A DNA stretch of 64,000 bases. Origin: Eledone cirrhosa (lineage: Eukaryota). A program made the position numbers and the translations under genes. The notes beneath the pieces were generated by a model. The model saw only the letters and a program-made list of their open reading frames with translations, did not search any database and was not told the origin of the DNA. Of the stretch, positions 1 to 64,000 are shown in pieces. Every line of letters begins with the position of its first letter. The first letter of the stretch is position 1. The DNA is taken from contig OZ024740.1 in NCBI GenBank assembly GCA_964016885.1, positions 74,462,001-74,526,000 of the forward strand. The letters are read 5' to 3'.

Positions 1-1516
<1,516 letters not shown>

Positions 1517-1517
1517 T

Positions 1518-1703
1518 CGGTGGATTGGCAGTATCGGTAGAGCGTCGGACGCCATGCTTTCCAGCATAGTTACGTCCCTTTACGGTCCGAGTTCAAATCC
1601 TGCCAAGGTTAACTTTGTCTTTCATCCTTACGGGGTCGATAAAATAAAGTACCAGTAATACACTGGTTAATTGCTGGCCTTGTGCCTAAAGTAGAAACAA
1701 TTA
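1518..1703 (+). mobile_element. tRNA-derived SINE (Meta-SINE-like central domain)
   Basis: A-box-like TGGCAGTATCGGTAGAG, B-box GAGTTCAAATCC, core CTTTCATCCTTACGGGGTCGATAAAATAAAGTACCAG, tail GGCCTTGTGCCTAAAGTAGAAACAATT. Related copies at ~7395, 9620, 9820, 11040, 14570, 15020, 36130, 43880. Confidence 0.85.
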
Positions 1704-1939
1704 TATATAAATATATATTATATATATATATATAATATATATATATATATATGACGATGATGATGATGATATATATATATTATATATATATTATTTATAT
1801 ATATTCATCATCATCATCTTCATCATTTTACTTCCTTAGTGCCCATCAGATTACAGAGCAGGAAGACTCTCTAAAAACTTTCTCCAGGTGCACAAAAGTC
1901 AGCTAGTGTGGATTATTTTAAACCAAATACTTCTGCAGT

Positions 1940-2270
1940 TTTCTCACCAGGAAGAGGGCATTGATAATACCCCTACTTGGCATAAATCTGAAATGCATCT
2001 CATCTAACTTTAACTCTAATTAGTCCATCAACTTGATGCCTCTCCATTTATCAATCTCTAGTGTGGCTCACTTAGCCTTGTAGCACTAGACAATGATACA
2101 TCTGCATCAGCCATTGACTATGACACCATCTTGTACTACTTGATTAATTATGTATCTGATTAGGGCATAACCTACCATGCCTGATGCTTTTAGCATCTCA
2201 GTAACTATACTAGATGGTCCAGCAGCCTTCCCTGCCATCATATCCTTAATTGCTTTGTCTATCACCCTGC
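1940..2270 (-). mobile_element. RTE LINE ORF fragment
   Basis: ORF 2107..2304 contains KAAGPSSIVTEMLKASG, typical of the RTE pre-RT region and seen in other copies here. Confidence 0.75.
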
Positions 2271-2974
2271 TGTTATATATATGTATATATATCAATCTTT
2301 TCATGTTCTCTCCCTATCTGAATTCTCCATTTCCTGATGAAGGACTTCTGTCCAAAGCGCCAAACCCTCCCCCACTTCCTCCAAAGCATGATCTTAATAA
2401 GAATATTTTTGCATCTCTATGTTTGTTTTGTTTTATTTTTTAAATTATATATACACATATATATGTGTGTGTGTGAGTGTGTGAATGTGTATACGTATTT
2501 ATGTGTGTCTATATATATACACATACACGTGTATATTGCTCTACTTCATGTATTGAGTTGTAAAAAATCAAGTGCTGAATATTGATTCATGGGAGATAAC
2601 TAAGTAAAACCATTGATGGGAGATAACCAAAGCTACAATTCTAAAAGGATAGACTAAATTGATTTCCTTGGTAAAATACTAGTACTTATTTTATCGACCC
2701 ATGTAGTAGAACAAAATAAAAAGAAAAACAAAATTTAAAGGGAGTAGGGCACTCAAAATCATTTTCTGTTCAGAGATTATCAAAGATTGTGAGATTTAGA
2801 TGTCATGGCTTTGAAGGTTTTAGTTGTGTTGTTCAAGATTATAGAAGACAAGCCACAAAACTCTTTTTTTGATATATGTAGAGATTGCGTCTTTGTATTC
2901 TTAAAAGAGACGAAGATGTCATTTTTCTATTGAAAGACCTTTTCAATATCCTTGATTAACCCTTTTATTATCAT

Positions 2975-4405
2975 AGTTATAGCGCAACTAATCAGAGAAC
3001 GAATTGATCTAGATGAAATGCAGTTTGAGTTTGTGTCAGGTAAAAGTACCACAGACACTCTTTTCCTTGTATGACAACTACAGGAGAAGTACCTAGCTAA
3101 AAGTAAACCCCTATACTTAGCTTTTGTTGACTTGGGGAAAGCCTTTGACAAAATCCCCCGCTCCACTATCTGGTGGGCTCTTAGAAAACTAGGTGTTGAT
3201 GAATGGCTTGTGAGAGCTATACAAGCCATGTATAAAGAAACAGTCAGCAAGGTTAGAATTAACAACGAATATAGTGAAGAATTTAGCGTAAAAGTTGGTG
3301 TTCATCAGGGCCCCGTCCTTAGCCCCCTCCTATTTATTATTGCCCTTCAGGCTATAACACAAGAGTTCAAGACCGGCTGCCCATGGGAACTTCTATACGC
3401 AGATGATCTAACGCTCATAGCTGAATCAATGGCTGAACTAGAGAAGAAATTCCAAACAATGAAAGCATGGCCGAGAATCAAAAGGCCTTAAAGTTAACTT
3501 GTCTAAGACTAAAGTTCTAGTATGTAGGAAGGAAAATAGGGCACAGATCCCCTCTGGGAAATGGCCATGCTCAGTGTGTAGGAAAGGAGTAGGCAGAAAT
3601 TCCATTTTATGTCCCAAATGCAAAGTATGGGTACATAAAAGATGTAGTGGGATCACAGGTAATCTAGCTAAGAACGTAGATTTTATATGTGGCCGGTGCC
3701 CAGGTGCAATAAGTAGCAAGCACCCACAGGATACTAGCTCATTCTACTGCCCAGATGGCTCTATAGAAATAGTGGACACCTTCCGTTACGTGGGTGACAA
3801 AATCAGCAGTGGTGGCGGGTCCTCTGAAAGTACAGTAGCTAGAGTCAGAACGGGATGGAAAAAGTTCAGGGAGCTTATACCACTATTGGCTGCCAAAGGT
3901 TTTTCTCTAAGAATGAAAGGCAGACTGTATGATGCCTACATACGAACAGCAATGTTACATGGCAGTGAGACATGGGCATTGTGTGCAGATGATCTGTGCA
4001 GACTGGAGAGGAATGAAGCTTGCATGGATGTGTAATAGTAATATACGTGAACGGCAAAACATAAGTGAACTAAGTGAGAAATTAGGAATAAGAGGGATCA
4101 GATGTTGTTTACTCGAGAGAAGACTACGTTGGTATGGTCACGTGATGCGCATGAAAGACGACAGCTGTATAAAAAAGTGCAGGGCGATCAAAATTGATGG
4201 AAGTTACGGAGTAAGTAGACCCAGAAAAACCTGGGACGATTTGATAAATTCCGACCTTACACACTTACACCTCTCCAAGACAATGTCACTGGACCAAGAT
4301 CTTTGGCGCTACACAGTAATACAGAAGACCCACCTTGCCTATGTACAAAGCGAAACCTACAGTCAGTAGGCACCTCTTAACCAAACATACACCCCCATCC
4401 CACAA
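2975..4405 (+). mobile_element. 5'-truncated RTE-clade LINE (frameshifted RT, PHD-like finger, C-terminal domain)
   Basis: KAFDKIP, GVHQGPVLSPLLF, LLYADDL, RTGWKKFREL, MLHGSETW and RRLRWYGHVMRM across ORFs 3132-4369. Same family as the copy at 60420-62070. Confidence 0.93.
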
Positions 4406-4409
4406 CCCC

Positions 4410-5180
4410 TACTCCCATAGTTATAAAATAAGAATAGGTGGGAAGATTCATAGAGCTATTACTTCATTTAGCAACAAAGGAATTCTCTCTCCGAGCAAAA
4501 GGTATATTATATGATTCTTGTGTATGTGTTACCATGTTCATGGTAGAAAGACATAGGCAATGAATGCAGGGGGCATGCTAAGGCTAGAAAAAAATGAAGT
4601 GAACATGCTCTGCTGAATGTGTAATGTTAGTTTTCATAAACAACAAAGCACAGATAAGTTGATAGAAAAACTGGATATAAGAGGAATTAGATCATGTGTG
4701 GAAGAGAAGGTTGTACTAGTATGGAACAAGTAATATGTATGGGTAATGACAATTGGGGAAAGAAGTGAAAGAAGGCCATAGAAGACCAAGGAAGAAAACA
4801 TGGGCAGAAATGGTGAAAGCTCATCATAGGATGCTGAACCTCACAAAGATGTCAATGGAACACAAGTGATGAGTTGCTTTTTTGGAGATAACCTATCCAA
4901 CAGAGTAAGAGTCAGGCTTGGAACCAATATTACAATCATTCAAGTCACAGTCACTCAGAAACACTGGATCCAATGGTTTGACCACATTGTTAGTCAACTG
5001 GAAATATCTATGGTCTAGCGAATACTCAAGGGAAATGTTCAAGGCCTTAGAAAAAGAGACAGACCACTGAAGAGAAGGCAAGACAATATACAGAGAACCT
5101 AAAACTGCTGCTCTTGATATATGAATTACTGGCACAGAATAAAGTACAATGGAGCTAATACTGGCCAACAAAAGAACTGA
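4410..5180 (+). mobile_element. Old degenerate RTE C-terminal fragments
   Basis: Degenerate matches to the RIGWKKFREL and LGIRGIR motifs with stops and indels, followed by a second RTE-type C-terminal remnant. Confidence 0.6.
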
Positions 5181-5384
5181 ATAGTTTTACTCATCATGCA
5201 TCATCCAACCCATGCAAGCATGGTAAATCATCATTATCATTGTCATTTTAACATCTGCTTTCCCTGCTAGCAAGGGTTGGACAGGTCCATATAGACCAAG
5301 TCAGTACTGAAGCAAAGCCACTGGTCTCCCAGACAGGCCAGGGACCTCTGCACTTATGTGTAGTCTCACGTTTCATTGAGTGCT

Positions 5385-5920
5385 TAGGAGAGGTTGTCAT
5401 GCCTTTGATAAACTGAGGGTCCTCCAAACCCTTTGATTGGCAAAACGTCTATGGCTGGATGCCCTTCCTATCACCAACCACTTTACTGTGTATACTGGGT
5501 GTGTTTATCATGTAGATCACCAACACTATGGAGGTTGTCATACCCTTGACATGACTTGAGGGTCCTCTCGACCCATTGTCTGGCAAGTTTTCTTCAGCCA
5601 GATGGCCTTCCTATCACCAACAACCTTACAGCATGTACTGGGTGCATTTATTGTCTAGATCACCAACACTAGGGAGGCTGTCATGTCCTTGACATGACTG
5701 AAGAGTCCTCCCAACACTTTATCTGGCAAGCTTTCTATGGCTGGATGCCCTTTCTATCACAAACCACTTTACAGTGTGTACTGTGTGCATTTATCATGCA
5801 GATCATAAACACTAGGGAGGCTTGTTATGTTCATGACATGGCTGAAGGGTCCTCAAGACCCTATGTTTGTTTGCTTGGCAAGCTCTCCATGGTTGGGAGC
5901 TCTCCTATCACCAACCACTT
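5385..5920 (-). repeat. ~143-bp tandem array (about 4 units) built from the SINE/RTE-tail core
   Basis: Unit GGAGGYTGTCATG...GCTGGATGCCCTTCCTATCACCAACCACTTTAC...GATCACCAACACTA recurs at ~5387, 5530, 5672, 5815. Confidence 0.8.
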
Positions 5921-6013
5921 GGTGGGGTAAAGCTGCCGGGAATGTGTGAGGGGGAGGTTGAAGTACTGAAGTTGAGAATAACTGTTAGAGAGTGCTAGTG
6001 GAAGGAAGGTAGG

Positions 6014-6480
6014 TCAGGTCACATTGTAAACTGCAGGCCAGATTTTTTTCAGTACTGTATATTGCCAGCTCTCAAGGTCTTCAGTCATTTTTGTTTTAAG
6101 GTTTAGCTTTCTAAGGTCAGTCCTTACAACCTCATCCCATGTCTTCCTGGGTCTGCCTCTTCCATGGGTTCCAGCCACTAAGGTTTCTCTGCATTTCTTT
6201 ATGGAGCTATCATCTTCCATGCACATCACATGGCCATACCAAAGCAGTTTTATCTCTTGCACACTACATCCAATTGCTCTTATGCCAAGTTTTTCCCTCA
6301 GTTTGCTTGTTATGCACACTAACATTGCACATCCATTGGAGAATACTTAACTCATTTCTTTCTAGCCTCTGCAGGTCTTCTGCAGTCAAGGCCAATATTT
6401 CCCTGCCATGTAACATAGCAGTTCACATGCAGGCATCATACAGTTTACCCTTCACTCTGAGAGAGAAGCATCTTGTTGTA
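6014..6480 (-). mobile_element. RTE LINE 3' fragment
   Basis: KLREKLGIR, WYGHVM, GRGRPRKTWDEVV; KGKLYDACM in an adjacent frame. Confidence 0.85.
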
Positions 6481-7783
6481 ATAATAATGACGATGATATT
6501 ATATATACTTCTAACTGACATTCCCAACTTCGTCCGGGTAAACAGATGATAAAGGAAGACAGGTAGAAAAGAAAACAACTGTATTGGATGTGTTGTTTGG
6601 TTTACAGTATGAGGTGAGACCATGGTGTGTGAGTGACAAAAAAAAACAAAACATCTTCCAGATACACCAGATTCTTCGTTTTAACATTCGTGCATAGTAT
6701 ATGAAGATTTCTAGATGTTCCCACTCATGAACAACCTACATATAACTGTCCATGGATAAAAAGTACTTCCCTTGTATTCAATCCTACAACTTTGAAACTC
6801 TGAGCCTGAGCTTTATGTATTGGTCATAGCAAAACTGGCTCTAATAGGGAACTGAAGTCTTGAGAATTTGAATGGCAGTTCGGTAGAGGAAGAGATAAGA
6901 GGAATCTTGGGAATAAATGCATTTTCTCCTTAACGATTGCCTCCAACAATAGTGACCTCTAGGAGAAGGTTCATCTTCCGCCGGACTGTAAAGTGTGTAT
7001 CATTGCAGAGACGTGGCTGATCCACATTTCTCAAAAGTATGATGGAAATTCCAATCTTTTATATTATATATAGATATAGATAATTATATATAAATGTGTG
7101 TGTGTGTGTGTGTGTGTAAACCAGAGTTCAAATCAGAGACACTGGCCACAAAATACGACCATGACTGACAATGAATGCACAGAGAGAATCCCTTATGGTT
7201 GATATCCAACCTGCTAGAAATAGCAGTCAGGCTGGTTGGCATACCAAGGATGTTTTTCTTCTTTGATTTTATAAAATTAATATCAATAAACCTTCCTGGG
7301 TATACCCTTATTCCATTGCTGTACTTATTTTTGGATTGTCAGTTTTAGTTTTTGTGTGATGCCCGAAAGAACCCACCAACAAACATCTCTGAAAATTGGC
7401 AGAGTTGTTAGAACATTGGATAAAGTGCTTTCCGGTATTCATTCCAATTCTCTGATCTTGGAGTTCAAATCCTGCCGAGGTCAACTTTGCCTTTCATCCT
7501 TTCAAGGTTGGTAAAAAATGTACCAGTCTAGTACTAGAGTCAATTCTTCTTTTTCTCGCTTTCTATCCTCTGGAAGAAATCTGCTGTACTCAGACTTGGA
7601 GAGGGATGGGCTCCACCAGGCTTAAAATGCTCAAGGAACACCATATGTCAATACAGCACCACTATGACTCATCAGAAGTTATGGGACCATACCATACCAT
7701 TATGGCCAACATTAAAATCAAAACTATGTTACAAATATCAGTAAAGAAACAAACAAATAAAACAAAGTAAAATATTCACTTAC

Positions 7784-7921
7784 CATAGTTGCTGTAATAA
7801 ATCCTTTCATCTCGTTTTTTCCTCCATTTATTAAAATAGGGAGCAAGATAACTCCTAGCAAATATCAACAATATGACAACAACAAGTAAAATCCAGCCAT
7901 ACTGCTCGAAAACAAATTTGA
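7784..7921 (-). CDS. SELENOS: Selenoprotein S-like, coding exon 2 (transmembrane segment)
   Basis: tttatttcAG acceptor and GTAAGT donor; 138 nt, phase 1-1. Encodes (V)KFVFEQYGWILLVVVILLIFARSYLAPYFNKWRKKRDERIYYSNY. YGW followed by a TM helix and a basic stretch is the SelS/VIMP signature. Confidence 0.75.
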
Positions 7922-10824
7922 CTGAAATAAAGAAATGAGATAAGCTTTTGGTGATATTGTGAATAACATTAAAATATAAATTGACATTTGAACTATAAAG
8001 TATAAGTTTTTAATACAATCAAAAATTCACACATTCAATACAAGTTACACAGTCAAGAACACAGACCAAGTGATCATTATAATGTTGGAATTATGAGGTG
8101 GTTGTATGATGTTACAGTTAAATTTTGCATAAATCATTTTTTAAAAGCTATCTCTTTCTACTGGGAATTATTTCCCTTATATTCTCATAGCAGGATGGTA
8201 TCTTTGATTACCTTTGAAACGTCAATTATATAGGTTTGTTATAAGACTGATCATGGCTTAGAGGTTCATAGTAGAAAGCAGCTACCTAATCTCAGCCCAG
8301 ACTATGTAAGGGAACCATGGAAGACTTGCATTATTGCAAAACTTAAATAAATGTAATTGACATTGCATATTTTCAGAATAGTAGCTAAGTTGTATAAGCA
8401 AAAAAAAAATTTGATAAAGATTATTTATTCTTCCTACCATGCTAAGATATGTAAATTTAAGTCTGTCTTGAGTTTAGAGGCTTATCGGACAGGAGCTTAT
8501 CTTGGTTTTATGAGGCATTAAGCATTTGAATGTACAAGACTTCTTCCTCCTGGATGAGATGTTGCTTTTTTTTAGCAGAGTAAAATGGAGTAACATGAAA
8601 GCACAAGCTACCTAATCTGGGAACCAAAACCACAAACATGTTCTCAATACCCTAATCACTTGGCCTCATGCCTTCATATGATATATAAGAAACACAAAAT
8701 TATCTTCCCCCACACTCCACTAATGCATGCCTGAGAAATACATTAAGGAAACAAATGTAAATTATGGTATAAAACAAAATGTGAATAATAAATATGACAG
8801 ACCAACATTTAAAGAGAGAGGAGAGAAACAATTGGAGCTATTCTTTCAGTTAATCTACACTTAATTTATCTATTTACTTTATATTGCAATTGGTAAACAA
8901 TAATGTCGTTGATTACAAGTTTCTAATAGATCAAACACTGCTTCACTGCATTATTGATTGCGAATGGCGAAATTGTCAATAAATCGAATCAAAACAAATA
9001 CAACAAGGGGACTTCATTCGCACAGCACCGGTTTTTTCAGTTTTCCTGTCAATGTTTACATTGTTCACTAGCATAAATTGGCGAACACACACGCGCGTGG
9101 CATGCTTCTCTTTCATTCCAGTCTTATGATATATTTATTTTTACTGCTTTATCCAAAGTGTCTATTTTTATAAAAGATAGCAGTGTGTAATTTAAATAAG
9201 ATTTGACTGTTATCTCTAACAGGTCGAGAGACCGGCGTAAAGTCCCCATGAACTTTGCAGGGGCCAAATTGAAATAAAACAACTAGATTTCATAAGCTAA
9301 TTCCCACCACAAAAGTACAGTAATGATGAAATGACGTTCACTATAAGGAACTAATATTAAAGTATTATAAACTAAAGTACCAGTAATGCACTGGGTATTT
9401 GCTGACCTGGTGCCTAAAGTAGAAACAATTATAAACTAATTAATAAGCGGATGAACAATTAACTCACGTCGAAAGGGTTGCGTGGAAATTCCTAGGATAT
9501 TGCTGTGTATAATAGGCATCGGATGGAGGAAGGTAGGTACAACGACTAAAACGCTGTGATTATAACCACGAAAAACACTAGTCCAAATGAATAAGTTTAT
9601 CATAAAGATTTCTACTTTAGAGACAAAGCCAGCAATTTAGGGGCAAGTCGATATTATCGATCACAGTACTTGACTGGTACTTTATTTTATTGACTCCAGA
9701 AGAATGAATGGCAAAGAAGACCTCGGCGAGATTTGAACTTGGAACGTAAAGGACTGTAACAATATAACGCAAAATATGTCCGATACTGCCAATCCACTGC
9801 CCTACCAATGAGTTAATAATAATGGTTTCTGATTCAGGTACAAAGCCAACAATTTTAGGAGTTGGTCAAATAAATCTACCCAGTGCATTACTGGTGCTTT
9901 ATTTATCGACCCCGTAAGGATGAAAGGCAAAGCTAACTTCGGCGGAATTTGAACTCAATGAATTGGTAAATAATAACAATTCATCTAAGGAATGCAAACA
10001 AAAATGAAATTGTTGTATTTATGAGGATCCTGGTTTGTTTGTGCCAATGCGAATACAAAAGGAATTTAGTAACAGATAGAGGTTTTTCACATTAACATGG
10101 AAAAAGGGTTCTGTTTATTCAATCCATTAAGTACATTGTTCTCATATTGTCTATGCCTAGTAGTATCTGATTAATTATATTAATAAGCACCTGAAGAATG
10201 CTGGAGGGAACGGTCGGAACTTTGTGACTATAACAACCAAGATGAGGACACATATCTGAATATATCAGTTTATAATAATGATAATTCTTCAGAAATTCTG
10301 ACAAAACTGATATAAAATTTTAACAAACATTTAGGAAGACTTTATTACGTGTTGGTAATAAGTGACTAAGTTTCTTACTTTCAGTTTAAAGAAAACAATA
10401 GAGGGATGTATTTTTGAGAAACGTCGACCAAAGACAGTGCTTTAACCATGTACCTGGAATGCATTGACCCTAAAGTTAGTTGACCGCTACTAATATATAT
10501 ATATAATGAAACCAACTATATTTATGTTGCTGTTTAAGTCCCATGTCAGTCTTGCTCGGGCAGATCTATAATCAAAGGCATCCCAACTGCGACTAACATG
10601 TTTCTAGAAATATATAAAACTACATAGTCCACTGTGTCCCTTTCCTACTTAAAACAAGGTGTGATTTAAGGCAATTTGGCTGCTATTTCCAGCAATCGTG
10701 TTCAGGTTTCCTCATGTTTGTCGTCGTGTCTTCTTATGACAACACTGTTTTGAAGACGTGTAGTTATTCTAATTATCGGCACATAAAAGGTATATTTACA
10801 GTAGAAATTATATACAGTACTAAC

Positions 10825-10918
10825 CCGTGTCGAAAAAACTCAGAAGAAAAGCTGGGTCCTTATTAACAGCTTCTTCTGGTTCTTCTGCGATAACGTTTTC
10901 CACATCCTCTTCTTCCAT
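10825..10918 (-). CDS. SELENOS: Selenoprotein S-like, coding exon 1
   Basis: ATG at 10918; MEEEDVENVIAEEPEEAVNKDPAFLLSFFDT plus G, then donor GTTAGT. Phase 1 joins exon 2 in frame (G+TC = Val). Confidence 0.72.
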
Positions 10919-11039
10919 ATTGAATTTACATGTGAATTACGTGGCGTTTGTGGTTTAACAGTGATCTCCCCTTATACGTATGCGAGACTTTCATTCAAGC
11001 AAATAGTGATCTCCCCTTACTTAACAAAATCCAACTATA

Positions 11040-11172
11040 TAATAATTGTTTCTACTTTTGGCACAAGGCCAGCAATTACCCAGTGCATTACTGGTACTTT
11101 ATTTTATCGACCCCGTAAGGATAAAAAGCAAAGTCAACCTCAGCGGGATTTGAACTCAGATTGTAAAGGGAC
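11040..11172 (-). mobile_element. tRNA-SINE, 5'-truncated, abutting the CR1 3' end
   Basis: Reverse complement of the SINE tail, core and B-box seen at 1518-1703. Confidence 0.75.
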
Positions 11173-11173
11173 G

Positions 11174-12812
11174 TGTACAATGCTCAGGTGCACTACAACT
11201 CATCAAAAAGTGTACATAGGGTAATATACAAACGTCAGGAAAATGAACAGTGCATGAGTCATGATATACACATGTGTGCGTGTGTATGGAAGGGGTACAT
11301 CAGGTGTAGTTTTGGCGAATTTCGGGAAGCATGAAGGTTGAAAAGGATGCAGTGTCTCGGCAGCTAACAACTGACGCAGGCAGTTTGTTCCATGCTTCAG
11401 CAACTCTGAGCGTGAAAAAATGTTTCCGAAAGTCATGGGAGCTGTGCTGTTTTCTGATTTTGTAGGCATGTCCACGTGTGTTAGACACATGGAGATCAAA
11501 AAGGTGCTCAGGGTTGTTGTTGGCGAGATGGTTAATAACTTTGTGGGTGTTTACCAAGTCCATTGCCAGACGTCGGAGCTTCAATGAATCCATGCCCAGG
11601 GAAGCAAGGCGTTCAGAGTATGGTAGGTGTCTGATGGAGGGTATGCGCTTGGTTGCACATCTCTGAACAGTTTCCAGGAGGTCAATGTTCTGAGCAAGAT
11701 AGGGGTTCCAGACTGATGATGCGAATTCCAAGTGTGGTCGTACCATAGCTGTATACAGCTTTAAATAAATGGCTGGAGAGCGGCTAACAAAGGTCTTGCT
11801 GAGTGATGCCAAGACACCCTCGGCCTTCTTGACAATCTTAGAGACATGCTTTGTCCAATACAAATCGCTGCTGACAGTAATGCCCAGGTCACGTTCACAA
11901 GAGGACTTCTTGATATCAGTGTTGTGGAGGGAGTATGTGGACGCTGAATTTTTCCTCCCAAAATGCATGATGGTACACTTGTCCACAGCCAGCTTCAGTT
12001 GCCAGTCTGTGATCCATTGCTGCATTGTGTCCAGGTCTGATTGTAGGAAAGAGTTGTAGATTTCAGGATCAGTCCTTTTGATTTCAATGTGCAGCTTGAT
12101 GTCATCTGCATATTTCAGTACCGTAGCATTCTTTAAGTTGGCATCTATGTCATTAATATATGCCACAAACAAAAGGGGACCAAGAACAGATCCCTGTGGT
12201 ACACCAGATGACATCTCATATGGTGAAGAATGCTGTCCTAGAACCGTGACTACCTCTTTTCGGCTGGGAATGAAGGATTTCAACCAGTTAAAAAGATCAT
12301 CCCTCACACCCATTGCAGAGAGTTTTGCCATAAGTCTTTTGTGTGGCACAGAATTAAAAGCCTTAGCGAAGTCAAGGTAAACAACATCCACCCATGAGCC
12401 GCTGTCAGTGATCCGGGTAATGTCTTCAAGGAACTCGATAAGCTCATCACAGCAGCTGGAGTTAGGGATAAATCCAAACTGCGAGGGCCGGATGAGGCTG
12501 TGAGAGCTCCAGAAGTTCCAAAGTGTTTCTCTGACACAGAATTCCATCAGTTTGGCAATACAGCTAGTAAGACTGACTGGACGATAGTTGATAGGTGACG
12601 TGCAGTCGCCCTTTTTGAATAGGGGAATGATACTGGCAGTTTTCCACTGCTCCGGAGTAGCACCATTGTTGAGACAGTATTGAAAGAAAAAAGCTGGTGC
12701 AAAAGGAAGTACCCGCCACGTTTGAGACGCAGGTATGTAACACCATCAAGACCAGGGGAGGCATAGTTGCGTTCAAGGATATGAGGATTTGTGGGATGGG
12801 ACATTGCCCAAA
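11174..12812 (-). mobile_element. 5'-truncated CR1-clade LINE with a 415-aa open RT/C-terminal frame
   Basis: DVVYLDFAKAFNSVPHKRL, SGVPQGSVLGPLLF, KYADDIK, ERDLGI, VRPHLEFASSVWNP, TRGH, FFTLRVAEAWNKLP. Upstream in-frame NYRPVSLTS; frameshift near 12700. Confidence 0.93.
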
Positions 12813-15019
12813 ACGCTCACTGCTTTTTAATTTTAAATAATTGTTTCTACTATTGGCACAAGGCCAGCAATTATACCAGTACATTACTGGTACTTTATTT
12901 TAGCGACCCTGTAAGGTGGCTGCGTACTCTACAAACATGTACACATAAACGTAATTTTCAGGGATATTCAGCGATACAAAATTAAACACTTCACTCTTTA
13001 TTCTAAACTAATTATTGCCGATGAAAGCCTTCACTTCTTCAACTCTCTATTATCAGTTCTTTCCTCCTACATTGAGAATAGTGTTAAGAAAGGGTATTAT
13101 ACTAGTAGAGCCTTATTGATTTCTCTTTCTGCATCATATGGCACAATTAACAATAGATGTATGCTCAGCAGGAATTTTAAGGTTGTAAAAGGCTTACAGA
13201 GGTGACTCAAAGTATGTTGGCAACCAAGATGTTCTTTGTGGAGTTGTGCAATAAACAAAACATACGGTGTGGATGTATATAAATACTTGAATTGGTGACT
13301 GAGCATGCACTAACACCACTGGGAGTAACTGACTCCTAATTCTAGCCAAAACATCCACTCCAAGACATTGAAAACTTGACTTTCTTCGGGTAGAAGACAT
13401 CTCTAGCAATGGGACAAATAGTTTGACTGTCTTGTAGGTTCTAAAGAGAGCAAAAAACTAAGGGAAACAACCCTGAGAGAAATATTGGACTGGAACCCTG
13501 CACACCATTTCTTGCAAAAATCTGCCAAGTCTCTGACAATTTTGGCAGTCTCATCTCTAGCTGTCTTGATTATGTTTACCCTTGGACTATAATTCAAAAC
13601 AAGTCCTTCCTACTTAGAACTAAATCACATGTAAGTCAGCTTGAATTCATCTTATTTTAGTCTGTCTTAGACCAACAAATCTCAGACAACTTCTATATTC
13701 TGCAGGCATAGCTACGTCAGCCACTATGATTTTGCTTCAATACAACCCCACGCTGTACCAAGTGCATTTTATTTTAACACCAGCACTAGGGTGGTTTTTT
13801 AGTCTTTGACACAGATAAAGAGTCTTCTTAACACTTTGTTTAGCAGGTTTTCTATGACTTGCACTAGAGAGGTTGTTGGTCACTCAACTGAAGAGCTCTA
13901 TAGAGTTGAGGAGATGGAGGTAAAAGGAATGATGGGTATAATGTTGTGGTAGTATGACAAGCATGGGGGAGTGGTGGGATTTGACAGGGTGATGAGTGGA
14001 AGGGGGTGATCTCTGATTGTGTGGGAAGTACAGTGATGATAGCAGCTACTAAGGGGTTATGTTTGGTGTGTCAGAATTTGGATGGAGTGATCCTGGATGG
14101 ATAGTGTGGGTGTTAAGATTTAAGATGAGTGGAGTTGGCTCTGAACAGAGATGGGATAGAGGTTTACAGCAATGATGAAGATAGTTACGAAGGAGTGACA
14201 ATGGAGGGAAATGAGTGTCCAATGATGTTGGGAGTAGCTACTTAGATGTGATAGTGGGGGTGGAGGCGTGGGTGGGTCATTTTCCTGCGTTAACTCTTGA
14301 AAAACTATGTGGGTCAACCTTTTGATAAGATAGAGGTTCTTGTGAAAACATCCCCAAAACAATCATTTGAATTTAAAACTATAAAAATATCAGAACCAAT
14401 CATAGATAAAGCCCTTATAAAACCTCACATAACTTAGTTGTCATCATTGTCTTCTTAATCACTGTTTAACAGCTATTTCCCATGCTTATAGTTATTTCTT
14501 TTTAAAAGACTGTGGAACCAAACTTATATATGTGTGTGTGTGTGTGTGTGTACTCATATTTTCTTTGAAATAATGGTTTCTGATTTAGGCACAAGGCCAA
14601 CAATTTGGGGGGAAGGGAAAGTCAATTAAATCGACTGTAGTGCATCACTAATACTTTATTTTATCAACCCCATAAGGATGAACAGCAAAGCTAACATAGG
14701 CAGGATTTGAACTCAGAACGTAAAGGGTTGTAACTAAATGCCACAAAGTATGTTGTCTGACACACTACCAATTCTACCAATCCACTGAACTTTGAAATAA
14801 TAACATATTATTACCACAAAGTTCTTCTTTGTCTTTTTCATTACCATCACCTCCACCTTCATCAGCAGCATTCTCTCAAACACACTCATTTACGTGCATT
14901 CACAATCACAACACTCATATGCATACACACAAGAAATATATTTCATGCTCAATGTCTGAGAAATTATAGCCCATATTTTCAAGATATACACGAGATATTA
15001 ACCCTTTCATGACTGCATT

Positions 15020-15205
15020 CGGTGGATTGGCAGTGTCGGTAGAGGGTCAGACGCCATGCTTTGACGCATTGAGTTACGGCCCTTGCCATTCTGAGTTCAA
15101 ATCCCGCCGAAGTTAACTTTGTCTTTCGTCCTTACAGGGTCGATAAAATAAAGTACCAGTAATACACTGAATAATTGCTGGCCTTGTGCCAAAAGTAGAA
15201 ACAAT
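15020..15205 (+). mobile_element. tRNA-SINE inserted in a piggyBac-like MITE (~14998-15390)
   Basis: Near copy of the 1518-1703 SINE; the flanks read TTAACCCTTT...AAAGGATTAA. Confidence 0.75.
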
Positions 15206-16089
15206 TAATTAATTAATGAAGGATTTTGAGTGATTTACTAAAATTATTAATTATGTCATTACTAAGATAGTAACTTAATGCAAGGTTCTTAAATAAAATT
15301 ATGTTGGAAGATTTTAATTTAAAATTAAAATGAGTGATTTTATTTCATAGAACCAGAGCTGGTTTTGGCCAGATTGGTAACTAAAGGATTAATGTGAAAT
15401 GGAATAAATAGAGAGAAACAGCTATTTTTCCATGAGAACATTTTTATCCATTTGGAGAAACAAAGGTAAGAAAATAATGATTTCTACTATAGACATAAGG
15501 CCAGCGATTTTGGGGGAGGAGAAAATGAGTTGTCATAGGAATGCTACCACTTAAAATGAAATTTCACCAGAGATAAATTAGCAGCATTTAATAAACTGGG
15601 GTTGGTAAAAATCTGAAAATATATATAAGGAGTGGGGGTGGGGGCATTATTCGAAACCCGTGAGTAGTCATTTATTCTTTAAGTGAAATGAAATTGCAAA
15701 AGTTATAGCCAAAATCCTATTTACAAAAGATGGTGAGTGTTTTAATATTTTAGTGTAATGTGGTCTATAAGCTATAGATTAATGTGTTGCAGTAAAGAAA
15801 CACTTCTATTGTGACCACTGCTATCAATGTAAACACAGGCAACAAAATATCTGAAGAACTTGAGTTACTTTGATGTTGTATGTAAAACAATTCATGGAAG
15901 GGTGCTCTCAATACAGCATTATACTTTCAAAATATTTATACTCTTCCACTTTCATCACTTGCAACTGCCACTCAGCTGAAGAGCAACTGCTTGTGCATTG
16001 GTGTTTCCCTGAGGCTTGGCCTCTGCATCTGTGAGCCTCACAAATGCTGCTGCAGTACCACTGTGGATCCTTTCAGTTTCCACTCACTA

Positions 16090-18530
16090 TGCTGCCTACC
16101 TCCCATGCCATTCTACTCTCAACGAGATTGTAAAGCTATGTGCAGGAGGGATGCCTCTGCAAGGCTACTCACAGACAAACTATGCAGATACAAGCTTTTC
16201 TGTGTCGAAAGGGAGAATGAGGTAGGTGGGGTAGACATTCTACTAACTGAGAAGTGAATAGATAAGGTAATAGAGGTAGTTTGAGTGACAGAATTATCAG
16301 TTTCAAAATAGTCATAGAAAATTGAATGATGACAATTATCTCTACCTATGCACCACAAGCTAGATTTGAGTAAAGAACAAAAGGACCATTTCTATGAGGA
16401 ACTTTTACAGACAACCTCATCATCTAATAGGTGACTTCAATGGACGTTGGACAAGAGAAGGATGGCTACATTGGTGTATATGGTGGATATGGTTATAACT
16501 TAAGAAATGAAGAGGAAATGAGGCTTCTAAAAACTAACCATTTGCAACATTAACTTCAAGAAACTGGCTCGCCACTTGATCACTTACCAATCAGAGAAAC
16601 ATACAAGCCAAATTGACTTTTTACTTGTTAGAGAAAGAGATAGACAGATGAATATAAATGTTAAAACCTTCCCCAGAGAATGCACTGCCCCGCATAGGTG
16701 AGTTATTAGCGACATCAGAATAAGTGCAAGACAGAACCAAAAACACGAAAATCTAAAGGAGAGTTTGGAAGCTAACAGACCTTTCTCTTATGTATAGATT
16801 CAGGAAAACTCTATGTGATGTATATGATGAGAGACATATGACATAGAAAATTTTAAGTTCCTACATGACAACCTACTAAAGACTACTGATGAGTCTTGAG
16901 GCTGAAAGAAGGTTTGCTAATGTACAGATCAGAGATGTGAAGTGTCAGTTTGAATAAGGATATTGTTGAGGAAAAGTGTGAAATGATACTGGTGCACTGA
17001 TGCTCAAAAGAAAGGTCTTGAGATGCTACTATGAGAGGCTGGTGAATGTGGAAAATGAGTGGGAGGAAGAGAGACTAACCCAACTGACTCATCAGAGGGA
17101 CTAGCTATCGAAATTGGTAGTTATTGGCTGAAAAAAGCAATCAGAGAGATGAAAAGCCACTGGACCATCAGAGATTGATGCTGAGATGCTGAAATCATCT
17201 GATAAAGTAAGATTTGAGCTAGTCACTCACATTGTCAACTAGGCAATACATGATAGGGTCATACTCAAAGACTGGCACAACAGTATACTCATTAATTTCT
17301 ACAAGGGAAAAGGTGATGCATTAGAAAAAAGCAATTACAGGGGAATAATACTAATGGACCAAGTTATGAAAGTGACAACTAGGGAGTCAAATTAGATGAG
17401 ATGCAGTTCGGTTTTACATCAGAGAGAAGCACCATAGATGGCCTCTTCTTAGTGACACAACTTCAAGAGTAAGCCTTTATGTCTAACTTTTGTTGATCTA
17501 GAGAAAGCTTTTGACAGAGTATCCCAATCTGTCATCTGGTGGTCCTTAAGGAAACCAAATATTTAAAGAATGACTTGTGAGAGCAGTGCAAGCATGTACA
17601 GAGGGGCTGTCAGTAAAGTGAGAATAGGAAGTGAGTTTATTGAAGAATTCAAGGTACAGGTAGGAGTACATCAGAGTTCAGTTCTTAGCTCACTTCTTTA
17701 TCATAGTCCTACAAGCCATAACAAAGGAGTTTAAGATTGGTTGCCCTTGGCAACTTCTGTACACTGATAATCTGTATAAAAACTAGAGAATAAATTCCAG
17801 GTGTGGAAACAGAACTTAAGAGTCAAAAGAGCTGAGAGTAAACTTTGCAAAAACCAAAATGGTAATAGGTAGGAAAGAAGATAAGGCCCTGATCCCATCA
17901 GAGAAGTGGATCTGCTCTATACGTAAAGAAATAGGGAGAAACTCTATACAATGTACACAATTAAATCCTGGCTATACAAGAAGTGTAGTAGGATAGCAGG
18001 CAGACTAACACAAAAGGAAGACTTTGTATGTAGTAGATATTCAGGGTCAATTGATAGTAAGAGTGCAAGTGATATAAATCTTTCCCAATCCCAGGAAGGA
18101 TCAATAGAAGTGGTTGATAGCATAATAGCTAGAATAAAAACAGGATGGAATAAGTTTAAGGAGCTACTACTTCTATTGACAGCAAAGGGTCAGCTGTATG
18201 ATGCCTGTATGAAAAGTACGATGCTGCATGATAGTGAGACATGGGCAGTGAACAGATATACATAGGCTGTGTTTGTCTCCTGCATGCTTCACTGGATGTG
18301 CAATATTAATGTGTACATAGATGAACAGAGATAAACTGGGTATAAGAGGAATCAGATGTAGTGTACAAGAGAGAAGACCTAGGTGGAAGTGGTGAGAGCT
18401 GATCTCAATCACTGAAGCTCACAGAAGAGATGACAATGGGATGCAACAAGTGGGGGGAACACTGCTGAAAAAGGCCCATCCAACCCATGCCAGCATGGAA
18501 CAGCAGACGTAAAATAATAATGATGATATA
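16090..18530 (+). mobile_element. Degenerate, internally deleted RTE LINE (endonuclease to tail)
   Basis: Remnants of IISTYAPQ, GDFNG, GPSEIDAEML, VDLEKAFDRV, RIKTGWNKFKEL, MLHDSETW; (ATG)n-like tail at ~18520. Confidence 0.85.
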
Positions 18531-18574
18531 ATAATAATAATAATTTCTTTATTATTATTATATAATAATAATGA

Positions 18575-18762
18575 AATTATTGTGTACAGTGCTCAGGTGC
18601 ACTACAACTCATCAAAGGTGCATGTATAGTACATAGAATAATGTACAAATGTCAGGAAAGTGAACAGTGTATGAGTCATGATATACATGTGTGCGTGTGT
18701 ATGGAGAGGGGATATCAGGTGTAGTGTTGGCGAATTTCAGGAAGCATGGAGGTTTTAAAGGA
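18575..18762 (-). mobile_element. CR1 3'-end fragment with (ATT)n tail
   Basis: Matches 11174-11350 (TGCTCAGGTGCACTACAACTCATCAAA...GGCGAATTTC.GGAAGCATG). Confidence 0.85.
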
Positions 18763-18835
18763 AGGTCTCAGGATAGAACCAGGTAAAACTAGTTAGACCA
18801 TTACTCAACAGAGTACTTGATAGTAGAGTATGATT

Positions 18836-18946
18836 ATATTATAAAGAGTCAAGGCCCAACAGCAGAGCTCTTGCCATTTCAACAGCTAGTTCCAGGTGTT
18901 GAAAAGGCAAGAACTCAGCCATTGTACCCTAACTCTTTATAATATA
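18836..18946. repeat. ~110-bp palindromic hairpin repeat (same family as 28007-28120)
   Basis: TATATTATAAAGAGT...GAGCTCTTGCCATTTCAACA pairs with TGTTGAAAAGGCAAGAACTC...ACTCTTTATAATATA. Confidence 0.8.
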
Positions 18947-19419
18947 CTAGCAGTGGTACCCGGCGTTGCACGGGGTAAGGTATTTTGGAACACGGGCCAC
19001 TAACAGACCTAATCGTGGAAAAACTGCATGCCTGGACAATATGTAAAGAAAATAAACTGAATACTCTGATGGCTGGATAATCTTTATATTTTCCTCGATG
19101 AAGCAGGAAAAATGCAGATTTTCACCTAATGTAGGCCCTAGGGGATCAAGAAAATGAATTTTTTTTATGTGCATAATATGCCTTGCAATTTCAGAAAAAT
19201 CTGCTAGACAACGCGTCAAAAAAGCCCTAAAAAGCTGAAAAAATGAAGTTTTTCACCTAATGCAGGCCCTAGGCCATAAAAAAGTTGGATTTTTTTGTGC
19301 ATAACACTCCCTGAAACATGAGTAATACACATTTAAAGTTTGAAAAAATTGGTTGGGTACTTCTCGAGTTTTAGGGATTAAAACTCACAGACAGACATCC
19401 TCAATTTTATATATATAGA
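18947..19419 (-). mobile_element. Non-autonomous Helitron (473 bp)
   Basis: Minus strand begins A|TCTATATATATAAAATTGAGGATGTCTGTCTG and ends with hairpin CCCCGTGCAACGCCGGG then ...GCTAG|T; no TSD. Confidence 0.9.
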
Positions 19420-20593
19420 TATATAAAGCAATGAATTAGCAGAGTTGTTAGTATGTTGGACCGAATGCTTTGCAATATTTCAAATTCTTCTAAGTCAACT
19501 TTGCTTCTTATCCTTTTGGTGTCAATAAATAAAGTACCAGTTCAGTGGCAGTGGATTGGTAAAATTGACAGAGCATTGACTGAGTTGCTTTGCCATATCT
19601 GAGTTCATGCTTCCTGTCACTGAAAAAGCACTGGAGTTGTAACCAACAGATAGTATCAGTAATAGAAAGTTTCTTTGGTCTGATCTAGAAAATCTCTAAC
19701 ATTTAAGACCTCAGACCCATACCTAAAGGTTTCATGCAGCCATAACTGTCAATCAGTAGAATTGTTAGAACTTTAGAGAGAATGAGTTTCTTCCAGTACT
19801 CTGCACAGGTGTGATCAAATTCCAGAGGTCCACTTTGCTTTTCATACTTTCTTGGTCAATAAAGAAAATAACAGCTCAGTGATGGTGCAGCCCCACTTCA
19901 CTCTCTATGTTTGTAGCTATCACACCCTGAATAACCCACTGGATCGAGAGCAAGAGAGTAAATAGGGTACCTGTGAATGCTTGACTACATGGTCAGCTAA
20001 AACCCTTAGCAAAAGCATGGTAATGCTAGAAAGTCATCCTTGACAGTGAGTGAAAGCCAGTTTTTCATACTAAGATAACATTAGTTATGTTTGTCTTTCA
20101 GTTACTATGCTTTTATATGTTTACTGGTTTCAGTTATTAGACTGTGGTCATGCAGGGAAACTGCCCTGAAGGAATTTAGTTGATCATATCAACTCCAGTA
20201 CTTTTTTTTCTCAAATCTGGTACATATTTCATCAATCTACTTTTATCGGACCAACCACTAACTTATGCCACGTGATTTCAAAGCGAACTTCTTAATAAAA
20301 CAGCCAAGCCTGGAACTATCAAAATCCTTGGGAAAAAATTTGCTGTCTGAATTCCCTGGACTTTGTAGAAAACTCATCTGATGCTTCAACAATTCCATCA
20401 ACCCACCAACCTGAACTGGCACTTTATTTTTTTTTTTTAGTTGCAAAAAATTAAAAGGTAAAGTTAACCACTGCAGGATTTTAACTCAGGGCACAGAAAG
20501 TTGGAACAAATACCATAAGGCATGTTTCCCTACACTCTAATGGCTCTCCAATATAAATAACAGCAACAATTTTCAAAACAAAAAAAAAACAAC

Positions 20594-20599
20594 TTTATT
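20594..20599 (-). promoter_or_regulatory. Candidate ZPR1 polyadenylation signal AATAAA
   Basis: AATAAA about 47 nt after the stop codon, followed by a GT/T-rich tract. Confidence 0.6.
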
Positions 20600-20645
20600 G
20601 TATATTGAATACAAAATCAAGACGAATTAGATGCAGTAAATTTTT

Positions 20646-20756
20646 TTAATAATTCTCAGTTTTCATATCATTGATGCCTAAACTGTCATTCTGTTCAAAA
20701 TCTCTTTCATAATATGTGATTTTGAGGTCAGGGTCCTCTTCGGGGAAACACAAATC
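20646..20756 (-). CDS. ZPR1: ZPR1 coding exon 14 (last)
   Basis: ttccttcAG|[36 protein letters not shown]; matches the conserved ZPR1 C-terminus (QN..LG.NDMKTE.Y). Confidence 0.95.
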
Positions 20757-21119
20757 CTGAAGGAAAGAAAATACAAATAAATAACAAACAAACAAAAATT
20801 TAAGTTGAGAAACACAAATAATAAAAAAGAAAGTTTTATAAAGATATTACTGATCATATATAAATGAAGAAGCAGTGAGTACTCTTTAGTCTTGTGGGAT
20901 TCAAGACAACCTCACCAGGAAAAAATGTGCTCATTACACTCTGTAAAATGATTGAAAAATGAGTAGAGACAATGTAGGTTGAGAAGACCCTTTAGTCAAA
21001 CTGTTAAAACCATGCAAAAACTGGAATGTCCAGCAAAATGTCGTCCTCCAACTCACTTAGGAGGGAAGTAATTCTGAATAAGAACTGACTCAGACTGTGA
21101 TGAGAATTTCTATAACTAA

Positions 21120-21565
21120 CTATAACTGGGACGAGGTGATTAAAAACTGACCTTGCCCACCTACACCTCTCTATGACAATGACACTGGATCGAGACCTTT
21201 GGTGCTATGCAGTTGTACAGAAGACCCGACTGCCATTGCATACAAACCTAGTCAGTAGGCACCTCTTAACTCAATGTACACCCCCAGCGCCTACCCCACC
21301 CTCCCTCTCCCGTTCCATCCACTGTGTCGATGACACAACAGTCCACACTGTAAGGTGGCCATGTAGGAGACATGGTGAAAAGTCTCCCAGTCCACACTGT
21401 AAATCTGGTTGGTGTTAGCAAGTGCATCCAGCTGTAAAAAAAACCTGCCAGAGACGCTTACGTGCGAGCGAGACATGGTCTCCCGACCATTCCAGCATTA
21501 AATGGAACAAAACCGTCTAACCCATGCTAGAATGGAAGATGGACGTTAAACGATGATGATGAACT
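21120..21565 (+). mobile_element. RTE 3' end with tail ending in (ATG)n
   Basis: TWDEVIK...TLDRDLWCYAV, then GGTTGGTGTTAG..GCATCCAGCTGTA...GGACGTTAAACGATGATGATG. Confidence 0.8.
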
Positions 21566-21904
21566 AGCTCAGAGATCTTACATATTTTTGTATTAGTGGT
21601 AGGTAGACATAGAAAAAAATAGAAATAAGGCATAAGATCAGCCAATTCCAATGAGCAGAGGCCACTGTATCATCATCATCATCATTTTACGTCCACTTTT
21701 CCCTGCTTGCAAGAGTGAAAAGAGACAGAGTGAAAAGAATACATGTCTGTGTGCCAGAGGTTAGACTGTGTTGATGAGCAGCTTCATACCAATCAACTGG
21801 GTGGCTCAAAAAAGATGAGACCCAAGTTGAAATTACAATCTTTCAGACATTAAACTGATATGGCCTCTCTAGTTATAACTTCAAAATTGTTTTAGAATAA
21901 AACT

Positions 21905-22280
21905 ATATCATCATTATCATCACCATTTTATGTCCATTCTTCCATGCTAGCATGGGTTAAACGGGTTGTCCTGTTGTGGGCAATGCCAGATTGGGTGACC
22001 TTGTCTTGCTCATACGGGAACTGATTTTGACTTGATTTCTACAGCTGGATGCCCTTCCTAATACCAACCTCATTTAGTGAGTACTGGGTGCTTTTTTACC
22101 ATGGCACCTACACGACCACTTTACAGTGAGGGCTGGGTGCTTTTTTGTCGTGATACCTCTATGACCACTTTGCAGTTGCCGGGGGTGGGAGCATATTGTC
22201 TATATGCTTCAGCTTCGGCTTGTACCCGTGGGAAGTCGGGTCTTCTGTATTACTGTCAGCTTCGGCTTGTACCCGTGGGA
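21905..22280 (-). mobile_element. RTE 3' UTR/tail copy
   Basis: Reverse complement of the RTE tail; closely matches 24995-25340. Confidence 0.8.
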
Positions 22281-22822
22281 AAACGATATTCCCAAGCGAT
22301 AATTTCTTATAGGGAATTATTATTGATTTTTTGGGGGCATGGTATTCAAGAAAAATTACCTCAACAAACTCCAATTTTAAATAAATATTTTTTTGCACAA
22401 TGTATATTTTATAGTAATTCCTATTAACCTCAACATCAGTTCATTTTGAAGCCCATGATACCAAGCTTCTTTTGATTTAATTATATCCATTATAAGGTTA
22501 GGTTACTTTAATTCTTCCATTTATACAATAAACATTTTAAGGCCATTTTCCCTGATAATGCAAGGGTTAGCTTTGCAGATCCCATGACAAGTTTCTCCAT
22601 TTTGCCCTATTGTCTGCATTCCCCACCCCCTCGACTTTCATTTCCTCTTCCATCATCTTTAGCCATGTACTCCCACTTCCTCTACTTCTTTCCACATTCC
22701 TCTCATTTAATTTCTCTTCACAGCATTTATCATTTGTTCTATTCCTATCACTCTCAATGTCTTCTTTACAAGGGAGTAGTTCAGTTCCTCCATTTATATT
22801 GAGAATTGATATTTTAGCTCAC

Positions 22823-22891
22823 CTGGATATAGCTGTTGCCTGCAGAATCATCAAGAATCAAATGTACATTAAGTTTCTCTCCCGATATAAT
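22823..22891 (-). CDS. ZPR1: ZPR1 coding exon 13
   Basis: ttttacAG|IISGEKLNVHLILDDSAGNSYIQ|GTGAGC, 69 nt. Confidence 0.95.
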
Positions 22892-22934
22892 CTGTAAAAC
22901 AAACAATCAGAACTTAGAAATAATAGTTTCCAAT

Positions 22935-24664
22935 TAAAATGCAACAAATAACATAGAGCAAACCAGGGGTAAATTATAAACATACAAATTATTATTTAAC
23001 CCTTTCAAACCATATACCTAAAAAAAAGATGCTACCTATGATTTTCAAATAATTTTGAAAAGAATGAAGAATTTGGTAAGGGTTAGTACTATAACTAACC
23101 TCCTCATTATTAAGCTGGGTTCTGGAACATAGTTTAGGGTTTTAGACACCCTGCCCCCAGCCCACATTGTAAAGTGGTCATTTTAGTGCCATGACAAAAA
23201 GTGTCCAACCAACACTGTAAAGTGGTCGTGTAGGTGTCACAACAAAAAGCGTCCATCACATACTGCAAAGGGGTTGCGTAGGTGTCACAACAAAAAGTAC
23301 CCAGTATGCACTATGTGGTTGGCATTAGGAAGGGCATCCAGCTGTAGAAACCAAGCCAAAACTAGTTCTGTATGAGCAAGACAGTCATTTGATCTGGCTT
23401 GTCTCACAACAGGACAACTCATCTAAACCATGCTAGCTTGGAAAAATGGACGTTAAATGATGATGATGATGATGAATACCTTAAAACAAATAGTTTTGTA
23501 TTGAAGAACCAGAAGCAGTTTCAGGTAGTTTAAGTATCAAAAGGATCCAAAATTAATTTTTTATTGCCAGAAAAAATTGTCGCTAATAAAGCAGCAAAAT
23601 GGCAGTCATTGGAGCTTCAGACAAAATGCTTTGCAATATTTGTTCTGACCCTCTGTACACTGAGTTCAAATCTTGCTGGCGTCCAGTATTAATAACATAA
23701 CATGCCAGTTTAGGGAAGTAAATTGGTAGAATTGGTGGAGTGTTGGATGAAATGCCTTATGGTGTTTGTTCTGGCTCTTTGCATTCCCAGTTCAAATCTA
23801 AAATGCAACAAATAACATAGAGCAAACCAGGGGTAAATTATAAACATACAAATTATTATTTAACCCTTTCAAACCATATACCTAAAAAAAAGATGCTACC
23901 TATGATTTTCAAATAATTTTGAAAAGAATGAAGAATTTGGTAAGGGTTAGTACTATAACTAACCTCCTCATTATTAAGCTGGGTTCTGGAACATAGTTTA
24001 GGGTTTTAGACACCCTGCCCCCAGCCCACATTGTAAAGTGGTCATTTTAGTGCCATGACAAAAAGTGTCCAACCAACACTGTAAAGTGGTCGTGTAGGTG
24101 TCACAACAAAAAGCGTCCATCACATACTGCAAAGGGGTTGCGTAGGTGTCACAACAAAAAGTACCCAGTATGCACTATGTGGTTGGCATTAGGAAGGGCA
24201 TCCAGCTGTAGAAACCAAGCCAAAACTAGTTCTGTATGAGCAAGACAGTCATTTGATCTGGCTTGTCTCACAACAGGACAACTCATCTAAACCATGCTAG
24301 CTTGGAAAAATGGACGTTAAATGATGATGATGATGATGAATACCTTAAAACAAATAGTTTTGTATTGAAGAACCAGAAGCAGTTTCAGGTAGTTTAAGTA
24401 TCAAAAGGATCCAAAATTAATTTTTTATTGCCAGAAAAAATTGTCGTTAATAAAGCAGCAAAATGGCAGTCATTGGAGCTTCAGACAAAATGCTTTGCAA
24501 TATTTGTTCTGACCCTCTGTACACTGAGTTCAAATCTTGCTGGCGTCCAGTATTAATAACATAACATGCCAGTTTAGGGAAGTAAATTGGTAGAATTGGT
24601 GGAGTGTTGGATGAAATGCCTTATGGTGTTTGTTCTGGCTCTTTGCATTCCCAGTTCAAATCTA
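22935..24664. repeat. Near-perfect 864-bp tandem duplication in ZPR1 intron 12
   Basis: 22935-23800 is repeated at 23799-24664 with TA microhomology at the junction; only one substitution spotted (GTCGCTAA vs GTCGTTAA). Confidence 0.95.
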
Positions 24665-24994
24665 GATGTGGCCTACTTAGATGGTAGACTAAATATGTGG
24701 CTTAACACCACTACCTGGCCATTGGGAGCCTTTAGCTAAGTCCTATACTGTTGCAAACATTTTGCCCAGTCTCCAGCTTAAGGATACCTTTCACTCTCAA
24801 ACGCCTTGAAAACAGTCATAGGCACTGCCCTTCTCTCCCTGACTATCAGAAGAAATATATATAATTTTTAGTGACTTTTCTATGCTGGTATGGGTTGGAC
24901 AGGACTTTTTGAACCAATGTTTTACAATCAAATGCCTTTCCTGACACCATATCTTTTACTAGCTTCTTACAACACGGTGTAACTATATATATAT

Positions 24995-25803
24995 CATCAT
25001 CATCACCGTTTTACGTCCGTCCTTCCACACTAGCATGGGTTAGACGGCTTGTCCTGTTATGGGCAGTGTCTGGTTGGCTGACCTTGTCTTGCTCATACAG
25101 GGACTGATTCTGGGTTGATTTCTACAGCTGGATGCCCTTCCTAACACCAACCTCATTTACAGTGAGTGCTGGGTGCTTTTTTTCCGTGGCGCCTACACAT
25201 CCACTTTACACTGTGGGCTGGGTGCTTCTTTGCCATGGCACCTCCATGACCACTTTGCAGTGGGAGGGGGTGTGGGCATATTGTCTATATGCTTCAGCTT
25301 CGGCTTGTACCCGTGGGGGGTCGGGTCTTCTGTATTACTGCGTGACGCCAGAGATCACGGTCGTGTGTCATCGCCTTTTATCACCTCATCCCAGGTCTTC
25401 TTGGGTCTCCCCACTCCGTGGTTTCCATCGACTTCTAGTGCTCTGCACCATTTTATGCAGCTGACATCCTTCATACGCATCACATGTCCATACCAACGCA
25501 ACCACCTCTCCTGCACACAGCATTTGATTCCTCTTATGCTCAGTCTCTCTCTCAATTCATTTATGCTTTGTCGTTTGTCGCGTATATTACTATTACACAT
25601 CCATCGGAACATGCAGGCGTCGTTTCTTTCTAATCTACGCAAGTCTTCCACAGACAGCGCCCAGGTCTCACTACCATGTAACATTGCTGTTCGTATACAC
25701 GCATCATACAGTCTGCCTTTCATTTTGAGGGAAAAGCCTTTTGCAGCTAACAGTGGCAGTAGTTCCCTGAATTTCTTCCATCCCGTTCTTACCCTAGTTA
25801 TTG
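24995..25803 (-). mobile_element. 5'-truncated RTE LINE with intact 3' UTR and (ATG)n tail
   Basis: MKGRLYDACIRTAMLHGSETW...WLRWYGHVMRM...GRPKKTWDEVIK. Confidence 0.92.
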
Positions 25804-26472
25804 TACTTTATATATATATATACATACATATATATATATAAATACATTATCGGAGAAAGCTTTTTAGCAATACTCTGGCCAAATTCCAACTCACTCAACA
25901 AACATTAGGAAATAAGTGAGTATATTCCTAATTAGGCGTTCGAGGTGCTAACTAAATGTGTGAAAAATTGACTGTATTATTTCATATGAGACATATCAAA
26001 TATATCTCTTCCCAGACGGACGTCTCGTTTCATTATAGGAATATATATATATGAATGGAAAACAATAGTTCTATATCAAAGTTAGCAATTTTCAAGATAA
26101 AGTGACATTTTATATAATGTATATCCCAAAGTCGAAGGTACTATTTTTTCATAAAATAAATCTCAAAAATTTACTATGTATCCTAGAAGATGAAGGGTAC
26201 ATTTTTCATATGCCAATTCTAATCAAAGATAAAAGTTATTTATGCAAGACATTAATTTCAACTCCTAAATGTATCTGTTCTCTGCTATCCAACCCATGCT
26301 GTTTAAAAAAACCTTGCTGATATCAATGAAAGATACAAAGAGCTGTGTATAAAGGTTGAAAGCTGTTATATAACCACCTCACTTGCTTCAAAGAAATGGC
26401 ACAAAGAAAAATTATGTAAAATTCAAGATAATATGAAATATCAATAGAAATAAATAAATTAACAAAAATTAC

Positions 26473-26562
26473 CTGTGAAATATTACTTCCGAATTCAGCA
26501 AATTTTGCTTTTGTATCTTCAAGAGCAGTATCACCAAAGCAAAATGGATTACTTTTTGATAG
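26473..26562 (-). CDS. ZPR1: ZPR1 coding exon 12
   Basis: AG|LSKSNPFCFGDTALEDTKAKFAEFGSNISQ|GTAATT, 90 nt; NPF..GD motif. Confidence 0.92.
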
Positions 26563-26789
26563 CTTTGGATTAAAAAAAAAGGAATATTTATAAACTTGTG
26601 GTTATGTAAGTATAGGTGTATATACATAATGTGTGTGTGTGTGTGTATATTTATTTATATATATACATAGAGAGAGAGAGAGACATGTACATATGCATAC
26701 ACACACACACACGTGTGTATACATGTATATATGCATAGACACACATATGTGTGTGTGTGTGTATACATGTATATATATACACACACACA

Positions 26790-27490
26790 TAAAAGACATA
26801 AAGGTAGGGAAGGCAGCCGGACCATCTGGTATAGTTGCTGAGATGTTAAAAGCATCTGACATGGTAGGATATGTGCTAATCAGATGCATTGTTAACCAAA
26901 TAGTACAGGATGGGGTCATACTCAATGACAAGTGCAGTAGTATCATTATAAATTGCTACAAGGGCAAAGAAGATGCAGTAAAGAAAAGTAACTACACAGG
27001 TATCAAGTTGATGGACCAAGTCATGAAATTACTAAAAGGGTTATAGCACAACTAATTAAGAACAGAATCAAGTTAAGTGAGTTTGGATTTATGCCAGGTA
27101 GGGAGGGGTACTAATGACGCCCACTTTCTGGTCAGATAACTACAGGAGAGGTACTTATCTAAGTGTAAGCCACTCTATCTGGCTTTTGTAGATATGGAGA
27201 AGGTGTTTGACAGGGTCCCACGATCTGTATTCTGGTGAACACTTAGGAAGCTAGGCAGAGATGAATGGCTTGTGAGGGCTTGTGCAGGCCATGTATAAAG
27301 AAGCAACCAGTAGAGTGAGAGTTGGAAATGAGTACAGTGATGAATTTGAAGTGCAAGTGTGAGTCTACCAGGGCTCAGTCCTCAGCCCATTCCTGTTTAT
27401 CAGTCCTTCAGGCACTGAGGAGTTTCAAATTGGCACTTCATCAGAGCTCTTATATGTTGACAACCTAGTCCTCATTGCTAAATCTCTATG
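26790..27490 (+). mobile_element. RTE RT fragment
   Basis: KAAGPSGIVAEMLKAS, YKGKEDA, AFVDMEKVFDRVP, QGSVLSP remnants with stops. Confidence 0.85.
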
Positions 27491-27795
27491 AGAGTTTAAT
27501 TTAATCTACATAAACTTGATCTTTTTTCATTCTTCCCCTTAAAAAAAGAACTATTGACTCTTAACATCCTGTAATGATTTAATTGAAAATATCTAAAAAC
27601 AAGTTTATAAACTTATGTTTATGATATCTTTACTCATTAAAAAATTGTGAAATTTTGCAATATTAGAATGGAAGTCTTAAATTTTATTGTGATGCAGTCA
27701 TTGTGCTACTTTTCTGTACTTTTCAAGAATGTCTTACTGATGTGGTTTTATGTGGTACAGGACATTAAGAATTAAAACAAAAACTCTTGACTTAC

Positions 27796-27906
27796 TGAGT
27801 CTCTTATGTCACTAAGTAAACCTTCAACTGTTGTAAACTTTCCTCCTAATGACCCCATCATAGCTTCGAGTTCAAGCACTGGAATGGAAATACTGCAGGT
27901 CTCACT
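27796..27906 (-). CDS. ZPR1: ZPR1 coding exon 11
   Basis: ttccAG|[37 protein letters not shown]|GTAAGT, 111 nt; hallmark [11 protein letters not shown]. Confidence 0.97.
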
Positions 27907-28006
27907 CTGGAATCAAAACATCATCAACATTTATATCATCATCAGTTAAAGATCCAGTGACAGACAAAATATATTTTGAACAAGTAAAACAATTTTGTAT
28001 ATGTAT

Positions 28007-28120
28007 ATATTAGAAAGAGTTGGGGCCCAACAGCTGAGCTCTTGCTGTTTCAACAGCTAGTTCTAAACAGCTGTTGAAATGGCAAGAGCTCAGCCGTCAG
28101 GCCCCGACTATTTCTAATAT
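28007..28120. repeat. ~110-bp palindromic hairpin repeat
   Basis: Arms of about 52 bp: TATATTAGAAAGAGTTGGGGCC...GAGCTCTTGCTGTTTCAACAGCT and AGCTGTTGAAATGGCAAGAGCTC...GGCCCCGACTATTTCTAATATA. Confidence 0.85.
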
Positions 28121-28172
28121 AGTCATACTTTACTAACCCAACTAGTCCAACTAGTTTAGAACTGGTTCTATG

Positions 28173-28228
<56 letters not shown>

Positions 28229-28271
28229 AAGAAAACGCGAAGTAGTTTCAGATGTTAAAGTCCTTTATTAG

Positions 28272-28352
28272 TAAGGCTGTGATATATTTCAATGACGACA
28301 GTGGCCATGCGATTTCGCCTAACCAGTGCCATGATCTCATCAGACAGCCTCA
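28272..28352 (-). ncRNA. Type I hammerhead ribozyme motif (Penelope-like element terminal-repeat type)
   Basis: Minus strand TGAGGCTGT-CTGATGA-[long hairpin]-GAAA-TATA-TC-ACAGCCTTA: intact core, 9-bp stem I, palindromic minimal stem III, then AATAAA and (TA)n. Confidence 0.75.
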
Positions 28353-28864
28353 TTACATAACATTACATAATAAGGTTACGTTCTCAAGGCAATACAAATT
28401 AAAACAAGGGGCTGGACAAAGCTAATGTTTTTGAAGCCTTCACCCATTCCCTTATGAGCCCTAATTCCTTTCCATACATATGAAAACACATCATATAAAA
28501 AATTAATTTACATGATCAAATGTTTCAATAAGCCAAAATGGGTATGGTAAATGGTATGTTATATCTGGAGCCTTGGTATGTCTCATGAGAGTATGGCCCT
28601 GCACATGGAAATTTCATCCCTAAAGTGCAGAATTTCGTAAGTTTTCTTTTTTTTTTTATAGAAAACCAGTAGATGTCTATGCATGCAACCCTCCCCTTTC
28701 TATGCTATCAATATTGTCCACAGGGAAACACAGAATGCAAATGATGTAAAGCGTCACATCCAATGTCTTAACAATTCTGTTAATCCCCTGCTTAGGACTA
28801 GTACTTTATTGACTCCAAAAGGGAGAAAATGAATGTTGACTTCTACAGGGCTTCAATTCAAAAT

Positions 28865-29108
28865 TCAGCCAGTTTTCATAACTTGGAACGACTAAGAGTA
28901 CAAGACTTCCCCCGGGACAAGACGCCCGTCCATCGCAGAGTTAGATCCCCAGCTATTGCTGGTACTTATTTTCAGTTGAGTATACAGGAGTAATGTGAAA
29001 TGAAGTGTTTTGCTCAAGAACACAACACACAACCCAGCCCAGGAATTGAACCCACGACATTATGATCGTAAGTCCAACTCCCTTACAACTAGGCCACACA
29101 CCTCCACA
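28865..29108 (-). mobile_element. tRNA-derived CORE-like SINE
   Basis: Minus strand GGAGGTGTGTGGCCTAGTTGTAAGG (A-box), GGTTCAATTCCTGG (B-box), then TCTTGAGCAAAACACTTCATTTCACATT. Confidence 0.75.
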
Positions 29109-29288
29109 ATGTAATTATCTACAAGAAATACCTTTCATATTTCAATTTCACAGAAAATATTACAACCAAAGTTTTCAGTGTTTTGAAATATAGATAAAGA
29201 AAAATAAATTTCAGCAAATCAATGAAAATACAACCCTCTTAATAACATTAAGATAAAGTAAAAATTAAAAAAGAAAGAAATTATATAC

Positions 29289-29449
29289 CTTCAAGACATC
29301 TCGAGAGAGATCAGAAATTGTCCGAATGTTCAAGTCCATGAGTTTCCCTTTTGGTTCAATAGCGCCACTACTTTTAACTTCATTATCCCGGTGGCCACAT
29401 TGTTCACAAGTGGTAGCCATTATAACAACCTCTTTAAAATGAGGAATAT
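29289..29449 (-). CDS. ZPR1: ZPR1 coding exon 10 (second half of zinc finger 2)
   Basis: (N)[53 protein letters not shown]|GTATAT, 161 nt. Confidence 0.97.
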
Positions 29450-30671
29450 CTAGCAGTGTTAAGGTAGACAGCATGAAGAATTAGAATTCTTTATTTCTAA
29501 CTATATAATACATAAAAATTACTCAAAGAATGCAATTTTTTTCCTTTTAAATTTGTCATTAAATGATGCTATTATAAGGAAATAAAAAATGAAAGAATAA
29601 CATCACTAAATCTACCTTTACAATCTGCTCCATTACAGTCTTGGGAACTATATATAATAAACAGAAGTAGAGTGAGAACTGAGCCCTGATATGCACAAAC
29701 CTTCAAGCTAAATTACTCACTGAACTTATTAAATTTTATTTTGCCGACAGAAGATGGTTCACAAGGCTCTCAAAAGCCATTCATTTATCCCTGTTTCTTA
29801 GAAATTATATCATGAAAGTGTCATTTTTAGCCATTAAAAAAACACAAAATACTATTATATTCACTTCTAATTTATTCTAAAGAATTGCAGAGACGACGAG
29901 GCTGCAGAGAATGTAATGAAAAATTTGAAACCATGAAACAAATGAAGAGTGAACAGTCATCAACACCATTTTACATCCATTTTCCATGCTGGCATCAGAA
30001 GGACAGTGTTATAGTCTGTGACTAGGAGATTTGGATACTAACCCTTGCTCACACATTGCATATTTTGGCATCACTTCTACAGTTGGATGCCCTTCCTAAT
30101 GCCAACCACTTTACAGAGTACATCACATGTATTTTATTGTAGCACAAGCACTACCACTTTAGAGTGTACAGGGTGCATTTTATCATGGCACCAACACTAT
30201 CCTGTACTCATCAAGAATGAAGAAAACCCTCTACTCTGTAACAGTTTTTTAGTGTTTTTTAAATGGTTAAAATGACTGTTCTATGATGTAATTGCTTTAG
30301 TTTTAACACATTAAGACACTTGCCAAACAAGTACAACTCCCAAATTATTTTGATTGGAAATAGTTTGTTAGGTATTTAACAAATATGGGAAAGGAAATAT
30401 TTGTTTAAATATTTGATTACCATATTTCTAATGAATGACACTGCCTATGATTTTCAAATAATTTTGAATATAATCAAGAATTTAAAGAGATTTAGTAATA
30501 TAACTAACTTTCTTAATAAACTGGCATTTGGAACATATTTTTACATTAAATTATGATGGAAAGTTTTCAGGTAAGTTTAAACATTTCAAAACAAACAGGG
30601 CTGTACCATCAAATCAAGGACAATTTCAGGTGGTTTAGTATCAAAAGGATTAAGTTTTATTCAAAGGATAC
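29450..30671 (-). other. U12-type GT-AG intron (ZPR1 intron 9)
   Basis: 5' site GTATCCTTT (30671-30663); branch site CCTTAAC (29464-29458) just before the AG; no pyrimidine tract. Confidence 0.92.
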
Positions 30672-30738
30672 TGACTAACTTCATGTTAGTAGAACACCGT
30701 GTATTGCAGCTAGGACAGTCTATATGAAATGATAACAC
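30672..30738 (-). CDS. ZPR1: ZPR1 coding exon 9 (first half of zinc finger 2)
   Basis: attacAG|VLSFHIDCPSCNTRCSTNMKLV plus A, 67 nt. Confidence 0.95.
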
Positions 30739-31204
30739 CTGTAATGAGAAAATAGAACAGGATATATCAAATTTGTCAATACAACAAAGTCTGGAAAACA
30801 TTTCAAAATACTCAATTTATGTTTTGTATCTGTTGCAGGACAAGGTATATTCTGCTTCTGGTTTTAAACATTTCGAAGTGATAGACCAACAGTAAATCTA
30901 GAGTAATCTATAAGAGAGATTTTCACACAAAATATTTTCGAGTATTTGTTGTTAATGTCTGGGTGAGAGGGATGAGTGATAGGAAGAATGAATTCTATCT
31001 AATAAAAAACATGTTCTTTCAGAAAAAAATTGGAATAGAGAGAGAGGCCTAGGCAGCAAAGACAGGATTTAGATGATTTGTATCTCGGAGTAAATAAGTA
31101 GGAAATAGTTCATAGGACCAAGCTTGAAACTAATTCCATGAACAACGATTTAAGAAATTACATTCAGGATGTTTGCATAAGAAATGGATTATTGCTATAC
31201 ATAC

Positions 31205-31279
31205 CTCATCTTTAAGGTTCAAAGTATTGTCAGTAGGAATTCCAGCACTTGCAATAACAGTCCGATCATCTTCTTCAGG
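31205..31279 (-). CDS. ZPR1: ZPR1 coding exon 8 (linker)
   Basis: ctatAG|PEEDDRTVIASAGIPTDNTLNLKDE|GTATGT, 75 nt, phase 0-0; ends in L+DE before the conserved VL.F. Confidence 0.82.
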
Positions 31280-31899
31280 CTATAGAATATGTTTAACAAA
31301 ATGAAACAGTAATATTACAATGGTTCTCAAGCAAACATCAGAGAGAAGAGTATAAATAAAAAGAAACAAAAAACAGCAATAATGTAAAGCATTTTGATAG
31401 ACATTTGGTTTTTATTGTTTACAATATAGGATAGAGAGGACCATTTCTGTAGTGCTGATGTCACAATAAAATACACCAAGTACATTTGTAAATCGGTTAA
31501 TGTTAGGAAGGGCATCCAGCCATAGAAACCATGCCAAAATATGGAATTAATGAACAAGATATGGTTCTGCTTCAGCTATTAAATGCTGCAGGCCAAAGTA
31601 GCTAGGCGTGGTGCCATGTGACAGAAGGACCTCTTAGTTCAATTAAGAGGTTAAAGATGCTATCCAAGCAAAGAAGGAAGCTTACACAGCTTTACTTAGA
31701 AATAAGTCTGCCTTCTTGCACTTATGATACAAGCAGGTGCAAAAAGTTACAGCAGAGACAGTAAAGGCATCCAAAGTTTAGACATTGGAGGTTTTGGGGA
31801 GTTATGCTGAAATTTGACTTCACATCAGCAAATAAAGTATTCTGGCAGACTATCAGACTATCTACAGACTCTGTAATATTTTTTCTATCAAGAATGTGT

Positions 31900-33530
31900 C
31901 TGGGGTTCTCTCTCTTCAGAGAAGTGCATTGTCGCAAATTGGTGAGAATACTTTGCTGATCTCCTAAACCTGATCACAAAAGCATTTTCTGATGTACATA
32001 AGATGCATCTGGAAGCAATGACTAATGGCTCGGAGGCTGAGATCACAAGAGCAATTAAAAAGCTCATATGTGGTTGGTAAGGCCTCTAAGGAAGATGAAA
32101 TTCAGCTCTAGATGTTAAAAGCCTTTAATAGAAAAAGTATTCTCTGGCTGACTTGTGTGTGCCAGGTGGCCTGGAACTCTAGAAAGGCACCTAAGCAATG
32201 GCAATTAGGAGTAATAATCCCAATTTTCAAAAAGGGAGACAAGAGAGATTATTCCAATTACAGAGGGATCTCCTTGTTAAACCTCTCTGGTAAAGTCTAT
32301 GCTAAGTGCCTGGCAAAGAGATGCAGGGAAATTGTCGAGACCAAGCTAGCTGATGAACAGTGCGGCTTTCACCCCAGACGCAGCACAGCCAACCAAATAT
32401 TCAAATCATGGGAGTATTACCAGGAGGTATATTCTTATTTTGTAGACCTTGAAAAGACATATGACTGTGTTCCATGGAACCTATTGTAAAAGGTTCTGCA
32501 GGAGTATGGGATCGATGGTCAGCTTCTTGCTGCCCTGATGTCTCTATATGAATGCCATAGTATTTGTGTTGGATAAATAATGTTAAGTCGAAGCCATTCA
32601 ATGTGAGTGTCAGACTCAGCCAAGGGTGAGTATTGTCACCGCTCCTGTTCATAATCTTTATGAACAGGATTGACATGCACAGCCACGTTGGAAGTGGTAT
32701 TACAACTAGCAAGTGTAGGATCAGTCAACTGGAATTTGCAGACAACATGGTGTTACTTGTCAGAAGGTGATCCCTGACATGCACTTGATAGGTTTGATGC
32801 TGAGTGCTGCATGGCTGGAATGAAAATCAGTGCTGTGATGATTGAGACACACGTCCTTTCAAGGAAGCCTGCATAGTGAAATCTACATGGGAGTGGAGTT
32901 CTACTGAACCAGGTGACAAAGTTCAGGTGTCCCAGGGCTATGTTCACAAAGGATGGAAGGCAGGAGGCTGAATTAAGTGCAAGAATTGCAGGAACTGGTG
33001 CAGTAATGCACCAGCTTCAGCATTCAGTTATCAGAAGGGAGGGAGGTAGGTGTAAAAGCCAAATTCACTATCATCAATTCAGTATTTGTGCCAACCCTTA
33101 CCTATGATCATCTTCGGTAATGACCAAAATATGATTGCAAATGCAAGCAGCCGCAATGGGGTTCGTCCAAATGATCTTTGGAGTAACGTTACTCAATTGA
33201 GTGCATAGCTCGGAGATCAGAGAATCACTCCAGGTAGAGCCACTACTTCTCTGAATTAAGAGATCATAGCTCCAATATTACAGACATGTGGTCAAAAAGT
33301 TAAAAGAAAGAATCGCTGGACAGATTTTACGGCCAAACCTATTGGCAGGATACCTGAGTGTAGACCCTAAGCAAGATGGTTGGATAACATTCCTGAGCTC
33401 AGCTGGACTCACTTGGGGATCAAGCTTGATCAATTAGTGACAGTTGATTCTGACAAACCTGCTGGAAGGCAAGCTTAAGAACTCTGTCCCCACAACCCTC
33501 TCAAGAATAAGTGGGTGAAGAAGAAGAAAA
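31900..33530 (+). mobile_element. Degenerate RTE LINE of a second family, with (GAA)n tail
   Basis: WQLGVIIPIFKKGDKRDYSNYRGISLL, DEQCGF, FVDLEKTYDCVP, LEFADN; no PHD insert seen. Confidence 0.88.
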
Positions 33531-33532
33531 TA

Positions 33533-33570
<38 letters not shown>

Positions 33571-33618
33571 AACGATGATGATGATATATACACACACCAA
33601 CTCACATATATATCCATA

Positions 33619-33806
33619 TGAGGGGTTGCTGAAAAGTCCTTTGCTTTAAGGGTATTGCAAAAGGGTAGAGCTGTTACCTTTACAGGGGAGGTATGACCGT
33701 TGCAATAAGTGAGTAAATATGAGAGGGGAATATGTTGAATAAAATCATATAAAATCCTCCTTTATTTTATTTTACTCAAAGCCAGAAACTTTTCAGCACA
33801 CTCTTG
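33619..33806 (+). mobile_element. mariner-derived MITE
   Basis: TA TSD; TIRs TGAGGGGTTGCTGAAAAGT and ACTTTTCAGCACACTCTTG; internal remnant of the transposase C-terminus (RGEYVE*). Confidence 0.8.
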
Positions 33807-34046
33807 TAGATATATATGTATATATACATGTGTGTTTATGTTCTGTAACTTAGTAGTTCAACAAGAAGAGAATCATAAAATAATTAGCAGACTTGAAAAA
33901 ACTATGTCCATATGATTCACTAAATTCCTTTAAGATGAATCTTCAGCATGGCTTCAGTCTAATGATTGAAACCAGGATAAAAAGAATAAAAGAATAAATT
34001 TCAAACAACAAAAACAACATAATCAATAGAGAAAAGAATTACTCAC

Positions 34047-34128
34047 TGGTATACCAAGAAACAGATTTTGTTCAGAAGATCTTTTATAGTTGTGTACAAC
34101 CATTTCAATGTCTTTGTTTGGTGCATGA
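34047..34128 (-). CDS. ZPR1: ZPR1 coding exon 7
   Basis: After the AC acceptor: T plus HAPNKDIEMVVHNYKRSSEQNLFLGIP|GTGAGT, 82 nt; restores the conserved ENPHAP. Confidence 0.92.
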
Positions 34129-34536
34129 GTGAAAAGAGGAATTAAGGACCAATAAGAAATTCAGAGGTTAAAACAAAAAATAATACACAGTTTGTATGTA
34201 ATTAGTTTAAATCAGTATGGTGATTTGTCTAGTACCATCTTGCCTGTGAGACCCAACATCATGAAATCTAACTCTACTACTATCCAGTGGCAGATTACGG
34301 TAGGTGTGATTGATTGGGCTGTTGCCAGGGGCCTCAATATTCAGAACCCAAAATTACTTTTTCTTTGTATCATAAATAATACGCAAGGAGCCCCATGCAC
34401 ACAATCCACATCTGCCACTATTAGTTCTCATATGTTTTTGGGTCATTCTCTGCTATAACTACTCTTTCCTGATAATACATAAAACAATTCTTATGAAAAC
34501 GTATCTTTTTACAAAATGGACATCTTGAAAGGATAT
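34129..34536 (-). other. U12-type AT-AC intron (ZPR1 intron 6), 408 nt
   Basis: 5' site ATATCCTTT (34536-34528), branch site TCCTTAAT (34148-34141), 3' end ...TTTTCAC. Confidence 0.92.
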
Positions 34537-34577
34537 GGATTCTCTACAAAGCTGTTTCCACTGGGATCGTCAAGAAC
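34537..34577 (-). CDS. ZPR1: ZPR1 coding exon 6
   Basis: atttcAG|VLDDPSGNSFVEN plus CC, 41 nt; hallmark DDPSGNSFVENP. Confidence 0.95.
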
Positions 34578-35080
34578 CTGAAATAATATAGAAAAATATT
34601 CATTAAACATCATCACCCCTTTTTAATGTGTATTTTGCTAAACAGGTCTTGCTCATACGTTCCATTTTTGGCTTGGGTTCTATAACCAGATGTCCTTCCT
34701 AACACCAATAAATTTACAGTGCGTAATGGGAGCATTTTATCATGACTTGAGCACTACCACTTTACTGGGTGGACTGGGTGTCTTTTGTGGCACTACCACG
34801 TTACAAGATGGACCAGGTGCTTTTTGTCATGGGTCCAGCACTACCACCTTACAGGGTGGACTGGGTGCATTTTATCATGGCACATGCACTACTGCATTAC
34901 AAGATGATGAACACCAGAGTGATGTGTATCCTTGGCCTGGATCACAGACAAAATTGCTAAAAATGCATAAAAATAAATTAGTTCTTCTTTAATACCAAAA
35001 TGTACATCAGTTTTCTATAGCTATTTATGCTCAAAAACATACATTCTCCTCTTTCAACACAGTTATTACCCTCTCAGACA

Positions 35081-35482
35081 TGTTTGCCATAAAAGAACAG
35101 AGAGAAACTGCATTGAGTAGAAAGGAGTGTAGCGCTCTCTAGACAGGGAAGTAGTTACTTCCCGTCGAAAGTCTAGAACTCTCTTTTGCAACTTCCGGAA
35201 AGAGGTTATAAATAGCGGCAACACAGCCAGCTCTTTCTCTCTTTGGCGCCTTTCCTTCGAACCGACAACACTGAAGATAAACATGTTAATCATAGGCTTG
35301 GACTATATCTAAATATGTACGAGGATATTTGTGTACAACAATTATAACGGAGTTATAATAAAATGAAGACTTGTATTCGATATGGTGTTTTGTAAATATA
35401 TCTTATCCTTTTCTGTATAAAATTTAGTAGTTAGATTCCGGTGATATTTACTCAAGTAAATAATCCTGGGTCTGGCAGAACA
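35081..35482 (+). mobile_element. Possible solo LTR
   Basis: TG...CA ends with short inverted termini (TGTTTGCCA and TGGCAGAACA); ACTTCCGG, TATAAATA and AATAAA; shares motifs with the LTRs at 53778 and 55440. No TSD found. Confidence 0.5.
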
Positions 35483-35999
35483 CTAAAGGACTCTTTAACC
35501 TTGCATTGTACAAGGCAATCTCTTTAGTGTTGGTGCCATGATAAAATGTACCCAGTACACTATAAAATGGTTGATGTTAGGAAGGGCATCCAACTGTAGA
35601 AACGAAAAATGGAACGTACAAGTCAGACATGGCCCTCACTCCATAAAGGAGAGCAGTTACTCCAAATATGGACTGACTAAGGTCATAATAACCCACCCAC
35701 TAGAATCCACGTTTTACACTCACACACTACCCATCTCCACCTATATATTACACCCCATCTAAGAACCACCTATATATTACACCCCTTCAAAGAAAAGCAG
35801 CCTAGTTGTATACCACACATTACAATCAATGACCTACCATTCAGATATTTTCTCTCTGTATCTTCTAATACTCATCTCTTCTGGACTTACTAATGCTATT
35901 TTATTCCCACTTAAACTCCAGTGCACATGTCATTTCTTCTTTGTAGCGTCTATTATAACTCACTGACATAAACGTTTATTTAAAAACTTTAATACTTAC

Positions 36000-36086
36000 A
36001 ATTGTAAATGGTTCTTCCACTTCAAGAACATTTTTCAGCTTATTGATGAATGCATCTAATTTTTCTGCTAGTTCAGGGTGTTGTAT
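36000..36086 (-). CDS. ZPR1: ZPR1 coding exon 5
   Basis: ttcttAG|IQHPELAEKLDAFINKLKNVLEVEEPFTI|GTAAGT, 87 nt. Confidence 0.93.
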
Positions 36087-36685
36087 CTAAGAAAAGAGGG
36101 AGAGAAATAAAATAAGCCTCTTTAGATAATGGTTTCTAATTTAGGCACAAGCCAACCTTTTTAGGAGGGGAAAGTCAATTAAATCGACCCCAGTGCATGA
36201 CTAGTACTTTATTTTATCAAAGCATGAAAGGCAAAGTTAACTCTGGCAGGATTTGAAATCAGAATATAAAGGGTCATTACTCTATACCACAATGCATATT
36301 GTCTGACACTCTACTGATACTGCCCACCCACTGCTCTCTTTAGATAATGAATTTAAATATATTAAGACCATCATTTTAATCTAAATAAAAAAAACTCATC
36401 AAAACATAATGTTGATAACATGACTTTTCATTGAATGACATTTCATCAAAATTATCAATTATTCATAGAATAATTTTGGAAATATATTATGCTGTAAAAT
36501 AATTCTAAATATAAAATAATGTGCAGATATGGCTGTATATATAGCAAGCATTCTGGTAGATTCTATCTCCCAAATCTACTCACATAAGGCACTAATGAGC
36601 CCAAGATCTCACTCAAACTACCAAAATAAAAATGAAAAAAAAAGGATGAACAATTCTGAAAGAGTTTAAATTCAAAATTACTTAC

Positions 36686-36756
36686 TTTTCGAAGAGGTTG
36701 TTGGGATTCAATTCCTGATATTGCATTTGTTATCAAACCTTCAATGTTAGTTACAG
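36686..36756 (-). CDS. ZPR1: ZPR1 coding exon 4
   Basis: atttcAG|CT plus VTNIEGLITNAISGIESQQPLRK|GTAAGT, 71 nt. Confidence 0.95.
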
Positions 36757-36785
36757 CTGAAATAGGAAAGATGAATATTATGTTT

Positions 36786-37530
36786 TCAAACCTTCAAAGG
36801 TAAGTTATAGTTGTGTCAGGGATGTGTAAGAGACAAGGAGACATGTTTTAAGATATCGCTGTTAGTTACAGTTATGACAGAGATGTGTGTGTATGAGAGA
36901 GAGTGACATGTTTAAAGATATCACTATTAGTTATAGCTGACAGAGGTGTGAGTAAGAGATAGAGAGAGACATCATCAGAGTTTAACATCCACTTTCCATG
37001 CTAGCATGGCTTAGACATATTTAAAGATGTTACTGTTAGTTATAGCTGTAACTGAGGTATGAGAGAGAGTGTATGTATGACAAATTTAAAGATATCAATT
37101 AGTTATAGCTGCAACAGAGAGACAGTGTGACATGTTTAAAGATATCAATGTTAGTTATTGCTGTGACAGATGTGAGAGACAGTGTGACATGTTTAAAGAT
37201 ATCACTGTTATAGCTGTGACAGAGATGAGAGAGAGACATATTTAAAGATATCACTGTTAGTTATAACTGTGACAGAGATGTGAGAGACAGTGTGACATGT
37301 TTAAAGATATCACTGTTGGTTATAGCTGTGACAGAGATGAGAGAGGGGGGGGGGGGGATTTAAATATATCACGGTTAGTTATAGCTGTGCCAGAAATGTG
37401 AGAGAGAGAGACATTTAAAGATATCACTGTTATACCTGTGACAGAGATGAGAGAGTGTGTGTGTGTGTGTGACATGTTTAAAGATGTCACTGTTAGTTAT
37501 AGCTGTGACAGAGATGTGAGAGAGAGTGTG
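36786..37530. repeat. ~55-bp minisatellite (about 12 units) in ZPR1 intron 3
   Basis: Unit GACATGTTTAAAGATATCACTGTTAGTTATAGCTGTGACAGAGATG(AG)n, interrupted by a short SINE-tail fragment at ~36968-37015. Confidence 0.92.
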
Positions 37531-38588
37531 TCCTTGAACAAGATACTTTATTTCACATTACTCCAGTTAACTCAGCTCTCGAAATGAGTTACAGCATCAC
37601 TATGCCAAGCTGTATTGGCCTTTGACTTTCCCTTGGATAAAATCGGTGACATGGAGAGGGAAGACTGGTATACATGAGCAACTGCTGGTCTTCCACAAAA
37701 AACCTTGCTGGAGCTTGTGCCATAGAAGGGAACTTTCTAGGGTGCAAATACCATGGCCTTTTGTGACAAAAGGGTCTTTCTATACTCATGTATAAGTTGC
37801 ACTCTCATTTGATATATGATTTACAATATACCATCTATTTTGAATTGAGGTATTTTAGGTAGAGCTAGTAAACCACTTGCTTTTTTTCATGTCATATTTT
37901 CATGGAAAAGAGTACAACTGATACACAAATATATGGTATTTATTTTTAAAATTTACTAAAAATACATTAAATCTTGTATAAATCATGAGTATATATGATG
38001 GTAAGTAAAAATAAAGATCTTGAACTGTGGATAATTTGTCTGTTTATTTTATATAGGAACTAAATATTCAAGTTTAAAAATCTCATAAGCCTGTGAAAGA
38101 AATAGGTTCAATATTAAATCAACCATATTTCAATGTTGATTTAAGGTCATATATGGTTAAGAAGTTTGCTTTAAAACGATGTGGCTTTGGGTTTGTGCTT
38201 ACAGCATGTGACATTAAATAACTGTCTTCTACAACAGCCTCAAACTGACTAAGGCTGTGTCTGAATTTGGTAGACCTAAACAGTGAAAGAAGTTATACAT
38301 CTGTGTTTGTGTCAGTTTACTGACAATGCTTAAAACAATCAGTGAGATTTGTTTAATCCTACATAAACAATGTTCTGCAGTGTAGGATTTTGATGAAGAT
38401 GGGCACTATATATCATACTTATAAAGTATGTGTTGATGTCAGAAAGGGCAACCAACTAGAGAAACACTGTCTCAAAATGTCACATAAAAACAATGATGAT
38501 GATGAGAGGTGAAGGGAGATATAAAAGGAGGAGGAGGAGGAGGATTATGATGGTGTTAACACTTGATTCAATGTCAATAGCTACTCAC

Positions 38589-38673
38589 CTCCTTTCCCAG
38601 GGGGAATTTCAAAGTCAAGATCTGGTATCTTAATGGTAGCAGTATCAGTTTGAATAATTTGCCGGTTCAAATC
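38589..38673 (-). CDS. ZPR1: ZPR1 coding exon 3
   Basis: gtttcAG|[28 protein letters not shown] plus G|GTGAGT, 85 nt. Confidence 0.96.
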
Positions 38674-38779
38674 CTGAAACATATGGAAAGAATTAAACAA
38701 TCAATAGTATACTCATATATCTTAAGAACTGTACAACCATTTTCTCTGGCTGTCACACAAACACTACAATCTGTTAAAA

Positions 38780-40750
38780 ACGTTCCAAACTTTTTATTTA
38801 GAATCCATGGAACACAAATGCAAGACAAAAAAAAGGAGAGCAGAGCCAAATGTTCAAGATTATGTTCTCTATAAATGTGTTAATGGTGTCTGTCTGAAAC
38901 AGCACAGTAGATAGAGCCATTAAAGCCAAGAGACAGTTGTGGAATGACTGGAAAAAATGGGGCAGCAAAGACTAGTACCAGGTAGTTAAAAGAGGGGTTA
39001 GACGACAGGTATACATAGCACCAAAAGAGGCTAAAAGAAGAAGGTTTGCCAATGCCTTGCAACATGAAGGTCAGAGACGTGAGGTGTTCCATATTGCAAG
39101 GCAGTGTGTCAGTGTGAATCAGGATATTGTTGGGGAAAAGTGTGTTAGAAATGACACTGGTGCACTTAGCATCACTGATGCTCAAAAGAAAAAGGGCTGG
39201 AAATGCTACTATGAGAGGTTAATGAATGGGAGGAAAGGAGATTAGACCCAACAGAGGGATCAGTTATCAAAATTGACAGTTATAAAGTCAAAGAAGCAAT
39301 CAAGGAGACGAAGAATGGTAAGTTGAGTTGCCAAGATGCTAAAAGCATCGAGAGAGGGAGGAGCCAAACTAGTAACTGACATAGTGAATCAGGTAATACA
39401 GGACCAAATCATATCCAATGACTGGCACAGCAGTACAATCATAAATTACTACAAGTAAAAAGGTGATGCTCTAGAAATGGAGCAACTATAGAAGAATAAA
39501 ACTTATGGACCAAAGTGATGGAAAGAATTCTAGCATAGCTAATTAGGGAAAGATTCAAATTTGATGAAATGCAGTTTGGTTTTATGCCTGGAAAAAGTAC
39601 TACAGATGCCCTCTTCTTAGTGAGAATACTACAAGAGAAGTTCCTAGCCAAGAATATGCTGCTATATTTAGCTTTTGTTGATCTAGTAAAGGCCTTTGAC
39701 AGAGTACCTCGATCTGTTATCTGGTGGTCCTTAAAAAAATTAGATGTAGAAGAATGGCTTGTGAGAGCAGTGCAAGCCATGTACAGGGGAGCTGTCAGTA
39801 AAGTCACTGCAGAAAATGAGTTTACAGTGATGAATTCAAGGTACATGGAGTCCATCAGAGTTCAGTTCTTAGCCCATTTACATTTATCATAGTCCTCTTG
39901 GTCTTAACAGAGGAGTTTAAGATTGGTTGCTCATGGGAACTTCTGTACACTGATGATCTGGTCTTCATACCTGAATCAGTGGAAGAACTAGAGATTAAGT
40001 TCTGGTTGTGGAAACAGAACCTTCAATCATTAGCAACAAACAAAATGTGAATATGTAAGAAAGACAATAGGGCACTGATTTCATCAGGGAAGTGGTCGAG
40101 CTCGATATGTAGAAGAGGAGTAGGCATAAACTCTATAGGATGTACACAATGCAAATCTTGGGTACACAAGAAGTGTAGTGGGATAACAGGCAGATTAACA
40201 GGAAAGGAAGTCATTGTATGTAGATGCTCAGGGTTGATTAATAGTAAGAGTGCCAATAATAATAATAAAATAAAACATAACATAAACCTTTTCCAGTCCC
40301 AGGAAGGATCCATAAAAGTGGCTGATAGCTTGTGCTACCTAGGTGATATAATTAGCAGTGGAGGAGGGTGCTCCGAGAGTATAAAAATTAGAGTAAGGAC
40401 AGGATGGAAGAAATTTAGGGAACTGCTACATCTGTTGACATCAAAATGCTTCTCCCTATGCACAAAAGGTCAGCTGTATGATGCCTGTGTGCGAAGTGCA
40501 ATGCTGCATAGTAGAGAGACATGGGCAGTGAACAGAGAGGACAAGCAAAGGCTGGAGAAAAATAAGGCGAGCATGCTTTAATGGATGTGCAATGTTAATA
40601 TGCAAGAAAGGTAAAGTCTGGATGAACTGAGAAAGAAACTAGATATAAGAGGAATCAGATGTAATGTGCAGGAGAGAACTGCATTGGTGCGGACATATGA
40701 TGCACATGGATGATGATCAGTGGGTGAAGAAGTGCCAAGTAATCCCAGGA
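38780..40750 (+). mobile_element. Degenerate RTE LINE in ZPR1 intron 2
   Basis: MQFGFMPGKSTTDALF, AFVDLVKAFDRVPRSVIWW, PHD remnant, YLGDIISSGGGCSES, RVRTGWKKFREL. Confidence 0.9.
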
Positions 40751-41843
40751 GAGTGAAGCCATTTAATCACTAACTACTTTACAGAGTGTACTGAATGCAC
40801 CTTACTTTACAAAAAAACAGAAAATACTCCTGTGATTAAGTTTCAAAATGTTTGCTCCAAGAAAAGAATCTTGGTAACAGAAGTAAACCAATTTATTTTA
40901 ACTAAACAATAAAACCCACAAATCATGTCATTGTTCTACTTCATTTTAACCTGCTAAATGCTAAAATATATTGATATGTCTTTTATTTCCCAACTCTTGC
41001 ATACCAAAGACTATAATACATTTTAGTTTAATTTGTGAAGCATAGATCCAAAAAAACTAAATTTGATAAAAATGTCTTTTTTATTTTATTTTTACCATTT
41101 TAAAAAAAATTTTAATGCAAAAATTAATGCATAATTTCAACCTAAGGTAATAAAATATTCAAAATAAGACTAGCACTCACAATTAAAGAAATTTAGTTAC
41201 AAAACAACAACTACAACTATTCAAGTTATACAGGGTAAAAATCTAAAGTTATCCAATTGAAAGTATACTTCTTATCAACTGAAAATTATTACTAGATGAA
41301 AGTGAGGTCGTCTTCTCCATCTTTCTGTCACACACTCTCTTTCTCTCTCTAAACAAATAACGTTCCTTTTCTCTCTCCATCTATGTACATATCTCTCACA
41401 TGGTACCCTCTCTATATATAGATGAGGGAGACATCATAACTTTCTGTCTATCTACCTCTTTCTTTTGCTTGGCGCTTCCCGTCTCTACATAAAGTGAGTG
41501 TGACAGACAGAGGGATGGACAGACAGACAGTGCTCTTATTATAATACGAATTTGTAAATGTCTGTTAGAATAACTTCTAGCATTGGTATCAGGCTACATA
41601 TTTTATTGAGGGGCACAGTTGATAAAAATCAACCCCAATACCTAACTGGTTCTTTATTTTATCATTTTATCAACTCCAGAAGGATGAAAAGAAAAATTGA
41701 CCCTCAGTGGGATTTGAACTTAATTTTGTCAGATAAATGTTGTTAAATAAAACAAGCACTTTGTGATGAGTGTCATTTATATGATACTATGTAAAGAATA
41801 CTCACCAGAAGGTGTGAAAGATGATAAAAATATAGTTTCATAC

Positions 41844-42005
41844 CTTCTTAGAAATGATTCGAACTTTGTATTGCACACCTAATTGTTGGATAGCTGAGCC
41901 TGGCTTCAGTTCATTGTTTTGAAGTCCACAATGATCGCATTTAAATGACATAAGAATCACTTCTTTGAAATATGGGATTTTAGTAAGAAAGATCCTGGTT
42001 ACGCC
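41844..42005 (-). CDS. ZPR1: ZPR1 coding exon 2 (second half of zinc finger 1)
   Basis: ttaatAG|GVTRIFLTKIPYFKEVILMSFKCDHCGLQNNELKPGSAIQQLGVQYKVRIISKK|GTATGA, 162 nt. Confidence 0.97.
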
Positions 42006-43038
42006 CTATTAAAAAAGAATTTTAACAAAGTATAAATATAAATATTTTATGTTAACAAAGTATATAAACATATATAGTATCAACCTTAAAGCATTGAAAC
42101 AACAGTCAATTGATGAGAGGGGACTGTCCTGTGCTTTGTCCCTTTTTCCGGTGTCTTTGCTCACCTGTTTTTTTTATTTATTTTGTATGATTTTAGCCAT
42201 GCAAGATACTTTTTCTATAACCTATCCCAACACAAACATTATATGAACAAAGATATTTATTTCTCCGTTACGAGCCTCCTATTCTTTGCAGTAATCTCAT
42301 TAATTCGTTGAAACTGTTGAGATCTGATGAGCATATTTACATGTTTGTGACCTGTCCTCATTCATCCATTCTATTTCTTCCTTCCTATCTTCTCTTCTTT
42401 CCTCCAAGTCAACTCACACCAAGCCGCTGATCTTAGTCCTTCGAGGTAATATTTTACCTAACGCTGCTTCGACGGTATTTTGCTGTTTTTCAACAGCTTC
42501 CACATGCTGAGTTTTTCCATTTTCCTGAGAATTATATATATATACATACACACACAGCCAATTCACTTAAAATAATGCACTCCTTCAAGTGCAAAAGGAA
42601 AAATTCCATTTTCCTGTCTTGTTTCACATGGAAGTTCCGAGACCAAGGGAACTCATCCTCAACATGACAGGGAACATCTTTGACAAATCATCTCCTTACT
42701 GTCCCCACGACTTGCAATAACCAACTATACCTCCTTGAGAGGCTACACATATTACTGTCGCCATTAATTAAGAAGAAGAGTGACACAACGTTCTGCTACC
42801 ATCAGAGAAATGTTCTTTTAAACAGTTTCAAGTCAGTGAACTAAAAAAAACCTATCAAATTTCATTAAAACCATTGGTCAGTTAGAGGCTACAGTAGAAG
42901 TCAATTGCCTAAAGTGTCATACTTAAAATAAAACCTCAAACCACGTAAACGCAAACTCATTCCACACACAAAGTGATGACTGATAAATATTTTTTCAACA
43001 GTGACATAATTATTTAGTGAACAGAAACTGATATATAC

Positions 43039-43155
43039 CTGTAATTCACAATTGACACAAAGGCTTTCAATTTCCATGACCTCAGGATCCTCATCAGCAC
43101 CAATATCCTTGAACATCACTACTGGCTTGGCAGTTTTACTATCATCGGTACTCAT
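43039..43155 (-). CDS. ZPR1: ZPR1 coding exon 1
   Basis: MSTDDSKTAKPVVMFKDIGADEDPEVMEIESLCVNCELQ|GTATAT; EIESLC.NC hallmark. A possible acceptor AG at 43186-43185 suggests an upstream non-coding exon. Confidence 0.95.
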
Positions 43156-44409
43156 TTTAGCTTCCAGAAATTTCTTTAGAAAATCTATAAATAAATATTT
43201 TGACCTTAGTGAAGAAAACTTAGACCATTGGTTCTTAATATTTTTTGCACCTCAAAAACAATGTGATATCTTCTCTCAATAAATAAACAAAAAAAAAGAC
43301 AAAAAGAAAACTGATCATGTGGCCTAGAAATTTAGAATATGATCATGAAGTCGTATAGATCTTATATAGTATGACATATATTTTAGAAAAATTTAAAATA
43401 TATATGACATGAATTTTAGACAAATTAAAAATTAAAATGTAACATTCACAAATAGAAGAAATAAGATTCGCAATTATTGAATTTATTTCTCCATGTGTTT
43501 GTGTAGATATGTTGTGAATAAAGCATCACTGGAACTGCATTATTGTCAAAGTTTCTTTACCAGCATCCACTGTCCTTTAATAGTCTGTGTATGAACACTG
43601 TTTGGATCTATGAAATTGAGCAAGTGGCTCACAACTTCATGTGAATATGTTCCATTACCTAATCCTATTTATGAAACCCAACCATTGAAAATCAAACACA
43701 TACTTAGTAGGATCCATCCTGTATTAATGGGCCAAAATAAATGTTGGTTTAATTATGGCTAATTGAACAAATCATAGACAATTTTATTTTCATTTGTTCT
43801 TACTTATTCATCATTTCCATTTATGGATTTTCATTCTGTAACATATTTACTTTCACTTTTCTACCTTCATAAAATAAAGTTTTACTTTCTAATTAAGGCA
43901 CAAAGTCAGCAATTTTGGGGAGAGTGGAGAAAAGTCAATTAAATCGACATCAGTACTTGATTGGTACTTTATCGACTCTTCAAGGATGAAAGCAAAGTTA
44001 ATCTTGAGAATTTGAAACCAGAACATAGAGTTGCAATAAATACTACAAAGCATTTTGTTTGATGCTCAAACAATTCTACCCTACAACTGATGGATGTGCG
44101 TCAATGGTGAGCTGCCATTGTGAATTCAATGCACAGTTTAAAGACAGAGCTGAATGTATTGGCAGTGCATTTCATGACTAAACATCATTTAACCAAAAGA
44201 AAGAAAAACAATTAAGGATCACTTGCAACACCCATTGCAATACGTTATTACAGGAATTAACAAAATCAGAAATAATTAGAGTATTCAGACAGTTGAGTGG
44301 ACTAAACAATTCATAATCCATAATCAACATTACATTATATCCTGTTACTGTCCATTTATCAAATGAAAGAAATCATAATTTTTTAATCAATGTTCTAGTT
44401 ACATATGAA

Positions 44410-45290
44410 GTCCTTAAGCTTTGCTGGGGGCTTTCCTATTCTCACAGGGCAGCCTGATGTCACTGGTCGTTGGTCAGTCTGCACCTGTGGCAGTGTGAGC
44501 TGGAGCACCTCTGTAGACCGACACTGATGAATCCATTGTTTCTGGGCCGTTGAACTGAACATGACCTGCTTCTGTGGCTTATAAGTTTGGGTACATCAAT
44601 CTCAATCTGTGGCCTATCATTTGTATTAGACTTTTCAGTTCTTCATCTTCTTCTGTAGCTTGTTGTAGCTGTATTTGCTTTTCTACTGATATATCAACAG
44701 TATGTATTGTAAGATCTACATATTTCAATTTCTTTCCCTTGTGCTGGCTGTACTCTTGATGAGTAATCTGGAACCCTCATTTTGCCATATACGCAAATAT
44801 CATCAGATATACCAATGGCCCCTGTGCAGTTTTCCGGTTTTTGGTATATTTTTGGCTGAAAAATGTCCTAAAACATTTTGAGCCCAAATGGACACCTTAA
44901 ATATCTGTACCTGCCAAAGGATGTATTGAAGCATGTAAGCAGACTTGATTCCTTATCAAAATGTATTGCCCAGTACCCATGTTTTGCATCTAATTTTGTG
45001 AAATATTTAGCGTCTGCTAGTTTGTGGCAAGAGTTGGGGGTCTTGTGGTAAGTTCTTTTGATAAATTGTTTCAATGGTTTGGGATTTAAGCATATATGTA
45101 ACTCACCAATTTTTCCCCTGCTATATGCAATTACATTCACCCAATCTGCTGGTTCGTTTACTTTTGTGATCACACCAATATTTTCCATTTTATCTAATTC
45201 TTCCTTCAGTTCATCTTTCAAGTGCACTGGATATTTTCTTGGCGGTTGTGCCACTGGTGTTGCATTTTCAACAATATGTAGTTTTAGTTT
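44410..45290 (-). mobile_element. Ty3/Gypsy pol remnant (RT with degraded downstream RNase H)
   Basis: PPRKYPVHLKDELKEELDKMENIGVITKV..PADWVN, YFTKLDAKHGYWAI, TCFNTSFGRYRYLRCPFGL. Confidence 0.88.
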
Positions 45291-45336
45291 CCTATGATGT
45301 GGGAAGAAGCCAAAAATTCACTGACTGTGGCATCCC

Positions 45337-45639
45337 AGATGCGATATCTGCCTCTTACCCAGGGACAAAGGGTAAAACCATCTGGTATCTTCCCATCAAT
45401 TCTGGATAATTCAGCAGGCTCCAGAACTGAGGAGATATTTACACGAGCTAGAGCCCGCTTAATGAGCAGGTTTAGTTCAGTGTAGTTGCTTTGCCGGCCA
45501 CACTGAGTTAAATCTAATTATGTGGGCTATAGCTCAGGTAAATATCCACTCAGTTCTGGAGTCAGCTGGATTATCCAGAATTGATAAGAGACAGATGGTC
45601 TTATCCTTTGTCCGTGAATAAGAGGTAGATATCTCATCT
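45337..45639. repeat. ~300-bp imperfect palindrome (foldback MITE-like)
   Basis: AGATGCGATATCTGCCTCTTA...ATCAATTCTGGATAATTCAGC.GGCTCCAGAACTGAG pairs with CTCAGTTCTGGAGTCAGCTGGATTATCCAGAATTGAT...TAAGAGGTAGATATCTCATCT. Confidence 0.88.
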
Positions 45640-45788
45640 TTTCCAATAACTTGTAATTTGTGACCAATTGATGCATTTAGTGATGAATGTTTTTTTTTCT
45701 CTGGCTTTGATTATATATTTTTGTGCATTGTATTTATAAGGTCAATAATTAATTGATTACATGTATTACTTCTATTTAATCTTCTATA

Positions 45789-46178
45789 TCATCATCATCA
45801 CCGTTTCACATCTGTTCTTCCACGCTAGCATGGGTTAGACGGGTTGTCCTGTTGTGGGCAGTGTCCAGTCGGCTGACCTTGTCTTGCTCATACGGAAACT
45901 GATTCTGGCTTGATTTCTACAGCTGGATGCCTTTCCTAACACCAACCTCATTTACAGTGAGTGCTGGGTGCTTTTTTTGCCGTGGCACCTCCACGACCAC
46001 TTTGCAGTGGAATGATAGGGACCCCAGTCCTATCATCTCATTTCTACAGCTGAGTAAACTGGAGCAATGTGAAATAAAGTGTCTTGCTCAAGGAAACAAC
46101 ACATCACCCAGTCAAAGAATTGAACTCACAACCTTTCAATTGCAAGCCCAATGCTCTAACCACTAAGCCATGCGCCTT
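45789..46178 (-). mobile_element. Full-length tRNA + CORE-like + RTE-tail SINE
   Basis: tRNA-like head GGCGCATGGCTTAGTGGTTAGAGC...GAGTTCAATTC, core CCTTGAGCAAGACACTTTATTTCAC, tail shared with the RTE at 24995. A second copy with an internal deletion lies at ~59950-60292. Confidence 0.85.
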
Positions 46179-46187
46179 CACTTTATG

Positions 46188-46398
<211 letters not shown>

Positions 46399-46683
46399 TC
46401 ATCATCATCATCAACGTTTAACGTCCGTGTTCCACGCTTGCATGGGTTTGGACGGGGGTTTTCCCCACTTGAGGCAAGAGTGATTGTCTTGCTCGCATAG
46501 GACTATCTGGCGGGTTTTCTACAGCTGGATGCCCTTCCTAACACCAACCACATTTACAGTGTGGGGCTGGGAGGTTTTTACCGTGTTGCCTACACGGCCA
46601 CATTACAGCGTGGACTGTCTGGCAGGTTTTCTACAGCTGGATGCCCTTCCTAACACCAACCACATTTACAGTGTGGGGCTGGG

Positions 46684-46719
<36 letters not shown>

Positions 46720-47078
46720 CCCTATATATTATGAACATTTGGTTTTGTAAAATATTTAAGGAATTATGTAGAAAATAAAGTAAATGAGAAGTCTAAAAAA
46801 ATTCAAAGGACATAATCCATAATCAACGTTAGACTATATCATGTTACAGGATCAACACACATTGCAAAGAGTTATTACAACAACTAGCACCTCCGGGTGG
46901 TTTTCTGCTAGCATGTGTAGTGTGTATATTGATATTATACGCAAGTATATATGCATGTAGATATGATACATCAAATAAAACCGTAATTGACTATATACAC
47001 AGAAATTGAACGGAGACTGTGTTACACTGTCTTCTATAATGAGTAATGTAATCCATGATACATTAAAAAAAGACGATA

Positions 47079-48241
47079 TCTAATATATATTTGTGAAATG
47101 GGTGGTGGTTGAAATTCAGTTGTGCACGGTTAAATGGTAGTAGACGTGGTCAGACGGACATGAAAATTTACACACCTATGTAAAAAGTGCCAAGGAAGCA
47201 AATTGACAAGGTTTCAAATCTCTAACTTGAAAAATGTCGTCCCTAGGGCCCCCAAACGGTCTATTTACTATCGCTTACGGTGAGTTATTTCCCCCTGTTC
47301 TAATACTTGGATGAGTTATTTTCCGTAGTCGCTTTCAATATTCATTGTCTTATTTACAATTTCATACAAATTTTTAAACTCATCAATATTTTCATAGCAT
47401 ATCAAACAACGTTCTTTCGCTGTTTTTGAAAGTTTATTATAAAGAAGCAGTTTCAGGGGGAAAAATAGAAATATGCACTTGGGGCTGGACGGCGTACAAT
47501 GAGAAGTGGAGCGACGTGAAAAGTGTTGTTTATTAACAGCGAAATAGCAATGTCGATGATATACAAGTTTGAAAATGCAGATTATGAAGGTTTGTATGAT
47601 AGTTTACACTTTGATTGCCCTGGTCAGCAAGAGGGGCCTCTTTTTTTAATATTCATTGTCTTATTTTAAATAACATATCAAAGACAACGTTATTTCGCTG
47701 TTAATAAACTGTTGCCTTCTACAGTACGTTTCATTTTCATTTTTCAATTACAGTTGCTCTATATTAAATTTAAATACTTATATAACGATCATACAGTACC
47801 GTTTTATGAAATCGATTCTGCAGTAGAATTTTACGAAATGCCAAACCGAAAAAGGTCACTGTTTTCTAACAAAAGAAATAAAACCCTTACATTACGAACC
47901 CCCTGTTTTAATACTGATGTTAGTTATTTCCCCCTCTTCTAATAAACGTCTAATATATAGAGGCCCCTCTTGCTGACCAGGGCAATCAAAGTGTAAACTT
48001 TCATACAAACCTTCATAATCTGCATTTTCAAACTTGTATATCATCGACATTGCTATTTCGCTGTTAATAAACAACGCTTTTCACGTCGCTCCACTTCTCA
48101 TTGTACGCCGTCCAGCCCCAAGTGCATATTTCTATTTTTTTCTCCCTGAAACTGCTTCTTTATAATAAACTTTCAATAATATTTTTCAAATTATTAACTT
48201 AATAAAAAGTGGCCCCGGGTGCAACCGGGCTCAGCTGCTAG
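47079..48241 (+). mobile_element. Non-autonomous Helitron with a long internal inverted repeat (copy 1)
   Basis: A|TCTAATATATAT 5' end; 3' hairpin CCCGGGTGCAACCGGG then GCTAG|T. Internal inverted arms 47426-47641 and 47959-48176. Confidence 0.88.
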
Positions 48242-48310
48242 TTATATATAAACTGCATTAGGAGAAAATTAGTGACAGAAAAATATGAATATTTATTTAA
48301 ACGATCGCTA

Positions 48311-48320
48311 ACCGGAAGTG
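48311..48320 (+). promoter_or_regulatory. ETS-family motif ACCGGAAGTG (duplicated at 51894-51903)
   Basis: Perfect ETS/GABPA consensus in non-TE-looking DNA upstream of ZPR1; function inferred only. Confidence 0.3.
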
Positions 48321-50646
48321 TTGACATTTGAAAATTTCAAGAATAATTAAATAAATTTGTATCCACCATGAGATAAACTGATTTTATTGAAACAAATACT
48401 GTTATATGTGCATTTGTTTCAAAGTTTATACTGTTCGAACACAATTTTGCCTGTTTCATAGACTTTCTGAACTCTCGGATCTATTTTCATCATTCAGAAA
48501 CGTAACATAACAAATCACCGAACGATTTGAAGATATTTTCATTATGAAGTTTCCAGATTGGGGTTTAAACACATGTTCATGGGTTGGGAAAACTAAAATG
48601 CAGTATAGTGTAAGACTTAAAAGATGTGGCTGCCATTTTTAATAGATCAATCGTCCACGTACAGATTTGATCTTTGGATTGTTTTTATTTATTATTACTT
48701 TTTTGTTTTGAAAGAGTGGAAGTGTTCGATAATGGACATTTCCTTAATAATTTCTATTATTTAACACCCGGAAACACCAAACCAACTAAACACCTATTTT
48801 CAGACAACACGGAAGAATTGAATAATCTAGAACAATATCATTTAAAAACTCTTGATTTCTTTTTTAAACAATCAATTAAATGTTAATGTCCAGTTATATA
48901 ATATAATACAAAAAGCTGAAATAGAGACGGTGATTATTGTAAAAAAATTACCCAAATCTTAATGACAATTGTACAAATATAATTTACCTGTGTGCATATT
49001 AATAATGAAATTAATGTGAAGAAAAAAAGAAAAACAATTACTTTCAGAAGCTTAAAGAAATATATACGAAATAAATATGAAAGGTGGTCTATAATAAAAG
49101 TAAAGCTTCTAACTTTTAAAAAGTTAATAAAAGGAAATCTGTTGAAATACCTGCTTTAAGCAACAGTAATTTAACACAGCTGCTAGAAAGTTCGTAATAA
49201 CCGGTGTTTAGTTAAAAATGAACCTCTATAAAATTTATGTAGGTTATCGGCCTTCGGTACACAATTCAGCTAGGTTCTGACCAATGATTCGTATTAACAT
49301 TTTAAAGAAAGAAAAGTAATTATTTTGAAGTACACTCTTGAATTAAATGTTACAATCTAAATAACTAAACATACACAAGCTAGCCATGAGGTGGCGGGCA
49401 GTTGGTTGAGTCAGTTGACATAGACCTACAAATTTGAGAGAGCCTATTCAACTCAAACTTTCGTTCTTTTAACGTATTCTATGATTTATGCATGTATATA
49501 CCGGCAACTTTTATCGGTAAACATTTTTTCAACCAGTGACATTCTAAGACTATTAGGCGAGTTAGGCTGCTCACAAGCTATTTACCATTGTTGATTGGTG
49601 CAAGGCTATTCCAACGCCTTAGCTTTGCTATTATCCATGGTAATGCCGTGAGTGGCTTGGTTTGCTACAAAAACGTTTAGAGGAAATTACCAGTATTCTA
49701 AGATGTAGTGAGTAATTGAATATCCCTGTCTTCTTCCATTTTTTTCTTCTCTGATTAATTATTATTGATTTGTCTCTTTTGTGAATCATATTCATTATAT
49801 AAATTGTATTTATATATACAAGATGTTTTATTGAAATAAAATATCGTTTAATTCAAAAAGAATAATTTGAAATGAGACCTACATTTCCCATTTGTTCTGG
49901 GTCTATTAGTAGCTTTGTTATATCTAGCTTGGGCCTATCACCATTTTTCATGGGTCTGCACGTACTGAGTAAATAAAAACTCAACAATTTCATTTTTTTA
50001 ATTAAATTTTGGTATCTTAACAAGCAAGAGATTATCTTCATCATCATATAATGTGCACTTTCCTTGCTAACAAGAGTTGGGTAAGTCCTTCATAGACCAA
50101 GTCTGTACACAAGCAGGTCTACTGACCTCCCAGACAGGCCAGGAGCCTGCATGTCACTTACATACAGTCCCACACGCTAACGAGTGCATTATATCATAGC
50201 ACTGGCACTAGGGAGGCAATCATAGTTTTAACACAGCTGAAGGGGTCTCCCAACCTTTTGTTTTGACAAGCTTTCTGCAGCTGGATGCCCTCCTTGTTAC
50301 CAACCACTTTGCAACATGTTATGCACGAGTTTATTGCATAGATCACTAATTATACAGAGATAGTCATGTCCTTGACACAACTGAAGGGCACCCCCAATAT
50401 TGTCATTTGGCGATACATCTTATTAAACATAACTCCAATAAAATCAGTTGAATGAGAATTTTGGACAATACAGATAATCCAGATTATAGTGTATTCTATC
50501 TTTAAAGCCAACTGGAGAAAGCAACGGAGATGTATTTCAGATTTATTAAACCTCCTCGGCAAAACATTCTACTTGGTTGTTTTTTATCTGGTCTCTACCT
50601 TGAAGTTTTCCCAGCTTGATTGAACATGTTGAGTGTTTCTCATCCA

Positions 50647-51824
50647 TAATATATATATTTGTGAAATGGGTGGTGGTTGAAATTCAGTTGTGCACGGTTA
50701 AATGGTAGTAGACGTGGTCAGACGGACATGAAAATTTACACACCTATGTAAAAAGTGCCAAGGAAGCAAATTGACAAGGTTTCAAATCTCTAACTTGAAA
50801 AATGTCGTCCCTAGGGCCCCCAAACGGTCTATTTACTATCGCTTACGGTGAGTTATTTCCCCCTGTTCTAATACTTGGATGAGTTATTTTCCGTAGTCGC
50901 TTTCAATATTCATTGTCTTATTTACAATTTCATACAAATTTTTAAACTCATCAATTTTTTCATAACATATCAAACACAACGTTCTTTCGCTGTTTTTGAA
51001 AAATATTATTGAAAGTTTATTATAAAGAAGCAGTTTCAGGGGAAAAAATAGAAATATGCACTTGGGGCTGGACGGCGTACAATGAGAAGTGGAGCGACGT
51101 GAAAAGTGTTGTTTATTAACAGCGAAATAGCAATGTCGATGATATGCAAGTTTGAAAATGCAGATTATGAAGGTTTGTATGATAGTTTACACTTTGATTG
51201 CCCTGGTCAGCAAGAGGGGCCTCTTTTTTTAATATTCATTGTCTTATTTTAAATAACATATCAAAGACAACGTTATTTCGCTGTTAATAAACTGTTGCCT
51301 TCTACAGTACGTTTCATTTTCATTTTTCAATTACAGTTGCTCTATATTAAATTTAAATACTTATATAACGATCATACAGTACCGTTTTATGAAATCGATT
51401 CTGCAGTAGAATTTTACGAAATGCCAAACCGAAAAAGGTCACTGTTTTCTAACAAAAGAAATAAAACCCTTACATTACGAACCCCCTGTTTTAATACTGA
51501 TGTTAGTTATTTCCCCCTCTTCTAATAAACGTCTAATATATAGAGGCCCCTCTTGCTGACCAGGGCAATCAAAGTGTAAACTTTCATACAAACCTTCATA
51601 ATCTGCATTTTCAAACTTGTATATCATCGACATTGCTATTTCGCTGTTAATAAACAACGCTTTTCACGTCGCTCCACTTCTCATTGTACGCCGTCCAGCC
51701 CCAAGTGCATATTTCTATTTTTTTCTCCCTGAAACTGCTTCTTTATAATAAACTTTCAATAATATTTTTCAAATTATTAACTTAATAAAAAGTGGCCCCG
51801 GGTGCAACCGGGCTCAGCTGCTAG
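50647..51824 (+). mobile_element. Non-autonomous Helitron (copy 2)
   Basis: Duplicate of 47079-48241; CTAG at 51821-51824; the terminal TC is not clearly retained at the junction. Confidence 0.85.
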
Positions 51825-53777
51825 TTATATATAAACTGCATTAGGAGAAAATTAGTGACAGAAAAATATGAATATTTATTTAAACGATCGCTAACCGGAA
51901 GTGTTGACATTTGAAAATTTCAAGAATAATTAAATAAATTTGTATCCACCATGAGATAAACTGATTTTATTGAAACAAATACTGTTATATGTGCATTTGT
52001 TTCAAAGTTTATACTGTTCGAACACAATTTTGCCTGTTTCATAGACTTTCTGAACTCTCGGATCTATTTTCATCATTCAGAAACGTAACATAACAAATCA
52101 CCGAACGATTTGAAGATATTTTCATTATGAAGTTTCCAGATTGGGGTTTAAACACATGTTCATGGGTTGGGAAAACTAAAATGCAGTATAGTGTAAGACT
52201 TAAAAGATGTGGCTGCCATTTTTAATAGATCAATCGTCCACGTACAGATTTGATCTTTGGATTGTTTTTATTTATTATTACTTTTTTGTTTTGAAAGAGT
52301 GGAAGTGTTCGATAATGGACATTTCCTTAATAATTTCTATTATTTAACACCCGGAAACACCAAACCAACTAAACACCTATTTTCAGACAACACGGAAGAA
52401 TTGAATAATCTAGAACAATATCATTTAAAAACTCTTGATTTCTTTTTTAAACAATCAATTAAATGTTAATGTCCAGTTATATAATATAATACAAAAAGCT
52501 GAAATAGAGACGGTGATTATTGTAAAAAAATTACCCAAATCTTAATGACAATTGTACAAATATAATTTACCTGTGTGCATATTAATAATGAAATTAATGT
52601 GAAGAAAAAAAGAAAAACAATTACTTTCAGAAGCTTAAAGAAATATATACGAAATAAATATGAAAGGTGGTCTATAATAAAAGTAAAGCTTCTAACTTTT
52701 AAAAAGTTAATAAAAGGAAATCTGTTGAAATACCTGCTTTAAGCAACAGTAATTTAACACAGCTGCTAGAAAGTTCGTAATAACCGGTGTTTAGTTAAAA
52801 ATGAACCTCTATAAAATTTATGTAGGTTATCGGCCTTCGGTACACAATTCAGCTAGGTTCTGACCAATGATTCGTATTAACATTTTAAAGAAAGAAAAGT
52901 AATTATTTTGAAGTACACTCTTGAATTAAATGTTACAATCTAAATAACTAAACATACACAAGCTAGCCATGAGGTGGCGGGCAGTTGGTTGAGTCAGTTG
53001 ACATAGACCTACAAATTTGAGAGAGCCTATTCAACTCAAACTTTCGTTCTTTTAACGTATTCTATGATTTATGCATGTATATACCGGCAACTTTTATCGG
53101 TAAACATTTTTTCAACCAGTGACATTCTAAGACTATTAGGCGAGTTAGGCTGCTCACAAGCTATTTACCATTGTTGATTGGTGCAAGGCTATTCCAACGC
53201 CTTAGCTTTGCTATTATCCATGGTAATGCCGTGAGTGGCTTGGTTTGCTACAAAAACGTTTAGAGGAAATTACCAGTATTCTAAGATGTAGTGAGTAATT
53301 GAATATCCCTGTCTTCTTCCATTTTTTTCTTCTCTGATTAATTATTATTGATTTGTCTCTTTTGTGAATCATATTCATTATATAAATTGTATTTATATAT
53401 ACAAGATGTTTTATTGAAATAAAATATCGTTTAATTCAAAAAGAATAATTTGAAATGAGACCTACATTTCCCATTTGTTCTGGGTCTATTAGTAGCTTTG
53501 TTATATCTAGCTTGGGCCTATCACCATTTTTCATGGGTCTGCACGTACTGAGTAAATAAAAACTCAACAATTTCATTTTTTTAATTAAATTTTGGTATCT
53601 TAACAAGCAAGAGATTATCTTCATCATCATATAATGTGCACTTTCCTTGCTAACAAGAGTTGGGTAAGTCCTTCATAGACCAAGTCTGTACACAAGCAGG
53701 TCTACTGACCTCCCAGACAGGCCAGGAGCCTGCATGTCACTTACATACAGTCCCACACGCTAACGAGTGCATTATAT

Positions 53778-55776
53778 TATAGCGAAGATACTGGGTTGTA
53801 TAAATGCAACAAAACGAGGCATGGTTTGTGTGTATAATATTTAATCAAGCATTTAACAGTATGGTTGACATGTCAAAGAAATAGATGATAGAATGAAGCA
53901 AAGTTAGTAGTTACTGTTTTGATTGCCAGGCAAACGCGGCTGGCAGAAGACGCCTGGCGAAAACCAGGCGCCGGAAGGGCAAATGAGAGAGTGAGAATTT
54001 AAAGTTGTTAGTTTTATAGGGTTCTGACCGGAAGTTACAGAAAGGGTTCTACTTCCCGTCTAGATGTTGTTAATCTATTGGGGTTGTGAGTCACAACAAG
54101 GGAGGCCACTGCTACATAACCTCCCGCCAGAATTTTAGAATATAAAAATCGAATGAAATATGTAGCAAGTTGGCGATAATGTTGTAACAGGCATGAAAAT
54201 TACGACAAAAGAATGTTTGCAAAAATCAATGATAGATGTCAAGGTAGCCAACCGCTCTTGGCCAGAGAACGACTGGACATCTATCTATCCATCACCCAAA
54301 GATACAATGTAATAAAGTAAGAGAAGAGCTCAAAGTTCAAATGTACAAAATATAGTTCACAGGTGTGCAATCACATGATAGCAGGAGAGAAAGTGTGTTC
54401 CAGAGAATGAATGCAGGTGGTTTCTGTTCTGTGGTATATCGTGAAATTTCCAACCTCCGAAAGGATTTTCTCACAGGAAGAGTGCTGCAAAAATAAATTC
54501 TCTGGCTTGTTCTGCTGGTTTTGGTTGTTAGTGAAGCTGTGTTGCTGTCTCGCGGAGTGAGCGTATTCGGTGTTTAAATTCACAGTAAAAAAAAAATTTT
54601 CAGAAAAATTGAGTTGCGCAAAGTGCTAGAAATAACAGCCGATGTTGATGGTCGATGTTGAGAATGCGTTGACCTGGAAGGGTCAAGAGGCCAGCGACCA
54701 AAGAAATAAGCATTCTGAATAAATGCGCAGTTTTCAACGGCAAATTTACGTGGTAAATTTTTAAACCGGCAAATAGGAGAATATAGCTTAAGGCTGAAGA
54801 ATCCTTGGCGAGAAACGTTATCTCTGGCGTGCTGCTATCTCTGTGAGTCGAGATATCTCTGTGAGTCGAGAATTTGTGCTGCCTACACGTGCCAATACAA
54901 GGTTTAGTTAGGCTTAAAAAAATAATATTTCTAACGCGCGAGAAAATGATAGTGCAAGTGTGAAAGTGAGAATGATGAAAAAGAAAGGCTTCACTTAGCA
55001 TAATTATTGGTGTGAACTTTTGAAAAAAAAAAAAAAAAAAACTTGAACGGTGAAGAAAACGATGAAAAAAAAAAAAGACAATGGTTCATCGAAAATAAAT
55101 GTTCCTGTTGAAATGTTTTTAAAAAAATATCAAATTTCTTTTCTTTTTTTTTTTTTTTTTTGAAAGTGTTCGTTGTAAGAAACGAGAAACATATATATAT
55201 ATATCGTGAAATGCGACAGTTAGTTGATGCGTGAGAGAAAAAGTCTGTCTGAACGCTAATTTCACATGTGCGTGGTGTGTTCGTTTCTTTGACTGAGTAT
55301 TTTCATAGTTTGTCAATAAATTTGCTGTGTATTCGTAATGTTACTCACACAACACCAGATTCTGCTATTTTTTCTTTTTTCGGGGTGACCACTTATAACA
55401 ATGAACGGCTGTGTGTTCGTATCACGTCAGGGTTACCAATGTTGCGAAGATACTGGGTTGTATGAATGTAACAAGGAGACATAGTTTGTGTGTATAATAT
55501 TTAATCAAGCATTTAACAGTATGGTTGACATGTCAAAGAAATAGATGATAGAATGAAGCAAAGTTAGTAGTTACCGTTTTGATTGCCAGGCAAACGCGGC
55601 TGGCAGAAGACGCCTGGCGAAAGCCAGGCGCCGGAAGGGCAAATGAGAGAGTGAGAATTTAAAGTTGTTAGTTTTATAGGGTTCTGACCGGAAGTTACAG
55701 AAAGGGTTCTACTTCCCGTCTAGATGTTGTTAATCTATTGGGGTTGTGAGTCACAACAAGGGAGGCCACTGCTACA
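53778..55776 (-). mobile_element. Non-autonomous LTR retrotransposon (TRIM-like), 2.0 kb
   Basis: LTRs 53778-54116 and 55440-55776; ATAT TSD (53774-53777, 55777-55780) confirmed by the empty site in the other duplicate; PBS TGGTAACCCTGACGTGAT (55438-55421); purine-rich PPT GGCGGGAGG before the 3' LTR; no recognisable gag or pol. Confidence 0.93.
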
Positions 55777-56239
55777 ATATCATAGCACTGGCGCTAGGGA
55801 GGCAATCATAGTTTTAACACAGCTGAAGGGGTCTCCCAACCTTTTGTTTTGACAAGCTTTCTGCAGCTGGATGCCCTCCCTGTTACCAACCACTTTGCAA
55901 CATGTTATGCACGAGTTTATTGCATAGATCACTAATTATACAGAGATAGTCATGTCCTTGACACAACTGAAGGGCACTCCCAATATTGTCATTTGGCGAT
56001 ACATCTTATTAAACATAACTCCAATAAAATCAGTTGAATGAGAATTTTGGACAATACAGATAATGCAGATTATAGTGTATTCTGTCTTTAAAGCCAACTG
56101 GAGAAAGCAGCGGAGATGTATTTCAGATTTATTAAACCTCCTCAGCAAAACATTCTACTTGGTTGTTTTTTATCTGGTCTCTACCTGAAGTTTTCCCAGC
56201 TTGATTGAACATCTTGAGTGTTTCTCACCCACTAGTTAA

Positions 56240-57455
56240 GACTTCATAGTCATGGAGACAAAGAACCCTTCCTGCCCTGGTTAGGTAGCAACAAACAGGA
56301 AAGGATATTATAGAAAAGAATAAGGCATGTGTTTGTACTTTACTTCAAAGAGGTGGTTGCAGTTAGGACAAGTGATAAAAGGGGAGGTTTCTTTCAATCA
56401 TATATATACATATCAACAATACAACAAGCATTTAAGGCCATTTTCACTGATAGCCATGCAAGTCCCATTATTAAATTCATTTTACCCTATTATCTGCACC
56501 ACTCCCCCAGCCAGCATTTTGGCTTTCATTTTCTCCCTCCTTCATCGTCTTTAGCTATGTCTTTCTTAGTCTACCCATGGTAAATGCTCCTTTTTACTTC
56601 AAGCTTTTATCACAACTATAAATACTGATACCTGATGCACTTCAACCTTCACTTTAAACTTGTCAATGTTCCCTCTCTTTCAGTTCTTCCCATCCTTCTT
56701 TGCTGTTCTATTTTCTTCACACATTTTTCACTCCCATAAACCACAGCACTTCTCACAACGTACACCTTTCCCTTCCATTTCAGCAATACTCCACACCACA
56801 TATTTCCTGGAGATACTGCTACATAGTCTAATCAACTCTCTATATTTAACATGTCTCCAAAGTAATAAAATGTGTTCACACCTTCCATCTTCATGTCATT
56901 CACATGATCCAGCTCAACATCTTCTCCACCAGTAGCTCCCTCCATACACAGTTTACACTTAAATGTAGCTGCCACATTATTTAATAACCCCTTCACTCCA
57001 CTACATTTTTTATGTAACCCCCCCCCCCCCCCCCCCCCATGGAGTTCAGTTCAACACTCTTCCTGTTCTTTCCACCTTGCTACATGCTTTACCACTTGTT
57101 ATCATCTTTCTCTTTCCAATACCTTTTGCCTCCATACATTCCTTCCATCTTTTCATAACCCTCAGTCTCTCTATACTCTTTCAATTAACACAAGTCATCT
57201 TTGTACAGTGACTACTCCATTACATTTCAGGCAAGTACTTCCATTACAACTACAAATAATAGTGGACTTAATATTGATTGCTGATGCAGTTTAACCTTCA
57301 CTTCAAACTCATTACTGTTTCCATTCTTCATCCTTATAACTGTATGCACTTTCTTAAGCATTGTTATCACTATTCTAACCAATCATTCCTCCAGTCCTAA
57401 CTCTCACAATGCTCATATCACTACTTTATGAAGAACCCTATCAAAAGCTTACTGC
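56240..57455 (-). mobile_element. Very degenerate RTE-type LINE
   Basis: Minus-strand KAFDRV remnant at ~57430-57452 and a purine-rich decayed ORF; SINE/RTE-like tail near 56430. Confidence 0.45.
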
Positions 57456-57609
57456 AGATCATTATATATATAATAAGCACCAGTAATGCACTGGGTAATT
57501 GCTGGCCTTGTGCCTAAAGTAGAAACAATTATATATATAATACTTTAGATGAGTTGATAATACAACCATATAAAAGCAAAGATTATATGTATATATATAT
57601 AGAGAGAGA

Positions 57610-57935
57610 GAAAAATTCCTAGCTAAGTGTAAGCCACTATATCTAGCTTTTATTGATCTGGAGAAGACCTTTGACAATACCATGATCTGTCATCTGGTGA
57701 TCCTTAAGGAAACTATGTGTAGAATAATGGTTTGAGAGAGCAGTGCAAGCCATGTACAGAGGAGCTGTCAGTAAAGTTAGAGTAGGTAATGAGTTTAGTG
57801 AAGAATTCAAAGTGTAGGTAGGTGTTCATCAGAGCTGACTCCTTAGGGCGTGTTTGTTTATTATAGTTCTCCAGGCTATAACAAAGGCTGTTCATGGGAA
57901 CATCTGTAGGCTGATGACCTGGTACGTATAACTGA
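57610..57935 (+). mobile_element. RTE RT fragment
   Basis: KFLAKCKPLYLAFIDLEKTFD...SVIWW, AVQAMYRGAVSKVR remnants. Confidence 0.8.
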
Positions 57936-58737
57936 ATAAATATATATATAATATCTTCTACTATAGTCTTGGGCTGACCAATGCTACGTGAGAAAATTTG
58001 TTCATAGAAACTGAGAAGAACCAAAATGTGTCTGTGATTGTCTATGTGTGCATAAACGTGTGTATATTTATCTATTCTCTTCTCTTCCCTTCACATTCGA
58101 TATTGGATGTGCTGATATTTATGTTCTATGTAAAAAGTGATTCTGCAGCTCCGTCATTAGATGTGTGAAGATCAGTAATTTACTTTCATTATCCTCATTA
58201 TCATCATCATCATCATCAATTTCCATACTTACATGGGTTAGATGGTCTGTCACATTATGAGGCCAGACAAGTCAGGTGACCATGTCTTGCCCATACACTC
58301 CATCTTTGGCTTGGTTTTCTACAACTGGATATCCTTCTTAACGTCAACTACCTTAGAGGGTGGGGTAAAATGACTGCTTTTTGACACAGGACTAGTATGA
58401 CCATTTTTGAGGATGCAGTGGGCATTTTTTTTTGTGTGTGTGTGTAGCACCAGTACTAACACTATAGTGTGGAGAACCAGCACTACAACCTATTTATTTT
58501 TTTAAGTATTTTAGTTTTCAGGTCAAACCAGTGTATATTCTTTGACATTATATACTTCAGCATGTACGATGAGTCTATGCTTATTTAGTGAGGTTAAAAT
58601 AGGATCAAAACATGTCTCTAATTGTCTCCCACACTTGTTGAAAAATTCAAAACAATATAATTTGCGGACTAATCTTGATTTTTTTTCCTCTTACTTCATA
58701 AGTATTTCTAATTAACTTTTAATTCTTCCTGCTTTAA

Positions 58738-58945
58738 CCCTTTAGCATTTACATTATCCTATATTTACTATTATATTTTCATGGTAAAGGTATTACCTCA
58801 CATAATATCGAATCTATGAGATTTTGATAGTATTTATTTTGAGAATAATACCTTAATATCAGTATAAGTGATCGGTTACAGCCAGTTTAAACAGAAAGAG
58901 GTGAGGGAATTCTGGCTGGATATGGCCGATTTAAATGCTAAAGGG
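58738..58945. mobile_element. piggyBac-like MITE
   Basis: TTAA|CCCTTTAGCATTTA ... TAAATGCTAAAGGG|TTGA. Confidence 0.75.
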
Positions 58946-59140
58946 TTGAATATGTTAACACTAACTTATTTAAAATATAAACTTACTTTGATAGAGGCAG
59001 ATGGGATAACTAAGAAGAGAGTTTCTATATAGTCACCCAACCTGCTAGAAATAGCAACCAAATCTCACTCAAGTCAAGGAAGAACATGTTGGATAATGTT
59101 TTAATAATAGATAGAATGATTAAGGTTGGAATGCCAATAA

Positions 59141-59557
59141 CCGTAGTAGACCTGTCAACCCTCTCTGTCGGACAGGGAGATCTCCCACCCACTTTGGGGT
59201 GGATGAGAGATGTCTTTTCTTGTAAAAATGGGTATAGCTTTCATCCGTAGTAGACCTGTCAACCCTCTCTGTCGGACAGGGAGATCTCCCACCCACTTTA
59301 GGGTGGATGAAAGATGTCTTTTCTTGTAAAAATGGGTATAGCTTTCATTATGTAAAATGTGCCTATTTTGGGGCTCTTTTTTCAGTTTGGATTTTTAGAG
59401 GTTAGCAGGTTTGCCATAGGTCTACATGTGGCTAAATAGCAAGGAAGGACACATCATCGTCATATCATCACCGCTTTACACCATGATGTGTCCTTCCTTG
59501 CTACTTAGCCACATGTAGACCTATGGCAGACCTGCCAACCTCTAAAAATCCAAACTG
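59141..59557. repeat. hAT-like MITE with a 104-bp tandem duplication and a 75-bp inverted duplication
   Basis: 104-bp unit at 59141 and 59245; TIR-like AGACCTGTCAACC and GGTTAGCAGGTTT; inverted arms 59383-59457 and 59483-59557. Confidence 0.75.
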
Positions 59558-59854
59558 GAAGTACCATATTATATAAATAGTTCTAAACACATTATGTCTT
59601 TAAAAAGCCAAGATGCTGGCTTGAATGTCTTTATTATGAATGAGCTGGGCAAAACAACAAACTTCTTGTAGAAATAAAAATATATATGTATGCCCAAACA
59701 TGTCTAAGGTTAAGGAATTTGGTTTACAATCATTTGGTTTCAGATTCAGTCCCAATGCATGACACCTTGGGCAAGTGTCTTCTACTGCAGCCTTGGCTTC
59801 ATCAATGCGTAGCAAGTGAAATTTAGATAGAAACCATATGGAGCCCATCATATG

Positions 59855-59944
<90 letters not shown>

Positions 59945-60349
59945 TATATCATCATCATCATCATCATCATTTTACGTCCACTTTTCCCTGCTTGCAAGGG
60001 TGGGACGGGAACTGATTCTGGCTTGATTTCTACAGCTCGATGCCCTTCCTAACACCAACCTTATTTACAGTGAGTGCTGGGTGCTTTTTTTGCCGTGGCA
60101 CCTCCACGACCACTTTGCAGTGGAATGATATGGACCCCAGTCCCTATCATCTCATTTCTACAGCTGAGTAAACTGGAGAAATGTGAAATAAAGTGTCTTG
60201 CTCAAGGAAACAACACATAACCCGGTCTGAGAATTGAACTCACAACCTTTCGATTGCAAGGCCAATGATCTAACCACTAAGCCATGTGCCTCGTGTATAT
60301 GTATATATCAATCATCATCATGATTGATATATACATATACAGGAGGCAC

Positions 60350-60404
<55 letters not shown>

Positions 60405-60419
60405 TATATATATATATCA

Positions 60420-62070
60420 TCATCATCATCATGACCATCATCGTTTAACGTCCATATTCCACGATTGCATGGGTTTGGACGGGAGTTTTCCCACTTGAGG
60501 CAAGAGTGGTTGTCTTGCTCGTATAGGACTGTCTGGCGGGTTTTCTACAGCTGGATGCCCTTCCTAACACCAACCACATTTACAGTGTGGGGCTGGGAGG
60601 TTTTTACCGTGTTACCTACACGGCCACATTACAGCATGGACTGTGTGTTTTTTTTGTCGTGACACCTACACGATCTCATTTGTTTCGGCCTGGATGTTGT
60701 AGTACCAACATAATTTTACATTGAAAGGGGCGGTGTGGATGGGGTGGGGGTAGTGGGACGGGGTGTATTTTGTTAGAGATGCCTACTGACTGTAGTAGGT
60801 TTTACTTTGTATTTAGGTAAGGCGGGTCTTCTCTATTACTGTGTAGCGCCAAAGATCTCGGTCCAGTGACATTGTCTTGGAGAGGTGTAAGTGTGTGAGA
60901 TCAGAATTTATCAAGTCGTCCCAGGTTTTTCTGGGTCTGCCTACTCCGTGGCTACCATCTATTTTTATTGCCCTGCACTTTTTTATACAGCTGTCGTCTT
61001 TCATGCGCATCACGTGACCATACCAACGTAGCCTTCTCTTGAGTAAACAACATCTGATCCCTCTTATTTCTAATTTTTCCCTTAGTTCGTTAATGCTTTG
61101 CCGTTCACGTATATTACTACTACACATCCAGCGGAGCATGCAAGCTTCGTTCCTCTCTAGTCTGCGTATATCCTCTGCACACAATGCCCAGGTCTCACTG
61201 CCATGCAACATTGCTGTTCATATGCAGGCATCATACAGCCTGCCTTTCATTTTTAGGGAGAACCCTTTAGCGGCTAATAGTGGTATAAGCTCTCTGAACT
61301 TTTTCCATCCAGTTCTGACTCTAGCTACTGTACTTTCAGAGCACCCTCCCCCACTGCTGATTTTGTCACCCAGGTAACGGAAGCTGTCCACTATTTCTAT
61401 AGAACCCTCTGTGCAATTGAAAGAGCTAGTATTCTGTGGGCACTTGCTGCTACCTATTGCACCAGAGCACCGGCCACATGTAAAATCTATGTTCTTAGTT
61501 AGCTTACCTGTGATCCCACTACATCTTTTATGCACCCATACTTTGCATTTGGGACATAGAATGGAGTTTCTACCTACTCCTTTCCTACACACTGAGCATG
61601 GCCATTTCCCGGATGGGACCGGCGCCCTATTTTCCTTCCTACAAACGAGAACTTTAGTCTTATACAGGTTAATTTTAAGGCCTTTTGATTCTAGGCCATG
61701 CTTCCATGTTTGGAATTTCTTCTCTAGTTCGGCCATTGATTCAGCTATGAGCGTTAGATCATCTGCGTATAGGAGTTCCCATGGGCAGCCGGTCTTGAAC
61801 TCCACTGTTATAGCCTGAAGGGCAATAATAAATAGTAGGGGGCTAAGAACGGAGCCCTGATGAACACCAACTTTTACGCTAAACTCTTCACTATATTCGT
61901 TGTTAATTCTAACCTTGCTGACTGTTTCTTTATACATGGCTTGTATAGCTCTCACAAGCCATTCATCAACACCTAGTTTTCTAAGAGCCCACCAGATAAT
62001 GGAACGGGGGACTCTGTCGAAGGCTTTCTCCAAGTCGACAAAAGCTAAGTATAGGGGTTTACTTTTAGCT
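60420..62070 (-). mobile_element. Relatively young 5'-truncated RTE LINE with 3' UTR and tail
   Basis: ORFs 61218-62108 and 60813-61211 (one in-frame stop): AFVDLEKAFDRVP, GVHQGSVLSPLLF, LLYADDL, PHD-like finger, FRYLGD, RRLRWYGHVMRM. Confidence 0.95.
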
Positions 62071-62214
62071 AATGTAGATATATATATATGTACATGAACT
62101 CCAACCACAGCCGGCTATTCCCAGTGAATGTATTGGTTGCCGACTCTGTGCAAGACATTTTAGATCATTGGCTGGGCTAAAAAGCCACATTCGATCGCAG
62201 CGCTGTTAGTTGCT

Positions 62215-62364
62215 ATCGTGTGTGTGTATAGATATGTTTATGTGTGCGCGTGTGTGTGCATATATATATGTATATGTATATTATTATTGTTGTTATTATT
62301 ATTATTATTATTGTTATGAATGTATATGTGTGTGTGTATATATATATGTGTGTATATATGTATA

Positions 62365-62426
<62 letters not shown>

Positions 62427-63320
62427 TTTTTTAATCTATTAATTTTTTTTTTTCTCCTCGTGCAATGGCCATACTCGATAACGAGGGGGCAGCCATCATC
62501 ATATATATATATATATAACAACAGCGACAGCAACAACAACAACAGCAACAACACCATTGTCTGTGTTGAATGTGAGTATATGTATGTATATATATATGTG
62601 TGTATGTATATATATATGTATGTGTACATATCACACACGCGAAGCGAACAAATTTCAAAATTTCAACCCAGTGACTACAACAACACCAACAACACCAACA
62701 ACAACAACAGCAACAACACCATTGTCTGCAGCAGCAGCATCAGTGAAATGAACAACAACAACAACAACAACTGCCACCACCTTCACAACCACCACCACCA
62801 CCATCACTGGCACCACATCCACCACCACCACCATCCACCACCTTCACCAGCACCACTACTACCACCACCACCATCACCACCATCCACAACCACCACCTTC
62901 ACCTCCACCACTACCACTACCATCACTGGCACATCCACCACCATCACCATCACTGACACCATCCACCACCACCACCACCATCACTGGCACTATCCACCAC
63001 AACCACCATCACTGAAACTATCCTCCACCATCACCACCACCATTCACCACCAGCACCACCATCACTGGCACCATCCAACACTGTCACCATCACTGACATC
63101 ATCCACCACCACCACCATTACCAGCGTAAAGCAAACAATTATTATTATTATTATATAAAAACTGAACTGGACTGGAAAAGTCAACAGTTGATTTTGTATC
63201 AATACTGACGGTAATATATATATATATGTATGTGTGAGTGGTGTGTGTGTTTGTATGCATGAGTGTTGGTGTGTGAGTGGCGTGTATGTTTGTAGTTTGT
63301 ATGCATGAGTGTTGGTGTGT

Positions 63321-63360
<40 letters not shown>
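62215..63360. repeat. Compound microsatellites (TG/TA/ATT, CAA, CAC/CAT)
   Basis: Directly visible low-complexity tracts; they produce the spurious His/Thr/Asn-rich ORF. Confidence 0.9.
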
Positions 63361-63565
63361 ATGTCGTGTCAATAAGTGGGGGGGGGTTATGACCATGCTG
63401 TAAAATGGAGGGGTAGAGAGGGCCCTTGAGTCTAGTAAGATATCCTCTCTAGTGCTGCTGGCACAAATAAAAGCACCCAGTCCATGCTGTAAAGTGGCGC
63501 TGGTGTTAGGAAGTGCATCCAAAATGCTTATCAGCACAGCAACAAATAGATAAGAACAACAAAAT

Positions 63566-64000
63566 ATGAAGACGTTGCATCTCAGAGTTGCAACACTTAA
63601 TGTTGGCACTCTCATAGGTAGATCTGCTGAAATAGCGGAGATGCTGGAGAGAAGGCATGTGGATGTGTGCTGCATGCAAGAGGTGAGATGGAGAGGTGCC
63701 TCTGAGAGACTAGTCGTAGGCAAACATCTTAGCTATAAGCTTTTCTGGGAAGGTAAGGATGATGGGTTAGGGGGAGTAGGCATTTTCCTGGCTAAGAGAT
63801 GGATCAATAAGACAATAGAGGTAGTTCGAGTTAGTAATCGAATAATTAAGCTTAGATTATTTGTAGGCAGGAGACTACTGACAATCATCTCTGCCTATGC
63901 TCCCCAAGCAGGCCTAGGCAAAGAAGAGAAAGACTGCTTTTACGAGCAGCTTTTACAAACAACCGCAATGACAGGACGGAGACATCGTTATGCTAGCAGG
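63566..64000 (+). mobile_element. RTE LINE ORF 5' end (AP endonuclease), open to the window edge
   Basis: MKTLHLRVATLNVGTLIGRSAEIAEMLERRHVDVCCMQEVRWRG...GGVGIFL...TIISAYAPQAG...FYEQL; no stop before 64000. Confidence 0.9.

What the first reader, a model, noticed from the sequence alone, without database searches (positions are those of the whole stretch)
28272..28352. Sense-oriented hammerhead ribozyme fold inside ZPR1 intron 10
Seen: on the ZPR1 transcript strand, UGAGGCUGU-CUGAUGA-[GAUCAUGGCACUGGUUAGGCGA-AA-UCGCAUGGCCACUGUCGUCAUU]-GAAA-UAUA-UC/ACAGCCUUA. The core is intact, stem I has 9 bp, stem II is an unusually long (~22-bp, imperfect) hairpin and stem III is a minimal palindrome. Predicted cleavage is between 28281 and 28280. 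Established: minimal type I hammerheads with palindromic stem III occur in Penelope-like element terminal repeats and usually cleave poorly unless dimerised. Inference: this is a Penelope remnant (AATAAA and (TA)n follow) that could cut the pre-mRNA of an essential gene about 370 nt upstream of exon 11. The long stem II looks like an atypical variant.
Basis: partly seen in the sequence, partly recalled or inferred. Interest (0 to 1): 0.72.

Follow-up and report, generated by a model that had tools for sequence, protein, structure and literature searches.

The report
Decayed retroelement hammerhead in ZPR1 intron
A ZPR1 intron holds a real hammerhead-ribozyme sequence, but it is one decaying leftover of a jumping element found thousands of times in this genome and likely cuts too slowly to affect the gene; only its family's long, conserved side arm is unusual.

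Summary
Observation confirmed. An intact type I hammerhead lies on the ZPR1 strand in intron 10, with the predicted cut 374 nt before exon 11. It sits in a ~250-bp remnant of a non-coding, ~1.3-1.4-kb repeat built like a Penelope-like element (tandem and inverted terminal repeats, two preferred 3' ends, microsatellite targets). A strict pattern finds 2,620 related hammerheads genome-wide. After insertion the core decays as fast as its flanks (4.7% vs 4.6%) and 34 of 66 copies keep it intact, so the intact core here is no sign of host use. The 9-bp stem I and the 6-nt stem III are near-private changes of this copy. No partner copy lies in the window, and one run shows the intron spliced. Cleavage of ZPR1 pre-mRNA is therefore unlikely to matter. 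The long stem II (18 bp plus 3 mismatches) is a real family trait: five families show compensatory changes and share a C·C mismatch at pair 4. A similar-length arm is published for one plant element, and this scan already noted long-armed hammerheads in two other genomes. No autonomous partner was found; cleavage is untested.

The parts
28272..28352 (-). Type I hammerhead fold (stems I, II, III and core)
28337..28343 (-). Core strand C3-A9, CUGAUGA, intact
28291..28336 (-). Long stem II, 46 nt: 18 pairs, mismatches at pairs 4 (C·C, shared by five families), 11 and 18, 4-nt loop; first pair G·U
28281..28290 (-). GAAA, 6-nt palindromic stem III (family has 8 nt; 2-nt deletion in this copy), U16.1 and C17; predicted cut after 28281
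28344..28352 (-). Stem I 5' strand; pairs with 28280-28272 (9 bp, one G·U). The family has 5 bp followed by a bulge
28351..28370 (-). 10-nt tandem duplication just upstream of the ribozyme, absent from the family majority
28224..28474 (-). Solo, 5'-truncated terminal-repeat remnant of the non-coding element (old subfamily, 84% to its majority sequence); ends at the first of two preferred 3' ends
28176..28226 (.). (TA)n tract at the 3' end, the usual neighbour of this element
27907..29288 (-). ZPR1 intron 10 (1,382 nt, GT-AG); removed precisely in a contig of run X4
29289..29449 (-). ZPR1 exon 10 (zinc-finger domain PF03367)
27796..27906 (-). ZPR1 exon 11 (jelly-roll domain PF22794)

Best explanation
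This is a hammerhead sequence inside a solo, truncated copy of a multi-copy non-coding repeat that is likely a non-autonomous Penelope-like element, and in ZPR1 it is likely a passenger that cuts too rarely to affect splicing. Shown: the fold, the repeat family and its layout, neutral decay of inserted copies, and splicing of the intron in one run. Inferred: in full elements two ribozymes about 1.3-1.4 kb apart on one transcript would pair through their palindromic stem III and cut out a unit RNA, which a Penelope-type reverse transcriptase/GIY-YIG protein supplied in trans would insert at microsatellites. Selection on those source elements would explain why core, inner stem I and the long stem II are kept between families. 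The ZPR1 copy has no such partner, so it would need a second RNA molecule and a weak 6-bp A-U duplex, within the short time before exon 11 is made and spliced.
For: Repeat family: 1,993 first-look candidates, with 44 other matches among the 40 regions scored; 2,620 strict matches. Layout: 46 inverted back-to-back and 15 direct neighbour pairs of 63, direct spacing mostly 1.29-1.41 kb; 94 of 162 copies end 50-69 nt and 42 of 162 end 130-139 nt after the cut site, 109 of those 136 beside a microsatellite. No convincing reading frame in the body. Neutral decay: rare substitutions 36/760 in the core vs 238/5,205 in flanks, p = 0.85; 34 of 66 copies found without using the core keep it intact. Between families: core plus 5-bp stem I 23/23 identical, flanks 65-87%. 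One copy in the window. Monomer fold P about 6e-7. Palindrome duplex -0.8 vs -2.2 and -3.2 kcal/mol in relatives. Exons 10-11 joined with no differences. In organism B one contig carries the element at the same place, 12% different over the ribozyme against 9% over the flank. Published: animal Penelope hammerheads gave no monomer cleavage and low dimer cleavage (PMC4209133); slow intronic ribozymes did not affect splicing (Fong 2009 as cited in PMC10919898).
Against: No autonomous partner was found, so Penelope membership rests on layout alone. The tail is about 75 nt, not the published 30-40 bp. Energies do not show this copy to be worse than its relatives: its open-core fold is more accessible (0.5 vs 1.6-3.2 kcal/mol in three of four relatives) and its rough dimer balance (+0.2) is better than three of four. 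A cruder first test gave less change in the core than in flanks (6.5% vs 10.0%, p = 0.004); it mixed in subfamily differences, and the middle subfamily alone still leans that way (2/176 vs 40/1,270). RNAalifold does not recover the hammerhead fold but pairs the core with stem II. Distant families were found by patterns that contain the core, so between-family conservation is partly circular. A spliced contig cannot exclude partial cleavage. The insertion has persisted since organisms A and B split (one contig).
Confidence: 0.8

Rival explanations
1. The ZPR1 copy is an active, possibly host-used ribozyme that cuts a share of nascent ZPR1 RNA and lowers mRNA output, as proposed for the CPEB3 intronic ribozyme.
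For: Core intact, sense orientation, present at the same site in organism B. The private A-to-G change makes the open-core fold more accessible than in relatives. Thousands of relatives could supply a partner in trans.
Against: Half of unselected copies keep the core by chance. The ribozyme differs between organisms A and B as much as the flank does. Stem III cannot close in a monomer. The family's stem I bulge, a possible docking site, is lost. At mammalian polymerase speed (3.5-4.1 kb/min) exon 11 is reached in about 6 s, although splicing itself takes longer. The intron is spliced.
Confidence: 0.07
2. The hammerhead is inactive in the whole family; the conserved sequence is kept as a recognition signal for the helper protein, and the long hairpin locks the core in an inactive fold.
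For: In every family folded, the lowest-energy structure pairs part of the core. About half the youngest-subfamily copies lose pair 3 of stem II (A·A in 15 of 30). In the Anolis element, ribozyme mutants inserted normally in vitro and no reads ended at the cut site (PMC11167929).
Against: All core bases, a cleavable UC or UA site and the palindrome are kept across five families while flanks change. U·U at the first stem II position is known to support cleavage (PMC3088659) and is common in Hydra-clade elements.
Confidence: 0.1
3. The motif is a chance fold or an assembly artefact.
For: A loose descriptor hits 6 of 100 resampled windows. No laid contig was shown to span the stem III deletion, so that deletion could be an assembly error.
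Against: Thousands of relatives, none for reversed controls; compensatory changes in stem II; same-species contigs match both flanks with 0-1 differences.
Confidence: 0.02

Closest known systems
Type I hammerheads in the pseudo-LTRs of animal Penelope-like elements, variants with a small palindromic helix III (Cervera and De la Pena 2014, PMC4209133; parts 1-2 of 4 read)
   Same: Type I order, standard core, short stem I, palindromic stem III that needs a dimer, mostly solo copies, pairs on opposite strands 100-700 bp apart, several families per genome.
   Different: Stem II there is 6-8 bp; here 12-18 pairs in a 30-46-nt arm with a shared C·C mismatch at pair 4. First pair is G·U, U·U, A-U or G-C by family. 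No reading frame is attached.
Hammerheads of Hydra-clade and PLE-X elements (Craig et al. 2021, PMC8557442; passages and supplement parts 2 and 24 read)
   Same: (TA)n targets; U·U at the first stem II position is common in their table; Hydra-2_aMil has the same CUGU/ACAG inner stem I; PLE-X1_sMoe has a stem II region of about 53 nt, marked as deviating.
   Different: Hydra hammerheads have 3-7-bp stem II and a 3-4-bp stem III. None of four motif strings from this family occurs in that supplement (line breaks could hide single strings), and Naiad_Ovul shows no such motif by eye.
Non-LTR retrozymes (Cervera and de la Pena 2020, PMC7229834, listing only; Li et al. 2026, bioRxiv 10.64898/2026.07.22.740005, parts 1-2 of 5 read)
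   Same: Non-coding tandem units with one type I hammerhead per unit, argued to derive from Penelope-like elements; 42-44% of copies lie in introns in Xenopus.
   Different: Units here are about 1.3-1.4 kb against 51-972 bp, and carry inverted truncated copies and a two-ended tail. Circular RNA was not tested.
Conserved intronic ribozymes (CPEB3, PMC10919898, passages read; amniote intronic hammerheads, mentioned in PMC6765202)
   Same: A self-cleaving motif on the sense strand of an intron.
   Different: Those are conserved single loci (recalled for the amniote cases) and CPEB3 has measured activity. This is one of thousands of repeat copies with no sign of constraint.

Membership tests
Type I hammerhead ribozyme | Core C3-A9, G12-A14, A15.1-U16.1 and a cleavable N17 | tested here: met
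   All present, C17 at 28281
Type I hammerhead ribozyme | Stems I and II flank the core, ends in stem I | tested here: met
   9 bp and 18 bp; open-core fold 0.5 kcal/mol above the minimum; RNAalifold prefers a fold with the core paired
Type I hammerhead ribozyme | G10.1-C11.1 pair | tested here: not met
   G·U here and in 62 of 66 old-subfamily copies; U·U in two younger subfamilies; G-C in 16 of 22 copies of the 30-nt-arm family. Natural exceptions are published
Type I hammerhead ribozyme | Stem III that closes in a monomer | tested here: not met
   One A-U pair and a 4-nt loop, P about 6e-7; only a 6-bp duplex between two molecules is possible
Type I hammerhead ribozyme | Tertiary contact between stem I loop and loop II | not testable with these tools
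   Family has 5 bp plus a bulge in stem I and C·C at pair 4 of stem II; this copy has lost the bulge
Type I hammerhead ribozyme | Self-cleavage | not testable with these tools
   No assay possible; only contigs were laid, which cannot show RNA ends
Penelope-like element | Hammerhead in direct terminal repeats (pLTRs) | tested here: met
   Repeat-body-repeat units of about 1.3-1.4 kb; arrays of 3 and 5 units
Penelope-like element | Inverted truncated copy at the 5' side | tested here: met
   46 of 63 neighbour pairs are inverted back to back (some loci overlap, so pairs are not all independent)
Penelope-like element | Optional 3' tail giving two preferred ends | tested here: met
   94 and 42 of 162 copies end at two sites about 75 nt apart; published tails are 30-40 bp
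Penelope-like element | Insertion at microsatellites | tested here: met
   109 of the 136 copies ending at the two sites have a microsatellite within 40 nt; no background rate was computed
Penelope-like element | Reading frame for reverse transcriptase and GIY-YIG nuclease | tested here: not met
   None in family majority sequences; nearby fragments in L082, L100, L126, L140 look like separate nested insertions. So at most a non-autonomous derivative
Penelope-like element (non-autonomous) | Shares its 3' end with an autonomous family | tested here: inconclusive
   None of the 30 best GIY-YIG loci, of 150 scored from 10,597 candidates, ends in this ribozyme
Non-LTR retrozyme | Two or more tandem units, each with a complete type I hammerhead | tested here: met
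   Met for the family (G000:C1 near 130.88 Mb); not met for the solo ZPR1 copy
Non-LTR retrozyme | Unit-length linear or circular RNA | not tested
   No search for a circular junction was made
Host-conserved intronic ribozyme | Conserved at the orthologous site beyond its flanks | tested here: inconclusive
   One contig of organism B: 13 differences in about 112 nt over the ribozyme, 34 in about 372 nt over the flank; which ribozyme bases differ was not visible

The most novel reading that the evidence does not exclude
The long-armed hammerhead is a distinct fast-cutting architecture: the shared C·C mismatch at pair 4 of stem II replaces loop II as the docking site for stem I. Thousands of copies then process 1.3-kb unit RNAs, and sense-strand intronic copies such as this one cut host pre-mRNAs often enough to tune genes like ZPR1.
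Probability: 0.07. Interest if true: 0.7.

Novelty: new variant of a known kind. Interest (0 to 1): 0.27.

Why it matters
For ZPR1 it probably does not matter: this is an ordinary decaying repeat copy. The family offers a small gain. It is a hammerhead variant that Rfam misses, with natural covariation across five families and a shared internal mismatch, and it occurs in tandem arrays. That gives ready constructs for an open question: whether Penelope hammerheads need to cut, and how they dock stems I and II without a normal loop II. If sense-strand intronic copies did cut, thousands of insertions would be potential dampers of host genes.

Tried and rejected
Rfam scan of 26000-31000: no hammerhead family at E up to 10, only microRNA-type hits on simple repeats. 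Search for an autonomous partner: GIY-YIG loci, translated flanks of 151 loci (output partly cut), two loci with reverse-transcriptase fragments downstream, young, sister and short-arm families and the Craig 2021 supplement; none found. First decay test set aside because one reference was used for several subfamilies; redone per subfamily, one copy per locus, without CpG sites, gaps or letters shared by more than two copies. The 'S_sister' column is discarded: the classifier mixed in old-subfamily copies, so that family is taken. RNAalifold did not return the hammerhead fold. No RNA holder was listed; run X4 is read as RNA only because its contig skips the intron. Orientation bias of intronic copies could not be tested without gene annotation. 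A full two-molecule fold was not obtained; only a rough energy balance. Lunse et al. 2017, the paper most likely to list long-stem variants, is not held, so novelty of the long arm stays open. Supplementary figures of Cervera 2014 and of the 2026 preprint were not seen.

Full report
1. Observation. On the minus strand: stem I 5' strand 28352-28344, CUGAUGA 28343-28337, a 46-nt stem II, GAAA 28290-28287, UAUA, UC 28282-28281, stem I 3' strand 28280-28272. I mapped 14 exons that give a 442-aa ZPR1 frame; three exons were checked against Pfam and all three match ZPR1 domains. The motif lies in intron 10 on the transcript strand, with the cut 374 nt before exon 11. Stem II has 18 pairs, three 1x1 mismatches and a 4-nt loop, and starts with G·U. 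The lowest-energy fold pairs the core with stem II. The open-core fold is 0.5 kcal/mol higher, and closing stem III in a monomer costs about 7 kcal/mol. Rfam finds no hammerhead here. The genome is a 3.0-Gb animal assembly; that it is an octopus is my recognition of its repeats, not a tested result.

2. It is a repeat copy. A 166-nt query gave 1,993 candidates. Walking out from the copies gave a non-coding unit of about 1.3-1.4 kb with the layout: inverted partial repeat, repeat with tail, body, repeat. Among neighbouring ribozymes in the fetched loci, 46 of 63 pairs are inverted back to back and 15 are direct. Of 162 copies spanning the cut site, 94 end 50-69 nt after it and 42 end 130-139 nt after it, and 109 of these 136 adjoin a microsatellite. 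Tandem and inverted repeats, an optional tail and microsatellite targets are described for Penelope-like elements (PMC8557442, passages; PMC11167929, passages). The ZPR1 copy is a solo remnant, about 28474-28224, ending at the first site before a (TA)n tract; it is the only copy in the window. The genome holds many GIY-YIG elements (10,597 candidates), but I found no autonomous family with this 3' end among the 30 loci fetched or elsewhere.

3. The long arm is a family trait. Patterns and flank searches gave five groups: old (this copy; 46-nt arm), middle (46), young (45; most of the listed rows of 1,281 matches), sister (44) and a 30-nt-arm family whose flanks do not align with the others (247 matches, mostly this family). 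One strict pattern covering them gives 2,620 matches and none for the reversed control; this is a lower bound and excludes the window copy. Old against sister and young: core plus inner stem I 23 of 23 identical, flanks 65-87%, stem II 63-72%. This is partly circular, because distant families were first found through their cores. Stem II itself was not in the patterns that found them. Across families pair 6 is U·G, C-G or U-A, pair 7 G-C or A-U, pair 9 C-G or U-A, pair 11 C·C, C-G, A-U or G-C. Pair 4 is C·C in 61 of 66 old, 17 of 18 middle, 29 of 30 young and 14 of 22 short-arm copies and in the sister majority. On 45 chosen copies (39 distinct), 10 of 20 stem II pairs show a change on both sides (8 of 500 shuffles reach this) and 84% of cells pair against 81% shuffled; stem I shows none in 5 pairs. 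Relatedness inflates these counts. Against this reading, RNAalifold pairs the core with the 3' strand of stem II, and single-sequence minima do the same in part.

4. This copy shows no sign of host use. In 66 copies found by body or flank, one per locus, rare substitutions hit the core at 36/760 and flanks at 238/5,205 (p = 0.85), and 34 keep all 12 core bases. A cruder test had suggested constraint but mixed subfamilies. The 9-bp stem I comes from a G at position 6 found in 1 of 91 other old copies; 68 of 91 have exactly 5 uninterrupted pairs. The 4-nt stem III loop is found once genome-wide by exact pattern, at this site, and in 0 of 91 other old copies. It weakens the dimer duplex to -0.8 kcal/mol from -2.2 or -3.2, but the copy's open-core fold is more accessible, so the overall balance is no worse than in most relatives. 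Six-base palindromes also occur in other hammerhead-like motifs of this genome, so the deletion alone does not kill it. A contig of organism B carries the element at the same site, with about 12% differences over the ribozyme and 9% over the flank (one contig). A contig of run X4 joins exon 10 to exon 11 exactly.

5. Mechanism. Shown: fold, family, layout, neutral decay, splicing in one run. Inferred: in source elements two ribozymes on one transcript dimerise through stem III and release a unit RNA that a helper protein inserts; this follows the model of Cervera and De la Pena (PMC4209133, parts 1-2 of 4; review PMC6765202, passages). They saw no monomer cleavage and low dimer cleavage. In an Anolis element the ribozyme cuts in vitro but is not needed for insertion, and no reads ended at the cut site. 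A solo copy needs a partner in trans. Slow intronic ribozymes did not disturb splicing (Fong 2009, seen only as cited in PMC10919898). I put a passenger at 0.8, a family-wide inactive signal at 0.1 and active cleavage of ZPR1 RNA at 0.07.

6. Comparison and novelty. It works like, and by layout belongs with, Penelope pseudo-LTR hammerheads and non-LTR retrozymes (bioRxiv 10.64898/2026.07.22.740005, parts 1-2 of 5). It fails the reading-frame test, so it is at most a non-autonomous derivative. Published stem II lengths are 6-8 bp in the animal cases I read; one plant element has a region of about 53 nt, and U·U at the first pair is common (PMC3088659, passages). Searches for 'hammerhead ribozyme' with 'octopus' (5 papers), for Penelope with cephalopod, non-autonomous and ribozyme (0 papers) and for 'long stem II' (0 occurrences in 6 listed) showed no description of this family; an Octopus vulgaris repeat annotation does not mention ribozymes (PMC13282606, term search). 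Lunse 2017 could not be read. This scan had already noted long-armed hammerheads in Penelope-type repeats of two other genomes, and 973 of 2,401 notes on this genome fit the word hammerhead. Those are unchecked notes, not support.

7. Verdict. Real motif, ordinary origin, probably inert in ZPR1. The long arm with its shared C·C mismatch is a modest new variant. Interest 0.27.

Noticed in passing
window 34536-34129 and 30671-29450 (minus strand): ZPR1 introns 6 and 9 look like minor-spliceosome (U12) introns: intron 6 has ATATCCTT...AC ends with a TCCTTAAT branch-like site, intron 9 has GTATCCTT...AG with CCTTAAC 8 nt before the acceptor (consensus recalled).
   Followed up: partly
G000:C1 130882149-130893761: Array of the young subfamily: three reverse and five forward ribozyme-bearing units at 1.31-1.32 kb spacing, where ribozymes could pair in cis.
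   Followed up: no
L152-L181, about 450-550 nt after the GIY-YIG stop: GIY-YIG elements with a Neptune-like cysteine linker (label recalled) carry hammerhead-like motifs with a U3-A8 core (UUGAUAA or UUGAAAA), a short stem II and a CCGG palindrome; stem I was not established.
   Followed up: partly
L182-L211: The youngest subfamily starts stem II with U·U and about half its copies have A·A at pair 3, which strengthens an alternative fold that pairs the core; a possible on/off register shift.
   Followed up: partly
window 28000-28127: Inverted repeat with 59-nt arms (85% complementary) in the same intron, between the ribozyme and exon 11; high depth in laid contigs suggests a multi-copy hairpin element.
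   Followed up: no
window about 28880-29110: Very high-copy SINE-like repeat in intron 10.
   Followed up: no
window about 47800-48200 and 51400-51750: Identical translated stretches 3,583 nt apart upstream of ZPR1, suggesting a recent direct duplication or an assembly repeat.
   Followed up: no
window 11303-12745 (minus strand): Stop-free frame of about 480 codons with reverse-transcriptase motifs, a LINE fragment.
   Followed up: no
L082, L100, L126, L140, L171: Different Penelope-type elements nest next to one another in the same (TA)n tracts, which can fake a link between this ribozyme and a reading frame.
   Followed up: partly
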